Shown: positions 1 to 64,000, numbered from the stretch's first letter. The stretch: 64,000 nt of DNA from an uncultured Acidobacteriota bacterium (GCA_963836075.1 CAWIIB010000009.1:3360001-3424000); one strand, 5' to 3'. A program made the numbers and translations. Notes: generated from the sequence alone by a model not told the origin.

Positions 1-1
1 G

Positions 2-373
2 CCAAAATCGCTGCGCGTCAACGGGAAAATTGCACCCCCCGTGATTTTACTGAAAGCGGGTGACGAGCTGCTCTTCAGCCCGGCCAGCGGATATGTGGCG
101 CACGTGGCGGTGTTCAACAGCGGGGCCGTTGGCACTCTGTCGGATGAGGAGACGGAAGTGAGGTGCGCGATCTGTTTGAACACGTTCGAGATGGGGGCCC
201 GGGTCTATGTGTGCCCTGGTTGTAAAAAGCCATTTCACCTCGATTCAGAAGATCAGCCGGAGGAGACCCGGCTGGTCTGTGCCCGTCCGGGCAACAGGTG
301 TCCCATCTGCCGGACGCCGATGAATTTTGAGGCTGGCTACACCGAGGTCCCGGAGTGCTTCCGGGGGCACTGA
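2..373 (+). CDS. 5'-truncated FHA-like/beta-grasp-like + RING-type zinc finger protein (candidate E3 ligase)
   Basis: The frame is open from base 2 (PKSLRVNGKIAPPVILLKAGDELLF, a VNG..L..GD motif typical of FHA or ThiS/MoaD C-termini). It is followed by CAIC-x12-CPGC-x4-H...C-x6-CPIC, a RING-like ligand pattern. Confidence 0.7.
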   Translation, partial: PKSLRVNGKIAPPVILLKAGDELLFSPASGYVAHVAVFNSGAVGTLSDEETEVRCAICLNTFEMGARVYVCPGCKKPFHLDSEDQPEETRLVCARPGNRCPICRTPMNFEAGYTEVPECFRGH

Positions 374-384
374 TCAGCTGAAGC

Positions 385-1632
385 ATGGGGGAGAGGACAG
401 TGGCGGATCTCTACTTCGAGATTGAGCATGGCGGGAATCATGATTCCACAATTCGCGCGCCCCGGGAGTCCCGCCTGCCGGATTTCATTGGTGCGCCGGA
501 TGGCGCCGGGAAGAAGCTCGGTGGGCTGCGGGTGGTCATTGCCGGATGTGGCAGCGTGGGGCAGGCCGTTGCCATTCACTGCGCCCGGTTGCAGGTGCGT
601 GAAATCAGTCTGGTGGACAGCAAGCCGCTGAAGTCCTCGAGCATGCTGACCCACGGCTGGGCTTTCCCCGAGGACCTCGGGCAGCCCAAAGCAACGGTTA
701 TCGGACGCCTGGTGAAGCAGATCTCCCCGGGCACCCGGGTCCGGGTGTATGACGGCCGGGTCGGTGAACTGGGTCTCCGTGCATTCGCATCCGCCGACCT
801 GGCCGTGCTCTGCACCGACAACCTGCTGGCCGAAGTGGAGGTGGGCCGCTGTTGCCGGTTGCTGGGTGTCCCGGTTTTTCAGGGTTCTCTACATGGGGCC
901 AGCATGACTGTGCAGGTTCGGGCCTGGAGCAATACGGCGGACGGGCCGTGCCCGGCCTGCAGCTATACCTCGGCCGAATTCGAAGCGCTGAACAGCGAGA
1001 CCGAATTCAGCTGCGAGGGGGGATTCGGGGGCCGGGGAGCGCCGCGGATCAGCGGTCCGGTGACGGCCAGCACCTCCTTTCTCTGTGCGCTCAGTGCGGA
1101 TATGACCATGGTGCAGCTGGTTCGCCACTGGTTGGGACTGGGCCTGCCGGTTCTCGATTCGATCCTGGAATGGAACGGCTTCACCCACCGCAGTACCGTC
1201 AACCCGCTGCAGCGGAAAGCCGGCTGCGGGGGAGAGCACACGGTGTGCCGCCGTGTGCCGTCAAACCACGCCATCGGTGAATCATCAATCCGTCAACTGC
1301 TCATCGCCGGCGGGGCTGCAACAAAAAAGAACCACGCCGGCATGTCCCTTCAGCTGGACGACCTTCTGTTCTGTGAGCGGGCATCGTGCGGTTGTCCGCC
1401 GTCACAGCAGTCCGGGAGGTTTTACAGCTGCGGTGCGGGAGGGGGCCGGGCTGGCGAGGTCTGCAGCACCTGCGGGCAGAAGCCCGTGCCGAGCCCTTTT
1501 CATTGTTACGAGATGGTTCCCCTGGCTGAGCTGAAGGCGTGCATGGATCAGCCGCTTTCAGAGCTGGGGGCGGGAAACGCCGGCTGGGCCAGGCTCCGTG
1601 ATCCGGAAGGGAGTGTGTTGATCGGTATCTGA
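385..1632 (+). CDS. ThiF/MoeB-family E1-like enzyme with C-terminal Cys-rich extension
   Basis: Motifs VVIAGCGSVG (GxGxxG), LVD, GQPKA, CTDN and CPAC; candidate catalytic Cys in FSCEG; C-terminal CGC...CSTC zinc-ribbon-like segment. Confidence 0.85.
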   Translation: MGERTVADLYFEIEHGGNHDSTIRAPRESRLPDFIGAPDGAGKKLGGLRVVIAGCGSVGQAVAIHCARLQVREISLVDSKPLKSSSMLTHGWAFPEDLGQPKATVIGRLVKQISPGTRVRVYDGRVGELGLRAFASADLAVLCTDNLLAEVEVGRCCRLLGVPVFQGSLHGASMTVQVRAWSNTADGPCPACSYTSAEFEALNSETEFSCEGGFGGRGAPRISGPVTASTSFLCALSADMTMVQLVRHWLGLGLPVLDSILEWNGFTHRSTVNPLQRKAGCGGEHTVCRRVPSNHAIGESSIRQLLIAGGAATKKNHAGMSLQLDDLLFCERASCGCPPSQQSGRFYSCGAGGGRAGEVCSTCGQKPVPSPFHCYEMVPLAELKACMDQPLSELGAGNAGWARLRDPEGSVLIGI

Positions 1633-1708
1633 GGTACGGACGCTCATCCGGGGGGAAGCGGGTGAGGTAGAGGGCGATATCAGGGGTGGCGGCTAGGAGG
1701 ACGGGACC

Positions 1709-2386
1709 ATGACAGGGAAAGATCAGCAGAATCACACCATACCGGCCGGCGGCCTGGCGGCGCTGGACCAGGTGCAGCTCAACCCGGCACTGGAGCATCT
1801 CTTTCGCAAGGCGGCCGCCGATTGCGGCGGACCAAACGAGTGGAAAAACAGGAAGCTCTTCGAAGCTCGGGAACTGCTGGCGCTGAGCCAGATCGCGCCG
1901 CGGTTCAAGGTCATCGAACTCGATCTGCGTGAGTCATTTCGCGCCCTGGCCTTTCTCTCCACACCGGTGCCGCTCCGGCCGGACGAGAATGGCCAGCTGC
2001 GCACCGCCTCGTACGCCATGCTGGGGATCACCTACCGGGAGGCCGCGGTGATCGAGCCCCAACCAGGGTTCAACTATGTGCAGATCTTGCAACCCGAAAA
2101 TCTTTTTCATCCAAATATTGCCTGCGAAGCTGGCGGGCAGGTGCTGTGTCTGGGCGTTTCCATGCCTGCGGGGCTGAGGATCAAGGAGCTTATCTTGTTG
2201 ACATATGGGGCTTTGTCGATGCAGCTGGTGATGGTGGACCCCGCGGATCATGCGGGAGTCCTCAATATCGAGGCGGCCCGGTGGTGGCAGGTGCCGGCCA
2301 ACCTGGCCCGGGCCCCCCTGACCCGCGAGGCTTTTCTGGCCGGCGGGGACGGGTATCTGGCAAAGGTTCAGGAGCAGAAGGCATAG
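1709..2386 (+). CDS. UBC/E2-like ubiquitin-conjugating enzyme homologue
   Basis: FHPNI...VLCLG (HPN motif plus catalytic Cys) and a downstream GVLNIEAARWW resembling the eukaryotic E2 PLNxEAA helix. AGGAGG RBS upstream. Confidence 0.75.
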   Translation: MTGKDQQNHTIPAGGLAALDQVQLNPALEHLFRKAAADCGGPNEWKNRKLFEARELLALSQIAPRFKVIELDLRESFRALAFLSTPVPLRPDENGQLRTASYAMLGITYREAAVIEPQPGFNYVQILQPENLFHPNIACEAGGQVLCLGVSMPAGLRIKELILLTYGALSMQLVMVDPADHAGVLNIEAARWWQVPANLARAPLTREAFLAGGDGYLAKVQEQKA

Positions 2387-2390
2387 GAAC

Positions 2391-3206
2391 ATGAGCAATT
2401 CCGTTTCCCTGTGGTTTTCATCCGGGCAGTGGGAGAGCGATCTGACCGCGGCCGGCTTTTCCCGTGGACGCGGCCAGCGCTGCTACTCGCTGGCCGGGGT
2501 GAGGTTCAGTATGGATGCCGACTGGCCGGTCCTGTGGTCCGGCTCCGGAGAGGAACCTGCTGATCCGCTGACCGGTCAGTTGGCCAGTCCGGGTCTCTGG
2601 AAGTGGGTGGTGGAGCAGGGGAAAGCACGGCAGGTTTTCGAGATTCCGCCGGCGGCGTTCAACGGAACGGGCCCTGTGGATGACAGCGGTGAAGAGTGTT
2701 CACTGTTCCGGTCGGTCATTGACTGGGCCATGGCCACCCGCCATGGCCGTTGCCCTGACGGCTGGTCCTCACCGCCCGAGGAGGAGGTGGCCGCGGCCAT
2801 CCCGACGTCGGGTTTGACCCTCCAGCATGGAGCGTTTCTTTGCCAGGGCCGGCTGGAGCATGACCCGGGGCGGCTGGCCCTGAGCATCCCCATCGTCCAC
2901 GAGATTCCGGCGGACCTGTCGCCGGAGCGTCATTCCTGGCTGCGCTGCCTGCTGGGAGATGCGCAAAACCGGTGGAGACTGGTCCGGGTGGGGTTTGACC
3001 AGGAACGGTCCGGAATGTCGGTCAGCGCGGGAATCGATCTCACCGGCGTACCGCGGCCCATGCTGGAACCGCTGGTGAGCATCGCCCTGCCGGCCCTGCG
3101 CGGGGTGGCTGAATGGGTGGTCTGCTCAACGGTTTTTCTGACCAGGTCTTCCAACGGGTGCCGGGCCCTGGCGGCAGGCGCCGTGCGGTCCGACACCCAT
3201 CCATGA
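2391..3206 (+). CDS. Hypothetical protein of the Ubl operon (C-terminal half possibly YbjN/T3S-chaperone-like fold)
   Basis: 271-aa ORF tightly packed between the E2 and Ubl genes. The fold guess rests on the beta-strand/helix pattern only. Confidence 0.6.
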   Translation: MSNSVSLWFSSGQWESDLTAAGFSRGRGQRCYSLAGVRFSMDADWPVLWSGSGEEPADPLTGQLASPGLWKWVVEQGKARQVFEIPPAAFNGTGPVDDSGEECSLFRSVIDWAMATRHGRCPDGWSSPPEEEVAAAIPTSGLTLQHGAFLCQGRLEHDPGRLALSIPIVHEIPADLSPERHSWLRCLLGDAQNRWRLVRVGFDQERSGMSVSAGIDLTGVPRPMLEPLVSIALPALRGVAEWVVCSTVFLTRSSNGCRALAAGAVRSDTHP

Positions 3207-3228
3207 CGGCTGAGAGGAGGTGAACGAG

Positions 3229-3522
3229 ATGAAGGAAATGACTTCGGTAACCGGTGGAGGGTCCGGGGCTGTGGGGACACTGGACCTCCTGGCCACGGAC
3301 ATCACCAACACGATGCAGATTCAGGCCCTGGGCATCCAGTCCGGGGCGCCGGTGTCGGCGGTTGCGCGCTCACTGGCGGCCACCATGAATCTGCCATCCG
3401 GTGTGCCCTGGGCCATTCGGGATGATCGCACCAGCGCGTTTCTCGATGACGCCCGGACCATTGGCGAGCAGGTCACACCGGACAGCAGTGTGACGGTTGT
3501 CCCTCGGACGCACCTCGGCTGA
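3229..3522 (+). CDS. Ubiquitin-like beta-grasp protein (YukD/EsaB-like), mature C-terminal Gly (PRTHLG*)
   Basis: AGGAGG at 3215-3220, ATG at 3229. About 97 aa with a Ubl-like pattern (VSAVARSLAATMNLP...FLDDARTIGEQV...VTVVPRTHLG). Lies among E1/E2/JAB genes. Confidence 0.75.
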   Translation: MKEMTSVTGGGSGAVGTLDLLATDITNTMQIQALGIQSGAPVSAVARSLAATMNLPSGVPWAIRDDRTSAFLDDARTIGEQVTPDSSVTVVPRTHLG

Positions 3523-3627
3523 GGGGGCGGAGAGCCGCCCGGCGGGCACGGGGGATTGGTCCTTGTGCCTGCCGGGTGGGCTTGAAGCATTCGAGCCGCG
3601 TCGGCCAGGGGAGTGGGGAGGAGAACC

Positions 3628-4803
3628 ATGGAGAAAGAAAGCAGGGAAGGAGTTGAGTGCCGGTCCCTGACGGCCCCGCTGTCATACCGCTTTGACGTGG
3701 CCCTCAGACTGGAGCAGGGGGGTAATCCGCTGCTTCTGGAGCCAATCACGGAGTCTGACCGGCTGGACCTCTACTCTGAGGTCTGGCTGGAGCAGATGCG
3801 CCGGGGTCAACCGGGACTGGCGCTTGAAGATCTGCTGCTGCGCATGCTTCCGGCGGGCCTGCGGCAGGAGGGTAACAGGTGTGAGGGACTGCTGGTGGAA
3901 GCCACCGCCCCCGACGGCGAAACAGTGAGCCGCCGCTTCGGTCTCCATGCCCTGGCCCCGGTGGCCGCTCGCGGAGCGGCCCGGTTGCTCCAGACGGGAG
4001 GGCTCCAGCCGAACCAGGACTACTACTACGAGATCGTTGCCCGGCCGGCCGGGACTGCGGGCCCCGATGCTGCGGAACCGTCACCGGACGTGGGGGGGAG
4101 TTTCACCATCCAGCACGTGCCGCTGGACTACCTGGAGTATCCCCTGCCGCCCCTGCTGGCCCAGGCCGATGCGGTGGGGCCGGTTGGGGGCTGGAGCCCG
4201 GTCTTCTACAGCCACGACCTGTTCATCCGCGCCGATGGCTTCTCCCGCCGTGGGGCGGCGAGCGACCCGCCGGAAGAGTCCGGTGCGGTGATCCTGGGGA
4301 TTCCCTGCTCCTGCCCGGAAACGGGCGAGTTCTTCATCGTGGCCACCGACGTTCTGGAAATGGAGGACACCGCTCAAAGCACCTACTCGCTCTCCCTGTC
4401 AGGCCGGTCATGGGGCCGCATTCAGGCCGCGGTGAAAACCCGGCAGGCCCAGCCGGGCGGGAGTCAGAAGCGGATCACCGGGCTTTGCCACGGCCACAAC
4501 TTCTACCCCTGCATGCTGCAGGGCAAGGACTGCCGGGACTGCGAAAAGCTGGAGACCTGCTCGGCCACCAGCGTGTTCGTCTCCGACCAGGACCAGATGT
4601 GGACCCGGGGGGTTTTTTTCCGGCAGCCCTGGTGCTTCAGCCACGTGTTCGGGATTGATACCCGTGGCGCGCATGTTCACGGACTGTTCGGTTTTCAGGG
4701 GGGAAGGATGGTCCAACGTGGGTTCCACCTGTTGCCGGAGATTCCCGCATCGTTGAGCGGGGGAGGGCCGGATCCGGTCGGTGAAGACCAAAGGGAGGAT
4801 TAG
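3628..4803 (+). CDS. JAB/MPN metallopeptidase-like protein with N-terminal extension and Cys-rich insert
   Basis: EESGAVILG (catalytic Glu), CHGH (HxH), insert C...CRDC...C, then SDQD (SxxD). GGAGGAG RBS before ATG 3628. Confidence 0.7.
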   Translation: MEKESREGVECRSLTAPLSYRFDVALRLEQGGNPLLLEPITESDRLDLYSEVWLEQMRRGQPGLALEDLLLRMLPAGLRQEGNRCEGLLVEATAPDGETVSRRFGLHALAPVAARGAARLLQTGGLQPNQDYYYEIVARPAGTAGPDAAEPSPDVGGSFTIQHVPLDYLEYPLPPLLAQADAVGPVGGWSPVFYSHDLFIRADGFSRRGAASDPPEESGAVILGIPCSCPETGEFFIVATDVLEMEDTAQSTYSLSLSGRSWGRIQAAVKTRQAQPGGSQKRITGLCHGHNFYPCMLQGKDCRDCEKLETCSATSVFVSDQDQMWTRGVFFRQPWCFSHVFGIDTRGAHVHGLFGFQGGRMVQRGFHLLPEIPASLSGGGPDPVGEDQRED

Positions 4804-4807
4804 AGGA

Positions 4808-6568
4808 ATGTCGATCACGGGCAATGACAAACCAGGGAAGATCGAGCACATGCTGGCCGACAGTGATCTCCCCTTCGCTCACCGCAAAATGATGCTCAAA
4901 CAGCTGATCAAGCACAGCAGCGAGGAGACGGATTCCATACTGGAGTCGATCCTCAACGGTGGTGAGAACAACAAACTGGACAAGACCCTGGCCCGCAAGG
5001 TCAAGTCGTACAACGAGAAGCTCAAGGCGCTGGAGGAGGGCCCGGTGCGGCCGGGCACCTTTCTTGGCTCCCGCCCGCACAGTAGTGGTGCGGTGACCCG
5101 TGTGCAGGTGAGGCTGGAGGACGGCACGACGGTGTTTCCGCTGCTGCCCCGCCCCCGTCTGCTGCGGGAACTGCGGCGGGGGGACTCCGTGGTGCTGGAC
5201 GGTCAGGCCCAGGCCGTCATCTCCCGTGAACCCGCCGCTGAGTGGTCGGGGGAGGTGGCGACCTACGAACGGCGGATCGGTCCGGAGCATGTGGAGATTT
5301 CCGTCCGCGGGGACGAGCGCCATGTCTTCGACGCCTCCCACGGGGTCATCGATCTGCTGAACCGGGAGAGTGTGGAGCCGGGCCGCCGGTTGCTGATCTG
5401 CCAGCGGCGGAAGTTCGTCATGGGGGTCGTGCCCGAGGAGGAGGGGCGGGTCCACTACCGCTATCTCGACCGGATGGCGGTGCCCGATGTGGTGGCGGAG
5501 CGGGACCTGGGAGATCCCCCGGCCTACCTCGACGAACTGATGAGTCATCTGCGGATGGAGATGACCAGGCCCGATCTGCGCCGCCGCTACGGTCTGCGCC
5601 GCTGCGCGATGAAGCTGCTGGCCGGGATCAGCGGTTCGGGCAAGAGCTACTCGCTGCTGGCCCTGTGGAATGCGATGTACCAGCTGATGGCCGAAGTGAC
5701 CGGAGTGCAGGTGGAGGATCTGCCGTCCCGGGTGATGCGCTTTCGGCCGGCCCAGCTGCTCAGCCACTGGTTCGGGGACAGTGACAGGAATATCGACCGC
5801 TTTTTCGGTGAGGTGCACCGGCTGGCCGACGAAAAATTTGCCGGCCCCGGGGGCAAGGTCTATGAACTGCCGGTGCTGGTGATCCTCGAGGAAGTGGATG
5901 GGATGAGCCGTGCCCGGGGGGGTGACGACATCTATGACCGGATCATGTCCACCCTGCTGGAACTGCTTGACCCCACACGCCAGGCGCTCAGCGACCGCAT
6001 GATCATCTTGGTGGGCACCACCAACGTGCCGGAGCAGATCGATCCGGCCTTCCTGCGCCGGATCGGGGGGACCATCGAAACCTTTGGCCATCTCAATCGG
6101 AGGAATTTCAGGGAGGTGCTGCGCAAGCGGCTGCAGCGGATACCCCTGGCTGCCCGGGACGGAATGGGCGATGACGATCTGCTGCAGGGGATGGTCAACG
6201 AACTGACCTCCTGGCTTTTCAGTTCCAACGGAGAGGACCACGGCCAGGTGGAGATTTCTCTGGTGGGCTCCGCCGAGCCGCTGGTCCACCGCCGCAGGGA
6301 CTTTCTCACCGCCGGCATGGTGGACCGGGCCGTACAGCAGGTGGCCGATCTGGCCTGCACGGAAGAGGATGCCGGCAGCGCCAACCCCGGCCTGACCCCG
6401 GCGATGCTGAAAAAGGCGCTGGACCGCCAGGTGCGGGCCATTGTGGACCTGCTCAGCCCGGGGAATGTGGGCAACTATCTGCAGTTGCCCGATGGGGTGC
6501 GGGTCCAGGGCATCAGGGTCATCGAGCGGCCGGTGATCCATTCTTTTGAGCTGGTGCGGGCGAGCTGA
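4808..6568 (+). CDS. ARC/Mpa-like proteasomal AAA+ ATPase homologue
   Basis: N-terminal coiled coil and tandem OB-like segments (GEVATYERRIG..ERHV..VEPGRRLLI..VPDV) as in Mpa/ARC. Walker A GISGSGKS, Walker B VILEEVD, GTTN..IDPAFLRR (SRH), and the Mpa-like DFLTAGMVDRAV. Confidence 0.85.
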   Translation: MSITGNDKPGKIEHMLADSDLPFAHRKMMLKQLIKHSSEETDSILESILNGGENNKLDKTLARKVKSYNEKLKALEEGPVRPGTFLGSRPHSSGAVTRVQVRLEDGTTVFPLLPRPRLLRELRRGDSVVLDGQAQAVISREPAAEWSGEVATYERRIGPEHVEISVRGDERHVFDASHGVIDLLNRESVEPGRRLLICQRRKFVMGVVPEEEGRVHYRYLDRMAVPDVVAERDLGDPPAYLDELMSHLRMEMTRPDLRRRYGLRRCAMKLLAGISGSGKSYSLLALWNAMYQLMAEVTGVQVEDLPSRVMRFRPAQLLSHWFGDSDRNIDRFFGEVHRLADEKFAGPGGKVYELPVLVILEEVDGMSRARGGDDIYDRIMSTLLELLDPTRQALSDRMIILVGTTNVPEQIDPAFLRRIGGTIETFGHLNRRNFREVLRKRLQRIPLAARDGMGDDDLLQGMVNELTSWLFSSNGEDHGQVEISLVGSAEPLVHRRRDFLTAGMVDRAVQQVADLACTEEDAGSANPGLTPAMLKKALDRQVRAIVDLLSPGNVGNYLQLPDGVRVQGIRVIERPVIHSFELVRAS

Positions 6569-6614
6569 TCCGGAATCGCCGTCCGGACGGGGAAAGATCG
6601 AGGAGGAGAGGCAG

Positions 6615-6950
6615 ATGGCCGACGAACGGAGGAGACCGAAAAGAGAGGAGACCGGGCCAGGTCCCGGTGGCCTCGGTGATGTGTTTGCCGGACCCGAAAC
6701 GGGCGGGGCGGTAACGGTTTGCCATGGACCGTACAGCGAGGATCTGCCGGTGGGCAACATGAGTGTGGGTGAGGTCCGGCGCCGGTTCTCGGACCGCCTG
6801 GACATCGACCCCCAGAGCCAGGCGGTGATCGACGGCAACGAGGTGGACGACAGCACCGTGCTGCGCGGCGGCCAACTGCTGGCCTTTATCCGGCAGGCTG
6901 GTGAAAAGGGCGGGAGGAGACGGTCCCACGGGGGAGGATCGCCATGTTGA
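6615..6950 (+). CDS. Second ubiquitin-like protein (PRTRC protein C-like FIRQAGEKG motif with short C-terminal extension)
   Basis: AGGAGGAG RBS, ATG 6615. MSVGEVRRRF..LDIDP..AVIDGNEV....VLRGGQLLAFIRQAGEKG is a beta-grasp pattern. Confidence 0.75.
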   Translation: MADERRRPKREETGPGPGGLGDVFAGPETGGAVTVCHGPYSEDLPVGNMSVGEVRRRFSDRLDIDPQSQAVIDGNEVDDSTVLRGGQLLAFIRQAGEKGGRRRSHGGGSPC

Positions 6951-7894
6951 GCAAGCTGGCCGCAAGGCGGGCGGAGGCGCGGTCCGCTTCGCGCCGGCAG
7001 ACGGTGCACCAGGTGACCATCAAGGGTGAGCTGGTCTCCACGGCCACCCCGGAGGGGCAGCCGGTCTGCATGAAACTGAAGGACCTGCTGGGGCTGATCT
7101 CGACCCACGGGGATCGATCGCTGGAGACCGGAGGCCTGTTGCCCGACGGGGTCAAGCTGGTCCGGTCCCGGGGGCCGGTGACCGTCTGGACCTACCAGCG
7201 GCCACCCCAGGTGCACAACCTGAGGTGGATCGCCGCCGACTCTCCCGTGCCGTTCGGAAAGGGCAGCACCTACCGCTCGGTGCGTATCGCGCTGCCCTAC
7301 CTGGTGGTGCTGGCCGTGTTTATCACCGGGAGGAACAACCGTCTGCAGCTGTCGCAATACAACGAGTGCTTTTTCCGCAACGAACCTCTGAAGAGTGTTG
7401 AGGACCAGCTGTTCTACCCGGCACTGCTCAACTGTTCGAAGTTCAACCCGCAGGAGGGGCACCCGCTTTCCTGGATCTGCACCGCAAATATGGACCTCAG
7501 GCGTCTGGGCCGGCTCCCGGACGAGAACGAACGGATGCGGGGCAGTATGAATGCTCTGCTGCACTGCCTGCTGGAAACCGGTTACAACCATTCCAGCGAA
7601 CACCACGAGGAGACAAGCTGGTTCACCGAGTCCGCCACGGTGGACCCGCGGGTCGCCACCGTCGAGAGGTGGGAGCAGGCCACCGCCAAAGACAGTCTTT
7701 TCGTCCTTGACGTCCCCTGGCTCAAAACCGGCAGGAGCCTGGGGCAGGTGATCGAAAGGATATTCGACAATGCCGGCAGTTCCCGCGGACGGCTGGCCAC
7801 TTCCAATGACCTGATGCGGCTGATGGCCAACAACAGCGAGCGGCTGCCGGCGAAGGAAGAAGCGCAGGGGGTATTTATCGATGAACTGTTCTGA
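6944..7894 (+). CDS. Prokaryotic E2-like protein (PRTRC protein B/Prok-E2_D-like)
   Basis: ALPYLVVL...FFRNEPL..DQLFYPALLN...WICTANM matches my recollection of the L(Y/F)xAP..N...xC motif of this family. Located between the Ubl and JAB genes. Confidence 0.7.
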   Translation: MLSKLAARRAEARSASRRQTVHQVTIKGELVSTATPEGQPVCMKLKDLLGLISTHGDRSLETGGLLPDGVKLVRSRGPVTVWTYQRPPQVHNLRWIAADSPVPFGKGSTYRSVRIALPYLVVLAVFITGRNNRLQLSQYNECFFRNEPLKSVEDQLFYPALLNCSKFNPQEGHPLSWICTANMDLRRLGRLPDENERMRGSMNALLHCLLETGYNHSSEHHEETSWFTESATVDPRVATVERWEQATAKDSLFVLDVPWLKTGRSLGQVIERIFDNAGSSRGRLATSNDLMRLMANNSERLPAKEEAQGVFIDELF

Positions 7895-8789
7895 GGACAG
7901 ACTGCTCACGCCGATCTACCTGCGGACGAGCGAGGAGATGCACTGGCCGGAGGACACGGTGTTTTACATGCTCACCGGCAGCGGTCTCTTTCTCTGCCGC
8001 AACAACGAGCACTTCCGCAGCTGTGTTCCGGCCCGCGGCTGGCCCGGGGAACTGCCCGGTCAGGAAAAGTTCCTCGATCTGCACTATCCCCGGCTGCCCC
8101 GGCGGCTGCTGGAACGGGCGGTGGGCTTTTTCGAAGCGGTGGGGCGCAAACACGATGCGGAAGCGGCACTGCTCCTGGCCTGGGACAGCGAGCGCGAGGT
8201 TTACCGCCTGGTGATTCCCCGGCAGCGTTGTACCGTGTACCTCAACTGGCAGGGGGACACCTCGCCCCAGGGCGTGCACTACGACCTTCCGGAACGCGTG
8301 CCCGAGACCTGGATCATTGTTGGCGACATCCACAGCCACGTCGATTTTTCGGCATACTCCTCGGCCACCGACCAGCACGACGAGCACTACCGCACTGGTC
8401 TGCACATCGTGGTGGGCCGCATCTACGACGAGCCGCCCCAGTTTCATGTGGAAGCCACGGTGGACGGTATGCGCTTTCCCGTCCAGCCGGAGGATATTTT
8501 CGAGGGCTACGATTCCCGGAGAAGCGATTTCCCCGAGCAGTGGTTCGACTGGCTGAAGATCGAACTCGGTTCCGCTTTCACATACTCGGACAGCAGCAAA
8601 TGGAGTTCCGGCACTGGTTCCTCCGGCTGCAGCGGCCATGGCCACACGGCCTGTTCACCGATGCCGGCCCCCCGGGGCGGTACCACCGGTTATTCGGTCG
8701 CTCCGCTGGAAACGTATCGCAGTTCGGGAAACGGCGGGAAAAAGAAGGGCGGTGGCCGCAACCGTGACGGCCGGGGGAAACGTCGATGA
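7881..8789 (+). CDS. Prokaryotic JAB peptidase (PRTRC protein A-like)
   Basis: EAALLL...VGDIHSHVDFSAYSSATDQHDE...GLHIVVGRI is a canonical E/HxH/SxxD JAMM motif. Low-complexity basic tail. Confidence 0.85.
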   Translation: MNCSEDRLLTPIYLRTSEEMHWPEDTVFYMLTGSGLFLCRNNEHFRSCVPARGWPGELPGQEKFLDLHYPRLPRRLLERAVGFFEAVGRKHDAEAALLLAWDSEREVYRLVIPRQRCTVYLNWQGDTSPQGVHYDLPERVPETWIIVGDIHSHVDFSAYSSATDQHDEHYRTGLHIVVGRIYDEPPQFHVEATVDGMRFPVQPEDIFEGYDSRRSDFPEQWFDWLKIELGSAFTYSDSSKWSSGTGSSGCSGHGHTACSPMPAPRGGTTGYSVAPLETYRSSGNGGKKKGGGRNRDGRGKRR

Positions 8790-9616
8790 GCGGGGTCGGG
8801 AGGGAACAGGTGGTTCTGATGCCCGCTCTGGCCGACCACACGGCGGTCAAAATCATCGGTCTGGGCGGAGTGGGCGGCATCGTGGCCCGCTACCTGTCCA
8901 TCTTCCTCGCCTCGCTGGACCGCGACCTGCGGCTGGTGCTCATCGACGGCGACGAGTTCGAGCCGTCCAATGCCACACGGATGCTGTTCTCCGATCACGG
9001 CAACAAGGCCGCGGTCACTCGCGCCGAACTCCGGGAACGCTTTGCCGACACGTCCCTCATGCTGACTGCCGTGGAGCAGTATGTGAAGCCGGACAACATT
9101 CACCGCCTGATTCAGAATGATGACGTGGTCATCCTGGCCGTGGACAACCACGCCACGCGAAAGCTGGTCAGCGAGCACTGCCGGAGCCAGTTGAACGACG
9201 TGTGCCTGATCTCGGGGGGGAATGACGGCGTGGGCCCCGACGGGTCGGGTTCCCGGCGGCGGGGCACATACGGCAACTGCCAGATTTATTTGCGCCGGGG
9301 CGGCCGGGATCTATGTCCCCCGATCACCCGGTATCATCCCGAGATCCGGGAACCGGCGGATCACAGCCCCGCCGAGGAGAACTGCACCGAACTGATCAAG
9401 TCGGTGCCGCAGATCCTGTTCGCTAACCTGGCCGCGGCATCGGCCATCCTCAACGCCTTCTGGCTCCATTGCTGCTCCGCGCTGCACTACAGCGAACTCA
9501 GCTTCGACATTGCCGATGGTCTGATGCGGCCCATGCCCCTGCCGGCCCCTCTCGTCATCGCGAGGAGCCCGAAGGGTGAAGCGGCGCTCTCTTCGGATGT
9601 CTTTCCGGTTCAATGA
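8786..9616 (+). CDS. ThiF-family E1 adenylyltransferase (PRTRC-type)
   Basis: IIGLGGVGG, IDGDEFEPSNATRM, NKA, AVDNHATR; candidate catalytic Cys in EENCTE followed by PQILFAN. Confidence 0.9.
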   Translation: MSGVGREQVVLMPALADHTAVKIIGLGGVGGIVARYLSIFLASLDRDLRLVLIDGDEFEPSNATRMLFSDHGNKAAVTRAELRERFADTSLMLTAVEQYVKPDNIHRLIQNDDVVILAVDNHATRKLVSEHCRSQLNDVCLISGGNDGVGPDGSGSRRRGTYGNCQIYLRRGGRDLCPPITRYHPEIREPADHSPAEENCTELIKSVPQILFANLAAASAILNAFWLHCCSALHYSELSFDIADGLMRPMPLPAPLVIARSPKGEAALSSDVFPVQ

Positions 9617-9657
9617 GATTGCTTCGTCGCCGTCTTCGACGGCTCCTCGCAATGACA
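9554..9657. repeat. Inverted pair of REP-like palindromic elements
   Basis: 9554-9591 (gtcatcgcgaggag-ccc-gaa-ggg-tgaagcggcgctctc) and a reverse-oriented copy at 9615-9657. A further degenerate copy lies at about 9684-9723. Confidence 0.75.
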
Positions 9658-9735
9658 GCGAGAGAACGAATGTTTCTTCCGCTGACTTCCCGTGGCCCCC
9701 GAGGGGCGGGGACTCGCAATGAGCTGCGCAGGGTG

Positions 9736-10500
9736 TCAGCCGTCGAGGAGGATACTTGAGCAGGTGAGCCCCGATTCGGCCTTGAGCAGCTCGGAGATGT
9801 CCACCGTCTTCACCTGGAAACCTGCCGCGCGGACTGCGGAGATGGTCCGCCCGAACTCCCGGTGGAGGCAGACAAAGCGGCCGGCCCGGAGGGCGTTGGC
9901 CGCCTCGGCTTCGTCGTCATCCACTGGAATGACGGTGAAACCGGCGAAGGGGCCGGGGTCGAAAAGGCCCTGGCGGGCCAGCAGGGTCTGGTCGTCCAGA
10001 GCGGAGACCGCCGACTTGAGGTGCAGGCAGCCTTTCATGGTCACCGGGACCACCGTGTAGCCGTGGGGCGACAGCAGGCGGGACAACTGGTCGATCCCGT
10101 CCTGGTTGGTGCGCGCGGAGAGGCCGACATAGAGGGTCCGGCCCACACGGAGCACGTCGCCGCCTTCCAGGGTGCCCGGCTCCACGATCCGTTCCAGCGG
10201 TCGGTAACCGGCCAGCACCGGCTCAATACCGGCCACCTCACCGCGCCGGGACAGGACGCCCGGCCGGGCAAGCACGGCCAGTTCATCCACCACCACTGCC
10301 GTGTCCTCGATGAACGTGCAGTCGGGGTGCGCAATGTTGACATCGGTTTCCAGCACCTGGTACCCGCAATCCTCGAGCATCCGGCGGTAGCCGGCATGCT
10401 GGGCCCGTGCCAGTTCGAGGTTGATCGGCTCCCGTCGGCGGAAGCTCAGCTCGCAGCGGTTGATCCGGGGTGAGACCACGTGGGTCAGGGCAATATTCAT
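9736..10500 (-). CDS. Dimethylarginine dimethylaminohydrolase (amidinotransferase family)
   Basis: HPDCTFIEDTAVV, RRGE, LEGGDVL, LHLKSA, C-terminal GLTCSS catalytic Cys. Confidence 0.9.
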   Translation of the reverse strand: MNIALTHVVSPRINRCELSFRRREPINLELARAQHAGYRRMLEDCGYQVLETDVNIAHPDCTFIEDTAVVVDELAVLARPGVLSRRGEVAGIEPVLAGYRPLERIVEPGTLEGGDVLRVGRTLYVGLSARTNQDGIDQLSRLLSPHGYTVVPVTMKGCLHLKSAVSALDDQTLLARQGLFDPGPFAGFTVIPVDDDEAEAANALRAGRFVCLHREFGRTISAVRAAGFQVKTVDISELLKAESGLTCSSILLDG

Positions 10501-12407
10501 GGGGTATCTCCGGAACCTTCGCCGGCCTCCCGTTTCAATTCCAGCTCCTGCCAGCGGTCGTAGACCGCAGCCAGTTCCGTCTCCAGCTCAGCCAGCCGGG
10601 CGGTGTCCCGGGCAATCTCTCCGGCCGGGGAGCGGTAGTAGTCCTGCTCCTCCATCCGGGTAAAGAGCCCCTGCTGCTCCCGCTCCAGCTTCTCGATCCG
10701 ATCGGGCAGGGCGTCCAGCTCCCGCTGGTCCTTGTAGCCCAGCTTGCCCGGCTTTGTCTTGCGTGGCGGGCGGGGGTGTGCGGCTTTTTTGGCCGCGGCG
10801 GCGGGTGCCGCGGCGGCGGGTGGCCGCTGGCGCAGCCAGTCGTCATACCCGCCCACGTATTCGGTCACCCGGCCCTGGCCTTCAAAGACCATGGTGCTGG
10901 TCACCACGTTGTTCAGAAACGTCCGGTCGTGGCTCACCAGCAGCAGTGTGCCGCTGTACTCCATGAGCAGCTCCTCCAGCAGTTCGAGGGTCTCCAGGTC
11001 GAGGTCATTGGTCGGCTCGTCCAGCACCAGTACGTTGGAGGGACGGGCCAGGAGCCGGGCCAGGAGCAGACGGCTCCGTTCGCCGCCGGAGAGGGCATTC
11101 ACCGGAGTGTTGGCCCGTTCGGGAGAGAAGAGAAAGCGTTGCAGGTAGCCCATCACCTGGTGCTGCCGGCCGCCGAGGGTGAATACATCGGCGCCACCGG
11201 CGATATTGTCCTTCACCGAGCGGTTTTCTTCCAACTGCTCCCGCAACTGGTCGAACCGGGACACTTCGAGATTCACCCCGTGCCGGACATGGCCCTGATC
11301 CGGGGGCAGCAGGCCCAGCAGCAGGCCGAGCAGGGTGGTTTTGCCCGAGCCGTTGGGCCCGATCAGCCCCACCCGGTCACCGCGCATCACGAGGGTGGAA
11401 AAATCGTGCACCACCGGATTGCCGTCCCAGGCGTAGGAGATTCCCCGGGCCTCGAAGACCAGCTTACCGGTGCGCTGCGCCTCTTCCACCAGCATATCCA
11501 CCGTACCGGTCTGTTCCCGGCGGGCTTCCCGCTGAGCGCGCATCGTCTCCAGGGCGCGGACCCGCCCCTCGTCCCGTGTCCGGCGGGCCTTTATGCCCTT
11601 GCGGATCCACTGTTCCTCTCTGGCCAGGCGCCGGTCGAACTCGGCGTTACGGCCCTCTTCGGCCTCCAGATCCTCGGCCCGGCGTTTGAGGAAGGTACTG
11701 TAATCGCAGTTCCAGTCGTGGATTGTCCCCCGGTCCAGTTCCACCACCCGGGTGGCCAGCCGGCTGAGAAAGGCGCGGTCGTGGCTGACGAAGAGCAGCG
11801 CGGATGTCGAATCGGCCAGGAACTGCTCCAGCCAGGTGATGGTGGCCAGGTCGAGGTGGTTGGTGGGCTCGTCCAGCAGCAGCAGGTCCGGTTCGCTCAC
11901 CAGGGCCCGGGCCAGCAGCGCCCTGCGGGTCAGACCGGCGGAGAGGCTGGAGCAGGGGGCGTCGGGGTCGAGGCTCATTCTGGAGATCACCCGGTCCGCC
12001 TTTTGCCGGACCTGCCAGCCGTCTTCGCTGTCCAGTTGCTGTTGCACCTCGGCCAGGCGGTCCATGGCTCCGCCGCCCGACTCCAGTTCGCTGCTCAAGC
12101 GGCGATACTCGGCGAGCAGTTCGCCCGTCGGTCCGAGGCCGGTGGTGACCAGGTCGTGGAGCGTTCCTTCGAGGCTCAGTGGCACGTCCTGGGCCAACAG
12201 GGCCGTGGTCAGGCCCTGGCGGCGGGCCACCGCACCGCCATCGGGCTTCAACTGGCCGTCAATGAGCCTCATCAGGCTGGTTTTTCCGGCACCGTTGCGG
12301 CCCAGCAGGCAGACCCGTTCCCCCTCGCTGATCCGCAGGTTGGCTCCCTCGAGCAGCCGCGGACCGCCAAAGGCGAGATCCACGTTCTGGAGACTGGTCA
12401 GCCACAT
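10497..12407 (-). CDS. uup: ABC-F family ATPase Uup
   Basis: Two ABC domains (GRNGAGKT, GPNGSGKT, LLDEPTN), WIRKGIKARRTRDEGRVRAL linker, C-terminal KLGYKDQREL coiled coil. Confidence 0.9.
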   Translation of the reverse strand: MWLTSLQNVDLAFGGPRLLEGANLRISEGERVCLLGRNGAGKTSLMRLIDGQLKPDGGAVARRQGLTTALLAQDVPLSLEGTLHDLVTTGLGPTGELLAEYRRLSSELESGGGAMDRLAEVQQQLDSEDGWQVRQKADRVISRMSLDPDAPCSSLSAGLTRRALLARALVSEPDLLLLDEPTNHLDLATITWLEQFLADSTSALLFVSHDRAFLSRLATRVVELDRGTIHDWNCDYSTFLKRRAEDLEAEEGRNAEFDRRLAREEQWIRKGIKARRTRDEGRVRALETMRAQREARREQTGTVDMLVEEAQRTGKLVFEARGISYAWDGNPVVHDFSTLVMRGDRVGLIGPNGSGKTTLLGLLLGLLPPDQGHVRHGVNLEVSRFDQLREQLEENRSVKDNIAGGADVFTLGGRQHQVMGYLQRFLFSPERANTPVNALSGGERSRLLLARLLARPSNVLVLDEPTNDLDLETLELLEELLMEYSGTLLLVSHDRTFLNNVVTSTMVFEGQGRVTEYVGGYDDWLRQRPPAAAAPAAAAKKAAHPRPPRKTKPGKLGYKDQRELDALPDRIEKLEREQQGLFTRMEEQDYYRSPAGEIARDTARLAELETELAAVYDRWQELELKREAGEGSGDTP

Positions 12408-12434
12408 GGGTCTGGTTGAACGCTCGGTATCGGG

Positions 12435-14120
<1,686 letters not shown>

Positions 14121-14272
14121 TGGTGTTTCCTGATAGTAGGTGGTGAAAAAGCTTTCAGACGATTGCCAGGGGCCTTCTTATACCCTGTTTCGCCGCATGG
14201 ATACCAGTGGCTGGCGGATGGCGGAAGCCCGGTGTGCAGTTCGGGTGTCGGGTGGGGGACGCCGGCCGGCAG

Positions 14273-14608
14273 TCAGTTGCCCTTGCCGGTCTCCCGTTTG
14301 AGGATCCGGTTGGAGATCCGGAAGTGGGAACCGCTCCAGGCCGCCTTGCCGTCACGGACCACGATCACCTGGGGTGAGTGGTGCTCAACGCCAAGACGCC
14401 CGGCCACCTCTTGGGCAAGATCTTTCCCTTCAACGGAATCCAACTGGTAGACCGCGACCTCCGGGTGCTCGGTGGCAAACTCGCGCACCTGCCGTTCAGC
14501 CTTGGTACAGATCCAGCAGCGGCTACTGTGCTTGTAGATCACCGACAGCTCGGCGTCGAGGGCCTCGTCCAGTGTTTCTTCGTTGACCAGCGGTTTCAAC
14601 GGCATCAC
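14273..14608 (-). CDS. YtxJ/DUF2847-like thioredoxin-fold protein
   Basis: KHSSRCWIC and GVEHHSPQVIVVRDGKAAWSGSH motifs. Confidence 0.8.
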   Translation of the reverse strand: MMPLKPLVNEETLDEALDAELSVIYKHSSRCWICTKAERQVREFATEHPEVAVYQLDSVEGKDLAQEVAGRLGVEHHSPQVIVVRDGKAAWSGSHFRISNRILKRETGKGN

Positions 14609-14676
14609 GGGGCTCCTCCTTTCGGTTGCACGGCGGCGGGGGGGGGAGGGTTCTCCGGGATCCGCGCCGCACTGGA

Positions 14677-15162
14677 TCAGGCCTCGGTGATGGTCACCGA
14701 GGTCAAGGTATCGTTCTGCTGGATTGCGTCAACCACATCCTCGCCGCTGGTCACCTTGCCGAAGACCTTGTGGTGGCCGTCGAGGTGCGGCTGAGGCGAG
14801 TGGGTGATGAAGAACTGGCTGCCGTTGGTGTTCGGTCCGGCGTTGGCCATGGAGATCACGCACCTTTCGTGCTTCAGGTCTCCGGGGCCGAACTCGTCAT
14901 TGAAGCGGTAGCCGGGGCCACCTCGGCCGGTGCCGGTGGGGTCGCCGCCCTGAACCATGAAGTTGGCGATCACCCGGTGAAAGACCAGGTTGTCATAGAA
15001 CCCCTCACGGGCCAGAAAGACAAAGTTGTTCACCGCGGTGGGTGCCGCTTTGGGGTCCAGAGCCAGCTGGATCGTGCCCCGACTGGTTTCCATAGTTGCC
15101 TGATAGGTCTTGTCGGCATCGATCTGCATTGCCGGTGGATTGCTCCACTGCTTGGGAGGCAT
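14677..15162 (-). CDS. Cyclophilin-type peptidyl-prolyl cis-trans isomerase
   Basis: [36 protein letters not shown]. Confidence 0.95.
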
Positions 15163-15363
15163 GGGTTTTCCCTTTCCGTTCGTTGACTATTACACTTTGT
15201 GACTGAGAGCGCGGATATTGTAGCACACCGTTTTTCATTCAGGGAATCCCGGCGCGCACATTTCGGGACCTGACCCCGAAAATGTGCACATGTCGTCCCC
15301 TGGCCTGGGGGTACGGAAAAAAGCCCGAACCGTTCCGATGATCCGGGGCATTTTGAACTGCAG

Positions 15364-15391
15364 GGCCGGCGGTGATTGCTCACCGCCGGCC
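15364..15391 (-). terminator. Stem-loop downstream of tricorn protease gene
   Basis: ggccggcggtga-ttgc-tcaccgccggcc is a 12-bp perfect stem just after the stop at 15400. There is no clear U tract. Confidence 0.45.
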
Positions 15392-15399
15392 ATTGTTGA

Positions 15400-18300
15400 T
15401 CAATAGTCGGATTCGGGCAGGCCCATTCCGGAGCGGTCGGGCCATGCGGGAACCGGGGCCGCCTTGAAAGCGCCGGTCTTCGCTTCCTCGATCATCTGTT
15501 CGATGGCCCGGTCCAGCTGCGGGTCACCGCCGTCCACCATCAGGGCCGGGTCATCCAGCACCTCGATGTCTGGATCCACGCCGTGGCCCTCGATGCCCCA
15601 GGTGCCGTCAATGTCGTAGAAGGCGAAGGACGGGGTGGTCACGCCGGCGCCGTCCAGCAGCGGCGGGCCGCCGCCGATGCCCACCAGACCGCCCCAGGTG
15701 CGGGTGCCGATCAGCTTGCCCAGTTTGTTGTGCTTGAAGAGGTAGGGAAAGTGGTCCCCGCCCGATCCGGCCAGGCCGTTGATCAGCATGCACTTGGGAC
15801 CGTGGTGCGCGTCCTGGGGCCAGACCACCTGGCCCTTGAGGTCACGGACCGACCAGTAGTTGGTGATCGGCCGGTTGAGCAGTTCGATGAAGCGGGTGGG
15901 CACCTGGCCGCCGCCGTTCCAGCGTTCGTCGATGATCAACGCTTCCTTCTCGATCTGGCCCACGAACTGGCGCACCAGTTCACTCTGGCCCTGGATGCCG
16001 GTATTGGGCACGTAGATATAGCCCACCTTGCCGCCCGATTTGCGGTCCACATACTGCCGGTTGGCTTCCACCCAGGCCCGGTAGCGCAGGTCGCCGTCGT
16101 TGCCCAGCAGCTCAACCAGCACCTGGCGGTCATTTTCACCGCTATTCGGCTCTTCGCTCACCGTCAGACGCACGGTCTGCCCGGCCTTGCCCACAAAGGA
16201 GGCCCAGGGGTCGCGATTCGTGTCCACCGGAACGCCGTTAACCGCCAGCAGGTAGTCACCGACCTTGACGTCCACTCCGGGCTGGCTCAGCGGGCCGCGG
16301 GCATCCACGTCCCAGGGGCCGCCCTCGAGAATCAGCGAGATGCGGTAAGCGCCGTCGTTCAACTCGAAGTCACAGCCCAGCATGCCGGTGGGCAGTTGGG
16401 GCGGGTTCTCGTTGTCACCGCCGAAGTAGTAGGTGTGGCCAACGTTCAGCTCGGCGATCAGTTCGCGGAGAATGAAGCCCACGTCCTCGCGGGAGGTGCA
16501 CTCCTCGATGAGCGGGGCATACTGCTCACGGACGGCTTCCCAGTTCAGGCCGTGCATGTTGGGGTCGTAGAAGAAATCGCGCTCGCGGCGCCAGACTTCG
16601 TTGAAGATCTGCCGCCACTCCTCGCGGGGGTTCACCGTGGCCAGCATGCCGCCGGTGGGAACCATCTCCTCCAGCTTCTGGTCCGCAGCGGCGTTGATGA
16701 TCGCCATCGCCCCGCCCTCGTTGACCACCAGCAGCTTCTTGCCGTCGGCGGAAATGTCCACCAGGTTGACCCCGCCGGCCACCGTTTTGACCTTCTCCTT
16801 CTCGTCGTCGAAGTCGAAGAGGTGGATGGTGGGTGGCCCCTGGGTCCCGGGAGCCGGGGCCTTGGCAAAGATCAGCTTGTTTCCGTCGTTGACACAGAGG
16901 CCGAAGAAGGCGCCCTTGTCCATGGGCAGGGCGATGGCCCGCTGTTCGAACCCCTCGAGGTCTATTTTCAAGGGGTCTTCTTCCTCTTCCTCAGCTTCGC
17001 CATCCTTGTCCTTGTCTTCGCCCTCGTCTCCGTCCTTGGCCTCTCCGTCCTCCTTCTCATCGCCGTTTTCGTCCTTCTCCTCCTCGATCTCCTCGTCGTC
17101 GCTCTTCGGGGCCAGCGGGTTTTCCACGTCGGCGTTCAGCGGCACGGCGTAGAGCCGGTCGGTGGCGGTGTAGACCCAGGTGGTGTCCACGTCGGAGTAA
17201 ATCGGACTGCTGAAGTCACGATTGCTGGCGAAAAAGAGAAACTTGCCTTCACGGTCGAAAGTGGGCCAGGTGATGCCGAACATCGTGTCGGTCACCTGGT
17301 GCTTTTTACCGGCGGCCATCTCGTAGAGGAAGATCTGGTTCGGACCGCGAAGGCTGGTGCCGCGGGCCCAGGCCAGCCAGTTGGAGTCGTGGGACCAGCT
17401 GAGGCTGGTTGCTCCCGGGCCCAGCTGTTCCTCGATCACCTTCGCTTCCTTTGATTCAACATTGTAGAGATAGAGTTTGCCGCTTTTTTCCCAGAAGGCG
17501 ATCCACTCGCTGTCCGGGGACCAGTTGGCCGCGAAGTAGTAGGAGGGCGGCAGGTCGGTGACCCTTTCCGCTTCAGCCGGAGCTGTCGGCGGCACTGATG
17601 TAGAGCTGGTATTCACCGGTCCCGTCGGAGAACCAGGCGATCCACTTCTTGTCCGGGCTGAACGTCGGATAGCGCTCGGCGGCACCGCTGGTGCGGGTGA
17701 AGTTCACCGGCGAGCCGTTTTTGGCCGGCAAAGTCCAGACGTCGCCCCGGGCGCCCACGGCAACCCGTTTGCCGGTGGGGGAGAGGGAGCGGCTGAACAG
17801 CGATTCGGAGGCGTCCTTTATCTGGGGACGGATCTGGGGACGGGCGCCGGGGATGGTGACCTGCACCGCAGTGCTGCCGCCACCGGCCAGGTCGAGCAGG
17901 CGCAGCTCGGCGCCCAGCTGGTAGACAATCTGGTTCGGGCCGATGGAAGGCCATTTCACGTCATAGGAGGCGTGGTCGGTCACCTGGGTGCGTGTGCCGT
18001 TCTTCGTATCGTAGGACCAGATGTTCAGCCGGTGTTCCGGGCCGTTGTCCGAGAGGTAGTAGAGGGTATCGCCGTGCCACATGGGGTAGGTGTCGGTACC
18101 TTCCCAGTCGGTGATCTTTTTGGAAGTGTTCTTCTTCAGGTTAATCAGCCAGATATCGGTGGCCATCCCGCCGCGGTAGCGTTTCCAGTTGCGGAAGTCC
18201 CGGGAGTGGGGGGTGTAGGCCAGCCACTTGCCGTCGTCGCTCACCGCGCCGTTGGCGCCGTAGGGCACCGGCATCTTTTCCGGCAGGCCGCCGTCCGCCG

Positions 18301-18739
18301 CCACCGTGAACAGCTCCCTGGTGCGGGGGTTGAGGCCGATACCGCCGGCGTAAAAGATCAGTTCACCGTCCGGGGTCCAGTCGCAGAGCGTCTCGCCGGT
18401 GGGGTGGTGGGTCACCCGGAACGGTTCGCCGCCGGCCACCGGGATGGTGTAGAGGTCCTGGCCACCGTCGTAGTTGCCCATGAAGGCGATGGTCTTGCCG
18501 TCGGGACTGAACTTGGGGAATACCTCGCCCCCGGGCGGGCTGGCCAACGGCACGGCCGTGCCGCCGGTGACCGGGACCAGCCAGAGGTCATTGGAGTAGC
18601 GGAAGACGATATGCGAGTCACTGACATCAGGGAAGCGGATCATTCCGGTGTCCGATGTTCCCGCCCAGGCCGTTGCCCCGGCCAGGGCCAGGATGGTGAT
18701 CAGCAGGGGTATCCCTGTCCAGAACCGTTTTCCGCTCAT
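15400..18739 (-). CDS. Tricorn-like S41 protease (beta-propellers, PDZ, S41 domain), split by an apparent +1 frameshift at ~17575
   Basis: Signal peptide, WKRYRGGMA, DERWNGGG, AGSGGD, GTRTWGGLVG. Removing the base at 17575 joins SAADSSG to EAERVTD. Confidence 0.85.
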
Positions 18740-19130
18740 CTGACGCTCTCCTTTGTTTGATGGCTCCCCGGCCCGATGGCGCCGCAACCCTGCGCCGCCA
18801 CAGTTATGGGGGATCGTCACTCCCCAACCGCCGGCCGGCGGCCGGGAGTCGATTCGTAACATGAGTGAACATACACCGGAGTTCCGCACCCCAGGCTCCA
18901 GGCCGGAAGTCCGCTCTCACCCCGGTATTTCCCTTCTATAACGCAGAAGGAAGCTCCAGGTTCCATTAATGATGGAACGTGTTTGTCTACTATATCAGCA
19001 GTTTACCCTGTGGGGATAGTGAAGCGGGGTTGGTTCAGGTCATGGTCTATTGCTCCTCGCACCGGTCGCGTAACGCTCCGACGTCGCTCGGATGCAACAA
19101 AGCATGATCTGAACTCAATTTTTGGAGTAT

Positions 19131-19706
19131 TTACCAGGGGTTGAGGAAGACCTGGGTGAGGTGGTAAATGTTGCCATCCTTCCAGATACCCACGCCGGTC
19201 TCGCGGAATTCGGAAGTGAGGATGTTGGCCCGGTGCCCGTCGCTCTTCATCCAGCCGTCGATGGCCGTCTCCACCGGGTCGCTGAAGTTGATGTTCTTGG
19301 CGATGTTCTCCGCCACCAGGGCGAAGCGGATTCCTTCGGCGCGTAGCCGGTCGGCCACGTCGTTGCCGGCGGGATCAGAGTGGCCGAAAAATCCGAAACG
19401 GTTCATCCGGAAGCTGAATCCCCGTGAAATCCGGTTGAGGTCCTCGTTGGGCTCCAGGGGATCGAGGGCGTGAAACAGGCGGATGGCATTGATCTCTTCC
19501 AGCAGCCGCTGCTCCATGCCGGCCACCTCCTCAGACTGGGGTCCCCCTCCCGCCGGCCGGGTAATGGTGACCGCTTCGGCGGAGCGGCTGCTCAACTGGC
19601 TGTGGCTTCCCCCGGCCGACACGGGCGGGCCGGCCAGGAACAGCGCTGCCAGGATCAGCATCGCTGCGGCCGAAACCATTCGGATCGGTTGTGCTCTATC
19701 GATCAT
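19131..19706 (-). CDS. CAP/SCP-like extracellular domain protein
   Basis: FFGHSDP, AENIA, GWMKSDGHRANIL, TQVF; signal-peptide-like N-terminus. Start uncertain. Confidence 0.85.
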   Translation of the reverse strand: MIDRAQPIRMVSAAAMLILAALFLAGPPVSAGGSHSQLSSRSAEAVTITRPAGGGPQSEEVAGMEQRLLEEINAIRLFHALDPLEPNEDLNRISRGFSFRMNRFGFFGHSDPAGNDVADRLRAEGIRFALVAENIAKNINFSDPVETAIDGWMKSDGHRANILTSEFRETGVGIWKDGNIYHLTQVFLNPW

Positions 19707-19774
19707 CGATCCCTCCCAGTGACATTCCCTCTCTAATTTTGCCACAGGTGAGCGAATCCAGCTGACCGAAGTAC

Positions 19775-19804
19775 AAAAAAAGGCCGCCGGAAGTTCCGGC
19801 GGCC
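19775..19804 (-). terminator. Rho-independent terminator
   Basis: ggccgccgg/ccggcggcc stem followed by T7 on the minus strand, downstream of the DUF4097 gene. Confidence 0.85.
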
Positions 19805-19829
19805 GGCTGTCGGTTCCCGCTTCCCGGGA

Positions 19830-20720
19830 TTATTTCTGCTTCAACAGGACGTTGCCGCTGAAGGTGTTGATCTCTATCTTTCCGCCGCTCGACCCGGCCG
19901 GCGCATCCCAGTGCACGGTGCCCTTGCTGTACTCGTCGGAGATGCCCTTCAGCCCGAACTCGTTGTTGATCTTGCCGCTGAAGGTATCCACCGAGAGCTC
20001 GGCGGCCAGGCTGCTCAGCAGGAAGACAACGTCTCCGCTGTGGGAATCCACCTCCACCCACACATTGCTGTCCAGGTCGATGTCGAACTGCAGGTTGCCG
20101 GAAACGGTTTCCGCGGTGAGGTTGCTGAACGTGCCGCCCTCCACCAGGAAGTCTCCGCTCACCGTGTTTCCGGACAGCCGGCCGCTGACACCGCGGAGGC
20201 GGATGTCGCCGCTGACACTGTCCACCTCTGTAATCGCCGACTGGCATTCCAGGCTGATCTCGCCGCTCACCGTGGAGACCTCGGCCTCGCCGGAACCGCA
20301 GACCGCGGTGATGTCGCCGCTTACCGCCGCCAGTTCGATGTCACCGTCAAAATCGTTGAGTTCGATGTTGGCGCTAACCGTGGAGACATCAAGCGTGCAG
20401 TTGCTGGGCACGCTGATCACCAGGTGCGTCGGCTTGACGTTCCGCGATTGCTTGGGCAGCACCACTTCGATCTCCATCCGCGACGAGTCGCCGCTGATCC
20501 GCAGCTCTTCGGTGCCCTTGCCCAGGGTGCCGCTGACCTTGACCTCGTTGCTGCCCCAGCCGGTGATCTTAACCGAACCACTGATGTTGGAGACCGAGAG
20601 GGTCGCTGAACTGTCCAGCGTCCGGGTCTCGTTGATTTCGGTCTGCGCCGCCAGGGGGGCGGCCATCAGCACCAGGATCACGCTCAGAGCCGCCGGGATC
20701 ATCCACTTCATTCTGTTCAT
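19830..20720 (-). CDS. DUF4097-like beta-strand repeat secreted protein
   Basis: Signal peptide and repeated xSTVSGxI units. AAGGAG RBS before ATG 20720. Confidence 0.8.
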   Translation of the reverse strand: MNRMKWMIPAALSVILVLMAAPLAAQTEINETRTLDSSATLSVSNISGSVKITGWGSNEVKVSGTLGKGTEELRISGDSSRMEIEVVLPKQSRNVKPTHLVISVPSNCTLDVSTVSANIELNDFDGDIELAAVSGDITAVCGSGEAEVSTVSGEISLECQSAITEVDSVSGDIRLRGVSGRLSGNTVSGDFLVEGGTFSNLTAETVSGNLQFDIDLDSNVWVEVDSHSGDVVFLLSSLAAELSVDTFSGKINNEFGLKGISDEYSKGTVHWDAPAGSSGGKIEINTFSGNVLLKQK

Positions 20721-20796
20721 CGTTTCATCTCCTTTATTTGCCAACATCATCTCGGTTATAAATGCTGTCATCTCAAATCGGTTTTATATCAACGGG

Positions 20797-21474
20797 TCAC
20801 GACTCGCTGGCCATGCGGATCGCCCTTCCCTGGAGGGCCATCTTTGCCCGGTAGGCCGAGGTGAGCAATCGGGTAAGGCCCGGTTCGTCCGGCGAGGCCA
20901 CCCAGGCCGCCCGCGCTTCGGCGATGGCCCGGTCCACCACAGGCATGCTCTGCTGGAGCATATGACTCACCGGGCCGCTGTGGCCGTTGTATGATGCCAG
21001 TTCCTGCTCTCCCTGCTGGCACTCGGCCTCCAGGGCCAGCAGCACCGCATCGGTTTCCGGATAGTTCACCGCTCCGGCCGGCACACCGGTACGGGAAACG
21101 TCTTCCCCGGCAGGGACCAGCGGTTTGGTGTTGAACGACGATATGCAGAGCACACCCACCACGGCCGCGGTGGCCAGGGCGGTGGGCCAGGACCAGCTAA
21201 AGAAGCCGAGGCGCCGCAGCAGCCTGGCGCCGTAGCTCTCCACTGCCGCCTTCTTGGGCCGGGTCGCTTCGGCGATGGCCGGCCAGAGGTCCCGGGGCGG
21301 CTCGATGACCCGGGGCAGGGCAGCGGCCCCCTCTAGAACCTGCTTCAGCCCCTCCAGCTCGCGGCGGCAGGTCACGCACTGCCGGACGTGATTTTGCAGG
21401 TCCGTCACCATCGGGGCCTCCAGTACGCCGTCGATATAGTCGTTCAGGAGTTCAGCTGCACTATCGTGTTTCAT
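20797..21474 (-). CDS. Zinc-finger (zf-HC2) membrane anti-sigma factor
   Basis: YIDG.L...HVRQCVTC motif and one TM segment; coupled to the sigma gene. Confidence 0.85.
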   Translation of the reverse strand: MKHDSAAELLNDYIDGVLEAPMVTDLQNHVRQCVTCRRELEGLKQVLEGAAALPRVIEPPRDLWPAIAEATRPKKAAVESYGARLLRRLGFFSWSWPTALATAAVVGVLCISSFNTKPLVPAGEDVSRTGVPAGAVNYPETDAVLLALEAECQQGEQELASYNGHSGPVSHMLQQSMPVVDRAIAEARAAWVASPDEPGLTRLLTSAYRAKMALQGRAIRMASES

Positions 21475-22070
21475 GGCTTTACCTCCCGGACAGTTGTTTC
21501 CATTGCCGTGCGGAGCAGTTTCCGCGCCCGGTGCAGCTGGGCTTTGATAGTTCCCTCGGCCAGACCGGTGAGCGCCGCGATTTCACGGTGCCGGAACCCC
21601 TCCACGTCGTGGAGCACGAACGCGGTCCTGGCCCCGTGGGGCAGACGGGCCATCGCCCGTTCGAGATCCAGGGCCCGGTCCGGTTCGGTGCTGCTGGTGC
21701 CGCCGGCCCCGGCCTGCAGCAGGCTGTTGCCGTCCGCGGCCAGCCACTTCGACTCCCTTTTTCTGCTGCGCCGGTCCTCCAGCACCATATTCACCGTCAG
21801 CCGGCGGAGCCAGGCAGCAAAGGGGCCCTCGGCCCTGAACGAGTCGAGCTTGCGCCAGACCTTGACAAAGACGTCCTGGGTCAGCGATTCGGCCAGCGCC
21901 GGATCTCCGGTGATACGGAGACAGAGGGCGTATACCCGGCCGGCGTGCATCTTGTAGAGCGCTTCGAATGACCGGCTGTCGCCGCACCGGGCTCTGTTTA
22001 CCAGTTCATTCACCGCCGGGTCCGCATCGTCGGCCAGCATTCTGTTCTCCGTTGCCGTGCCCAGGTCCAT
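21471..22070 (-). CDS. ECF RNA polymerase sigma factor
   Basis: AESLTQDVFVKVWRKL..F.AWLRR (region 2) and LHDVEGFRHREIA..GTIKAQLHRAR (region 4). Start uncertain. Confidence 0.9.
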   Translation of the reverse strand: MDLGTATENRMLADDADPAVNELVNRARCGDSRSFEALYKMHAGRVYALCLRITGDPALAESLTQDVFVKVWRKLDSFRAEGPFAAWLRRLTVNMVLEDRRSRKRESKWLAADGNSLLQAGAGGTSSTEPDRALDLERAMARLPHGARTAFVLHDVEGFRHREIAALTGLAEGTIKAQLHRARKLLRTAMETTVREVKP

Positions 22071-22203
22071 CAGGATCTCCCCGAAAATTTCCGTATTCAC
22101 ACTACTGACGGCAAAAAGGGGCAGAGGGTTTGAATCGATGAGTGCTTTTTATGATTTTTCCGGTCTGACGGGGGATTGTCAACCGGGGTGGGGTCTATTG
22201 TTC

Positions 22204-22258
22204 TGTCATTGCGAGCCGCTGACCTGCGGGCACCTCAGGTCAGCGGCTCGCAATGACA
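22204..22258. repeat. 23-bp perfect inverted repeat with REP-like ends (possible terminator after ugd)
   Basis: tgtcattgcgagccgctgacctg-9nt-caggtcagcggctcgcaatgaca. Confidence 0.8.
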
Positions 22259-22268
22259 ATACGGGGTT

Positions 22269-23654
22269 TTACAGGTGGCTCAGCGCCGGCTTGCCAATGG
22301 GGTACACATTGAAGCCGATGCGGAAAAGCTCTTTATGGTCGAGGATGTTTCGCCCGTCAAAGACAAAGGCCGGTTTTTCCATCGCCGCATATATCTTCTC
22401 GTAATCCAGTGTCTTGTAGAGCTTCCACTCGGTGATCACGGCGATGGCGTGCGCCCCCGCAGCGGCCTTGTAGGGATCTGGCTCCAGCTCCACCCGGTCA
22501 ATCACGTCCTCCAGGTCGATCCTGGCATTTTTAAGCGCCTGGGGATCGGTGATCACCACGCGGGCATGTTCCTCCAGCAGTTTGCGGGTGATGTAGATCG
22601 CCGGTGACTCACGGGTGTCGCCGGTGTCGGCTTTGAATGCGAATCCGAAGAGGGCCACTCTCTTTCCGGCGATGGTGTTGAACATGGCGTGACCCATGTT
22701 CTCCACGAACCGCGCCTCCTGCCATTCGTTGATCTTGACCACGTTTTCCCAGTAGTTGGCCACCTCATCCAGACCGTAGTGCTCGCAGATGTAGACCAGG
22801 TTGAGGATGTCCTTCTTGAAGCAGGAACCGCCGAACCCCACGCTGGCGTTGAGGAACTTGGGGTTGATCCGCGAGTCGGTGCCGATGGCGTGGGCCACCC
22901 GCGAGACGTCGGCGCCGGTTTTCTCGCAAAGGGCCGAGATGCTGTTGATCGAGGAGATCCGCTGGGCCAGGAAGGCGTTGGCCACCAGCTTGGACAGTTC
23001 GGCGCTCCAGACATCACAGGTCAGGATCCGCTCCCGGGGCACCCAGTTGGCGTAGATATCCACCACCGACTGCCGGGCCTTGATCCCCTGCTCGGTCTCC
23101 CGCGAACCGATGAGCACCCGGTCGGGGGCCTCCAGGTCGGCCACCGCCGTTCCCTCGGCCAGAAACTCGGGATTGGAGAGCACGTCGAAGTGCAGACCCT
23201 TGTCGTTGGTGTGCAGGATCCGCTCCATGGCCTTGGCCGTGCGGACCGGCAGGGTGCTTTTCTCGATGATGATCTTGTCTGAAGTGGACGCGCTGAGGAT
23301 GTCCCGGGCCGTCTTTTCCCAGTACTGCAGGTCGGCAGTCTTGCCCGCACCCCGGCCGTAGGTCTTGGTTGGGGTATTGACCGAGACAAAGATGATCTCC
23401 GCGTCCTCGATGTTCCTGGTGATCTCAGTGGTAAAAAAGAGGTTGCGCCCCCTGGCGATTTTCACCACCTCGAGCAGGCCCGGTTCGTAGATCGGCAGCT
23501 CGTCGCTCTGCCACTCCTCGATCCGCACCGGGTTGATGTCGGCCACGGTGACTTTGTACTGCGGGCACTTGGCTGCGATCATCGCCATGGTGGGACCGCC
23601 AACATACCCGGCGCCGATGCAGAGGATGTGCTTTTCAAACTGTTCAGAGGCCAT
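22269..23654 (-). CDS. ugd: UDP-glucose 6-dehydrogenase
   Basis: IGAGYVGGPT, EKSTLPV, SNPEFLAEG, GFGGSCFKKD. Confidence 0.95.
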   Translation of the reverse strand: MASEQFEKHILCIGAGYVGGPTMAMIAAKCPQYKVTVADINPVRIEEWQSDELPIYEPGLLEVVKIARGRNLFFTTEITRNIEDAEIIFVSVNTPTKTYGRGAGKTADLQYWEKTARDILSASTSDKIIIEKSTLPVRTAKAMERILHTNDKGLHFDVLSNPEFLAEGTAVADLEAPDRVLIGSRETEQGIKARQSVVDIYANWVPRERILTCDVWSAELSKLVANAFLAQRISSINSISALCEKTGADVSRVAHAIGTDSRINPKFLNASVGFGGSCFKKDILNLVYICEHYGLDEVANYWENVVKINEWQEARFVENMGHAMFNTIAGKRVALFGFAFKADTGDTRESPAIYITRKLLEEHARVVITDPQALKNARIDLEDVIDRVELEPDPYKAAAGAHAIAVITEWKLYKTLDYEKIYAAMEKPAFVFDGRNILDHKELFRIGFNVYPIGKPALSHL

Positions 23655-23786
23655 GCTCTTCTGTGCTCCTGCTCGATATGATTGTCTGTATGGCTCGATG
23701 CACCCCCACGTGCATGAAGGTTCACTTTCTTTTCGCCCCAGCGGCTCCGGATCTTGAGCCGCAGCCTGGCGAAAAGAAGCATTCTA

Positions 23787-24224
23787 TTAATGTTGGCCGG
23801 AATTCACAAGCTCCGGAAGGGCCGGGCGCACCTTGATCACGGTTTCCTTGCGGATGTGGACCGTGCCCCGCTTGTGGCCCCGGGCCTTGGATACGAAGCG
23901 GGCGCGGGTACAGGAGACCGGGGTGACTCCGCCATTCCGGGCCTTGCTGTGCCAGGCGGCGATGGCTGCCGCCATCTTCAGCGTTTCGCGGTCCGGCTCT
24001 TCACCCTCCCGGGCGCGGAGCAGCACGTGGCTGCCCGACATGCCGCGAACATGGAACCACCAGTCGTTGGGCCGGGCCAGCTTTATGCTCAGCCGGTCGT
24101 TGGCCGCGTCGGTGCGGCCGGCCAGCACCACCCAGCCATGGGGCAGGTCGTAACGGCGGATGTCGTCGGCCAGGTTGTCGTCATCTTCAATGGGCGGTTT
24201 CCCGGGCACGTCGGGTCTCCTCAT
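23787..24224 (-). CDS. Stand-alone NFACT-R (DUF814) RNA-binding domain protein
   Basis: GRTDAANDRLS...WWFHVRGMSGSHV...AAAIAAWHSKAR. Confidence 0.85.
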   Translation of the reverse strand: MRRPDVPGKPPIEDDDNLADDIRRYDLPHGWVVLAGRTDAANDRLSIKLARPNDWWFHVRGMSGSHVLLRAREGEEPDRETLKMAAAIAAWHSKARNGGVTPVSCTRARFVSKARGHKRGTVHIRKETVIKVRPALPELVNSGQH

Positions 24225-24424
24225 GGATCAGGAATTCTGCTGGGTCAGAGATATCATACTGAAGATTCACGAAATCGTGAACTGAACGGCAATCGTCACC
24301 CGGAGAAATCTTGACTCCCGAATAAGATGCCACTATTCTCTGATATCCCTCTGGACATTTAGAGGTATGAATCGCTGCATAGAATTTGGGCGGGCCGTTC
24401 CGGCCGCTCTGGAAGGAGATTGAC

Positions 24425-25204
24425 ATGAATCGTTTGAAGATCATTGCCATGGCGCTGGCGGTCATCATGATGATCGCCGGATTCGCCGAAGCCCGCGGGC
24501 AGAGCGCTGAAGATCCGAGCCAGGCCAGCCCGGCTTCCCCGGCGGCGGCAAGCCTGAGCGACTACGAGAAGAACTCCCTTCTGCTGATGCGCCAGGAGGA
24601 AAAACTGGCCCGTGACGTGTATCTGACTCTGGGCGAGAAGTACAACCTGCCGGTATTCAACAACATCCCCCAGGCCGAACAACGCCACATGGACCAGTTG
24701 GGACAGTTGCTGGAGAAATACGGCATGGACGATCCAGTTGCGGGGCTGGCGCGGGGAAAGTTTAACAGCGGCGAGATGCAGAGCCTCTATAACAAGTTGG
24801 TGGCCCAGGGCAGCAAGAGTCTCGCGGATGCTCTGCAGGCAGGTGCCACCATCGAAGACATGGACATTCACGATCTGGAGCAGGCCCTGGCCGGGGGCGT
24901 GGACAACCGGGACATGGTGCGGGTGTACCGCAACCTGGCCAAGGGTTCACGCAACCACATGCGGGCCTTCACCTCGCAGTTGAAGGCCCATGATGCGGTA
25001 TACAAGGCCCAGTATATTTCCCAGGCTGATCTGGAGGCGATTATGAACTCCGACTGGGAACGCGGCCCGGCTGACGGCCAGGGGCATGGCAGGCAGGGGC
25101 GTGGCGGCAAAGGCCGGGGACAGGGGCGCGGCCAGGGGGGGGGCCATGGCCAGGGCGGAGCTCCGGCGGATTCCGGCCAATCTGCTGATTCGGACAAGCC
25201 CTGA
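24425..25204 (+). CDS. DUF2202 ferritin-like secreted protein
   Basis: MRQEEKLARDVY, AEQRHM, IEDMDIHDL, GSRNHMRAF; signal peptide; Gly/Arg-rich tail. Confidence 0.85.
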   Translation: MNRLKIIAMALAVIMMIAGFAEARGQSAEDPSQASPASPAAASLSDYEKNSLLLMRQEEKLARDVYLTLGEKYNLPVFNNIPQAEQRHMDQLGQLLEKYGMDDPVAGLARGKFNSGEMQSLYNKLVAQGSKSLADALQAGATIEDMDIHDLEQALAGGVDNRDMVRVYRNLAKGSRNHMRAFTSQLKAHDAVYKAQYISQADLEAIMNSDWERGPADGQGHGRQGRGGKGRGQGRGQGGGHGQGGAPADSGQSADSDKP

Positions 25205-25450
25205 TATTGCAGTGGAATAAGTTCCCGCTCTCCCATTGCTCCTTGCATCGGGCACCACGCGGGAACTATAGTAAATACACAAGAAGTTGATTTTGCCCGG
25301 GAGCGTTGCGGCGGTTCCCGGGTTCTATTTCTTCATTCATCCATAACCGCTCGTTCTCCCCGCCACCGGTCGATATTCTCCCACTCGACACAGGGCAGTA
25401 CCGTCATCGGACAGGGGAATTGGTAACAACCGCCGAGGAGGCTCCTGAAC

Positions 25451-28399
25451 ATGCGCTCTTATTTGATGCTGCTCACCGTTCTGCTACTGGTTTCGATCAT
25501 TGCTGGCCCCGCCATGCCCGTCCTTGCCGCGCCCGAAGCGCTGATCATGGTGGAGGCGGAGAGTGATTCAGCGGTGGAGGCGCTGGAGAGCGCCGGGGCC
25601 CCGGTCTGGTCCAGCGTGGGCCCGTACATCCTGGCCGGCGCCGACAGCCGGCTGGAGGCCGAACTCCGCGCCACGGGCGCCTGGGTGGTGGACCGGCATC
25701 CCTGGTCCGACGGCTCCTCCTATTACTGGGTGCACAGCGACCCTGCCGCACAGGTTGACCTGGCCCGGTACCCGGGCGTGGAAGTGCTGCACCAGGAACC
25801 GGGGCTGGCCCTGGTCAAGGCCAGCGCAATGGCAGCCGAACCGCTGGCGCGTTCACGGTTCGACCTGGTGCACGTGGATCGCACCCGCAAGACCCTGGAT
25901 GTGGTGGCTCCGGCCGCAGAGCGGACCGGGGACCGCGAGTTCGGCGGCGACATCGACACCATGGTGGCCGGAATCATGCAGTTCAACTACAGCGGCGTGG
26001 TCCAGACCCTGCAGAACTTTGGTACCCGCTACACCTACACCACCGGCGTGGACGATGCCGCGGACTGGATGTTCACCAGGCTCCAGGGCTACGGTTATGA
26101 CGTGGAGCGGCACTACTTCGACATCGGCGCCTACTCCAAGCAGAACATCATCGCCACCAGGACAGGTCTGGTCTACCCCGACGAGGTGGTGCTGATCTGC
26201 GGCCACTACGACTCCACCTCGGACGACCCCGAAAACCTGGCCCCCGGCGCCGATGACAATGGCAGCGGCACGGCCGCCGTGCTGGAAGCGGCCCGGGTGA
26301 TGGCCGGCTACGAGTTCGAACGGACGGTGGTCTTCGCCACCTTTGCCGGCGAGGAGCAGGGGCTTTACGGCAGCGGGGCCTATGCCGCGGACCTGGCCGC
26401 GGCCGGTACGAACGTGGTCGGCTGCTACAACTACGACATGATCGCCTGGTCGGGCTCCGACACCGCACCGCCCGACCTGATCCTCTACACCAATGGCGGC
26501 GCGTCCACCGACCTGGCCAACCGGGTCCGCGACGCGGCCCTCCACTACGTCCCCACCGGGGTGGAGCCGGTGGTGGTCCCCGAGGCGATGACCGCCAGCG
26601 ACCACGCCTCCTTCTGGAGCCAGGGCTACCCGGCCATCTGCGGCATCGAGGCCGAAGCCTGGAGCAGCGATTTCAATCCCTATTACCACACCACCAACGA
26701 CACGGTGGCCAACTGCGACATGGCGTACGCCACCGCCTGCACCAAAGCCGCGGTGGCCGCGGTGGCCGAGCACGCCTCGCCGCTGGTGGTGGACGGCCCG
26801 TATCTCGCACTCCACGACATGGTGGTGGACGACGACATGAGCGGCGCCAGCTTCGGAAACGGCAACGGCACAGTGGAGCCGGGCGAGATCGTCGAACTGA
26901 CCCTGACCCTGCGCAACGTGGGTACCGAGGACGCGGTGGCGGTCAGCGGCACCCTGTCCACCACCTCTTCATACGCTGCGGTGAGCACGGCAACCCAGAG
27001 CTACGGCACTATCCTTTCGGACAACGGCACCGGCACGTCGGCCGGCCCCTACGTCTTCAGCGTCACCATGGACCTGCCCGACGGATACGAGATCCCCTTT
27101 GTCCTGGCGGTGACCGAAGCCCCGGCGACCATCGGCTTCGACATCGCGGCCGCCGCGCCGGCGCTGGCCTACGCCGGACGAAGCGTGGACGATTCGGCCG
27201 GCGACGGTGACGGCATCGTCGATCCGGGGGAGACCGTCCTGCTGCAGATCGACCTGCGCAACGAAGGCTCGGTGGGGGCCACCGGGGTGGGCGGCACGCT
27301 GAGCACGTCCAACCCCCAGGTCACCGTGACCGACAACACGGCGGACTGGCCCGACATCTCCAGCGGCGCCAGCCAGGCGTCCCTGGCCCCGCACTTCACG
27401 GTGAGCTTCGGCGGCGGCCTCTCCTACGGTGAAACGGTGAGCTTCGACCTGGACACCGTAGCCGCCGAGGGCACGGGCAGCGTGACCTTCGACCTGGTGG
27501 TGGGCCAGGCCGTGCTCTTCTTCGACGACATGGAGGGGGGCGAGAACGGCTGGACCCACTACGAGGTGGCGGCCCAGGACGACTGGATGCTCGGCTACCC
27601 CGGCCCCAACGGCAACGACCCGGACGCGCCCTGGTCGGGCATGAACCACTGGGGCAACGACCTGGCCCCCGACGGCTGGAACGGCGATTACTACGCCAAC
27701 GTGCACAACTACCTCCAGTCGCCGGCCATCGACTGCAGCGGGTATGCCGGGGTGACCCTCAACTACATGCGCTGGCTCACTGTCGAGGACGCAATCTTCG
27801 ACCAGGCCACCATCTATGTCAACGGCACCCAGGTCTGGCAGAACGCCGTGGGCGCCGACCACCTGGACAGCGAGTGGACGGTGCACGAGATCGACATCTC
27901 GGCCATTGCCGACGACAACCCGGCGGTGGTGGTGGAGTTCCACATGGAGAGCGACGGCGGGGTGGAGTTCGGCGGCTGGAACATCGACGACTTGAGCCTG
28001 CTGGCCTTCGACCAGGGCGGCGGTCCGGTGGCCACCGTGGCCGCCACGCTGACCTGCGATCCCTCGGCGGGCACGGTACCTTTCGGCACGGCCATGTCCA
28101 TCACCCTGGGCAATCTCTACGGCGGGTTCACCCGGACCATCTCCGGCCACATCGACATCACCGTGGCCGGGGGGAGTTACTTCCCCAACTGGCGCGCCGG
28201 GTACACCAACGTGGCTCCGGGGGGTAGTTACACCGCCAGCTGGGTGACCACCATCCCGGCCCTGGGGTCGGTGATCGGCGACAACTACTTCGAACTGGTG
28301 GTGGAGGACGTGACCGCAGCGCCGTACAACCAGCCGCCCTATCCCGCGTCGGGCGATACCGACATGGACGGTTGCACGGTGACCGGTATCGCGCCGTAA
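25451..28399 (+). CDS. Secreted M28 metallopeptidase with Ig-like/beta-sandwich domains and shared C-terminal domain
   Basis: GHYDS, PGADDNGSG, GEEQGL, DMI, SDHASF, YHTTND; signal peptide. Confidence 0.9.
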   Translation: MRSYLMLLTVLLLVSIIAGPAMPVLAAPEALIMVEAESDSAVEALESAGAPVWSSVGPYILAGADSRLEAELRATGAWVVDRHPWSDGSSYYWVHSDPAAQVDLARYPGVEVLHQEPGLALVKASAMAAEPLARSRFDLVHVDRTRKTLDVVAPAAERTGDREFGGDIDTMVAGIMQFNYSGVVQTLQNFGTRYTYTTGVDDAADWMFTRLQGYGYDVERHYFDIGAYSKQNIIATRTGLVYPDEVVLICGHYDSTSDDPENLAPGADDNGSGTAAVLEAARVMAGYEFERTVVFATFAGEEQGLYGSGAYAADLAAAGTNVVGCYNYDMIAWSGSDTAPPDLILYTNGGASTDLANRVRDAALHYVPTGVEPVVVPEAMTASDHASFWSQGYPAICGIEAEAWSSDFNPYYHTTNDTVANCDMAYATACTKAAVAAVAEHASPLVVDGPYLALHDMVVDDDMSGASFGNGNGTVEPGEIVELTLTLRNVGTEDAVAVSGTLSTTSSYAAVSTATQSYGTILSDNGTGTSAGPYVFSVTMDLPDGYEIPFVLAVTEAPATIGFDIAAAAPALAYAGRSVDDSAGDGDGIVDPGETVLLQIDLRNEGSVGATGVGGTLSTSNPQVTVTDNTADWPDISSGASQASLAPHFTVSFGGGLSYGETVSFDLDTVAAEGTGSVTFDLVVGQAVLFFDDMEGGENGWTHYEVAAQDDWMLGYPGPNGNDPDAPWSGMNHWGNDLAPDGWNGDYYANVHNYLQSPAIDCSGYAGVTLNYMRWLTVEDAIFDQATIYVNGTQVWQNAVGADHLDSEWTVHEIDISAIADDNPAVVVEFHMESDGGVEFGGWNIDDLSLLAFDQGGGPVATVAATLTCDPSAGTVPFGTAMSITLGNLYGGFTRTISGHIDITVAGGSYFPNWRAGYTNVAPGGSYTASWVTTIPALGSVIGDNYFELVVEDVTAAPYNQPPYPASGDTDMDGCTVTGIAP

Positions 28400-28417
28400 G
28401 AACCGATGAAACTAATA

Positions 28418-28460
28418 ACCGCCTGACTGCTGGAGCATCCGGCAGCAGGCGGTTTTTTCT
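28418..28460 (+). terminator. Rho-independent terminator
   Basis: accgcctg(a)ctgctgga...tccggcagcaggcggt followed by a T tract, between convergent genes. Confidence 0.75.
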
Positions 28461-28488
28461 GAGGCCGGTGGTTGTACCCGGTGGGGGA

Positions 28489-29025
28489 TCAGCCCTCCCC
28501 GCGCTTCCAGCCCTCGGCAAAGGCTTCGAGATTGAGGATGTCGGTGCCCCGGGGCACGTTCTCCACGATGGTCTTCTCCAGGCTCGTGCGGTCCACCAGC
28601 CCGGAGATGGCGCCGAGAAAACCGAGCACCACCATGTTGGTGACGATGCGCCGGCCCAGGTCCTGGGCAGCGATGCGGGTGGCCGGAATGGCGTGGACCG
28701 TGCCCTGAAAGTCATCGGGAAGCTGTACCAGGTCTTGCTCCACGATCAGGATTCCCCCCGGTTTGACGTCGTGAAGAAAGGCGTCGCAGGAGTCCTGGCT
28801 GAGGAGCATCAGGATGTCGAAACGGTCGGGTTCGATGTCATGGATCCCGCCGTCGCTCACCGTGACGTCGCTGGTGCAGAGCCCGCCGCGGGCCGAGCTG
28901 CCGTAGGCCTGGTTCTGCAGGGCGCTCTTGCCGTCGAGGATGGCTGCCGCGCCGAAGATCTCCCCCGATTTGACGATGCCCTGGCCGCCGAAGCCGGCGA
29001 AGCGGACGGTCTTTTCGGTGCTCAT
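28489..29025 (-). CDS. korC: 2-oxoacid:ferredoxin oxidoreductase gamma subunit
   Basis: AGFGGQG, YGSSARGG, NMVVLG. Confidence 0.9.
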   Translation of the reverse strand: MSTEKTVRFAGFGGQGIVKSGEIFGAAAILDGKSALQNQAYGSSARGGLCTSDVTVSDGGIHDIEPDRFDILMLLSQDSCDAFLHDVKPGGILIVEQDLVQLPDDFQGTVHAIPATRIAAQDLGRRIVTNMVVLGFLGAISGLVDRTSLEKTIVENVPRGTDILNLEAFAEGWKRGEG

Positions 29026-29900
29026 CGTTCGTCCTCCTCGGCCAGGGCCGCGGAGCTCACCTGCTCCACCTGCCGGTAGAGCCGCTGGCAGAACTCGGGC
29101 GCTTCACGCTGTTTCAGCCGCCCCACCACGATTTTGTCCTCCAGCTCTTCCTCGGTCATTTTCTTCGCCCTGGACAGCCGTACCGAGCGTGCCTTGTAGT
29201 CGGCGAGGAAGTCGGCGGCGTTCCGCTTGCCCACCGCCTTGCCGTAGGAGGTGGTGCACTGGCCGACCACCTCGACAAAGGAGAAGCCGGGGTGCTCCAG
29301 CGCTTCCTTGAACGAGCGGACCAGGTCCAGCACGTGCCAGGTGGTCCAGCGGGCGACATAGGACGCGCCGGCGGCGGCCACCAGGTCGGCCACGTCGAAC
29401 CGGTTTTCCACATTGCCGTGGGGTGTGGTGGTGGTGCGTATGCCGGGGGGCGTGGTGGGGGCCACCTGCCCGCCGGTCATGCCGTAGATCGAGTTGTTGA
29501 CCATCAGCACCGTGAGGTCCACATTGCGCCGGGCGGCGTGGATCAGGTGGTTGCCGCCGATGCCCGAGATGTCGCCGTCGCCGGCGATCACCACCACCTT
29601 CATCTGCGGCGACATCACCCGCACCCCGGTGGCAAAGGCGATGGCCCGGCCGTGGGTGGTGTGCAGGGTGTCGGCGAGAAAGTAGGGGCTGGGGATCCAG
29701 GAAGAGCAGCCGATGCCGGTGACCATCACCATCTCGTGCGGGTCATACTCCAGTTCGTCCACCGCCTTGCAGAAGCAGTTGAGCACCGTGCCGCCGCCGC
29801 AGCCGGTGCAGAAGATGGTGGGCAGGATTCCGGGCCGCACGTAACGGTGCAGCGGGTTGCGCACCACGGCCGCTGTGCTGTTCGATTCTGTCGCGCTCAT
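29022..29900 (-). CDS. korB: 2-oxoacid:ferredoxin oxidoreductase beta subunit (TPP-binding)
   Basis: FCTGCG, GIGCS, HTTHGRA, GDGD..IGGNH, NNSIYGMTGGQ. Confidence 0.9.
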   Translation of the reverse strand: MSATESNSTAAVVRNPLHRYVRPGILPTIFCTGCGGGTVLNCFCKAVDELEYDPHEMVMVTGIGCSSWIPSPYFLADTLHTTHGRAIAFATGVRVMSPQMKVVVIAGDGDISGIGGNHLIHAARRNVDLTVLMVNNSIYGMTGGQVAPTTPPGIRTTTTPHGNVENRFDVADLVAAAGASYVARWTTWHVLDLVRSFKEALEHPGFSFVEVVGQCTTSYGKAVGKRNAADFLADYKARSVRLSRAKKMTEEELEDKIVVGRLKQREAPEFCQRLYRQVEQVSSAALAEEDER

Positions 29901-31045
29901 GACATGTGCTCCATAAGTGCGGTGTGGATCTCGTCCACGGTGTGCACCACCCCGCCGATCTTGGACAGGCTGCGCACCGGGCAGCCGGCGAACCGTTCCA
30001 GCTCGCGGGAGAGCTGGCCCAGGTTCATTTCGGGCACCAGCACCAGGTCGACATCGGCCAGCAGCTGGGTGATCGCCGGGCCGGGGAAGGGCCAGACATT
30101 GACCAGCCGGATGAACCCGGCCGGATGGCCGGCGGCCCGGGCCCTTTCCACGGCACCAAGGGCCGGCCGGGCGGTGGCGCCGAGGGAGACCACCGCCACC
30201 CGGGCGCCGTCCATCTGCCGCACGTCGAGGCGGGTCAATTCCCCGCGGGCCGAGGTGAGCTTCTCGTTGAGGCGCAGCACCAGTTCCTCGTGCACCTCCC
30301 TGGTGCTCACGTCGCGGATGCCGTCCGCCTTGTGTGTCGAGCCGGTGATGTGCACGTTCAGGCGGTCGCCGATCTGGGCCATGGGCGGCACCAGGGTTCC
30401 GCCGAAGGCCAGGTCGCCCTCTCTGGCCCGGGGCCGCGGGGCGATGTCCGCGTCGGTGTAGTCGGGGTAGGTCAGCGGCTCGCGGATGTGGCCCACCGCG
30501 CCGTCCATCAAAACGATCACCGGGGTGCGGTATTGTTCAGAAAGGGCGAAGCTGTCGCGCACCAGGTCGAAGCACTCCTGCACCGACCAGGGGCAGACGG
30601 CGATGATCTCGTGGTCCCCGTGGGTGCCCCAGCGGGCCTGCATGATGTCGCCCTGGGCCGGCTTGGTGGCCTGGCCGGTGGAGGGGCCCGAGCGCTGCAC
30701 GTCCACCACCACGCAGGGTGTCTCGGTCATCACCGCGTAGCCCACGGCCTCCTGCATCAACGAGAAACCGGGCCCGCTGGTGGCGGTCATGGAGCGTGCA
30801 CCGCACCAGGCCGCGCCGACGATGCCGGAGATACTGGCGATCTCGTCCTCGAACTGCACGTAGTAGCCGCCCACCCGGGGCAGTTCCCGGGCCATTACCT
30901 CGGCGATCTCCGAGGCCGGGGTGATGGGGTAGCCGCCGAAAAAGCTGCAGCCGGAGAAGACGGCGCCCAGGGCCGCGGCCTCGTCACCCATGACGAATTC
31001 GGTGCGGCCGGCGAAACGACTCAGATACTGCTCGCGCACGCTCAT
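29897..31045 (-). CDS. korA: 2-oxoacid:ferredoxin oxidoreductase alpha subunit
   Basis: GYPITPASE, EDEIAS, TATSGPGFSLMQE, QRSGPSTG. Confidence 0.9.
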   Translation of the reverse strand: MSVREQYLSRFAGRTEFVMGDEAAALGAVFSGCSFFGGYPITPASEIAEVMARELPRVGGYYVQFEDEIASISGIVGAAWCGARSMTATSGPGFSLMQEAVGYAVMTETPCVVVDVQRSGPSTGQATKPAQGDIMQARWGTHGDHEIIAVCPWSVQECFDLVRDSFALSEQYRTPVIVLMDGAVGHIREPLTYPDYTDADIAPRPRAREGDLAFGGTLVPPMAQIGDRLNVHITGSTHKADGIRDVSTREVHEELVLRLNEKLTSARGELTRLDVRQMDGARVAVVSLGATARPALGAVERARAAGHPAGFIRLVNVWPFPGPAITQLLADVDLVLVPEMNLGQLSRELERFAGCPVRSLSKIGGVVHTVDEIHTALMEHMS

Positions 31046-31302
31046 GACGCACCTCCTTCTCCCTGGTCTTCCAGCACGGCGATGGCCAGTTGCGGGCAGC
31101 CCAGTTCGCAGAGCGTGCAGCCGGTGCAGGCCCCGGGCTCTTCCGGCACGGCCGGAAAGACCCCCCGCCGGCTCAGCTCCGGGCTGAGACGGAAGACCGC
31201 CGGTTTGCAGAAGAAGATGCAGACGCCGCAGCCGTCACACAGCTCGGCGTCAACGTGCACCTGGTAGTGCCGCTTCATTTTCTCGGTTTTCTCCGTGGTC
31301 AT
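31042..31302 (-). CDS. korD: 2[4Fe-4S] ferredoxin delta subunit
   Basis: CDGCGVC...C and CTGCTLCELGCP. Confidence 0.85.
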   Translation of the reverse strand: MTTEKTEKMKRHYQVHVDAELCDGCGVCIFFCKPAVFRLSPELSRRGVFPAVPEEPGACTGCTLCELGCPQLAIAVLEDQGEGGAS

Positions 31303-31515
31303 GGTGTCCGTTCTGTTTCAGCGATGCGGGTTTCCCTAATCAACGACGGAATCGCTGGCCCCTTTTTAGCTGACCGGGCCTTGTTCGTCAAGGGACGGCG
31401 CCGGCAGCGCCAGGCGGTTCAGGGTCGGTGGTTGCCTGACGGGCCCGGTTCAGGTGATGATAGTGACACCGGAGAGGAACATTCCAGGGACGGAGAAACA
31501 GGGGAGGGGAACGGC

Positions 31516-31936
31516 ATGAAATCGATCTATCTCTGCGGTCCGATCATGGACGAGCACCAGGGCGAGGCCCGCAGGTGGCGGGAGACTGCCAAAGCTGATC
31601 TGGGCGATGCGTTCAGGCTGCTCGACCCCATGCGGCGGAATTTCAGGGACCGGGAGGTGGACTCGGCCAACGAGATCGTCGAGTTCGACCTCCAGGACAT
31701 CCGCGACGCCGAGATCATCCTGGTCAACTACGGCAAACCGAGCATCGGCACCTGCGATGGAGGTCTTCTACGCCAGCCACGACCAGAAGAAGTTCGTGGT
31801 GGCCTTCTCGCCCTTCGGCTTCCAGGACTGCTCGCCCTGGATGGTCCGTTACTGCACCAAGATCCTCCCCTCGCTGGAGGAGGCCTGCGACTACATCCGC
31901 CGGCATTTCGGCGAAAATCCCGGAGAGGTTCCGTGA
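31516..31936 (+). CDS. Nucleoside 2-deoxyribosyltransferase-like protein, apparent +1 frameshift at ~31753
   Basis: IYLCGPI...DP...DL.DI..A.IILV...SIGT joins AMEVFYA in the next frame (the family GTxxE motif). Confidence 0.7.
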
Positions 31937-31968
31937 CAAGGGCGCAACCGGTCAGCATCACCGATACA

Positions 31969-33225
31969 TCAGAACCGGAGCACCAGCCAGATCACCGGAA
32001 CATGGAGCAAGGCCAGCATTCCGAACCGGATGGCGGTGCTGCGCCAGGCCGTTCGGGCGAGGAAGGCGAAATATCCGCCTTTGACCAGCGTGTTGCTCAT
32101 CATCGCCACCAGGATGGCCATGACGGTCATGGGAATCTGGCCCTCCGGACGCACGACCCGGACCAGGGAGAGGATGTAGGGGTCGATGTCGGTCACGCCG
32201 ACAATCGCGGAGAGACCGAGCAGGCCGGCATTGCCGAAGTTCTGCTCGATAAGTACGGTGGCGACGGAGAGCGCCACGAACACGAGGGCGAAGAGCAGGG
32301 CCGGCCTGATCTCGAAGGGGTTTTGCAGGTTGTTGATCTGCTCCGTGTCGGCGGGTTTACCCCCCTTCCCGGACCAGAAGGAGAGCAGGGCGCCGGCCAG
32401 GGCGAGAACCGCCAACGGCCACCAGAGGAATGGCACCACGCTGCGGTTGATGATCCAGACCAATACCAGGACCCGGAGATACATCACGCTGCTGGCCAGC
32501 AGGGCTGCCTGAAGGGCGTTGTTCGCCCGATTTTCATCATGCTGGACCAGCCGGCCCATGGCGATGGCTACTGCGGTGCTGGAGACCACGCCCCCGAGCA
32601 AGCCGGCGAGCCACAGCCCATAGCGGGCGCCGAACTTTTTCACCAGGAAGTAACCGACGAACCCCACGGTGGAAACAAGGATTACGATCTGCCAGATCCG
32701 TGCGGGATTAAGCTGGAACCTGGTGAAGGACTCGTTGGGCAGGGCGGGGAGAATGATCACGGTGACGATGAGGAATTTGAGAACAGCGAGGAACTCCGCC
32801 TTGTCCAGCCGTTCGACAAACCGCTCCAGCCCCGCCTTTTCGGTGAGGAGCAGCGTGTTGACCACCGCCAGTGTCACCGGCACCCAGATGTCGGTGATCA
32901 GGGCCAGGGCGCCGGTGATGTAGGTCAGTGCGGCGGCGATTTCACTGGTCCAGCCGGCCTGCCCCTCCCTGATCCGGGCCATGTAGCCGGCCACGGCCAG
33001 GGCGGTCACGGTGAGCAGGCCCAGGGGCAGGGCTGAGGGGATACCGGACTGGTGGAGCCAGGCACAGCCGAATCCGAACAGGCTGATGATGGTGTAGGTG
33101 CGTACGCCGATCAGGATACGCCTGTTGTCCCGCAGCTTGACACTTTCGCGTTCGAGACCAACCAGCAGGCCGAGACCCAGCGCCACGAGAAAGCGGAGCT
33201 CAAATGTCCATTCGAGGTTTCCCAT
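31969..33225 (-). CDS. MgtC/SapB-DUF4010 membrane protein
   Basis: LGLLVGLERE, GVRTY, GGVVSSTA, TDID; many TM helices. Confidence 0.85.
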   Translation of the reverse strand: MGNLEWTFELRFLVALGLGLLVGLERESVKLRDNRRILIGVRTYTIISLFGFGCAWLHQSGIPSALPLGLLTVTALAVAGYMARIREGQAGWTSEIAAALTYITGALALITDIWVPVTLAVVNTLLLTEKAGLERFVERLDKAEFLAVLKFLIVTVIILPALPNESFTRFQLNPARIWQIVILVSTVGFVGYFLVKKFGARYGLWLAGLLGGVVSSTAVAIAMGRLVQHDENRANNALQAALLASSVMYLRVLVLVWIINRSVVPFLWWPLAVLALAGALLSFWSGKGGKPADTEQINNLQNPFEIRPALLFALVFVALSVATVLIEQNFGNAGLLGLSAIVGVTDIDPYILSLVRVVRPEGQIPMTVMAILVAMMSNTLVKGGYFAFLARTAWRSTAIRFGMLALLHVPVIWLVLRF

Positions 33226-33408
33226 CGCAATACCTTTCCGGCTGGCGGCGTCTGACGGGACGGCAACCTTTGCTTATTGTAACAGCAACCGCGGACGGGA
33301 AAAATAGAACGTTTGCTGCGTTCCTGTTTTCGGATGTAACATGGCGAGTGTGATCGATTCACGTGCCCTGATAACGATGCCATCACTGTTGCCGGGAGAA
33401 TTCCGTCG

Positions 33409-35493
33409 ATGGCCGTCCACCTCACCGCCTGCCCGAGAAATTGCTACAGCACCTGCGCCATGAAGGTGACGGTGGAGGAGGGGCGGCTCACCGCGGTGGA
33501 GCCCCACCCGGGCAACCGGGCCACGGCCGAAGGCCCATGCCTCAAGGGGCTGAGCTACGTGGAGCGGCAGCACAGCCCCGACAGGCTGCTCCACCCCCTG
33601 CGGCGGCAGCCTGACGGTTCATTGGTGCAGGTGGGCTGGGACGAGGCGCTGGACGCGGTGGCCCGGCAGCTGCGATCGGTGCTCGAGACCTACGGTCCCC
33701 GGGCGGTCCTGCACTACGCCGGCAGCGGCACCAAGGGTCTGCTCAACGAGTGCAGTCTCGCCTTCTGGCGCCGTTTCGGCGGCTGCACCACCACCTACGG
33801 CGACCTCTGCTGGCCGGCGGGGCTGGAAGCCGCCCGGCTGACCCTCGGCGAGAACATCCACAACGCCCCCTGGGATCTGGCCAATGCCCGGCTCATCGTG
33901 CTCTGGGGCAAGAACCCGGCGGAGACCAATATCCACCAGCAGATCTTCATCAACCAGGCGCTGGATGAAGGCGCCCGGCTGGTGGTGGTCGACCCGCGGC
34001 GCACCGAGAGCGCCGAACGGGCCCAATTGCTCATCCAGCCCAAACCGGGCACCGACGGCTTCCTCGCCCTGGCCGTGGCCAAACTGCTGGTGGAAAGGGG
34101 AGGGGTGGACGAAGAGTTCGTCCACCGGCACGTCCTCGGATTCGACCGCTTCGCTGCCATGGTGCGGGAGATCGATCTCGAAGAAGTGGTCCGAACCTGC
34201 GGGGTGCCGGTGCCGGCCATGGAGACGCTGGCCGGCCTGTTCGCCCGTGTCCATCCGGCAACCATCTGCGCCGGCTACGGCATGCAGCGCTACACCAACA
34301 GCGGCCAGACCATGCGGGCGCTGCTTTCGCTGCCGGTGATCACCGGCAACATCGGCAAGCCGGGCGGGGGATGGGTCTACGCCAACCTGCAGACCCATGT
34401 ATTCGGCGGCCCCCGGGACCCGGTGGCCTGTTTTCCGCCGGAAACGGACGACGGCCCGTTGAGGGTCTCGGTCTCCACTGCCCGGCTGGGCCGGGACATG
34501 CTCGAGCAGCGCGACCCGCCGCTGAAACTGGCCTGGGTGGAGCGGGGCAACCCCCTGGCCCAGAACCCGGAGACAGGCAAGGTGCGCGAAGCCTTTCGGG
34601 CCCTCGATTTCCGGGTGGTGGTGGACCAGTTCCTCACCGACACCGCCCGTGAGGCCGATCTGGTGCTGCCGGCCAAAACCATGTTCGAGCAGACCGATGT
34701 CATCGGCGCATACTGGCACCACTATCTCCAGCTGCGGCCGGGAATTATCGACCTGCCCGGTGAGGTGCGGCCGGAGACGGAGATCTTCCGCGACCTGGCC
34801 CGCCGGCTTGGTATGGACGGACCGGGGCCGGGAGGAAAAGACCTGGACCAGGAGATCCCCGGGCCAGGTGACCGTGAAGTTCGGGCCTGGCTGGAGAAGC
34901 GGCTTGATCCCCTCGGGCTTTCCCTGACCGATTTTGACGACGGACCGGTGTTGGCGCCCGGCTCAGTGGAAGTGGCTTTCAGTGACGGCGTGTTCCCCAC
35001 GCCATCGGGAAAGATCGAACTCTACTCTGAAGAGGCCGTGAGTCGCTGGGGTGTGGACCCACTGCCGCGCTGTTCCCTGCCCTTGGAGACGGCGTCCCGC
35101 CCGCAGAGTAATCAAGAGACGCCGCTCCAACTGCTCACCCCGAACACGAAGAACCGCATCCACTCACAGTTCGGCAACCTGGAGCTGATCAAGGCCCGGG
35201 AGCCCGGGCCTGAGCTGCAGATCCATCCCGACGATGCCGCGGCCCGGTCCATTGGTCCCGGCGACCGGGTGCGGGTGTTCAACGAGCGGGGCGACTTTAA
35301 CCTGCCCGCGCGAGTGGACGCCGGCATCCGCCGGGGCTGTGTGGCTGTGCCCAACGGCTGGTGGGGCGAGGAAGGCGGTCCGGTGAACCTCACCTCCATG
35401 GGGCGCGAGACCGACATGGCCCACGGCGCGGCCTTTCACGACAACCTGGTGCAGGTGGTTCGGGAAACGAAAGCAGGGAAGGGACGGCGATGA
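33409..35493 (+). CDS. Molybdopterin-dependent oxidoreductase catalytic subunit
   Basis: CPRNCYSTC...CLKG Fe-S motif, WGKNPAET, TDTAREADLVLPA, C-terminal molydop-binding domain. No Tat signal. Confidence 0.9.
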   Translation: MAVHLTACPRNCYSTCAMKVTVEEGRLTAVEPHPGNRATAEGPCLKGLSYVERQHSPDRLLHPLRRQPDGSLVQVGWDEALDAVARQLRSVLETYGPRAVLHYAGSGTKGLLNECSLAFWRRFGGCTTTYGDLCWPAGLEAARLTLGENIHNAPWDLANARLIVLWGKNPAETNIHQQIFINQALDEGARLVVVDPRRTESAERAQLLIQPKPGTDGFLALAVAKLLVERGGVDEEFVHRHVLGFDRFAAMVREIDLEEVVRTCGVPVPAMETLAGLFARVHPATICAGYGMQRYTNSGQTMRALLSLPVITGNIGKPGGGWVYANLQTHVFGGPRDPVACFPPETDDGPLRVSVSTARLGRDMLEQRDPPLKLAWVERGNPLAQNPETGKVREAFRALDFRVVVDQFLTDTAREADLVLPAKTMFEQTDVIGAYWHHYLQLRPGIIDLPGEVRPETEIFRDLARRLGMDGPGPGGKDLDQEIPGPGDREVRAWLEKRLDPLGLSLTDFDDGPVLAPGSVEVAFSDGVFPTPSGKIELYSEEAVSRWGVDPLPRCSLPLETASRPQSNQETPLQLLTPNTKNRIHSQFGNLELIKAREPGPELQIHPDDAAARSIGPGDRVRVFNERGDFNLPARVDAGIRRGCVAVPNGWWGEEGGPVNLTSMGRETDMAHGAAFHDNLVQVVRETKAGKGRR

Positions 35494-36830
35494 GCGGCCA
35501 GGGCGCATTCGTCATCGATCTCAATCGCTGCACCGGCTGCCGGGCCTGCGAACTGGCCTGTGTGATCGCCAACCAGCTGCCGGCGGACAGCACCTGGCGC
35601 GGAGTCCGCAAGTTCAACGAAATGCATATCCCCGGGGTGGAGTCCTTTCACCTCTCCCTGGCCTGCAACCACTGCTCAAAGGCTCCCTGCATGGAGCAGT
35701 GCCCGGCCCGGGCCTACCACCGTGACCCGCAGACCGGCGCGGTGCTGATCGACGACATGAAATGTATCGGCTGCGGCTACTGTGCCTGGGTCTGTCCCTG
35801 GGATGCTCCCCGAATGGACGAAAAACGGGGTGTGATGACCAAGTGCACCTTCTGCCATGAACGGCTGGAGCAGGGGAGGGAGCCGGCCTGTGTCATTGGC
35901 TGTCCCACCGCCGCCCTGGGCTGGACCGAGCGAGAAGAGGGGCAGCCACTGCCACAGGTCCCTGGATTTGCCGATGCCGACACCGGTCCCGCCGTGCACC
36001 TGGTGCCTCTCCTCGATACTCGCCGGCTGCCCGAGATAGCCGAACCGCCGGCCATGCCTCCATGGCGGGAGGCTTTTCAGCGGCTGGCACCCCGTATCAC
36101 TCTGGCGGCGGAGTGGCCCCTGGCGCTGTTCACCTTCCTGCTGTCGCTGTTGGCCGGGTTTTTTGCCGCAGCGCAACTCGGCGCCCCGGCCCTGGACTGG
36201 CGGCTCTTCGCCGGCATCGGCCTGATTGGTTTGCTGTTCAGCACGGCCCACCTGGGGCGCAAGGGACGGGCCTGGCGAGCCGGCCTGCACGCCGATGCCT
36301 CGTGGCTCAGCCGGGAAGTGCTGCTCTATGGTGGTTTCCTTGCCTCGGGGACTGCGGCGCTGTGCACCTGGAGCGGTTTGTCCTGGCTGGGCTGGATCGC
36401 GGCCCCACTGGGCCTCGGTGCCGCCCTGGCCGGAGACATGGTCTACCGCGTGGCCCGGGGGCGGGGCTCGGGGCCGCTGCACAGCGCACTGATCCTGCCC
36501 ACGGCGCTGCTGATCACCGCCGCCTGGGGCGGGGCCTTGCGCGCGGCGCTGATCATCTCCACGCTGAAGATGGCCCTCTACGTGGCGCGCAAGGTGTCGC
36601 GGCGGCGCCAGGGTCTCGACGTGCGGCCAATGGCCACCCTGCTGCGTATCACGCTGCTGTCGTCCGGGACTGTCTGGCTGGCCCTTGAACCGGGGCCGTC
36701 TCCTGTGGCCGCGCTGCTGCTCATTGCCGCATCGGAGTTGGTGGACCGCCTCGAATACTACGACGAACTGGAGATCCCCACTCCTGCCTCGCTGATGCTC
36801 GATGGCCTGGAAGCAAGAGCGCTGCAATAG
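35490..36830 (+). CDS. DmsB-like 4Fe-4S protein fused to DmsC-like membrane anchor
   Basis: Four Cys clusters (CTGCRAC, CNHC..PC..CP, CIGCGYC, KCTFC), then EWPL..FT, HLGR, SWLSRE and TM helices. Confidence 0.85.
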   Translation: MSGQGAFVIDLNRCTGCRACELACVIANQLPADSTWRGVRKFNEMHIPGVESFHLSLACNHCSKAPCMEQCPARAYHRDPQTGAVLIDDMKCIGCGYCAWVCPWDAPRMDEKRGVMTKCTFCHERLEQGREPACVIGCPTAALGWTEREEGQPLPQVPGFADADTGPAVHLVPLLDTRRLPEIAEPPAMPPWREAFQRLAPRITLAAEWPLALFTFLLSLLAGFFAAAQLGAPALDWRLFAGIGLIGLLFSTAHLGRKGRAWRAGLHADASWLSREVLLYGGFLASGTAALCTWSGLSWLGWIAAPLGLGAALAGDMVYRVARGRGSGPLHSALILPTALLITAAWGGALRAALIISTLKMALYVARKVSRRRQGLDVRPMATLLRITLLSSGTVWLALEPGPSPVAALLLIAASELVDRLEYYDELEIPTPASLMLDGLEARALQ

Positions 36831-36891
36831 AGCGGGTCCGGCGTTGATCCTTTACAACTCCATGGTCAAATGCGGCGGCGACGACAGGCGC

Positions 36892-37719
36892 TCAGCCGTC
36901 CAGCAGCCCTTTCCCGGTGGCCCAGGCGGTGAAGCCGTCCTCCAGCTGTTCGAAGGAGTCGATGACGTAGAGCAGCGGCTGCATGTGCCAGACGTCGTAT
37001 TCCTGCTCGGCAATGACCTCGGGGACAAAGGGCTGTTTCTTCACCTGGTCGGTGAGGCTGTGTTGCACCTCGGCAAAGGAGGAGAGGATGCCGTTGCCGT
37101 AGATCCGCATCCCGTCAGCTGTGCCGATCAGGCCGAACTCCACGGTGAACCAGTAGATCCGCTCCAGCCGCCGGCGGTCATCGCCCCGGGCGGCCATGGC
37201 CGCCTGGCCCATCTTCTGATAGAAGTCGGCGAACACCGGGTTGGTGATCATCGGCATATGGCCGAATACGTCGTGGAACATGTCCGGGGCCGGGGTGTAG
37301 TCCAGTTCCTTCCGTGAGCGGATATAGTCGGTGGAAGGGAAGACGCGGTCGGCCAGCTGGGAGAAAAACTCCTCCTCGTGGAGCAGGCCGGGGGTCCGGG
37401 AGACCCGCCAGTTCACCGCCTTTTCCAGGCTGCGGCTGGAGTCGGCGAGGCTGGGAATGCGGTCATCGGGGAAGGCCATGATTTTCAGGCCGTCCATATA
37501 CTCCTGGCAGCCACGCCCCACCAGCAGTTCCTGCTGCCGGGCGAAAAGGGTCTTCCAGATGTCGTGTTCGTCGTCTGTATAATCGGGGTACGGGATCTGG
37601 TCGCCAACCGGAGGCGGCCCGTCCAGTTTTACCGGGATACAGCGTGGGTCGAGAGCGTCGTCGGACGCCTTGTCGAATGCCGAGCGCAGTTCGCCCGTTT
37701 CTTCTGTCTTGTTTTTCAT
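36892..37719 (-). CDS. phhA: Phenylalanine 4-monooxygenase
   Basis: YTPAPDMFHDVFGHMP, YWFTVEFGL, YGNGILSS. Confidence 0.9.
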   Translation of the reverse strand: MKNKTEETGELRSAFDKASDDALDPRCIPVKLDGPPPVGDQIPYPDYTDDEHDIWKTLFARQQELLVGRGCQEYMDGLKIMAFPDDRIPSLADSSRSLEKAVNWRVSRTPGLLHEEEFFSQLADRVFPSTDYIRSRKELDYTPAPDMFHDVFGHMPMITNPVFADFYQKMGQAAMAARGDDRRRLERIYWFTVEFGLIGTADGMRIYGNGILSSFAEVQHSLTDQVKKQPFVPEVIAEQEYDVWHMQPLLYVIDSFEQLEDGFTAWATGKGLLDG

Positions 37720-37729
37720 TTGATCCTCC

Positions 37730-38350
37730 TCAGGGTCCTTCGGGACGTCCCAGCTCGAACATGCTGCCGGCGGTGACGTGGGTGTAGTAGTCGGCCCCGC
37801 AGCGGCCCACCTGGTCGAGCTTCACCGGGTCGGGCATGCCGTCGGTGAGCACGGCGTCGTCAACGTGAATGTGGACGATCTCGCCGATGATGTAACTGGA
37901 GGCCAGCGCCCCCTGGCCATGCTCCACCACCTGGAAGAGACGGCACTCCATGGCCACCGGGCTTTCCTCCACCCGTGGCGCGGCAACCACCCGGCTGGTG
38001 GCCCGGTGCAGACCGGCCTGGTCGAACTCGTCCACTCCACGGGCGTAGGTCCAGGATGACTGGTTGACCTTTTCCGCCATGGGCCGGGTGACGACGTTGA
38101 TCACGTATTCCTTTGTCTCGCGGATATTGAGCAGGGAGTCCTTCGCTTTGCCGTGACGGTCGTTCAGGGGGCAGAAGACCGCTGAAGGCGGATTGGCCCC
38201 GCCAAGGCTGAAGAAACTGAAGGGGGCGAGATTTCCCAGGCCGTTGCTGTCCAGCGAACTGACCAGGGCGATGGGCCGCGGGGCCACCAGCCGGTTGAGC
38301 AGCAGGTAACGGTCGCGGATCTCGAGGTCTTTCATCGGGTATTCGGTCAT
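37730..38350 (-). CDS. Flavin reductase-like family protein
   Basis: PRPIALVSS..NLAPFSFF, KDSLLNI. Confidence 0.85.
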   Translation of the reverse strand: MTEYPMKDLEIRDRYLLLNRLVAPRPIALVSSLDSNGLGNLAPFSFFSLGGANPPSAVFCPLNDRHGKAKDSLLNIRETKEYVINVVTRPMAEKVNQSSWTYARGVDEFDQAGLHRATSRVVAAPRVEESPVAMECRLFQVVEHGQGALASSYIIGEIVHIHVDDAVLTDGMPDPVKLDQVGRCGADYYTHVTAGSMFELGRPEGP

Positions 38351-38353
38351 CGC

Positions 38354-39508
38354 TCACTCCGCCCAGGACTTGTAGTAGTCCCGGTCCTCGATCTCCAGCG
38401 CCGCCTTGGCCACCTGGAGCGGCTTGAAGGTGTCCACCATCAGGGCCAGTTCCTCGGTTCTTTTTTTGCCCATGCTCCCTTCGTAGCGGCCGGGGTGCGG
38501 GCCGTGGGGCATGCCGTCGGGATGCAGGGTGATCGAGCCGTGCTCGATGCCCTTGCGGCTCATGAAGTTCTTGCTCAGGTAGTAGAGCACCTCGTCGGTC
38601 ATCACGTTGGAGTGGGCGTAGGGCGCCGGGATCGACTCGGGGTGGAAGTCATAGGGCCGCGGGACAAAGGCGCAGACCACGAAACCGTCACCCTGGAAGG
38701 TCTGGTGCACCGGCGGCGGCTGGTGGATCATCCCCACGATCGGTTCGAAGTCGTGGATGTTGAAGGCCCAGGGGTAGTAGTACCCGTCCCAGCCGACCAC
38801 GTCGAAGGGGTGGTGGTCGAGCAGTGACTCGGTGAGGCCGCCGCGCTGCTTGACCACCATCCGGAACTCGCCCGTCTCGTCATGGGTCTGCAGCTCTTCC
38901 GGCCGGCGGATGTCCCGCTCGCTGAACGGCGCCCCCTCCACCAGTTGGCCATACTCGTTGCGGTACCGCGCGGGGGTGCGGACGTAGCCGCGGCTCTCGG
39001 TGATGAAAAAGGTCTGCGGGACGTCATCAAGCTTGAAGCGGTGCAGAATGCCGCGGTGGATCAACAGGTGGTCGCCCTCGCGGTAGGGCAGGTCGCCGAA
39101 CTGGGACTGCAGGACGCCGCTGCCCTCGGTGACGTAGACGATTTCGTCGGCCAGGCCGTTGCGGTAGAAGTGCTCGTCCTGGCGGTCCGGGCTGACGTGC
39201 TGCAGGGCCACGTCGCTGTTGAAGAGCAGCGCGGTGCGGTCCAGGGTGGGGCTGCCGCCGCGCGGGAGGCGGCCGCTGCGGAAGTGGCGCAGCCGCAGGG
39301 CCGGGTCGGGGTCGGCTTCCCAGACCACCGGGCCCAGGTGGCGCACCGCGATCACCGAGGTGGGCGGGCGGAGATGGTAGAGCAGCGAGGCCGGGCCGGT
39401 GAAGCCCTTGTTGCCCATCAGCTGTTCCTGGTGGATTCCGCCGTCCGCCTTGCGGAGTGCGGTGTGCCGCTTGGGCGGCAGCATGCCCAGCCGGTGATAC
39501 CACGGCAT
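38354..39508 (-). CDS. hmgA: Homogentisate 1,2-dioxygenase
   Basis: P.KRH, HPFDVVGWDG, HQPPPVH, PYAHSN..DEV, LHPDGMPHGPHPG. Confidence 0.9.
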   Translation of the reverse strand: MPWYHRLGMLPPKRHTALRKADGGIHQEQLMGNKGFTGPASLLYHLRPPTSVIAVRHLGPVVWEADPDPALRLRHFRSGRLPRGGSPTLDRTALLFNSDVALQHVSPDRQDEHFYRNGLADEIVYVTEGSGVLQSQFGDLPYREGDHLLIHRGILHRFKLDDVPQTFFITESRGYVRTPARYRNEYGQLVEGAPFSERDIRRPEELQTHDETGEFRMVVKQRGGLTESLLDHHPFDVVGWDGYYYPWAFNIHDFEPIVGMIHQPPPVHQTFQGDGFVVCAFVPRPYDFHPESIPAPYAHSNVMTDEVLYYLSKNFMSRKGIEHGSITLHPDGMPHGPHPGRYEGSMGKKRTEELALMVDTFKPLQVAKAALEIEDRDYYKSWAE

Positions 39509-39510
39509 GG

Positions 39511-40477
39511 TCAGTTCTCCTCTGCAGATGGTGCCACGATGCTGTTGGTCAGGGTGCCCAGAAGGTCGATCTCCAGTTCCACCACGTCCCCCGCGGTGAG
39601 CCAGCCGTCCACCGTGTCCGGGCCCAGCTCGAGGATGCAACCGGTGCCCACGGTGCCGCTGCCGATGACGTCACCCGGATAGAGGGTGACATTGCTGCTG
39701 GCCCGTTCGATCATCTCGCCGAAGGAGTAGTGGATGTCCTTCCAGTTGCCGCGGGAATAGACCCGGCCGTTGACCCGGGCGGTCATGCCCAGGTCGAACC
39801 CCTTGCCCGAACGGAACGGTTCCAGCTCGTCCGGGGTGACCAGCAGCGGGCCGATGCTGGTGGCAAAGTCCTTGCCCTTGGCCGGGCCCAGTCCCACCTT
39901 CATCTCCTCGCGCTGGGCGTCGCGCAGCGACCAGTCGTTCATCACCATGTAGCCGGTGATGTGGCGCTCCGCCTCGCTGGCCCGGATGTCGCGGCCCGGT
40001 GTGCCGATCACCGCGGCCACCTCCAGCTCGTAGTCCAGCCACTGGCCGCCGGCGGGGAAGGGCAGTGGATCGCCGTGGCCCAGCATCGCCGTGTGGTTGC
40101 TGAAGTAGAAGACAGGGAAGTGGTACCACTCGGGGATCATCTCCAGGCCCCTGCGGCCGCGAGCCGTCTTGACGTGGGCCTCGAAGGCGTAGAAGTCGCG
40201 CAGGCTGGCCGCGGGAAGCACCGGCGGCAGAAAGCGGAGGCCGCCGGGGTCGAGGGCCGAGTCGGCCCGGAACAGTTGCGGGCCCGACATTGCGCATCCG
40301 GGTGGTGAACCCCTCCAGCAGCGGCAGCGCGGCCGGGTCGATGGGACCGGAGAGCCGGGTGGCTCCCTCGTGATCCGGGCCTGCCGGCATGGTGGCCAGG
40401 GGATAGACAAGGCCTTCGTGCATCACTCCGGCCCGCGCGCCCCCTCCGTCCAGCTTTTCGTAGTTGCAGTATCTCAT
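39511..40477 (-). CDS. Fumarylacetoacetate hydrolase family protein, apparent +1 frameshift at ~40280
   Basis: RDFYAFEAH, LDYELE, NDWSLRDAQ, KGKDF, GDVIGSGT. The N-terminus lies in the adjacent frame starting at 40477. Confidence 0.8.
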
Positions 40478-40479
40478 GA

Positions 40480-41568
40480 TCAGAGGGTACCCCGCAGGGC
40501 CTGCTCCCGCTCGATGGACTCGAACAGGGCCTTGAAGTTGCCCTTGCCGAAACCCCGCGCGCCGCGGCGCTGGAGGATCTCGTAGAACAGCGTGGGCCGG
40601 TCCTCCACCGGGGTGGTGAAGATCTGCAGCAGGTAGCCTTGGTCGTCGCGGTCCACCAGGATGCCCAGTTCCCGCAGGTCGTCGATGTTTTCCTCGATTT
40701 CTCCCACCCGCTGGGGAAGCGTTTCGTAGTACTCATCCGGAACATGGAGGAAATCCACGCCGTTTTCCCGCAACTGGCGCACGGTGGCGACCACGTCCCG
40801 GGTGTGCAGAGCCAGGTGCTGGATACCGGGACCGTTGTAGAAATCGATGTATTCCTGGATCTGGCTCACCTTGCGCCCCATGGCCGGTTCGTTGATCGGG
40901 AACTTGATCGTCATGTCTTTGCTGGCCATCACCACGCTCTGCAGGGCGGTGAATTCGGTGGAGATGTCCTTGTCGTCGAAGGAGATGTAGCGGTGGAAGC
41001 CGAGCACCTTTTCGTAGTAGTCGGCCCAGTGGTTCATGCGGTCCAGTTCAACGTTGCCCACGATGTGGTCGATAAAGTGCAGTCCGGTGGATGGCTGTTC
41101 GATCAGGCTCTCCTCATACCCGGGCAGAAATGGCCCCTGGTAATCCATGAGGGTGAGGAAGGAATGAATGGTGTCGCCGTAAGTCCGGATGGCAGCGCGA
41201 CGTACCGTGCCCCGTTCGTCGGTTATGTCGAAAGGCTCGCTATGCGGGATCGCTCCCCGGCTGACCGCTTCCGCGTACGCCGCATCGACGTCCTGCACCT
41301 CAAAGGCGATGTCACAGGCGCCGTCGCCGTGCTTGCTCAGATGTTTGGCGATCCAACTGCCCGAGCCGTAGGGGGTGGTGAGCACCAGTCGGGCCTTCCC
41401 CTGCTCCAGAACATATGAGGCCTCCTTGCGGTTACCTGTTTCCAGGCCGCTGTAAGCGGTGCGGGTGAACCCGAAAGCACGGCGGTAAAAGAATGCCGCC
41501 TGCTTGGCGTTGCCCACCAGATACGCCACGTGGTGGATCCGTTTCAGGCCCAGGTCATTGTTGGACAT
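40480..41568 (-). CDS. hppD: 4-hydroxyphenylpyruvate dioxygenase
   Basis: [38 protein letters not shown]. Confidence 0.95.
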
Positions 41569-41608
41569 GACATGCTCTCCATTGGGATGGGACAGGGCCG
41601 GCGGCCCG

Positions 41609-41966
41609 CTACAGGGCGTCGATCTTGGCCGCCACGATGAAGTCGTTCTCGCTGAGGCCGCCGATGGCGTGGGTGAACAGTTCGAGGTCCACCGTGTTCC
41701 ACGATATGGCGATGTTGGGGTGGTGCCCCTCCTCCTCGGCCACGTCGGCGACCTTGTTGACAAAAGCCATGGCCTCGACAAAGTCCCTGAACTGGTAGTT
41801 GCGGGTCAGCCGGTGCACCCCTTCCCGGCTGAGGGCCCACTCCGGGATCAGCGGGGTGAACCCGTCCTCCTGGCTGTCGGTGAGTACCCGGCACACCGCC
41901 TTCGCAGGGGACGCACTTCTTGTCGATCAAACAATTGCTCTTTTCGTTCATTGCTGCACCGTTCAT
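41609..41966 (-). CDS. phhB: Pterin-4-alpha-carbinolamine dehydratase, apparent +1 frameshift at ~41888
   Basis: [11 protein letters not shown] joins VLTD...AEEEGHHP...[19 protein letters not shown] after removing one base. Confidence 0.85.
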
Positions 41967-42317
41967 GTTTTCGCCCCGCGGTGTCATCCCCCCCCAGGGA
42001 GGCGACACCCGGGCCGGGTTGGTTTTCATTGCATAAATATCTAAGCGGGAGCTAACCATTTCACCATGCCGGACCGTTCAATTTCAAGGGTTTGACTTAC
42101 TGTTTTTATGGATCATGCCCGGATCGGACGGCGTGGATGGATTTGCCCTAACTGCAACCTGTTATTTTTTAAAGAGATAGATCGAAAGTTGGCGGTTTTT
42201 TGAGAGAAGGAAATGTATTCGTGCCCAGCCGGGCAGAACGGTATGTAAGGAAACCCGGGCACTCCGGGGGGCGTGAACAGCCCCCTGAGTGCCCGGGGTG
42301 GATGGTTCCTGGTCAGA

Positions 42318-43558
42318 TCACTGTCCGGTGACCGTGCAACTGTCGGTCGCCTCCGGGCCGCCAGCCACATCCATCGCGGTCAGCAGTCCGGTGGTGTCAC
42401 CCACCAGGCCGGGCCAGGGCCCCATGTAGTAGCTCCAACAGTTGTAGTAGGTCTCGCCGCCGCCAAGAGTAACGTTCCCGCTGCGCCAGCCGTTGATCAC
42501 TCCGCCGCCCGCCAGGGTCACGTCGATCTCCCCGTGGAAAGTGCGTGAATCCATGGTCAGATTTTCCAGACCCGCGCAGATCTCCACTGTGAACGGCAAT
42601 ACGCCGCTGTCCGGCAGGCAGGTGAGCATTGCCGCCACGGTGGGCGGTTCCCCCCCCCGCTGTAGAGTTCGATGAACCGGCCTGAGGTGCCGGGGTTTTC
42701 GTTCTCGATCAGCGCCCCGGTGGTGGCATCCATCTCCCAGACACCGTCACCGGCGGTGCAGAGGATGTTCCCGTTGCCCAGCCGGTAGACACCGCGGCCG
42801 CCGTTGAAGAAGAACTGGGTGTGCAGCGTCCCGTCCAGGTCGAAATCGGTGATCCAGTCGGCGCTGAAGGACGCGTTCAGGTAGTCGCCCGGAGCAACGC
42901 TGTCGACCTGGACCTGCTCCGGGAAGTTGACGGCGAAGATCTCGCCGACCAGCGCACCCGCCGCGTCGTAGAGCCTCACGTTGTCGGTGGTGCCCTGGAT
43001 GTCGGTCAGCAGTGAGCTGCCATCGTCGAGGAACAGGATGTCGAAGGGATCTGAGCCGTCGGCGATGAAGTCGGCAAGACGGCTGTGCGGGCCGTCGAAC
43101 TCGGCCACGTAATCGTCCCCGCTGGTGACGAAGAGGTGACCGTCGCGGAAATCAATTCCCCTGATGTTGTTCAGCCCGTCAGTGGCGTCGGCATAGGTCA
43201 GGAGGTGGTTGCCGGCCGTGTCGAAGACATTGACCGAATCGTTGAGCTGGTCCGAAACATAGATGTTGCCGTCCGGCCCCTGCACCGCATTGATCGGGGT
43301 GGAGAACCCGGTGAACCCGGAGATGATGTCCCCCATGTACGTCCCATCGAACGGGTCGTATATACCAACAACGTCATTGGTGGAATCGGGGATCATCAGG
43401 AATTCAGTGGGCAGGCCGTCCATAGCGATCTGTTGTCCGGACTTGGTTGCACTGGTGGGCTCCAGTCCCTGCTCCTCGAGGAAATCATCCCCGGCCATCA
43501 CGGCTGGAACTAACATCAGACAGCAGACGGCGATGAGAAAAGTCACTCCATGCCTCAT
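42318..43558 (-). CDS. Secreted beta-propeller (NHL/SGL-like) protein with shared C-terminal domain; frameshift in G9 tract at 42650-42658
   Basis: Signal peptide, GPDGNIYVSD-type repeats. The C-terminal domain continues in ORF 42318..42638. Confidence 0.7.
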
Positions 43559-43692
43559 CTGGCACCTCCCTGGCCTCGCGGGCCAAAACTGGGTTGAAAA
43601 GAAAGGGTAGTGGATAACGCAGCCTGTGTGCAGGCGTTCTGTGGTTAATATACGTCTTGTTGCCCGATAAGGCAATGAAAATAATTAATGTC

Positions 43693-44643
43693 TCAAGCGG
43701 AGATGTCGGGTGGGGCCTGCTGCTGTGGGTTGAGGCCGCGGCTGACCGCTTCGGCCTCGATGAAGACACGCTTGACGCGGGGGTGGGCTTTCTTGATCCG
43801 CCGGTCCAGGCCGGCGATGGCCTGCTCCACCTCACCCGCGGTGGCGCTGTCGCGGAAATCGACATTGATATTGACCAGGATGAACTCCGGCCCCACGTGC
43901 ATGGTCAGCACCTCGCTGACCTGTTCGATAAGCGGGTTTTCCCGGGCGAGACTGCGGATGTTTTCCACCACCTCGGGTCGGGCGCTCTCACCGATCAACA
44001 GGCTTTTTGTCTCCCAGGCCAGCCAGGCCGCGGTGGCGCCGAGGATCAGGCCGATGACCACCGAGGCCGCCCCGTCCCAGCGGTAGTCGCCGGTGAGCTG
44101 GGCGGCGAGGATGCCGGCAAAGGCCGCCACCAACCCGAGCATCGCCGCCGAGTCCTCGAAGAGCACCACGAAGATCGAAGGGTCCTTGCCGCGGTGCACC
44201 GCCTCGATGATCCCCCGCTCGCCCCGTTGCCGCTCGAACTCCCGGAAGGCGAAGATCCAGGCCGCGCCCTCGAAGATCATCGAGAGGCCGAGGACGATGT
44301 AGTTGATCATCGGGTTGGCCACGACCTTGGGGTGCCGGATGTGGTGCACGCCCTCGTAGAGCGACACTCCGGCGCCCACGGCAAAGATCAGGATGGCCAC
44401 CACGAAGCTCCAGAAGTAGATCTCCTTGCCGTAGCCGAAGGGGAACTGCGGATTCGGAGAGCGTTTGCTGCGGCGCAGGCCGTAGAGCAGCAGCACCTGG
44501 TTGCCGGTGTCCACCAGTGAGTGAATGCCCTCGGAGAGCATGGCCGAGCTGTGGGTGATGGTGGCGGCGCCGAACTTGGTGATGGCGATGAGGCTGTTGC
44601 CGACCAGTGCGGCGTAGATCACTTTTTTGGACGATGAGGCCAT
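43693..44643 (-). CDS. Cation diffusion facilitator family transporter
   Basis: SEGIHSLVDTGNQ, FPFGYGKE, FEDSAA. Confidence 0.9.
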   Translation of the reverse strand: MASSSKKVIYAALVGNSLIAITKFGAATITHSSAMLSEGIHSLVDTGNQVLLLYGLRRSKRSPNPQFPFGYGKEIYFWSFVVAILIFAVGAGVSLYEGVHHIRHPKVVANPMINYIVLGLSMIFEGAAWIFAFREFERQRGERGIIEAVHRGKDPSIFVVLFEDSAAMLGLVAAFAGILAAQLTGDYRWDGAASVVIGLILGATAAWLAWETKSLLIGESARPEVVENIRSLARENPLIEQVSEVLTMHVGPEFILVNINVDFRDSATAGEVEQAIAGLDRRIKKAHPRVKRVFIEAEAVSRGLNPQQQAPPDISA

Positions 44644-44722
44644 GGATTTTCCAGCTCTCCCCTGTTCTGCGGTTTGGTCAATAATGCCACGAAACCGCCC
44701 GGCGGCCAACCCGGTTTCCGGG

Positions 44723-45976
44723 TCACCGTCTACGCTTTGTCTTTCGTGGCTTTGCCGGAACAGCGTCCAGGGTCAGCCGGTTGCGGCCTCGCCGCTTGGC
44801 CCGCAGCAGCGCCTGGTCGGCGGCTTTGACCACCTCCTGGGCGGTGTGGTGCTCCTCCCGCCGCTGGGCGGCGCCGATACTGATCCGCACCCGCACGTTC
44901 TTCTTCTTTCCCCGCGGGGGCCGCGGCCGCACCGGCGGTTTCCGCGGGCGGCCCCGGCCGCGGACGGTGAAGGCGGCGCCGGCCACCTTGCGGCGCAGGT
45001 GTTCGAGGTGCGGGGCCGTCTCTTCCAGATCTTTGCCGGGAAAGAGCAGGGTGAACTCTTCACCGCCATAGCGGAAGGCCCTGCCCCCGCCGCCCACCGC
45101 GGCCAGGCTGCCCGCCACCATGCGCAGCACCTGGTCACCCACGTGGTGGCCGTGACGATCGTTGAATTTCTTGAAGTGGTCGATATCCACCATCGCTGCG
45201 GTAAAGCGGCCGCCGATCTGGTTCAGGGCTTCATTGAGCGCCCGTCGTGTCGGCAGGCCGGTCAGTTCATCACGAAAGGCCATGGAATAGGAGGTGTTGA
45301 CCACGGCCACCACCAGAATCAGGCCGGCGGCGGAGAAGAGCAGGGTGGCCGGCGAACCGCTCTGCGCTGTCAGGGCGAAGCAGGCGGTGAGCAGCGACCA
45401 GAACAGACCGGCGCTCAGCGGTCCGGGACGGCTCACCGCCCGGCCGGCCAGCAGCAGCACCGCCAGGGCGGCTGCCACCAGGGCGAGGTGCGGGACACCG
45501 CCGGTGTCCGGGGGAAACCCGGGAATGGAGACCTGGAGGAAGCGGACCGATTGATGCAGTGTGCGGTGGATGACCAGGGCCACCAGGGCCGGCTGCACCA
45601 GCACCGCCGCCAGGCGCCACACGCCGCGGGCGGTGAAGAACCCCCGCTCGTTGAGCAGCGAAATCACGAGGAAGTTCAGCGGCAGCAGGATGGCCACTGC
45701 GCTGAAGACGAACGGCCCGGCACCTGGATCGCCGGCGGCGTCAGGACCGTAGCGCCGCAGCGATTCCTCAGCCAGGGCGAGCACCAGCAGGGACAGCACC
45801 GGGCGGAGACGGTTGAACCGCCAGCCGAGGAGCAGTCCTGCGCCCAGCACAACCAGGGGAAGCACCTCGGCAGCGGCGGTGAGCAGCTGGGGCAGGGGGC
45901 GTTGGGCCAGGATCAGTGCCGCGCCAAAAATCAAACCGCCGGGAAGTATGGCGGAGAGAAATGCCCGTGGACGCAC
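44723..45976 (-). CDS. Membrane-bound diguanylate cyclase (GGDEF)
   Basis: DELTGL, DIDHFKKFND..GH.VGD, RYGGEEF. Confidence 0.9.
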   Translation of the reverse strand: MRPRAFLSAILPGGLIFGAALILAQRPLPQLLTAAAEVLPLVVLGAGLLLGWRFNRLRPVLSLLVLALAEESLRRYGPDAAGDPGAGPFVFSAVAILLPLNFLVISLLNERGFFTARGVWRLAAVLVQPALVALVIHRTLHQSVRFLQVSIPGFPPDTGGVPHLALVAAALAVLLLAGRAVSRPGPLSAGLFWSLLTACFALTAQSGSPATLLFSAAGLILVVAVVNTSYSMAFRDELTGLPTRRALNEALNQIGGRFTAAMVDIDHFKKFNDRHGHHVGDQVLRMVAGSLAAVGGGGRAFRYGGEEFTLLFPGKDLEETAPHLEHLRRKVAGAAFTVRGRGRPRKPPVRPRPPRGKKKNVRVRISIGAAQRREEHHTAQEVVKAADQALLRAKRRGRNRLTLDAVPAKPRKTKRRR

Positions 45977-45981
45977 CCGGC

Positions 45982-47577
45982 CTACCTCCCGTCGCCGGTT
46001 GGCGGTTCTCCGGCAAGCCGGAGGTCGAAGAGGTGGCAGCCATGGGCCGGCAGGTCGAGGTACAGGCCGCGGACCACCAGGTCATCACCCTCGCGGCTGT
46101 AGGACGCCTGACCCAGCAAGTCGTCGAAGTGCCAGGTCATCCCGCCCAGGCCGGGGAGGTTCAGCGGCAGGAAGCACTGGGCCGGTTCACCGGAAAGATT
46201 GGCCACCACCACCCGGCGGTGGCCGCGAAAGACCCAGCGGTGGGCGATGATGTTGCGGAAGGAGGGATTGCCGAACCACTCCTCCTGGGGCTCCAGCGGG
46301 GCCCACTGGCCGAGGTGAAACACCGGGTGACGCAGGGCCTGGATCAGGCGGTGGTAGAAACCGGCCAGTTCGGCATCGGGCGGTTCCGACGGGCGGCGGC
46401 CCAGCTGTACCGGCACCTGCAGCCGGTTGCCCTCCAGTTGACCGTCGTGGAACAGCCGCATGCCGGGCAGGGTCATACCCACCACCGCGGCGGGCCGCAG
46501 CCGCTCACAGCCGAAGGCGGTAACTGCCCGTTCCTCGTCGTGATTCTCGATAAAACGGGTCAGGCGGTTCTGGAACTCCACCGCTCTGGTGAGCCGCTGC
46601 CGGGTGGCCCGGGGGTCGCCCCCCACCAGCAGGTCGTAGAGCCGTTTGTCATAGGTGTAGTCGAAACCCTGCTGCTGCAATTCACCTTCCATGTCCCAGT
46701 AGACCTCGCCGATGGTCAGGAATTCCGGGTGCAGTTTCTTGACCCTGGCGATGGCCCGCGGCCAGAACTGCGCTTCCGGCGGTTCGAAGTGGCCGCCCCA
46801 GGTACGGAGGAAGATGCTGCGCGTGGGCAGCATGGCCATGTCGCAGCGCACCCCGTCACAGCGGCCGGCGATCTCCATCAGGCAGCGCTCCATGGCCTCC
46901 CGGGTCTCGGACCGGCGGTAGTCCAGCTGCACCGTGTCGGTCCAGCCGGGGAAGTTCGGGTCGCGGCCGTGGGCGAACACCCGTTCCCGTCCGTTGTCCC
47001 GGTGCAGGAAGTAGTTGTCCGGTGCCTTGAGCAACTGGTCCCGGTCGCCCTGCATCAGCCGCTGGGGCTGCTCATCGATCCAGCTGTGATCAGCCGCCAG
47101 GTGGTTGGGGACGAAGTCGAGGATCAACCGGATGCCGAGCCGGGCCAGTTGCCGGCGCAGTGCCTGCAGTTCGCCGTCGCCGCCCAGGGCCGTGTCGGTG
47201 CGGTAGTCGGCCACCGCATAGGGCGACCCCACCACATCCTGGTCATGGTAGTCGGGAAGCAGCTCGGCGAACCGGGCTTTCAACTGGGGGTGGCTGCGGG
47301 CGCGCCGCCGGCTCCAGCGGCTGCGCTGCCAGACGCCCATCAGCCAGACGCCATCAAAGCCGTACCCGGCGATGCGGTCCAGCTCCTGCTGCGGCACCGT
47401 GCCCAGGGTCACCGGCTGCCCGTGCGTGCGGCTCAGGTCGCGGAGCCAGGTCCAGGTGTTGATCTCGTACACCGCCGGGTGGGCCGGCCAGGGCCCGGCG
47501 GGAGCGGTGCCCGCCGCCTCCACTTTGCGCAGCAGGCGTCCCAGCTGTTTTGTTGTCGCTGTATCACGGTGGGTCAC
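45982..47577 (-). CDS. GH13 alpha-amylase family glycosidase
   Basis: LDFVPNH, DGVRCDMA, GEVY, FIENHDE. Start uncertain. Confidence 0.85.
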   Translation of the reverse strand: MTHRDTATTKQLGRLLRKVEAAGTAPAGPWPAHPAVYEINTWTWLRDLSRTHGQPVTLGTVPQQELDRIAGYGFDGVWLMGVWQRSRWSRRRARSHPQLKARFAELLPDYHDQDVVGSPYAVADYRTDTALGGDGELQALRRQLARLGIRLILDFVPNHLAADHSWIDEQPQRLMQGDRDQLLKAPDNYFLHRDNGRERVFAHGRDPNFPGWTDTVQLDYRRSETREAMERCLMEIAGRCDGVRCDMAMLPTRSIFLRTWGGHFEPPEAQFWPRAIARVKKLHPEFLTIGEVYWDMEGELQQQGFDYTYDKRLYDLLVGGDPRATRQRLTRAVEFQNRLTRFIENHDEERAVTAFGCERLRPAAVVGMTLPGMRLFHDGQLEGNRLQVPVQLGRRPSEPPDAELAGFYHRLIQALRHPVFHLGQWAPLEPQEEWFGNPSFRNIIAHRWVFRGHRRVVVANLSGEPAQCFLPLNLPGLGGMTWHFDDLLGQASYSREGDDLVVRGLYLDLPAHGCHLFDLRLAGEPPTGDGR

Positions 47578-47682
47578 GGTGCCTGGTCCCCGAGCCGAAA
47601 GCAGCGGCCTCCATGGCCGCCGGCGGTTCCTGGCCGAAGAGTATACACGATTCCGCCACCCGGACACAGGACACGGGGGCTC

Positions 47683-50600
47683 TCACGGCGCTTGAGGCGA
47701 ATGCGGGAGAGGTTTCAAACCGGTCACGGTGCACCTGTCGGTATCGGTATCACCGGAAGGTGGATACGGGGGGTGGTTGTACGGGGCGGGTGTGACGTCT
47801 TCCACGACCAATGTGAATATATTGGTGCCCACCACCGGAGCCAGATCGGGGATCGTCTGCTGCCAGGCCGTGGAGTAGGTGGACCCGGCAGAGAGGTTGG
47901 TATACCCCGATCGCCAATTGGGGTAGAACGAGCCGTTGCCCAACTGCACGCTGATCCGGGCAGCTGCGCGGCGGGATTGACCAAGATACCGATTGGTCAA
48001 ATAGACCGTATGTGTCGTGGTGAAGGGGATGGTGCCGCTGAGCGGCGCAATGGTGTAGATGCAGTTCGTCGTGACAGTATCGAGGTTGAAGAAGTATGCC
48101 GATCCCGCTTCATCCCCCCCCTCATGGTCATCCCTGGGCGCTCCCACAATCGCCGTGTTGCCGTCGATGCCCAGTGCTGTACCGAAGCCATCGTCCGCCG
48201 CCGCGTCGGACGCACTCAGTTTGGCCTGCTGGAACCAGGTCCCGCGTTGAAGTGAAAACACGTATGTCGAACCGGAGTTCACGCCGCCGGCATGATCGTC
48301 GCCCGCTGCCCCGATCAGGGCAGTGCCGTCCTGAATCGATACCGAGTAGCCGAAGTTGTCTTCCTCCGCCGGATCCCATGCGGTCAGTTTGATCTGCTCG
48401 GTCCAGGTTTCTCCAGAGCGCACGAACACGTATGCCGACCCGGCATCGGAAAAGCCGCCGTGGTCGTCGCTGCTGGCGCCGATCACGGCCATGTCGCCAC
48501 GAAGGGCCACCGCGAAGCCGAACCGGTCATCCTCGGCGGCGTCCGAGGCGGTCAGTTTGGCTTGTTCGGTCCAGACGCCGTCCGCACGGGTAAATACATA
48601 TGCCGAGCCCGCATACGCCATTCCTTCCCGGTCTTCCTTGTATGCTCCGACCAGCGCCGTATCGCCATCGATGGCGACGGAGTAACCAAAGAAGTCGTCC
48701 GGCCCCGCGTCCGAGGCGGTCAGTTTAGCTTGCCTGGTCCACTTGTCCCCGGAGCGAGTAAAGACAAAGACCGATCCGGATTCGGTCAGATCATAGTAGT
48801 CATCCCCGCATGCCCCGATCACGATGGTGTCGTCATCGATGGCCACTGAGCAACCGAAAAAGTCGTCATACTGTCCCTGGAAATCGGACAGTTTCGATTT
48901 TTCGGTCCAGACGCCATCGGAGCGACCGAAGACGAATGCCGAGCCCACCTTTTCTTCGCCCGAGACCATGCCCCAGCAGGCTCCGACTACTGCCGTGTCG
49001 CCCTGGAGGTCAACGGCGCAGCCGAAGAGTTCGAATGAGGTCGCACCCGAAGCGGTCAGTTTGGCCTCTTCCGTCCAGGATTCACCGGCGTCCTTGAAGA
49101 TGTACGCCGACCCCGCTCGTATGCGACCCGCATGATCGTCATCCACGGACCCGACAATGGCCAGACCATTGTCGATGGCCACCGAGTAGCCGAACCGGTC
49201 TCCCGCGGCACTGTCCGACGCGGTAATCTTATACAACTCCGTATCACCGTAGTCACAGGCATCACCTGCACCGTCTCCGTCCTCGTCGGCCTGGTCGGGG
49301 TTGTTCACCGTCGGGCAGTTGTCCATATCCCCGCAAAGGCCGTCCCCATCGACGTCGTTCTCAGGATCATCCGGGCATGTATCGCAGGCATCGCCGATAC
49401 CATCTTCGTCGGCATCTTCCTGGTTCGGATTGGAAATGCCGGGACAGTTGTCACAGGCATCCCCCACATCGTCATCGTCCACGTCTGACTGGTCCGGATT
49501 GAACTCGTCAGGACAGTTGTCCACATCGGCACAGAAACCGTCGGCATCGACGTCGTCCCCCGGATCATCCGGGCAATCGTCACACGCATCCCCGATCCCG
49601 TCGCTGTCCGCATCCTCCTGGTTCGGGTTGGGCAACGCGGGACAGTTATCGCAGGTATCACCCAACTCGTCTTCATCGGTGTCCGCCTGGCCGGGGTTAT
49701 GGTCAAACGGACAGTTGTCGAATTCGTCCAGGACACCGTCCCCGTCATCATCGGGATTGCACCCCAGATCGAAAATGTAGACTGAGCCGGCGTCTAACAG
49801 GTCGGAGTGGTTGTCACCCTCTGCTCCGATCAGTGCAAGGTCGCCATCCAGGGCGGCTGCTCGTCCGAAGTAATCGCCCAACGCCGTATCGGAGGCAACC
49901 AGGATATGCTGCTCGGACCAGTTCTGGCCGGAACGGCAATAGATATACGCCGAACCGGAATAGATGCCGCTGCCATTGTCCTTATGTGCGGCCCCGATCA
50001 GCGCCACATTGTCCTCAAGGGCAAGTGAGGAACCGAAACGATCCTCCTCCGCACTATCCGATGCGGTGAGTTTGGCTTGTTCGGACCACCCCCTGGCTGA
50101 TTGGAAGAAGACATACGCCGAGCCGGCATTGGTGCCGCCGGCGTGGTCATCGAGAGTGGCCCCGATCAATGCGGTATCGGCGTGGAGAGCGATGCGGCCG
50201 CCAAAAGCGTCACCGGCCGACGCGTCCGAGGCGGTCAACATGGACTGCTCGGTCCACTCGTCGCCGCTGCGGGTGAAGACGTAGGCTGCGCCTGCCCCCA
50301 CATGACCCTGGTGGTCCCTCCCCGAAGCGCTGATCACCATCGTCTCTTCATCGAGAGCAATCGCGTGGCCAAAGTGATCACCGGGCAGGCCATCGGACGC
50401 GATCAGCTTCGTCTGCTCTATCCAGTCTTCGCCTGTACGGACGAAAACATAGGCCGAGCCTGCATCGTTTTCGTTTGGCAGATCGTCTCCGGATGCCCCG
50501 ACGACGATCATCTCTCCCTCAATCGCTACTGAGCCGCCAAAATAATCACCAGCCGATGCATCGGAAGCGGTCAGTTTGGCTTGCTCTGTCCAAACCCCGT

Positions 50601-51021
50601 TCGTACGGACAAAGACATAGGCCGCGCCGGCATCGCTCTCGCCCGAGTGGTTGTTCCCCGAGGCCCCGATCACCACAGTGTCGCCGTCAATGGCCACCGA
50701 ACTGCTGAAGTAGTCAGACGCCCACGCGTCGGAAGCGGTCAGTTTGGCCTGCTGGGTCCAATCACCGACTGCACGAACAAAGATGCAGGCCGAGCCGCTG
50801 TGATCAGCTCCGTCAGCCCCGACAATTGCCGTGTTGCCGTCAACGGCAACCGAGCGGCCAAAGTTGTCGTTTGCCATGGCATCCGCGGCGATTAATCCCG
50901 TCAATTCCTCCGGATTACATTGCGCAGATACGGGCACTCCAGTCCACGGGGTCAAGAGCCACAAACTCGAACAGGTGAACAGTGCGACCGCCCGGAAAAA
51001 CCGCTTGTCCATCAATGTCAT
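47683..51021 (-). CDS. Secreted protein with two FG-GAP propellers flanking thrombospondin type-3 Ca-binding repeats, plus shared C-terminal domain
   Basis: Repeats of KLTASD..D.FG.SVAI.GD...GA...AGSAYVF; DNCP..NPDQ.D.DGDG.GDACD repeats at about 49250-49750. Confidence 0.9.
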
Positions 51022-51190
51022 CGTTTGACTCCCGCGTTCTGGACTGGTGAATGTATCTCTAGCGTCAGTAAAAATGGGTATTGTCCATGAAAATGGCTGT
51101 GCAGCTGTCGGTTGCCACCAGAAAAACAAACATGTTCTTTTTACAACGTGGTTCTTTTATTCAAGGAAGTCAAGTGGCGTCCGGCTGGGA

Positions 51191-52049
51191 TTATTCAGGA
51201 AGGATCCCCAGCGCGACAAAGATCTTCCGGGTCAACTCCACCCGGGGGCCCCAGATTTCCTGGTAGCTGTCCGCTTCGAGGTTCAGCGCGAAGGTGAAGG
51301 TCCGCTCACCCCGTTCCACCCAGCCCACCAGCCAGCCGATGCGCCGGCCGTTGTCCAGTTCCCCGCCGCCGGTCTTGCCGCGAAAGACGTAGCCGTCGCC
51401 TTTCTCCCGCTCGATGATCCCTTCCACGATGGCCGTGGACCGTTCGGAATAGCCCATCCGCCGGTCTTTCAGCCGCCGCAGGAATTCCACCTGTTCGGCG
51501 GCGGCGATCTGCAGGGTGGAGGAGAGCCAGAACTGGTCGATGCCGCCGGAGATGTCCTGGTTGCCGTAGTTGATCCGCCCCAGGTGCTTTTTCATCCGCT
51601 CGGTCCTGATGCGGCGGGCCACTTCCTGGAAATACCAGACCACCGAGTTGGTCATCGCCGAGCGCAGGTCGTGATCCCGGGGCCACTCACCGAGGATCGG
51701 TCCGCTCCACCAGTCCTGTTTGGGGTCCTGCTCCGGGTCCCAGGGAATCACGTGATCAGCGTCGGCCAGCACGCCCAGTTCCAGGGCGATGAGGCTGTTG
51801 GGGATCTTGAAGGTGGAACAGGGGGGGAAGCGGGTGGCCCCGCGCAGGGGGTTGTGGCGCAGATAGACGCCGCCGGCCGAATCGTGGATCACGATGCAGC
51901 CCTCGTATCCCTCGAACAGCTGGTCAACGATGATCTGTGCTTCCCGGCTGCTGAAGTCCAGCGGCTCCGGCTCGGCGGATGAACACGGGCAGCCACGCTG
52001 CGCTGAGCAGACAGAGCACGATTCCGGCAACCGGGTTACGGTTCTTCAT
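51191..52049 (-). CDS. Class D beta-lactamase (OXA/BlaR-like) family protein, apparent +1 frameshift in signal peptide at ~51982
   Basis: STFK, SVV, YGN and KTG motifs. The signal peptide MKNRNPVAGIVLCLLSAAWLPV|SSA is restored by removing one base. Confidence 0.85.
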
Positions 52050-52066
52050 TCTCTTCCCCCGTGGCA

Positions 52067-53299
52067 TCAGCGCGGATCCACGACCCGGCCCATGAAGAGG
52101 ATTTCGTTGTCCGGCCCCATGATCATGTAGATGAACGGGTGGTCGGCCCGGAACAGTTCGGGCGGCATCGGCATTGAAGTGGTGGCGATCATGCCGGCGG
52201 TGGCCGCCGCGGCCTCGGTGCCCTCCTCGTTGACCTCCACGAAGGCCTGGTGGATCACCGCCGAGAGGAAAAGCCTCTTTTGCGGGTCCATGCCCGAGAA
52301 GTCGGCGCTCGGTTTGAACGCCTCCTTCATCCCCAGGGCGGCCAGCGCCTGGTTCAGCTGGAACTTTGTCTCCACCCGGAAGCGGGGCAGCAGCAGGTCC
52401 ACTTCCTGCCGGCGCATGTTGGCCAGCCAGTCATTCAACAGATCGACCTCCAGACGGCGTTCCAGGGCCGGGAGCCCTCCGGCCTTTTCGGGGAGCAGGA
52501 CCACCATGGAGAGCCCGCCCTTGCCGTAGGACATCCGCAGCAGCTGCAGCCCGTCGGCTTTCCCGTACTGGAAATACTCCTTGATCCGCATCAGCGGCAC
52601 GTCCACCTCGGAACCGGAGGCCAGAGTGAAGGGCAGGTCGCTGGTCCGTTTCTCGTCGAAAGGTTCCTTCCATCGGCCCTTGAAGTAGATGGCATTGGTC
52701 AGCACCAGCCGGGTGTTGCTGTTCAGCACCCCCGGCTGGATCAGATCCTTGATCCGGTCCTCGGTCTGTTCCTCCACCCAGCGGTTGATGGTCTGGCGGG
52801 ACTGCTCGGTGGCCCCGACAAAGTCGAGGGGCCGCAGTTCGGCCTCATAGTTGGCCTGCACCGTGTCGATGAACGGCCTGGCGAACTCGAAGCCCTGCTG
52901 GGGCCAGAGGGCGTTGGCTGTTCGCAGCTTGACCCCGCTCTCCTCGCGGGCCCGTTCCAGGTTTGCCACCAGCTCGGCAAACGCCGGGTGGAGCTGTTGC
53001 TGACCGAGGGTGAAGCCCAGTGCCCGGGCCATCTCTTTTTCCGTGTCCCCCCGGGCTCCGGCCCAGGTCATGGCCAGGGCGGTGGAGATGCTGTGCGGAG
53101 AGAAGAAGATGTTCCCCTCTTCCTGACCCAGCTGGCGGTACAGCCTCAAGGCAAAGTCGGTGTTGTCGCGGGCCAGTTGCATTGCGGCTCCCTCCATCGG
53201 GCCGGCGCTTCCGGCAACCGGCCGGGGTGTGCAACAGAGCCCCAGGCAGGCCATCAGGGCCGTCATCAGTACCATCGTGCTTTTTCTGGTCATGATCAT
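52067..53299 (-). CDS. Serpin (serine protease inhibitor)
   Basis: NIFFSPHSIS, NAIYFKGRW, hinge EEGTEAAAATA, FRADHPFIYMI. Confidence 0.95.
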   Translation of the reverse strand: MIMTRKSTMVLMTALMACLGLCCTPRPVAGSAGPMEGAAMQLARDNTDFALRLYRQLGQEEGNIFFSPHSISTALAMTWAGARGDTEKEMARALGFTLGQQQLHPAFAELVANLERAREESGVKLRTANALWPQQGFEFARPFIDTVQANYEAELRPLDFVGATEQSRQTINRWVEEQTEDRIKDLIQPGVLNSNTRLVLTNAIYFKGRWKEPFDEKRTSDLPFTLASGSEVDVPLMRIKEYFQYGKADGLQLLRMSYGKGGLSMVVLLPEKAGGLPALERRLEVDLLNDWLANMRRQEVDLLLPRFRVETKFQLNQALAALGMKEAFKPSADFSGMDPQKRLFLSAVIHQAFVEVNEEGTEAAAATAGMIATTSMPMPPELFRADHPFIYMIMGPDNEILFMGRVVDPR

Positions 53300-53378
53300 C
53301 CTCCCCTTCAGGGATGGCCGTTCACCGGTTGTCGGTCCAGATCTCTCACTCCATGATACGGGATTCCGCGCCGGCCTG

Positions 53379-55571
53379 TCAGTTCAGGCCTTCCCGGGAC
53401 AGCGGCACCAGTTTCGCCGACTTCAGCAGCAGGTCAAATGGCTGGTGGGCCGGGTTGGCCTGCACCAGACAGTTTATCCGGTAATGGGCCGCTCTGCCCA
53501 CCGCCACGGGGATCCCCTCCAGGGTCTCCGCTCCCCGGAGATCATCGATGTTGATCAGTTCCACTCCGGCCAGTTCCAGGGAGAGGGACAGGGGCACGTC
53601 CCCGTTGGCCACGCTGCCTGTGTGAGCCAGCTCGAGCACCAGCTGCCAGTCCCCCCGGGGGATCCGGGTCAGCCAGCGGAAGTGGACCCGTTCCCTGAAA
53701 CGCAGTCCCTGTCCTTCCCTGGTCATCTTCACCGGCCGGTTGAGGGTGGAGGGGAAGGCGTTGCGGCCGTGCAGCAGCAGGACATCTCCCGGACCTGGTT
53801 CCACCAGGATGCCGTCCAGGGGGGCGACATCCTTTTCCTGTCCCTGCAGCGCATCCAGACGGTAGAGGACGTCGCGGTTCTTGTAGCGGGTGACCGGTTC
53901 CAGGCCGTCCAGCCGGCTTAGCCGGTCGAGGATCAGCTGGTTGGTTTTCATCGTGCTCCAGTTGCGGTGCAGCAGGACGGTGTTGACCCCGCAGTTGATC
54001 ATGTGGTCCAGGAAGGCCGGACCCAGGCCATGGGGCAGGGTCTGATCGCTCACCCGGTACATCCACTCGGTCACCGGCGGAATGATGCCCGACCGGCCGA
54101 TGGCCAGCGGGTGAAAGTGAAAGGTCGAGCAGTACATCGGGAGATACTGGTGATGTTTGGCGTGGGTGGGCAGCTCGAGCAGCACAGTGCCCTCCGGCAT
54201 CGCGGCGATGTCGCGGTAGGATGGGGACATGGACGAGGGCAGGGGCAGCGGCTTGGCCGGCAGCTGCAAGCTCACCGCCTCCATGAGGACGAGGAGCGCG
54301 AGCAGCAACGCGGCGGACCAGGCGCGGGCATTGGTTTTACCGGCCAGGATCCTCTGCAGGCCCAGGCCGGCCAGCAGCGCGCCCGAGAAGTGGAAGAGCA
54401 GCACCAGCCGGGCGGGGACCCGCAGGCCCTGGACTCCCGGCACCCAGTGGTAGAGCAGGGCATAGGGCAGGGGGATCAGTCTTCGGCCCTCACCGGTGTC
54501 CAGAAAGAAGCCGGGCCCCAGAGAGAATATCAGTGCTGCCCCGGCGGTGAGCAGGAGCAGGATCCAGGTGCGGCGGTGCGGTCGCAGTGCCGGCCCGGCC
54601 CGCACCACGGCGCAGAGCCCGCAGGCCAGCAAGAGGGTGAAAACGAGGCCCGGGTAGAGTTGGTGTTCCCCGGCACGGACCTCGGTCGACGGCTCCGGCG
54701 GCAGCAGTCTGAACAGACTGCGGTGCAGCAGGGTGTAGTGGGAGGGGTGAAGAAAATCTCCCGGCCTGGCCGAGAACTTGATGTTCTCACCCGTGGACCG
54801 CACCAGATCATAGTGCCGGCTGACCTCGAAATAGGTCGGCACAAAGGGCGCCAGCGCCGTGGCAATGACCAGACCGGCGCAGAGCAGCCCCGCGGCTTTG
54901 CGCCGGCCGTCTTTCATGCCGAAGCTGAAAGCGGCCACCGTGCCGCAGGTGAGCAGCGTCCAGATCAGGGCCTGGTAAAAACTGCAGAGCACCTGGAGCA
55001 CCGAAAAAAGAGTGAACAGGGTCAAAGGGCGCCAGCGGGTCCGCCCGGCGCGCAGGAAGCTGAGCAGGAAGTAGAAACAGAAGGGCAGCCACTGGGTGGA
55101 GAGGATGTGCAGGTGCTTGATCTGGGCCGTGCGGTAGGGGAAGAAGGCGAAGAGGATGCCCGCGGCCAGCGACGCCGGTCGCGAGAGGCCGAGGCTGCGG
55201 GCGCAGAACCAGACGCCCCAGCCGCTGAGGGTCAGGCTGAGCGCCAGCAGCAGGTTGTAACTGAGCACCGGGTTGCCGGTGAGCCGGTAGAGCGGTATGA
55301 AGAAGAGTGCCTGGGAGAAGAGGTGGTCGGCAAAGGCCAGCGAGTTCTTTTCCGGGTGGCAGATGTTGGCATCGAAATAGGACGGCGCCGCACCGGAGAA
55401 CCAGTGGTCGTTCCAGCAGAGCGTCCAGAGCTCCAGCAGCGGGTCTCCATCGCCGCCGATGATCTCGTTGCCGCCGGTCAGGGGGAGAGGCCACAGAAAG
55501 ACCAGGGCGAGGGCAAAGAGCATCGCGCCAACACCGAGGTGCACCAGGCTCCTTTTCAGCACCTCCCGCAT
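53379..55571 (-). CDS. Multi-TM membrane protein, probable GT-C glycosyltransferase-like (YfhO-like)
   Basis: N-terminal GDGDP..W, FAFFPYR, LRVPAR, LLELP; many TM helices. Confidence 0.6.
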   Translation of the reverse strand: MREVLKRSLVHLGVGAMLFALALVFLWPLPLTGGNEIIGGDGDPLLELWTLCWNDHWFSGAAPSYFDANICHPEKNSLAFADHLFSQALFFIPLYRLTGNPVLSYNLLLALSLTLSGWGVWFCARSLGLSRPASLAAGILFAFFPYRTAQIKHLHILSTQWLPFCFYFLLSFLRAGRTRWRPLTLFTLFSVLQVLCSFYQALIWTLLTCGTVAAFSFGMKDGRRKAAGLLCAGLVIATALAPFVPTYFEVSRHYDLVRSTGENIKFSARPGDFLHPSHYTLLHRSLFRLLPPEPSTEVRAGEHQLYPGLVFTLLLACGLCAVVRAGPALRPHRRTWILLLLTAGAALIFSLGPGFFLDTGEGRRLIPLPYALLYHWVPGVQGLRVPARLVLLFHFSGALLAGLGLQRILAGKTNARAWSAALLLALLVLMEAVSLQLPAKPLPLPSSMSPSYRDIAAMPEGTVLLELPTHAKHHQYLPMYCSTFHFHPLAIGRSGIIPPVTEWMYRVSDQTLPHGLGPAFLDHMINCGVNTVLLHRNWSTMKTNQLILDRLSRLDGLEPVTRYKNRDVLYRLDALQGQEKDVAPLDGILVEPGPGDVLLLHGRNAFPSTLNRPVKMTREGQGLRFRERVHFRWLTRIPRGDWQLVLELAHTGSVANGDVPLSLSLELAGVELINIDDLRGAETLEGIPVAVGRAAHYRINCLVQANPAHQPFDLLLKSAKLVPLSREGLN

Positions 55572-55600
55572 CGATCCGGCTCCCCGGTTCGTCGCGCTTC

Positions 55601-56794
55601 CTACCGTCCCGGGCCTACCGCCTCGAGCAGCGCCTCGTTGGTCGGGTACTGATCCATCAGCTGCAGCATCTTCTCCATGGCGTCCCGCGGCTGCATCTCG
55701 ATGAGAATCCGGCGAAGTTTGTTGATCCGCTGTCCTTCCTCGGGGCCAAAGAGTCGCTCTTCCTTGCGTGTGCCGCTGGCCGGGATGTTGATCGCGGGGA
55801 AGATCCGCTCTTCGGCCAGCTTGCGGTCCAGGATGATCTCGCTGTTGCCGGTCCCCTTGAACTCTTCGAAGATCAGGGTGTCCATCCGCGAGCCGGTGTC
55901 CACCAGCGCCGTGGCCAGGATGGTCACCGATCCGCCGTTTTCGATGTTGCGGGCCATACCGAAGAAACGGCGCGGGATCTCCATCGCCCCGGCGCCCAGA
56001 CCGCCGGACATGGTCCGCCCGGTGTTGGTGCTCTTCAGGTTGTAGGCCCGGCCCATGCGGGTCAGGCTGTCCACCAGTATCGCCACATCCTTGCCGCACT
56101 CCAGCTCGGTGCGCGCGTGGGCCTGAGTCAGCTCCACCAGCTCCACCTGCTGTTCCACGCTCTGGTCGCTGGAACTGGCCAGCACGTCGGCATACTCCAC
56201 CGCGCGGCGGAACCAGGTCACCTCTTCGGGCCGCTCATCCACCAGCAGGACGATGATCCGGGTGCTGGGGTCGTGGGCGTGGATGGCGTTGGCCAGCTTC
56301 TCGAGGATCATCGTCTTGCCCGCCTTGGGCGGGGAAACGATCAGTCCCCTGGTACCCTTGCCGATGGGGGCCACCATGTCGATGACCCGCATGGTGATGT
56401 CACCGCCGGCCGCCAGGTGAAACCGTTCCTCGGGATCGAGGGCGGTGAGTTCGGTGTAAGGCCGGCGTTTGCGGAAGTCCTCCGGCGGCTGCCCGCAGAC
56501 AGTCTCCACCGAGAACAGTTCGAGACCCCGTTTGCCCTTGCGCGCCTCGCCGGTGATCGCCGCGCCGGTGACCAGCCCGTAATTCTTGATCATCGAGGGG
56601 TGGACGCTGGCATCGCCGGGGCCGGGCCGGAACGATTTGGCCGGGTCGCGCAGGATGCCGAACCCCTTGGGGTTGATTTTCAGGATGCCGCTTGCTTTCT
56701 CCGGCATGGCGGTGTTTCCTCCTCGGGAAGGTTCTCTGCGCCGTGAACGGTTGCTGTTCCGGCGGGCCCGGTCGCTTTTCTTGTTGTTGTGCAT
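55601..56794 (-). CDS. rho: Transcription termination factor Rho (short N-terminus)
   Basis: GFGILR, PIGKGTRGLIVSPPKAGKT, LVDERPEEVT, FEEFKGTGNSE, SGTRKEE. Confidence 0.95.
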   Translation of the reverse strand: MHNNKKSDRARRNSNRSRRREPSRGGNTAMPEKASGILKINPKGFGILRDPAKSFRPGPGDASVHPSMIKNYGLVTGAAITGEARKGKRGLELFSVETVCGQPPEDFRKRRPYTELTALDPEERFHLAAGGDITMRVIDMVAPIGKGTRGLIVSPPKAGKTMILEKLANAIHAHDPSTRIIVLLVDERPEEVTWFRRAVEYADVLASSSDQSVEQQVELVELTQAHARTELECGKDVAILVDSLTRMGRAYNLKSTNTGRTMSGGLGAGAMEIPRRFFGMARNIENGGSVTILATALVDTGSRMDTLIFEEFKGTGNSEIILDRKLAEERIFPAINIPASGTRKEERLFGPEEGQRINKLRRILIEMQPRDAMEKMLQLMDQYPTNEALLEAVGPGR

Positions 56795-56802
56795 CGATAT
56801 CC

Positions 56803-57870
56803 CTATACGTTGAAACGGATGCTCAGGATGTCGCCATCCTGAACCGGATACGTTTTTCCTTCCAGGCGGAAGCGGCCCTTTTCCCTGACCACCTTTTCCG
56901 AGCCGCTCTCCATCAGGTCGTCATAGGAGAAGCACTCGGCGCGGATAAAGCCGCGGGCCAGGTCGCTGTGGATCACCGCGGCGGCCTCCAGGGCCGTTTG
57001 CCCGCGGATGATGTTCCAGGCCCGCACTTCATCCTCACCGACGGTGAAGAAACTGATATTGCCCACCGTCTCGTAGGCCAGCCGGGTCAGCCGGGCCCGG
57101 GCCGACTCGCTGATCCCCAGGTCCTCCATGAAGGCCGCAGCCTCCTCCTGGTCCATGCGGGCCAGTTCCATCTCGAAGTTGCCGGCGAATTCGATCACCG
57201 TGTGGTGCTCCCGGAGGTGCTCCACCAGGCTGTTGTTCTTGCCGTAGGTCTCCTCGTCGGCGTTGAGGATCACGATCAGCGGCTTTTGCGAGAGGAACTG
57301 GAACCCGCGCACCGCCCGCGCCTCTTCGGCGGTCATTTCCATCCGGCGCAGGGGCAGGCCGCCCTCCAACTGCTCCATCATCCGCCGCAGCACCTGCTCC
57401 TCGACCTTGGCCTCGTTGTCCTGCAGGCCCCGCTTCTTGCCCCACGCGATCCGCTCCAGCCGCTTCTCGGCCACGATCATGTCGGAGATGATCAGCTCGT
57501 CCTCGATCTCGGCCACGTCCTGCACCGGGGTTGGCGGGTCTTCCAGTGCGTCGACGAACCGGCGGACCACCAGGGCCAGAGCGTCGGCGTTGCGCACCAT
57601 GGTCATGGCCTCTCCGGAGAAGAGGCCCTCCCGGGCCGAGCCCTCGCTGAGACCGGCGAAGTCCACCAGCTCCACCGTGGCCCGGACGGTCTTCTTTGGC
57701 TTGTAGAGGGCGCTCAACCGCTCCACCCGGCCGTCCTCCACGTCCACCATTGCCAGGTTCGGTTCGCCCCTGGTGTTGGCGAAGCTGGTCACTTCGGCCT
57801 CGGAACGGGAAAGGGCGTTGAAGATGGTGGTCTTGCCGGAGTTCGGCAGACCGATCAGTCCGATTTTCAT
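56803..57870 (-). CDS. ychF: Redox-regulated ATPase YchF (OBG family)
   Basis: GLPNSGKTT.FNAL, FFTVGEDEVRAW, IHSDLARGFIRAE, EGKTY.VQDGD. Confidence 0.9.
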   Translation of the reverse strand: MKIGLIGLPNSGKTTIFNALSRSEAEVTSFANTRGEPNLAMVDVEDGRVERLSALYKPKKTVRATVELVDFAGLSEGSAREGLFSGEAMTMVRNADALALVVRRFVDALEDPPTPVQDVAEIEDELIISDMIVAEKRLERIAWGKKRGLQDNEAKVEEQVLRRMMEQLEGGLPLRRMEMTAEEARAVRGFQFLSQKPLIVILNADEETYGKNNSLVEHLREHHTVIEFAGNFEMELARMDQEEAAAFMEDLGISESARARLTRLAYETVGNISFFTVGEDEVRAWNIIRGQTALEAAAVIHSDLARGFIRAECFSYDDLMESGSEKVVREKGRFRLEGKTYPVQDGDILSIRFNV

Positions 57871-57989
57871 GTTGCGGTCTCGTCCAGATGGTCCGGACCA
57901 CGGGTGCAGTACAACGGCGGCCGAAGGCCGCCCGCCGCGGAGCCGGGACCGGGATGTTTTCGATTCAGGGAGCCTCGGTCTACCGGAGG

Positions 57990-59906
57990 TCACTCGACAT
58001 AGATGGTCAGCATGTCTCCGGGGTAAATGCGCACCGATGGGAGCTCGTTCCAGCGGCAGATGGAACGGACCGAGGTTTTGTATCTCTTGGCGATGGCGGA
58101 GAGGGTATCCCCCCGCCGGACCCTGTAGGCCACCCTCTGGCTGCCGCCGGAGGAACCGCCGCCCGATGACCGCTGGCCGCAGTGGATGGTCAGCCGCTGG
58201 CCAGGGTGGATCAGGCTTCTTTCCGAAATCTTGTTCCAGCGGGCGATGCTGGAGCTGGTCGTGCCATACCTGGCGGCGATCTTGTTCAGGCTGTCGCCCC
58301 GCCGCACCCGGTAGGTGATCCGCTTTCCCGGTTCGTAATCAGCGGCCCTGCTGCCGCCGGAGGCCCCCTGGCCGGTCCAGGACGGCGCATTGGGCCCGGT
58401 GGGGATCAGCAGTGTCTGGTTCAGGCTGAGCACGCTCCTGGAGTTGATGCCGTTCATCTGGCAGATGGCGGTCACCGTGGTGCGATACTTGCGGGCCAGG
58501 TCGTAGAGCGTGTCCCCCCGGCGCACGCTGTGGATCTTGGGCACCACCCGCTGATCGGCGGGGATTTTGGCAAAGGCGGTGTCGAACGCCGCGGCCCGGC
58601 CGTGGGGGATTTTCAGTTCGTAAGGCACCCGGTTGGGCGGGGTGGTTCCATACTTCAGGTCGAGGTTGAGGTCACGGATGGTGCGCAGGTCGGTGCCGGC
58701 GCAGAGCGCCACCTTGTCCAGGTCGACCCAGCTGTCCACGGTCACCTTGTCATAGAGCATCGGCTCCGCCGGCGTGATGTGAAAGCCGTACCGTTCGGGG
58801 TCGCGGAGGATGATCACCGCGGCCATGATGGCCGGCACATAGTTCCGTGTTTCGCGCACCAGGTGGCGGGAACTGGATATCTTCCAGAAGTCCCGGGTGC
58901 CGGAACGGCGGATCGCCCGCTCCACCCGGCCCTGGCCGGCGTTGTATGCCGCCATGGCCAGTTTCCAGTCGCCCAGGTCCTGGTAGAGGTCCTTGAGGTG
59001 CCGGGCCGCGGCGCGGGTGGCCTTTTCCGGATCTCCCCGTTCGTCCTGCCAGCTGTCGATGCGCAGGTCGTAGAGCCGGGCCGTCCCCTTCATGAACTGC
59101 CACATCCCGTAAGCCTTGGCCCGGGAGAGGGCCTTGGTCTTGTAGCCGCTCTCCACCAGGGCCATGGCGGCCAGCTCGGTGGGAACCCCTGTTTCGGTGA
59201 AGATCTCGCGGATCATGTCGATCCAGGCGCCGCGGCGGACCATCGAATCCTGGAAGAACTTGCGGTCCTGGTTCTGGTAACGCTGGATGAAATAGCGCAC
59301 GCGGCTGTTGGTCTCCACCGGCAGGTCCTGGACCGCGGCGCGGCGGGATTCCTCCACCACCGGCGGTTCCTCCGGTTCACCGTCACCGGGAAGTTCTCCG
59401 GCGTCGAGGTCGGCCAGGCCGTCCACCGGTGCCGGCTCGCTCTCCTCCACCCACTTTTCCTCCTCCTCCATGTGCAGGACCACCGTTTCCTTCAGCGGGG
59501 TGACCCGGGAGTAGAGGTCGTCGAAGGCCGCGGCCAGCCGCTGGTCATCCCGCATCATGTCGGAGTGACCGGCGTAGACGCTGAGGGCCAGGGCGAACTG
59601 GGCTTCGGCCCGTTCCCAGTCCTCGTCGATATAGGCCTGGCAGCCATCGCGGTAGTGCTGTTCGGCCCGGGAGATGATCTGGTCCACCAGGGCGTTGACC
59701 GTCGGCTCCGGATCTTCGTAGGTCACCGTGGCGTATCCCCGCTCCGGGGTCGTTGCCGGCGGGGACGGCTGGTGCCGGGCACTGCAGGAGGAGAGCAGGG
59801 GGACAACGATCAGGAGGGCGCAGAGCAGGGCCGTCAGACCGCTGCCGCCAATACCGACCGTTGCTGGAGATTGTCGTACGCGGGAGGGTGAATCAAACTC
59901 GCGCAT
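57990..59906 (-). CDS. MltD-like lytic transglycosylase with three LysM domains
   Basis: VESG, AYGMWQFM, AAYNAG, ETRNYVP; three VRRGD.L..IA LysM repeats; lipobox-like LSSC. Confidence 0.9.
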   Translation of the reverse strand: MREFDSPSRVRQSPATVGIGGSGLTALLCALLIVVPLLSSCSARHQPSPPATTPERGYATVTYEDPEPTVNALVDQIISRAEQHYRDGCQAYIDEDWERAEAQFALALSVYAGHSDMMRDDQRLAAAFDDLYSRVTPLKETVVLHMEEEEKWVEESEPAPVDGLADLDAGELPGDGEPEEPPVVEESRRAAVQDLPVETNSRVRYFIQRYQNQDRKFFQDSMVRRGAWIDMIREIFTETGVPTELAAMALVESGYKTKALSRAKAYGMWQFMKGTARLYDLRIDSWQDERGDPEKATRAAARHLKDLYQDLGDWKLAMAAYNAGQGRVERAIRRSGTRDFWKISSSRHLVRETRNYVPAIMAAVIILRDPERYGFHITPAEPMLYDKVTVDSWVDLDKVALCAGTDLRTIRDLNLDLKYGTTPPNRVPYELKIPHGRAAAFDTAFAKIPADQRVVPKIHSVRRGDTLYDLARKYRTTVTAICQMNGINSRSVLSLNQTLLIPTGPNAPSWTGQGASGGSRAADYEPGKRITYRVRRGDSLNKIAARYGTTSSSIARWNKISERSLIHPGQRLTIHCGQRSSGGGSSGGSQRVAYRVRRGDTLSAIAKRYKTSVRSICRWNELPSVRIYPGDMLTIYVE

Positions 59907-60163
59907 TATCTATCTGGTCCTTCCTGGAGTACGTCGTCCGTTGTGTATGAAACACGTCCACTGCGGCCACTGCTCACCGTGCCGCCGTTCTGTTCCGCTG
60001 CCATTCAGGTTACCGTACAGCCGTTCGGCAACATGATGGCTTTTCTGGAGGGGGGGATTGACTTCCGGGGGTGGAACAGGCACCGAAAGCCTTTATTGTT
60101 GTTATTGTGCGGGAAAAGTAGCACAGCCACTGTATAACGTCAAGACGATTCCGGGCCATTGAG

Positions 60164-60206
60164 TGTCATCGCGAGGAGCAGGCGCAGCCTGCGACGTGGC
60201 GATCTC
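60164..60206 (+). repeat. REP-like palindromic element (43 bp)
   Basis: tgtcatcgcgaggag-caggc-gca-gcctg-cgacgtggcgatctc has the same architecture as 9615-9657. Confidence 0.75.
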
Positions 60207-60207
60207 C

Positions 60208-62760
60208 CTACGGCAAGTATGAAAGATGCTGATACGGGTTCCCCAGGGCGATCCGTGCCCCGGCCAGATAGCCGCCCTCTTCGAAGACCAGGAAACTCTT
60301 GCCCGTCACGAGTGCCAGTTCATTGCCGTCATAGTTCCAGGTCTTGACGTATGCCGGGTTGTCGGGATGGGGACCGGGAGCGGTGAGGATCTCGGCCACC
60401 CGGTCGTTGTCGACATCGCCGCAGGCCACGATACAGCCCTTGGAGTGAGGAAAACTGGAGTAGGCGATGAAATTCACCCCGGGGATCGGTTCCAGCACCT
60501 CGCCATCATAGTTCCACCCCCTGACGTGGGAGCTGAACTGAGTGCTGGGCCCCGGCCCGGTGACGATTTCCGCGATCCCGTCGCCGTCGATATCCCCACT
60601 GGCCACGTTGACTCCCCAGCGGAGGGTGCCATAGGCGAAGTAGCTCACCGCCGGGATCGGCACCGCAGAACCCCCGTCCACGTCCCAGCCCCGGACATGC
60701 GGTCCGAAAACGTCTCCGGGCCCGGCCCCGGTGATGATCTCATCGCTGTTGTCACCGTCGATATCGCCACAGACCACATTGACCCCCCAGCGGTTGGTGC
60801 CGTAGGCGAGGAAACTGACCCCGGGGAGCGGTGCGACAGAATCATCTCCATCCCATTGCCACCCCCGCACATGGGGCCCGTACACCGCACCCGGCCCGGC
60901 GCCGGTAACGATCTCATCAACACCATCACCATCAAGGTCGCCGCAGGCAACATTCACGCCGTATCGGGGTGTGGCATAGGCCTGGAACGAGGCAAGCCTT
61001 TTCCCCACTTCATCGAGCAGCAGGACACGGGCGGGATGATACGGCCCCGGCCCCGGGCCGGTCACGATCTCGTCATACCCATCGCCGTCAAGGTCACCCC
61101 CGGCGGTAACGAGGCCATAACCATCAACTAGGTACGGCAAGAACCTACCCGTCCATCCGTCATGATCAAACGGGTCATATAATCTCAGTTCCGGAGGATT
61201 GGTTGCATAGAGGCCAGGTGAGGCAAGAATCCTCGGCGGATTGAACAAAGCGCCGTCGGAGAGAATCACGTAGATTTCGCCGGCGCTGATTGCCCAGGCA
61301 TCGTCCTCCCGATCTGCATTTGGCGCACTGACTATCAGGTCGATCAACCCGTCTTCATTGACGTCCGTCATCTCGCTCAGTAAATGCATGCTGTCTGAAG
61401 GAAAAGAGCCGAGTGCCTTCATACTGGGGCTATTCGCGGACAAATCAACGGCCATATGGGAAGCGTAGTCGGGTGAGCCAGGAATTACGTATGCCACACC
61501 CTCATCTTGAAATCGCTCTCGGCATCTATAGCCGGCAATTACGAGTTCCTCGCACCCGTCACCATCCATGTCGCCTGCTTCCATATAAGTGCCAAGGTAC
61601 GCTTCCTCGACTTCGCCGATGATCTCCAGGTCCGCCTCCTCCGTTTCAAGGTCTAGGTAGAAATTAGCTGGAAAATCAGCACGGCCGAAAACCACGTATA
61701 CAACCCCTCGGTTTTCCGGCGTGGTTTCCCGCCAAGGCGAATTGAAACAAATATCATCGGTTCCGTCACCGTTCAGGTCGCAGACGGCAACCTCGTATCC
61801 GGTTCGAGAATAGTAGTGCGGACCCTTGATTTCGATGTCCGCCTGATCAATCGCCAAGTCAATCACGTGCTCATTGGGGAAACTGTCTGAGCCATATACG
61901 ACGTAGACGCGGCCGCAATCCTCCTCACCCACGGCGAATCCCGCCCCTGTGACGATGTCGTCGATGCCATCCCCGTTCACGTCCCCGGCCGTGACTCTGA
62001 GGCCCAATTGATCGGCGTATTCCACCCCGAAAATGGTGATGTCCGCGGGGGTCTGGAATATGTCGATGACAACGGGTGGATCGAAGGACTCTCTCCCGAA
62101 CACCACGTGGACAGCTCCGGTGGGTGTTCCGGAATGATTCCGGCCGAGGTATTCACCGATGAGAACGTCCGAAATGCCGTCGTTGTTTATGTCACCAGAA
62201 GAGATATCTTGTCCGAAATAGAAGCTGGAGGGGCCGCCGTCCTCATGCTTTATCAGAACATCCGGTGGATCGTCAGGTAATTGCAGGGTAGTCCCTTTTA
62301 CCCACTTTTCTGAACCAAAATAGCAGAACACGCAGTCATTACTGTCAAAGGAACTGAAAAAATCTTGCGTGTTGTCGCCGTTGAAATCGACGGTTAGTAA
62401 GGTGTGCCCCGGATAGATGGCGGAGTTCCCTGTTGATCCACCCAGAATAGTAACTTCTGGAATATCTGATAATAAGTCAATGAGAGTATTGAAAAGTGAT
62501 AGATCGGGATCGAGGAATATCGATATTTTACCGGTTCCTCCTGGGGAGCAAACGATGAAATCCCCTGTACCGCTTTGATCTAAGTCAAACCTTGAGAGGT
62601 AATTTATATAGTCATGCCGGCCCTCGCCTAATATTCGAAGGTCACCATTGATTTCACCCATGTCGTAAATGGTCTGTCCACAAAGATTAGCTGGGTGGAG
62701 AATTAGAAGGGGAAAAAGGAGGAGATGAAGAATACACAACAGCTTAGTTATGAGGCGCAT
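60208..62760 (-). CDS. Secreted FG-GAP/integrin-alpha-like repeat protein with C-terminal GPGPG repeat propeller
   Basis: GD.NGDG.DD repeats; C-terminal repeats GVNVACGD.DGDG..EI.TG.GPG..FGPHVRGW. Confidence 0.8.
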   Translation of the reverse strand: MRLITKLLCILHLLLFPLLILHPANLCGQTIYDMGEINGDLRILGEGRHDYINYLSRFDLDQSGTGDFIVCSPGGTGKISIFLDPDLSLFNTLIDLLSDIPEVTILGGSTGNSAIYPGHTLLTVDFNGDNTQDFFSSFDSNDCVFCYFGSEKWVKGTTLQLPDDPPDVLIKHEDGGPSSFYFGQDISSGDINNDGISDVLIGEYLGRNHSGTPTGAVHVVFGRESFDPPVVIDIFQTPADITIFGVEYADQLGLRVTAGDVNGDGIDDIVTGAGFAVGEEDCGRVYVVYGSDSFPNEHVIDLAIDQADIEIKGPHYYSRTGYEVAVCDLNGDGTDDICFNSPWRETTPENRGVVYVVFGRADFPANFYLDLETEEADLEIIGEVEEAYLGTYMEAGDMDGDGCEELVIAGYRCRERFQDEGVAYVIPGSPDYASHMAVDLSANSPSMKALGSFPSDSMHLLSEMTDVNEDGLIDLIVSAPNADREDDAWAISAGEIYVILSDGALFNPPRILASPGLYATNPPELRLYDPFDHDGWTGRFLPYLVDGYGLVTAGGDLDGDGYDEIVTGPGPGPYHPARVLLLDEVGKRLASFQAYATPRYGVNVACGDLDGDGVDEIVTGAGPGAVYGPHVRGWQWDGDDSVAPLPGVSFLAYGTNRWGVNVVCGDIDGDNSDEIITGAGPGDVFGPHVRGWDVDGGSAVPIPAVSYFAYGTLRWGVNVASGDIDGDGIAEIVTGPGPSTQFSSHVRGWNYDGEVLEPIPGVNFIAYSSFPHSKGCIVACGDVDNDRVAEILTAPGPHPDNPAYVKTWNYDGNELALVTGKSFLVFEEGGYLAGARIALGNPYQHLSYLP

Positions 62761-62838
62761 CGTATGCAACCGTTGATATTCCTGCCAGTCAGCCATTTGC
62801 AGCATCTTCATCTCCCCAACGTTTAGTTCATTTCCGAG

Positions 62839-64000
62839 CTACTCAACCGGCCTAATCATTACCGCATCGGAGATGAGTAGAGAGGATGGGTTGTAAAGCT
62901 CTGTCTGATCATGAGCAGAGCTAAGCTTAATCACGATGCTTTTCAAAGCCGGCTCCTGCAGCATAACTTCAATGGTTCCGATTGAAACAAAACCTTCATC
63001 ATCCGCTGCAGAGGAGTAGGTCGCTGAATCTGTTTGATCGATTACCGTGGTGATTAGCGGTTCGCCGAGATCCGCTTCGCCTGCCGGGCCCTCGAGATAG
63101 TCAGTGACAAAGACATCGTATCGAGCCGCGGCTGTGGCTTGCCTGGATGGAGGAAAGTGGGCCAACACTTCAAGCACCTCACTCTCTCCAGTGCTGAATG
63201 TATAATAGACACACGCCTCAGGATCTGAGATGGCTACCGCGTCCACGGTACCATTATATCCCGCGCTTTCGTAGGTCTGCCATCCGCTGCCGTAGCGCTC
63301 GTAGTGATCGCCGAGATACACCGAATCTGCTGTGCTTTCGCGGCTGGAAGAACTTTGTTCACCACCATCAATGTCGCCGTTGTCCACCTTGCGGTCGATC
63401 CAGAGTTTGAACACCATCAGGGCTTTGTTTGGCACGGTCAGGTAATCCTGGATACCGCTTTTTGGCCAATCACCGCCGATCCTCAATGCCCCTCCAAATA
63501 CTAGCAGTCGCTTGATGGAGTAATGCATGGAGTCGGAGCCCTCAGAAAACGACCAATCCTGAATGTATGGCCAATTGCATACCGATGGTTTCGGCGGGCA
63601 ATGAACCAGTTGTATCCCCTTGATGTTGCCGCTGCCCAACATGCGGAACTCTTTGGTGTTGTAGATGTTGAGGAACAAGCTCTTCTCCTTGTCTTCAAAC
63701 TCCAGTGGGCATTGGCCTGGAAAGTCGGAGCAGGAGAAATCCAATTCGCAGATTTCGAGTTCGTCTGTACTCCTCCAGTTCCTCGATCTCACCTATTGAC
63801 TTCGCTGCCGGAGTCCCAGTGGCCCCGATTTTCGCTAGATCGACGGTCGTCACCGTCAGGTCATCGTTGTTCAAAACCGTGAAACATACGGAGTCTCCCG
63901 GGCTGTTGCTGTCGCCGGTATCCCCGAAACGCTCCACACGAATTCCTGTTTCTGGTGTTACTCCTTCATAAAGGACCTCTATGTTGGTAATCGGCCGCCA
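62839..64000 (-). CDS. 5'-truncated extracellular protein, probable +1 frameshift at ~63770, C-terminal beta-sandwich (golvesin C-terminal-like)
   Basis: The frame of ORF 63695..63937 is open to the window edge and joins 62839..63792. The C-terminus has GSGW...GYNG...ARYDV...DAV. Confidence 0.5.

Follow-up and report, generated by a model that had tools for sequence, protein, structure and literature searches.

The window analysed here, a stretch of 64,000 nt that corresponds to G000:C9:3360001-3424000, opens inside a gene whose product combines an FHA-fold domain with a RING-like zinc finger. The in-window part of this gene (1..373, + strand) is followed by the next gene of the operon, which encodes an E1-like adenylating enzyme of the ThiF family (385..1632, +; Pfam ThiF, E 5.4e-24), and then by a gene for an E2-like protein (1709..2386, +) that displays an HPN...C pattern with an invariant cysteine, C147. 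Although no Pfam match was obtained for this last product, 56 homologues (alignment A3) and a conserved gene order designate it as the presumed partner of the RING.

The frame of the first gene had been described in the sequence-only reading as open from base 2, and this was borne out: the + frame is uninterrupted up to the stop codon at 371-373 and reads PKSLRVNGKIAPPVILLKAGDELLF... as quoted there. Bases 2-373 thus represent the last 123 codons of a gene of 213 codons. In the upstream genome sequence, the frame runs back to an ATG at window -268 (L001:1232, that is G000:C9:3359732), giving a product of 213 aa. This ATG, located 269 bases before the window, matches the start Met in 92% of 130 aligned relatives, and a Shine-Dalgarno-like GGGAGGTG is found 7 nt upstream of it. 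The position at which an ORF had been said to begin, base 41, does hold a GTG that is the first start codon within the window but, given the family alignment and GGGAGGTG at the upstream ATG, it is an artefact of the window edge and not the true start of the gene. The product, 213 aa in length, is presumably cytoplasmic and consists of two domains, both of them tightly predicted.

The gene is the first of a putative 11-gene cassette for ubiquitin-like conjugation. Its setting was compared among 23 loci from public genomes, which were fetched by means of 55 aligned homologues of the adjacent E2. In all 20 loci that hold upstream DNA (the remaining three end before the position of the FHA-RING gene), a two-domain FHA-RING homologue lies directly before the E1 and then the E2, in a neighbourhood with E1, E2, Ubl and JAB genes, and the same 11-gene order occurs in every locus where the contig reaches. 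These loci are labelled Planctomycetota, Verrucomicrobiota, Deltaproteobacteria/Thermodesulfobacteriota, Gemmatimonadota, Eiseniibacteriota and Chromatiales. A second Ubl (6546-6950) and a second E2-like protein (6944-7894) are assigned to the cassette as well. No kinase or phosphatase is present among the 11 conserved cassette genes. A Pfam scan of 108 ORFs in the flanks of 20 loci brought up no recurrent family; the families found include a Ser/Thr kinase in two loci, an integrase in one and a Schlafen-type helicase in one. Since the flanks vary by locus and share no recurrent family, the cassette looks like a horizontally moving unit without a kinase of its own.

The protein belongs to a family of some size. 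An exhaustive search of cluster representatives gave 415 of them at E<=1e-3, of which 195 also pass E<=1e-10. Lengths among the best 150 of the 415 range from 110 to 298 aa (median 207), and in most cases the match extends over the two halves of the query. Relatives were taken from this search and from the loci fetched via the E2 alignment, and an alignment of 130 of the cluster representatives (A1) is the basis of the conservation figures given below. Outside the finger cysteines and histidine that are invariant, positions C161, C164, N97, D111, L49, L181 and P207 are each at least 90% conserved in A1. Searches using the single protein returned little: apart from the protein itself, a word-index homologue search retrieved a single relative (P0002; 83% identity), which bears a precomputed PF14446 label, a pattern scan of genome contigs gave no relatives and a search of related genomes matched 0 of 60. 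With the family profile, and with seven candidates scored per genome, matches were obtained in eight of 400 other sampled genomes of the same phylum (Acidobacteriota) and in neither of the two genomes of the same genus. Neither NCBIfam nor PADLOC has a family for this protein.

The N-terminal domain covers aa 1-135. Its larger part is encoded before the window, which contains only the C-terminal third (aa 91-135; 2..136, +) with the nearly invariant N97 and D111. An AlphaFold2 model of the full protein, calculated on A1, reached a pLDDT of 87.7 and a pTM of 0.81. In this model, aa 1-135 are all-beta, with 11-12 strands (6-13, 38-42, 47-51, 57-60, 71-78, 81-88, 104-108, 112-114 and 121-129, plus short bridges), and the pLDDT exceeds 90 in most of this part. 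Its one weakly predicted segment is a variable-length, low-complexity insert rich in Gly, Ala and Pro between strands 1 and 2 (aa 14-37, L001:1271-1342), for which the pLDDT is ca. 53 and across much of which more than half of the relatives are gapped.

Exhaustive comparison of the modelled domain with 48,161 solved chains using VIA-align yielded FHA-type structures in 50 of the 50 matches listed. FHA is stated in the titles of 31 of these, and the other 19 are titles that we take to designate FHA-containing proteins, such as CEP170, PNK, EmbR, APLF, kinesin-3, Pml1 and GarA/OdhI. Rad53, CHK2, TIFA and YscD also count among these 19, as does the association domain of IRF9, which is related. 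CEP170 ranks first, with Z 10.2 and an rmsd of 2.6 over 93 residues; the FHA domain of RNF8 (Z 8.2, rmsd 3.6 over 98 residues) and the N-terminal domain of YscD (Z 8.2) also occur in this set. Foldseek gave a comparable picture, 33 of the 37 matches listed being FHA entries (best E 2.2e-3), three RING domains and one an unrelated entry. In the protein atlas, the best scores for the domain were 0.85-0.88, which is below 0.9 and thus counts as a lead only; two FHA clusters are among the four entries listed. Of the two folds that had been put forward from the end of the domain, FHA or ThiS/MoaD-like, only the former was retained; no beta-grasp entry was found among the 50 VIA-align or the 37 Foldseek matches listed. 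On the strength of the model and its structural matches, the N-terminal domain can be assigned with high confidence to the FHA-type beta-sandwiches.

At the level of sequence, Pfam gave no match to aa 1-143 at E<=10, PF00498 (FHA) included, and a PF00498 search of the whole genome located 10 canonical FHA domains elsewhere and none at the FHA-RING gene. Nor does FHA occur among the 25 Pfam families that were listed when the 130 relatives were searched; each of a further 14 families, not listed, matches one relative at most. When the domain was compared by hhalign with nine FHA domains of its own genome, a local alignment was obtained over aa 92-117 (RVNG...L..GD) with a probability of 58% and a pairwise E of 1e-4, in which this segment aligns with the 'vNG...L..GD.i' stretch of those domains; the global alignment with canonical FHA domains had a probability of 2%. 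A profile restricted to the N-terminal domain (A4, built from 19 sequences taken by DNA reference) produced nine weak matches to solved structures, five of which are FHA domains, with TIFAB as the best (E 0.095).

The loops corresponding to the FHA motifs were mapped from the TIFAB alignment and the order of the strands, together with weak profile alignments, so that the positions given here are approximate and do not come from a superposition. The column of the GR arginine (ca. 53), a phosphate contact in the beta3-beta4 loop of FHA domains, has a K in this protein and P (21%), A (13%) or R (12%) in relatives in this approximate alignment. Columns 67 and 70, which correspond to SxxH of the beta4-beta5 loop, are occupied by A and F, the commonest residues among the 130 relatives being A in both cases (19% and 25%). 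The beta6-beta7 loop of the first NG (88-93), whose alignment is of low confidence, displays P89 (53%) and G91 (48%) and no conserved Asn. Overall, no residue exceeds 53% in the motif columns (ca. 53, 67, 70 and ca. 88-93) of the 130 relatives, and Arg, Ser or Asn is conserved in none of them; shifting the alignment by a few residues leaves the motifs absent because the entire loops are variable. Structural turns are kept, namely the second NG (N97 99%, G98 85%) and the GD (D111 99%), and E74, P75, R95 and H124 are conserved as well. As judged from the alignment, the domain appears to have retained only the structural motifs of FHA domains (NG turn and GD turn), without conserved phosphate-binding residues.

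These results bear directly on the most striking part of what had been proposed, a phospho-switch in which recognition of phospho-Thr would direct the tagging. The GR, SxxH and NG motifs were looked for, and the columns that approximately correspond to them are variable in the 130 relatives. One could still envisage that the domain reads phosphothreonine by means of a non-canonical pocket and tags proteins phosphorylated by a Ser/Thr kinase of the host or of a phage. The FHA fold itself, as recognized by Foldseek and VIA-align, would be in line with such a function; the 10 canonical FHA domains of the genome indicate that phospho-signalling exists in the organism; basic residues that are moderately conserved occur near the loops (R95 68%, R58 38%, R93 30%); and two of the 20 loci (L019 and L023) have a Pkinase gene at a distance of 1-2 kb on the upstream side. 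Against this, the GR, SxxH and NG columns are without conserved Arg, Ser or Asn, the Pfam FHA model misses the domain at E<=10 and does not figure in the list of families matched by the 130 relatives, the 11 conserved genes comprise neither kinase nor phosphatase, and 18 of the 20 loci are without Pkinase in the flanks scanned. Phosphothreonine reading is thus considered very improbable and phospho-directed tagging is not supported, whereas the FHA-plus-RING architecture is.

In another possible reading, the FHA-fold domain would serve as a docking module that ties the RING to the 271-aa protein of the cassette, to the unfoldase, to a Ubl or to the E1, and would thereby act as an assembly scaffold. 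FHA-like domains without phosphate pockets act as assembly modules in secretion systems, and the N-terminal domain of YscD is found among the structural matches (Z 8.2). Moreover, surface-type residues that are conserved (E74, R95 and H124) are located on strands and not in the variable apical loops, and the cassette is strictly co-inherited. These residues may, however, contact the RING of the same protein, since a pTM of 0.81 suggests a fixed arrangement of the two predicted domains, and a role confined to scaffolding is regarded as rather unlikely.

The second domain is a predicted RING-like binuclear zinc finger of the C4HC3 type (aa 141-197; 152..322, +), as supported by Prok-RING_1 and zf-RING_2 scores, ligand conservation and structural matches. 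Its eight ligands are encoded on the + strand between 164 and 310, by codons 164-166 (C145), 173-175 (C148), 212-214 (C161), 221-223 (C164), 236-238 (H169), 278-280 (C183), 299-301 (C190) and 308-310 (C193), and follow the pattern C-x2-C-x12-C-x2-C-x4-H-x13-C-x6-C-x2-C. In A1, C145, C148, H169, C183, C190 and C193 are invariant and C161 and C164 are 98% conserved, a level of conservation that lies far beyond chance. The Cys/His finger that had been anticipated behind the N-terminal domain in the sequence-only reading is indeed present.

That family is Prok-RING_1 (PF14446), prokaryotic RING finger family 1, which reportedly originates from the work of Burroughs, Iyer and Aravind (2011, Mol Biosyst 7:2261). 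It scores 25.4 bits with the full protein and 27.7 bits with the part encoded in the window, in both cases below the Pfam gathering cut-off of 29.1, and the alignment spans positions 3-33 only of the 54 positions of the profile. The general RING models rank below it, zf-RING_2 reaching 17.8-19.1 bits. Among the 130 relatives, Prok-RING_1 is the leading Pfam family, with 75 matching at E<=0.01 (best 1.7e-8).

The structural matches of the finger, which reached a pLDDT of 83.4 when folded alone, are weak. With Foldseek, the best is the RING-H2 of EL5 (E 4.5e-2), with PHD and FYVE fingers interleaved. With VIA-align, the best Z was 4.4 and no chain reached Z>=5; the 50 matches listed include 28 RING, U-box or E3 chains and two PHD. 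In searches of solved structures with the family profile, PHD6 of KMT2D came first (E 1.1e-3) and several RING-H2 chains followed at E 0.06-0.3. Sites that we take to contact the E2 in eukaryotic RINGs, namely a hydrophobic residue between ligands 1 and 2, another before ligand 6 and a Pro after ligand 7, are conserved in A1 as position 147 (V/L/I/F, 87%), L181 (91%) and P191 (73%). The last pair of ligands reads CPICR in this protein. The residue after the last Cys, presumably the 'linchpin' of many eukaryotic RINGs, varies in A1 (G 21%, Q 18%, R 16%). With 13 residues between the His and the following Cys, the spacing departs from that of classical RINGs as well as from that of PHD fingers.

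The finger is thus a predicted binuclear treble-clef of the RING/PHD type. In another explanation, it would be a PHD-like or other treble-clef that binds a peptide or the Ubl, the protein then being a reader or regulator and not a ligase. Such a function is compatible with the C4HC3 order of the ligands, with KMT2D PHD6 as the best sequence match among solved structures (E 1.1e-3) and with the PHD and FYVE fingers found in between RINGs by Foldseek, and not all prokaryotic RING fingers are said to act in ubiquitin-type systems (reportedly Burroughs et al. 2011). RING is nevertheless favoured over PHD because of Pfam, in which Prok-RING_1 leads with 75 of 130 relatives, because of the VIA-align list (28 RING, U-box or E3 chains against two PHD among the 50 matches listed) and because of the gene context, the position beside the E1 and E2 being fixed. 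In addition, C4HC3 is described as the usual pattern of prokaryotic RINGs in the section of PMC11354881 that deals with them (section 3.8). A reader or regulator that is not a ligase is viewed as improbable.

The fifth ligand of the finger (His) and the sixth (Cys) are separated by an acidic insert (239..277, +), LDSEDQPEETRLV, which ends in the conserved R180-L181. An acidic insertion at this place had been noticed earlier and qualified as unusual; it is indeed there, but it is common to the family, since it has 13 residues in 70 of the 130 relatives and 8-22 residues in 129 of them, with a mean D+E fraction of 0.36. Section 3.8 of PMC11354881 gives prokaryotic RINGs as C4HC3 fingers with a longer insertion, with which the conserved acidic insert agrees. 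In two homologues, at L003:1548-2204 and L008:7847-8542, this insert is much longer, reaching ca. 30-40 residues, and is less acidic. Downstream of the finger, a C-terminal tail (aa 198-213; 323..370, +) carries a G-Y-x-x-x-P-E motif, with GYxYxPE as the consensus in A1, in which G202 (88%), Y203 (64%), P207 (96%) and E208 (67%) are conserved.

Observation thus covers the gene and the family to which it belongs, together with the fold, the pattern of ligands and the place in the operon, and the fact that it always leads an operon for Ubl tagging suggests that the product is likely the ligase that chooses the targets. We therefore propose, with a probability of roughly 55%, that the FHA-RING protein is the E3 of the first module of the cassette, its RING docking the E2 and its FHA-fold domain recruiting without reading phosphothreonine. 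The finger would bind zinc through its C4HC3 ligands, would confer E3 activity and would dock the neighbouring UBC-like E2 once this has been charged with the small Ubl of 3220-3522. The FHA-fold domain would for its part bring in a target protein or a partner from the cassette, either via its variable apical loops or via another face, and this recruitment would presumably take place without phosphothreonine being read. Prediction of a complex between the FHA-RING protein and the E2 of 1709-2386, both supplied as alignments and with no controls included, gave scores of 0.57, 0.30 and 0.27; the median of 0.30, for a mark of 0.32, speaks neither for nor against binding.

This E3 reading invites comparison with RNF8, CHFR and Dma1, to which the protein had been likened. 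RNF8, CHFR and Dma1/Dma2 (PMC3637335 and PMC3406662) share with it an N-terminal FHA fold, a C-terminal RING and a small size, and the first of these sources calls the order FHA-before-RING 'unique' to Dma/RNF8/CHFR in eukaryotes. The likeness holds for the order of the domains and for the fold, as seen with the RNF8 FHA domain (Z 8.2), and not for kinship in sequence, no RNF8, CHFR or Dma1 chain being found among the solved-structure matches of the family and N-domain profiles at E<=10. The bacterial protein also differs in that the residues that bind phosphothreonine are not conserved, in that its finger is C4HC3 with an insert when the eukaryotic one is C3HC4, and in that it would work with a bacterial Ubl, E1 and E2. 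It is therefore an architectural analogue of RNF8, CHFR and Dma1 and not a demonstrated relative. A more ambitious reading, which we hold only tentatively and consider doubtful as it stands, would make it the bacterial counterpart, and possibly the forerunner, of the eukaryotic FHA-RING ligases, with an FHA-fold receptor whose binding face has been reshaped and that selects targets for tagging by the E2, a motor resembling proteasome ATPases that unfolds them and JAMM peptidases that remove the tag. If this reading were correct, bacteria would possess a complete, substrate-selective pathway for tagging, unfolding and untagging.

Other known systems resemble parts of this arrangement. With Prok-RING_1 proteins, the protein has in common the top Pfam family, the C4HC3 ligands and a neighbourhood of E1, E2, Ubl and JAB genes; it departs from them by a score below the cut-off, by an alignment restricted to the first half of the profile, by the 13-residue acidic insert and by the FHA-fold domain fused in front. 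The E1/E2/RING-E3 ubiquitylation operon of the archaeon 'Candidatus Caldiarchaeum subterraneum' (Hennell James et al. 2017, cited in PMC10557695) is alike in having a small RING protein beside an E1, an E2, a Ubl and a JAMM peptidase. The archaeal RING protein is not known to carry an FHA-fold domain, nor is its operon, which consists of one module, known to include an AAA+ unfoldase. The beta-sandwich of the N-terminal domain is the same as that of the N-terminal domain of YscD (4a0e), of the kinesin-3 FHA domains (2g1l and 3fm8) and of TIFAB (8wwy), all without the canonical phosphate pocket, and TIFAB has a further LEP stretch in common with it after the position of SxxH. Those domains, however, occur in proteins of secretion, motor and signalling systems and not before a RING in a Ubl operon.

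According to PMC10557695, RING-type E3s occur in bacterial operons with E1, E2, Ubl and DUB genes, where they are rare, and these operons are uncharacterised. In the literature searched, the scope of which did not include Burroughs et al. 2011, no paper on a bacterial FHA-RING protein was found, and only the eukaryotic Dma1, CHFR and RNF8 were returned for FHA-RING proteins. What appears to be new is thus a divergent finger of the Prok-RING_1 type with a previously unannotated FHA-fold partner domain, although a prior description is possible. No part of the bacterial ubiquitin-like systems is as rare or as little studied as the RING-type E3s, and the component that decides on targets is the first thing needed for finding the targets and the purpose of such a system. 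The present family, which is large (415 representatives) and well conserved and joins a RING to an FHA fold that sequence models missed, supplies a concrete candidate for the cassette component that decides what gets tagged. The order FHA-before-RING also exists in bacteria, at least at the level of fold, which bears on the origin of domain combinations in ubiquitin systems.

Several observations were made in and around the cassette. Upstream of the gene, an intergenic stretch of 679 nt (L026:13053-13731), which ends at window -269, has a G+C content of 41% as compared with 64% for the cassette and is likely a regulatory region. On its other side, a divergent gene (L026:11784-13052, -) has a 422-aa product whose N-terminus displays a weak Cro/C1-type HTH; homologues with 24-40% identity adjoin the cassette in four of the 23 loci (L004, L005, L013 and L014), and this protein may be a regulator of the cassette. 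The flanking Pkinase genes mentioned above were found in Planctomycetes-type loci, at L019:5223-6152 (-) and L023:5627-7108 (-), 1-2 kb upstream of the FHA-RING gene. A phage-type integrase gene (L004:18138-18965, -) lies ca. 450 nt past the last cassette gene in one locus and a gene for a Schlafen-group-3-like helicase (L018:2779-4779, -) is found upstream in another, both of which hint at a mobile or defence-island setting. Within the cassette, ca. 5.4 kb are inserted between the E2 gene and the gene of the 271-aa unknown protein in one case (L021:10582-16024), which breaks the cassette, and an extra 1.2-1.5 kb that may represent an additional gene in some cassette variants is found between the genes for the AAA+ ATPase and the second Ubl at L007:7248-8476, L011:7590-9044 and L013:14896-16194. 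Finally, immediately after the cassette, the window switches strand (9736-18889, -) to genes of a housekeeping-like nature, which include an arginine-deiminase-like gene, two ATPases of the ABC-F type and a tricorn-type protease that has a beta-propeller partner gene.
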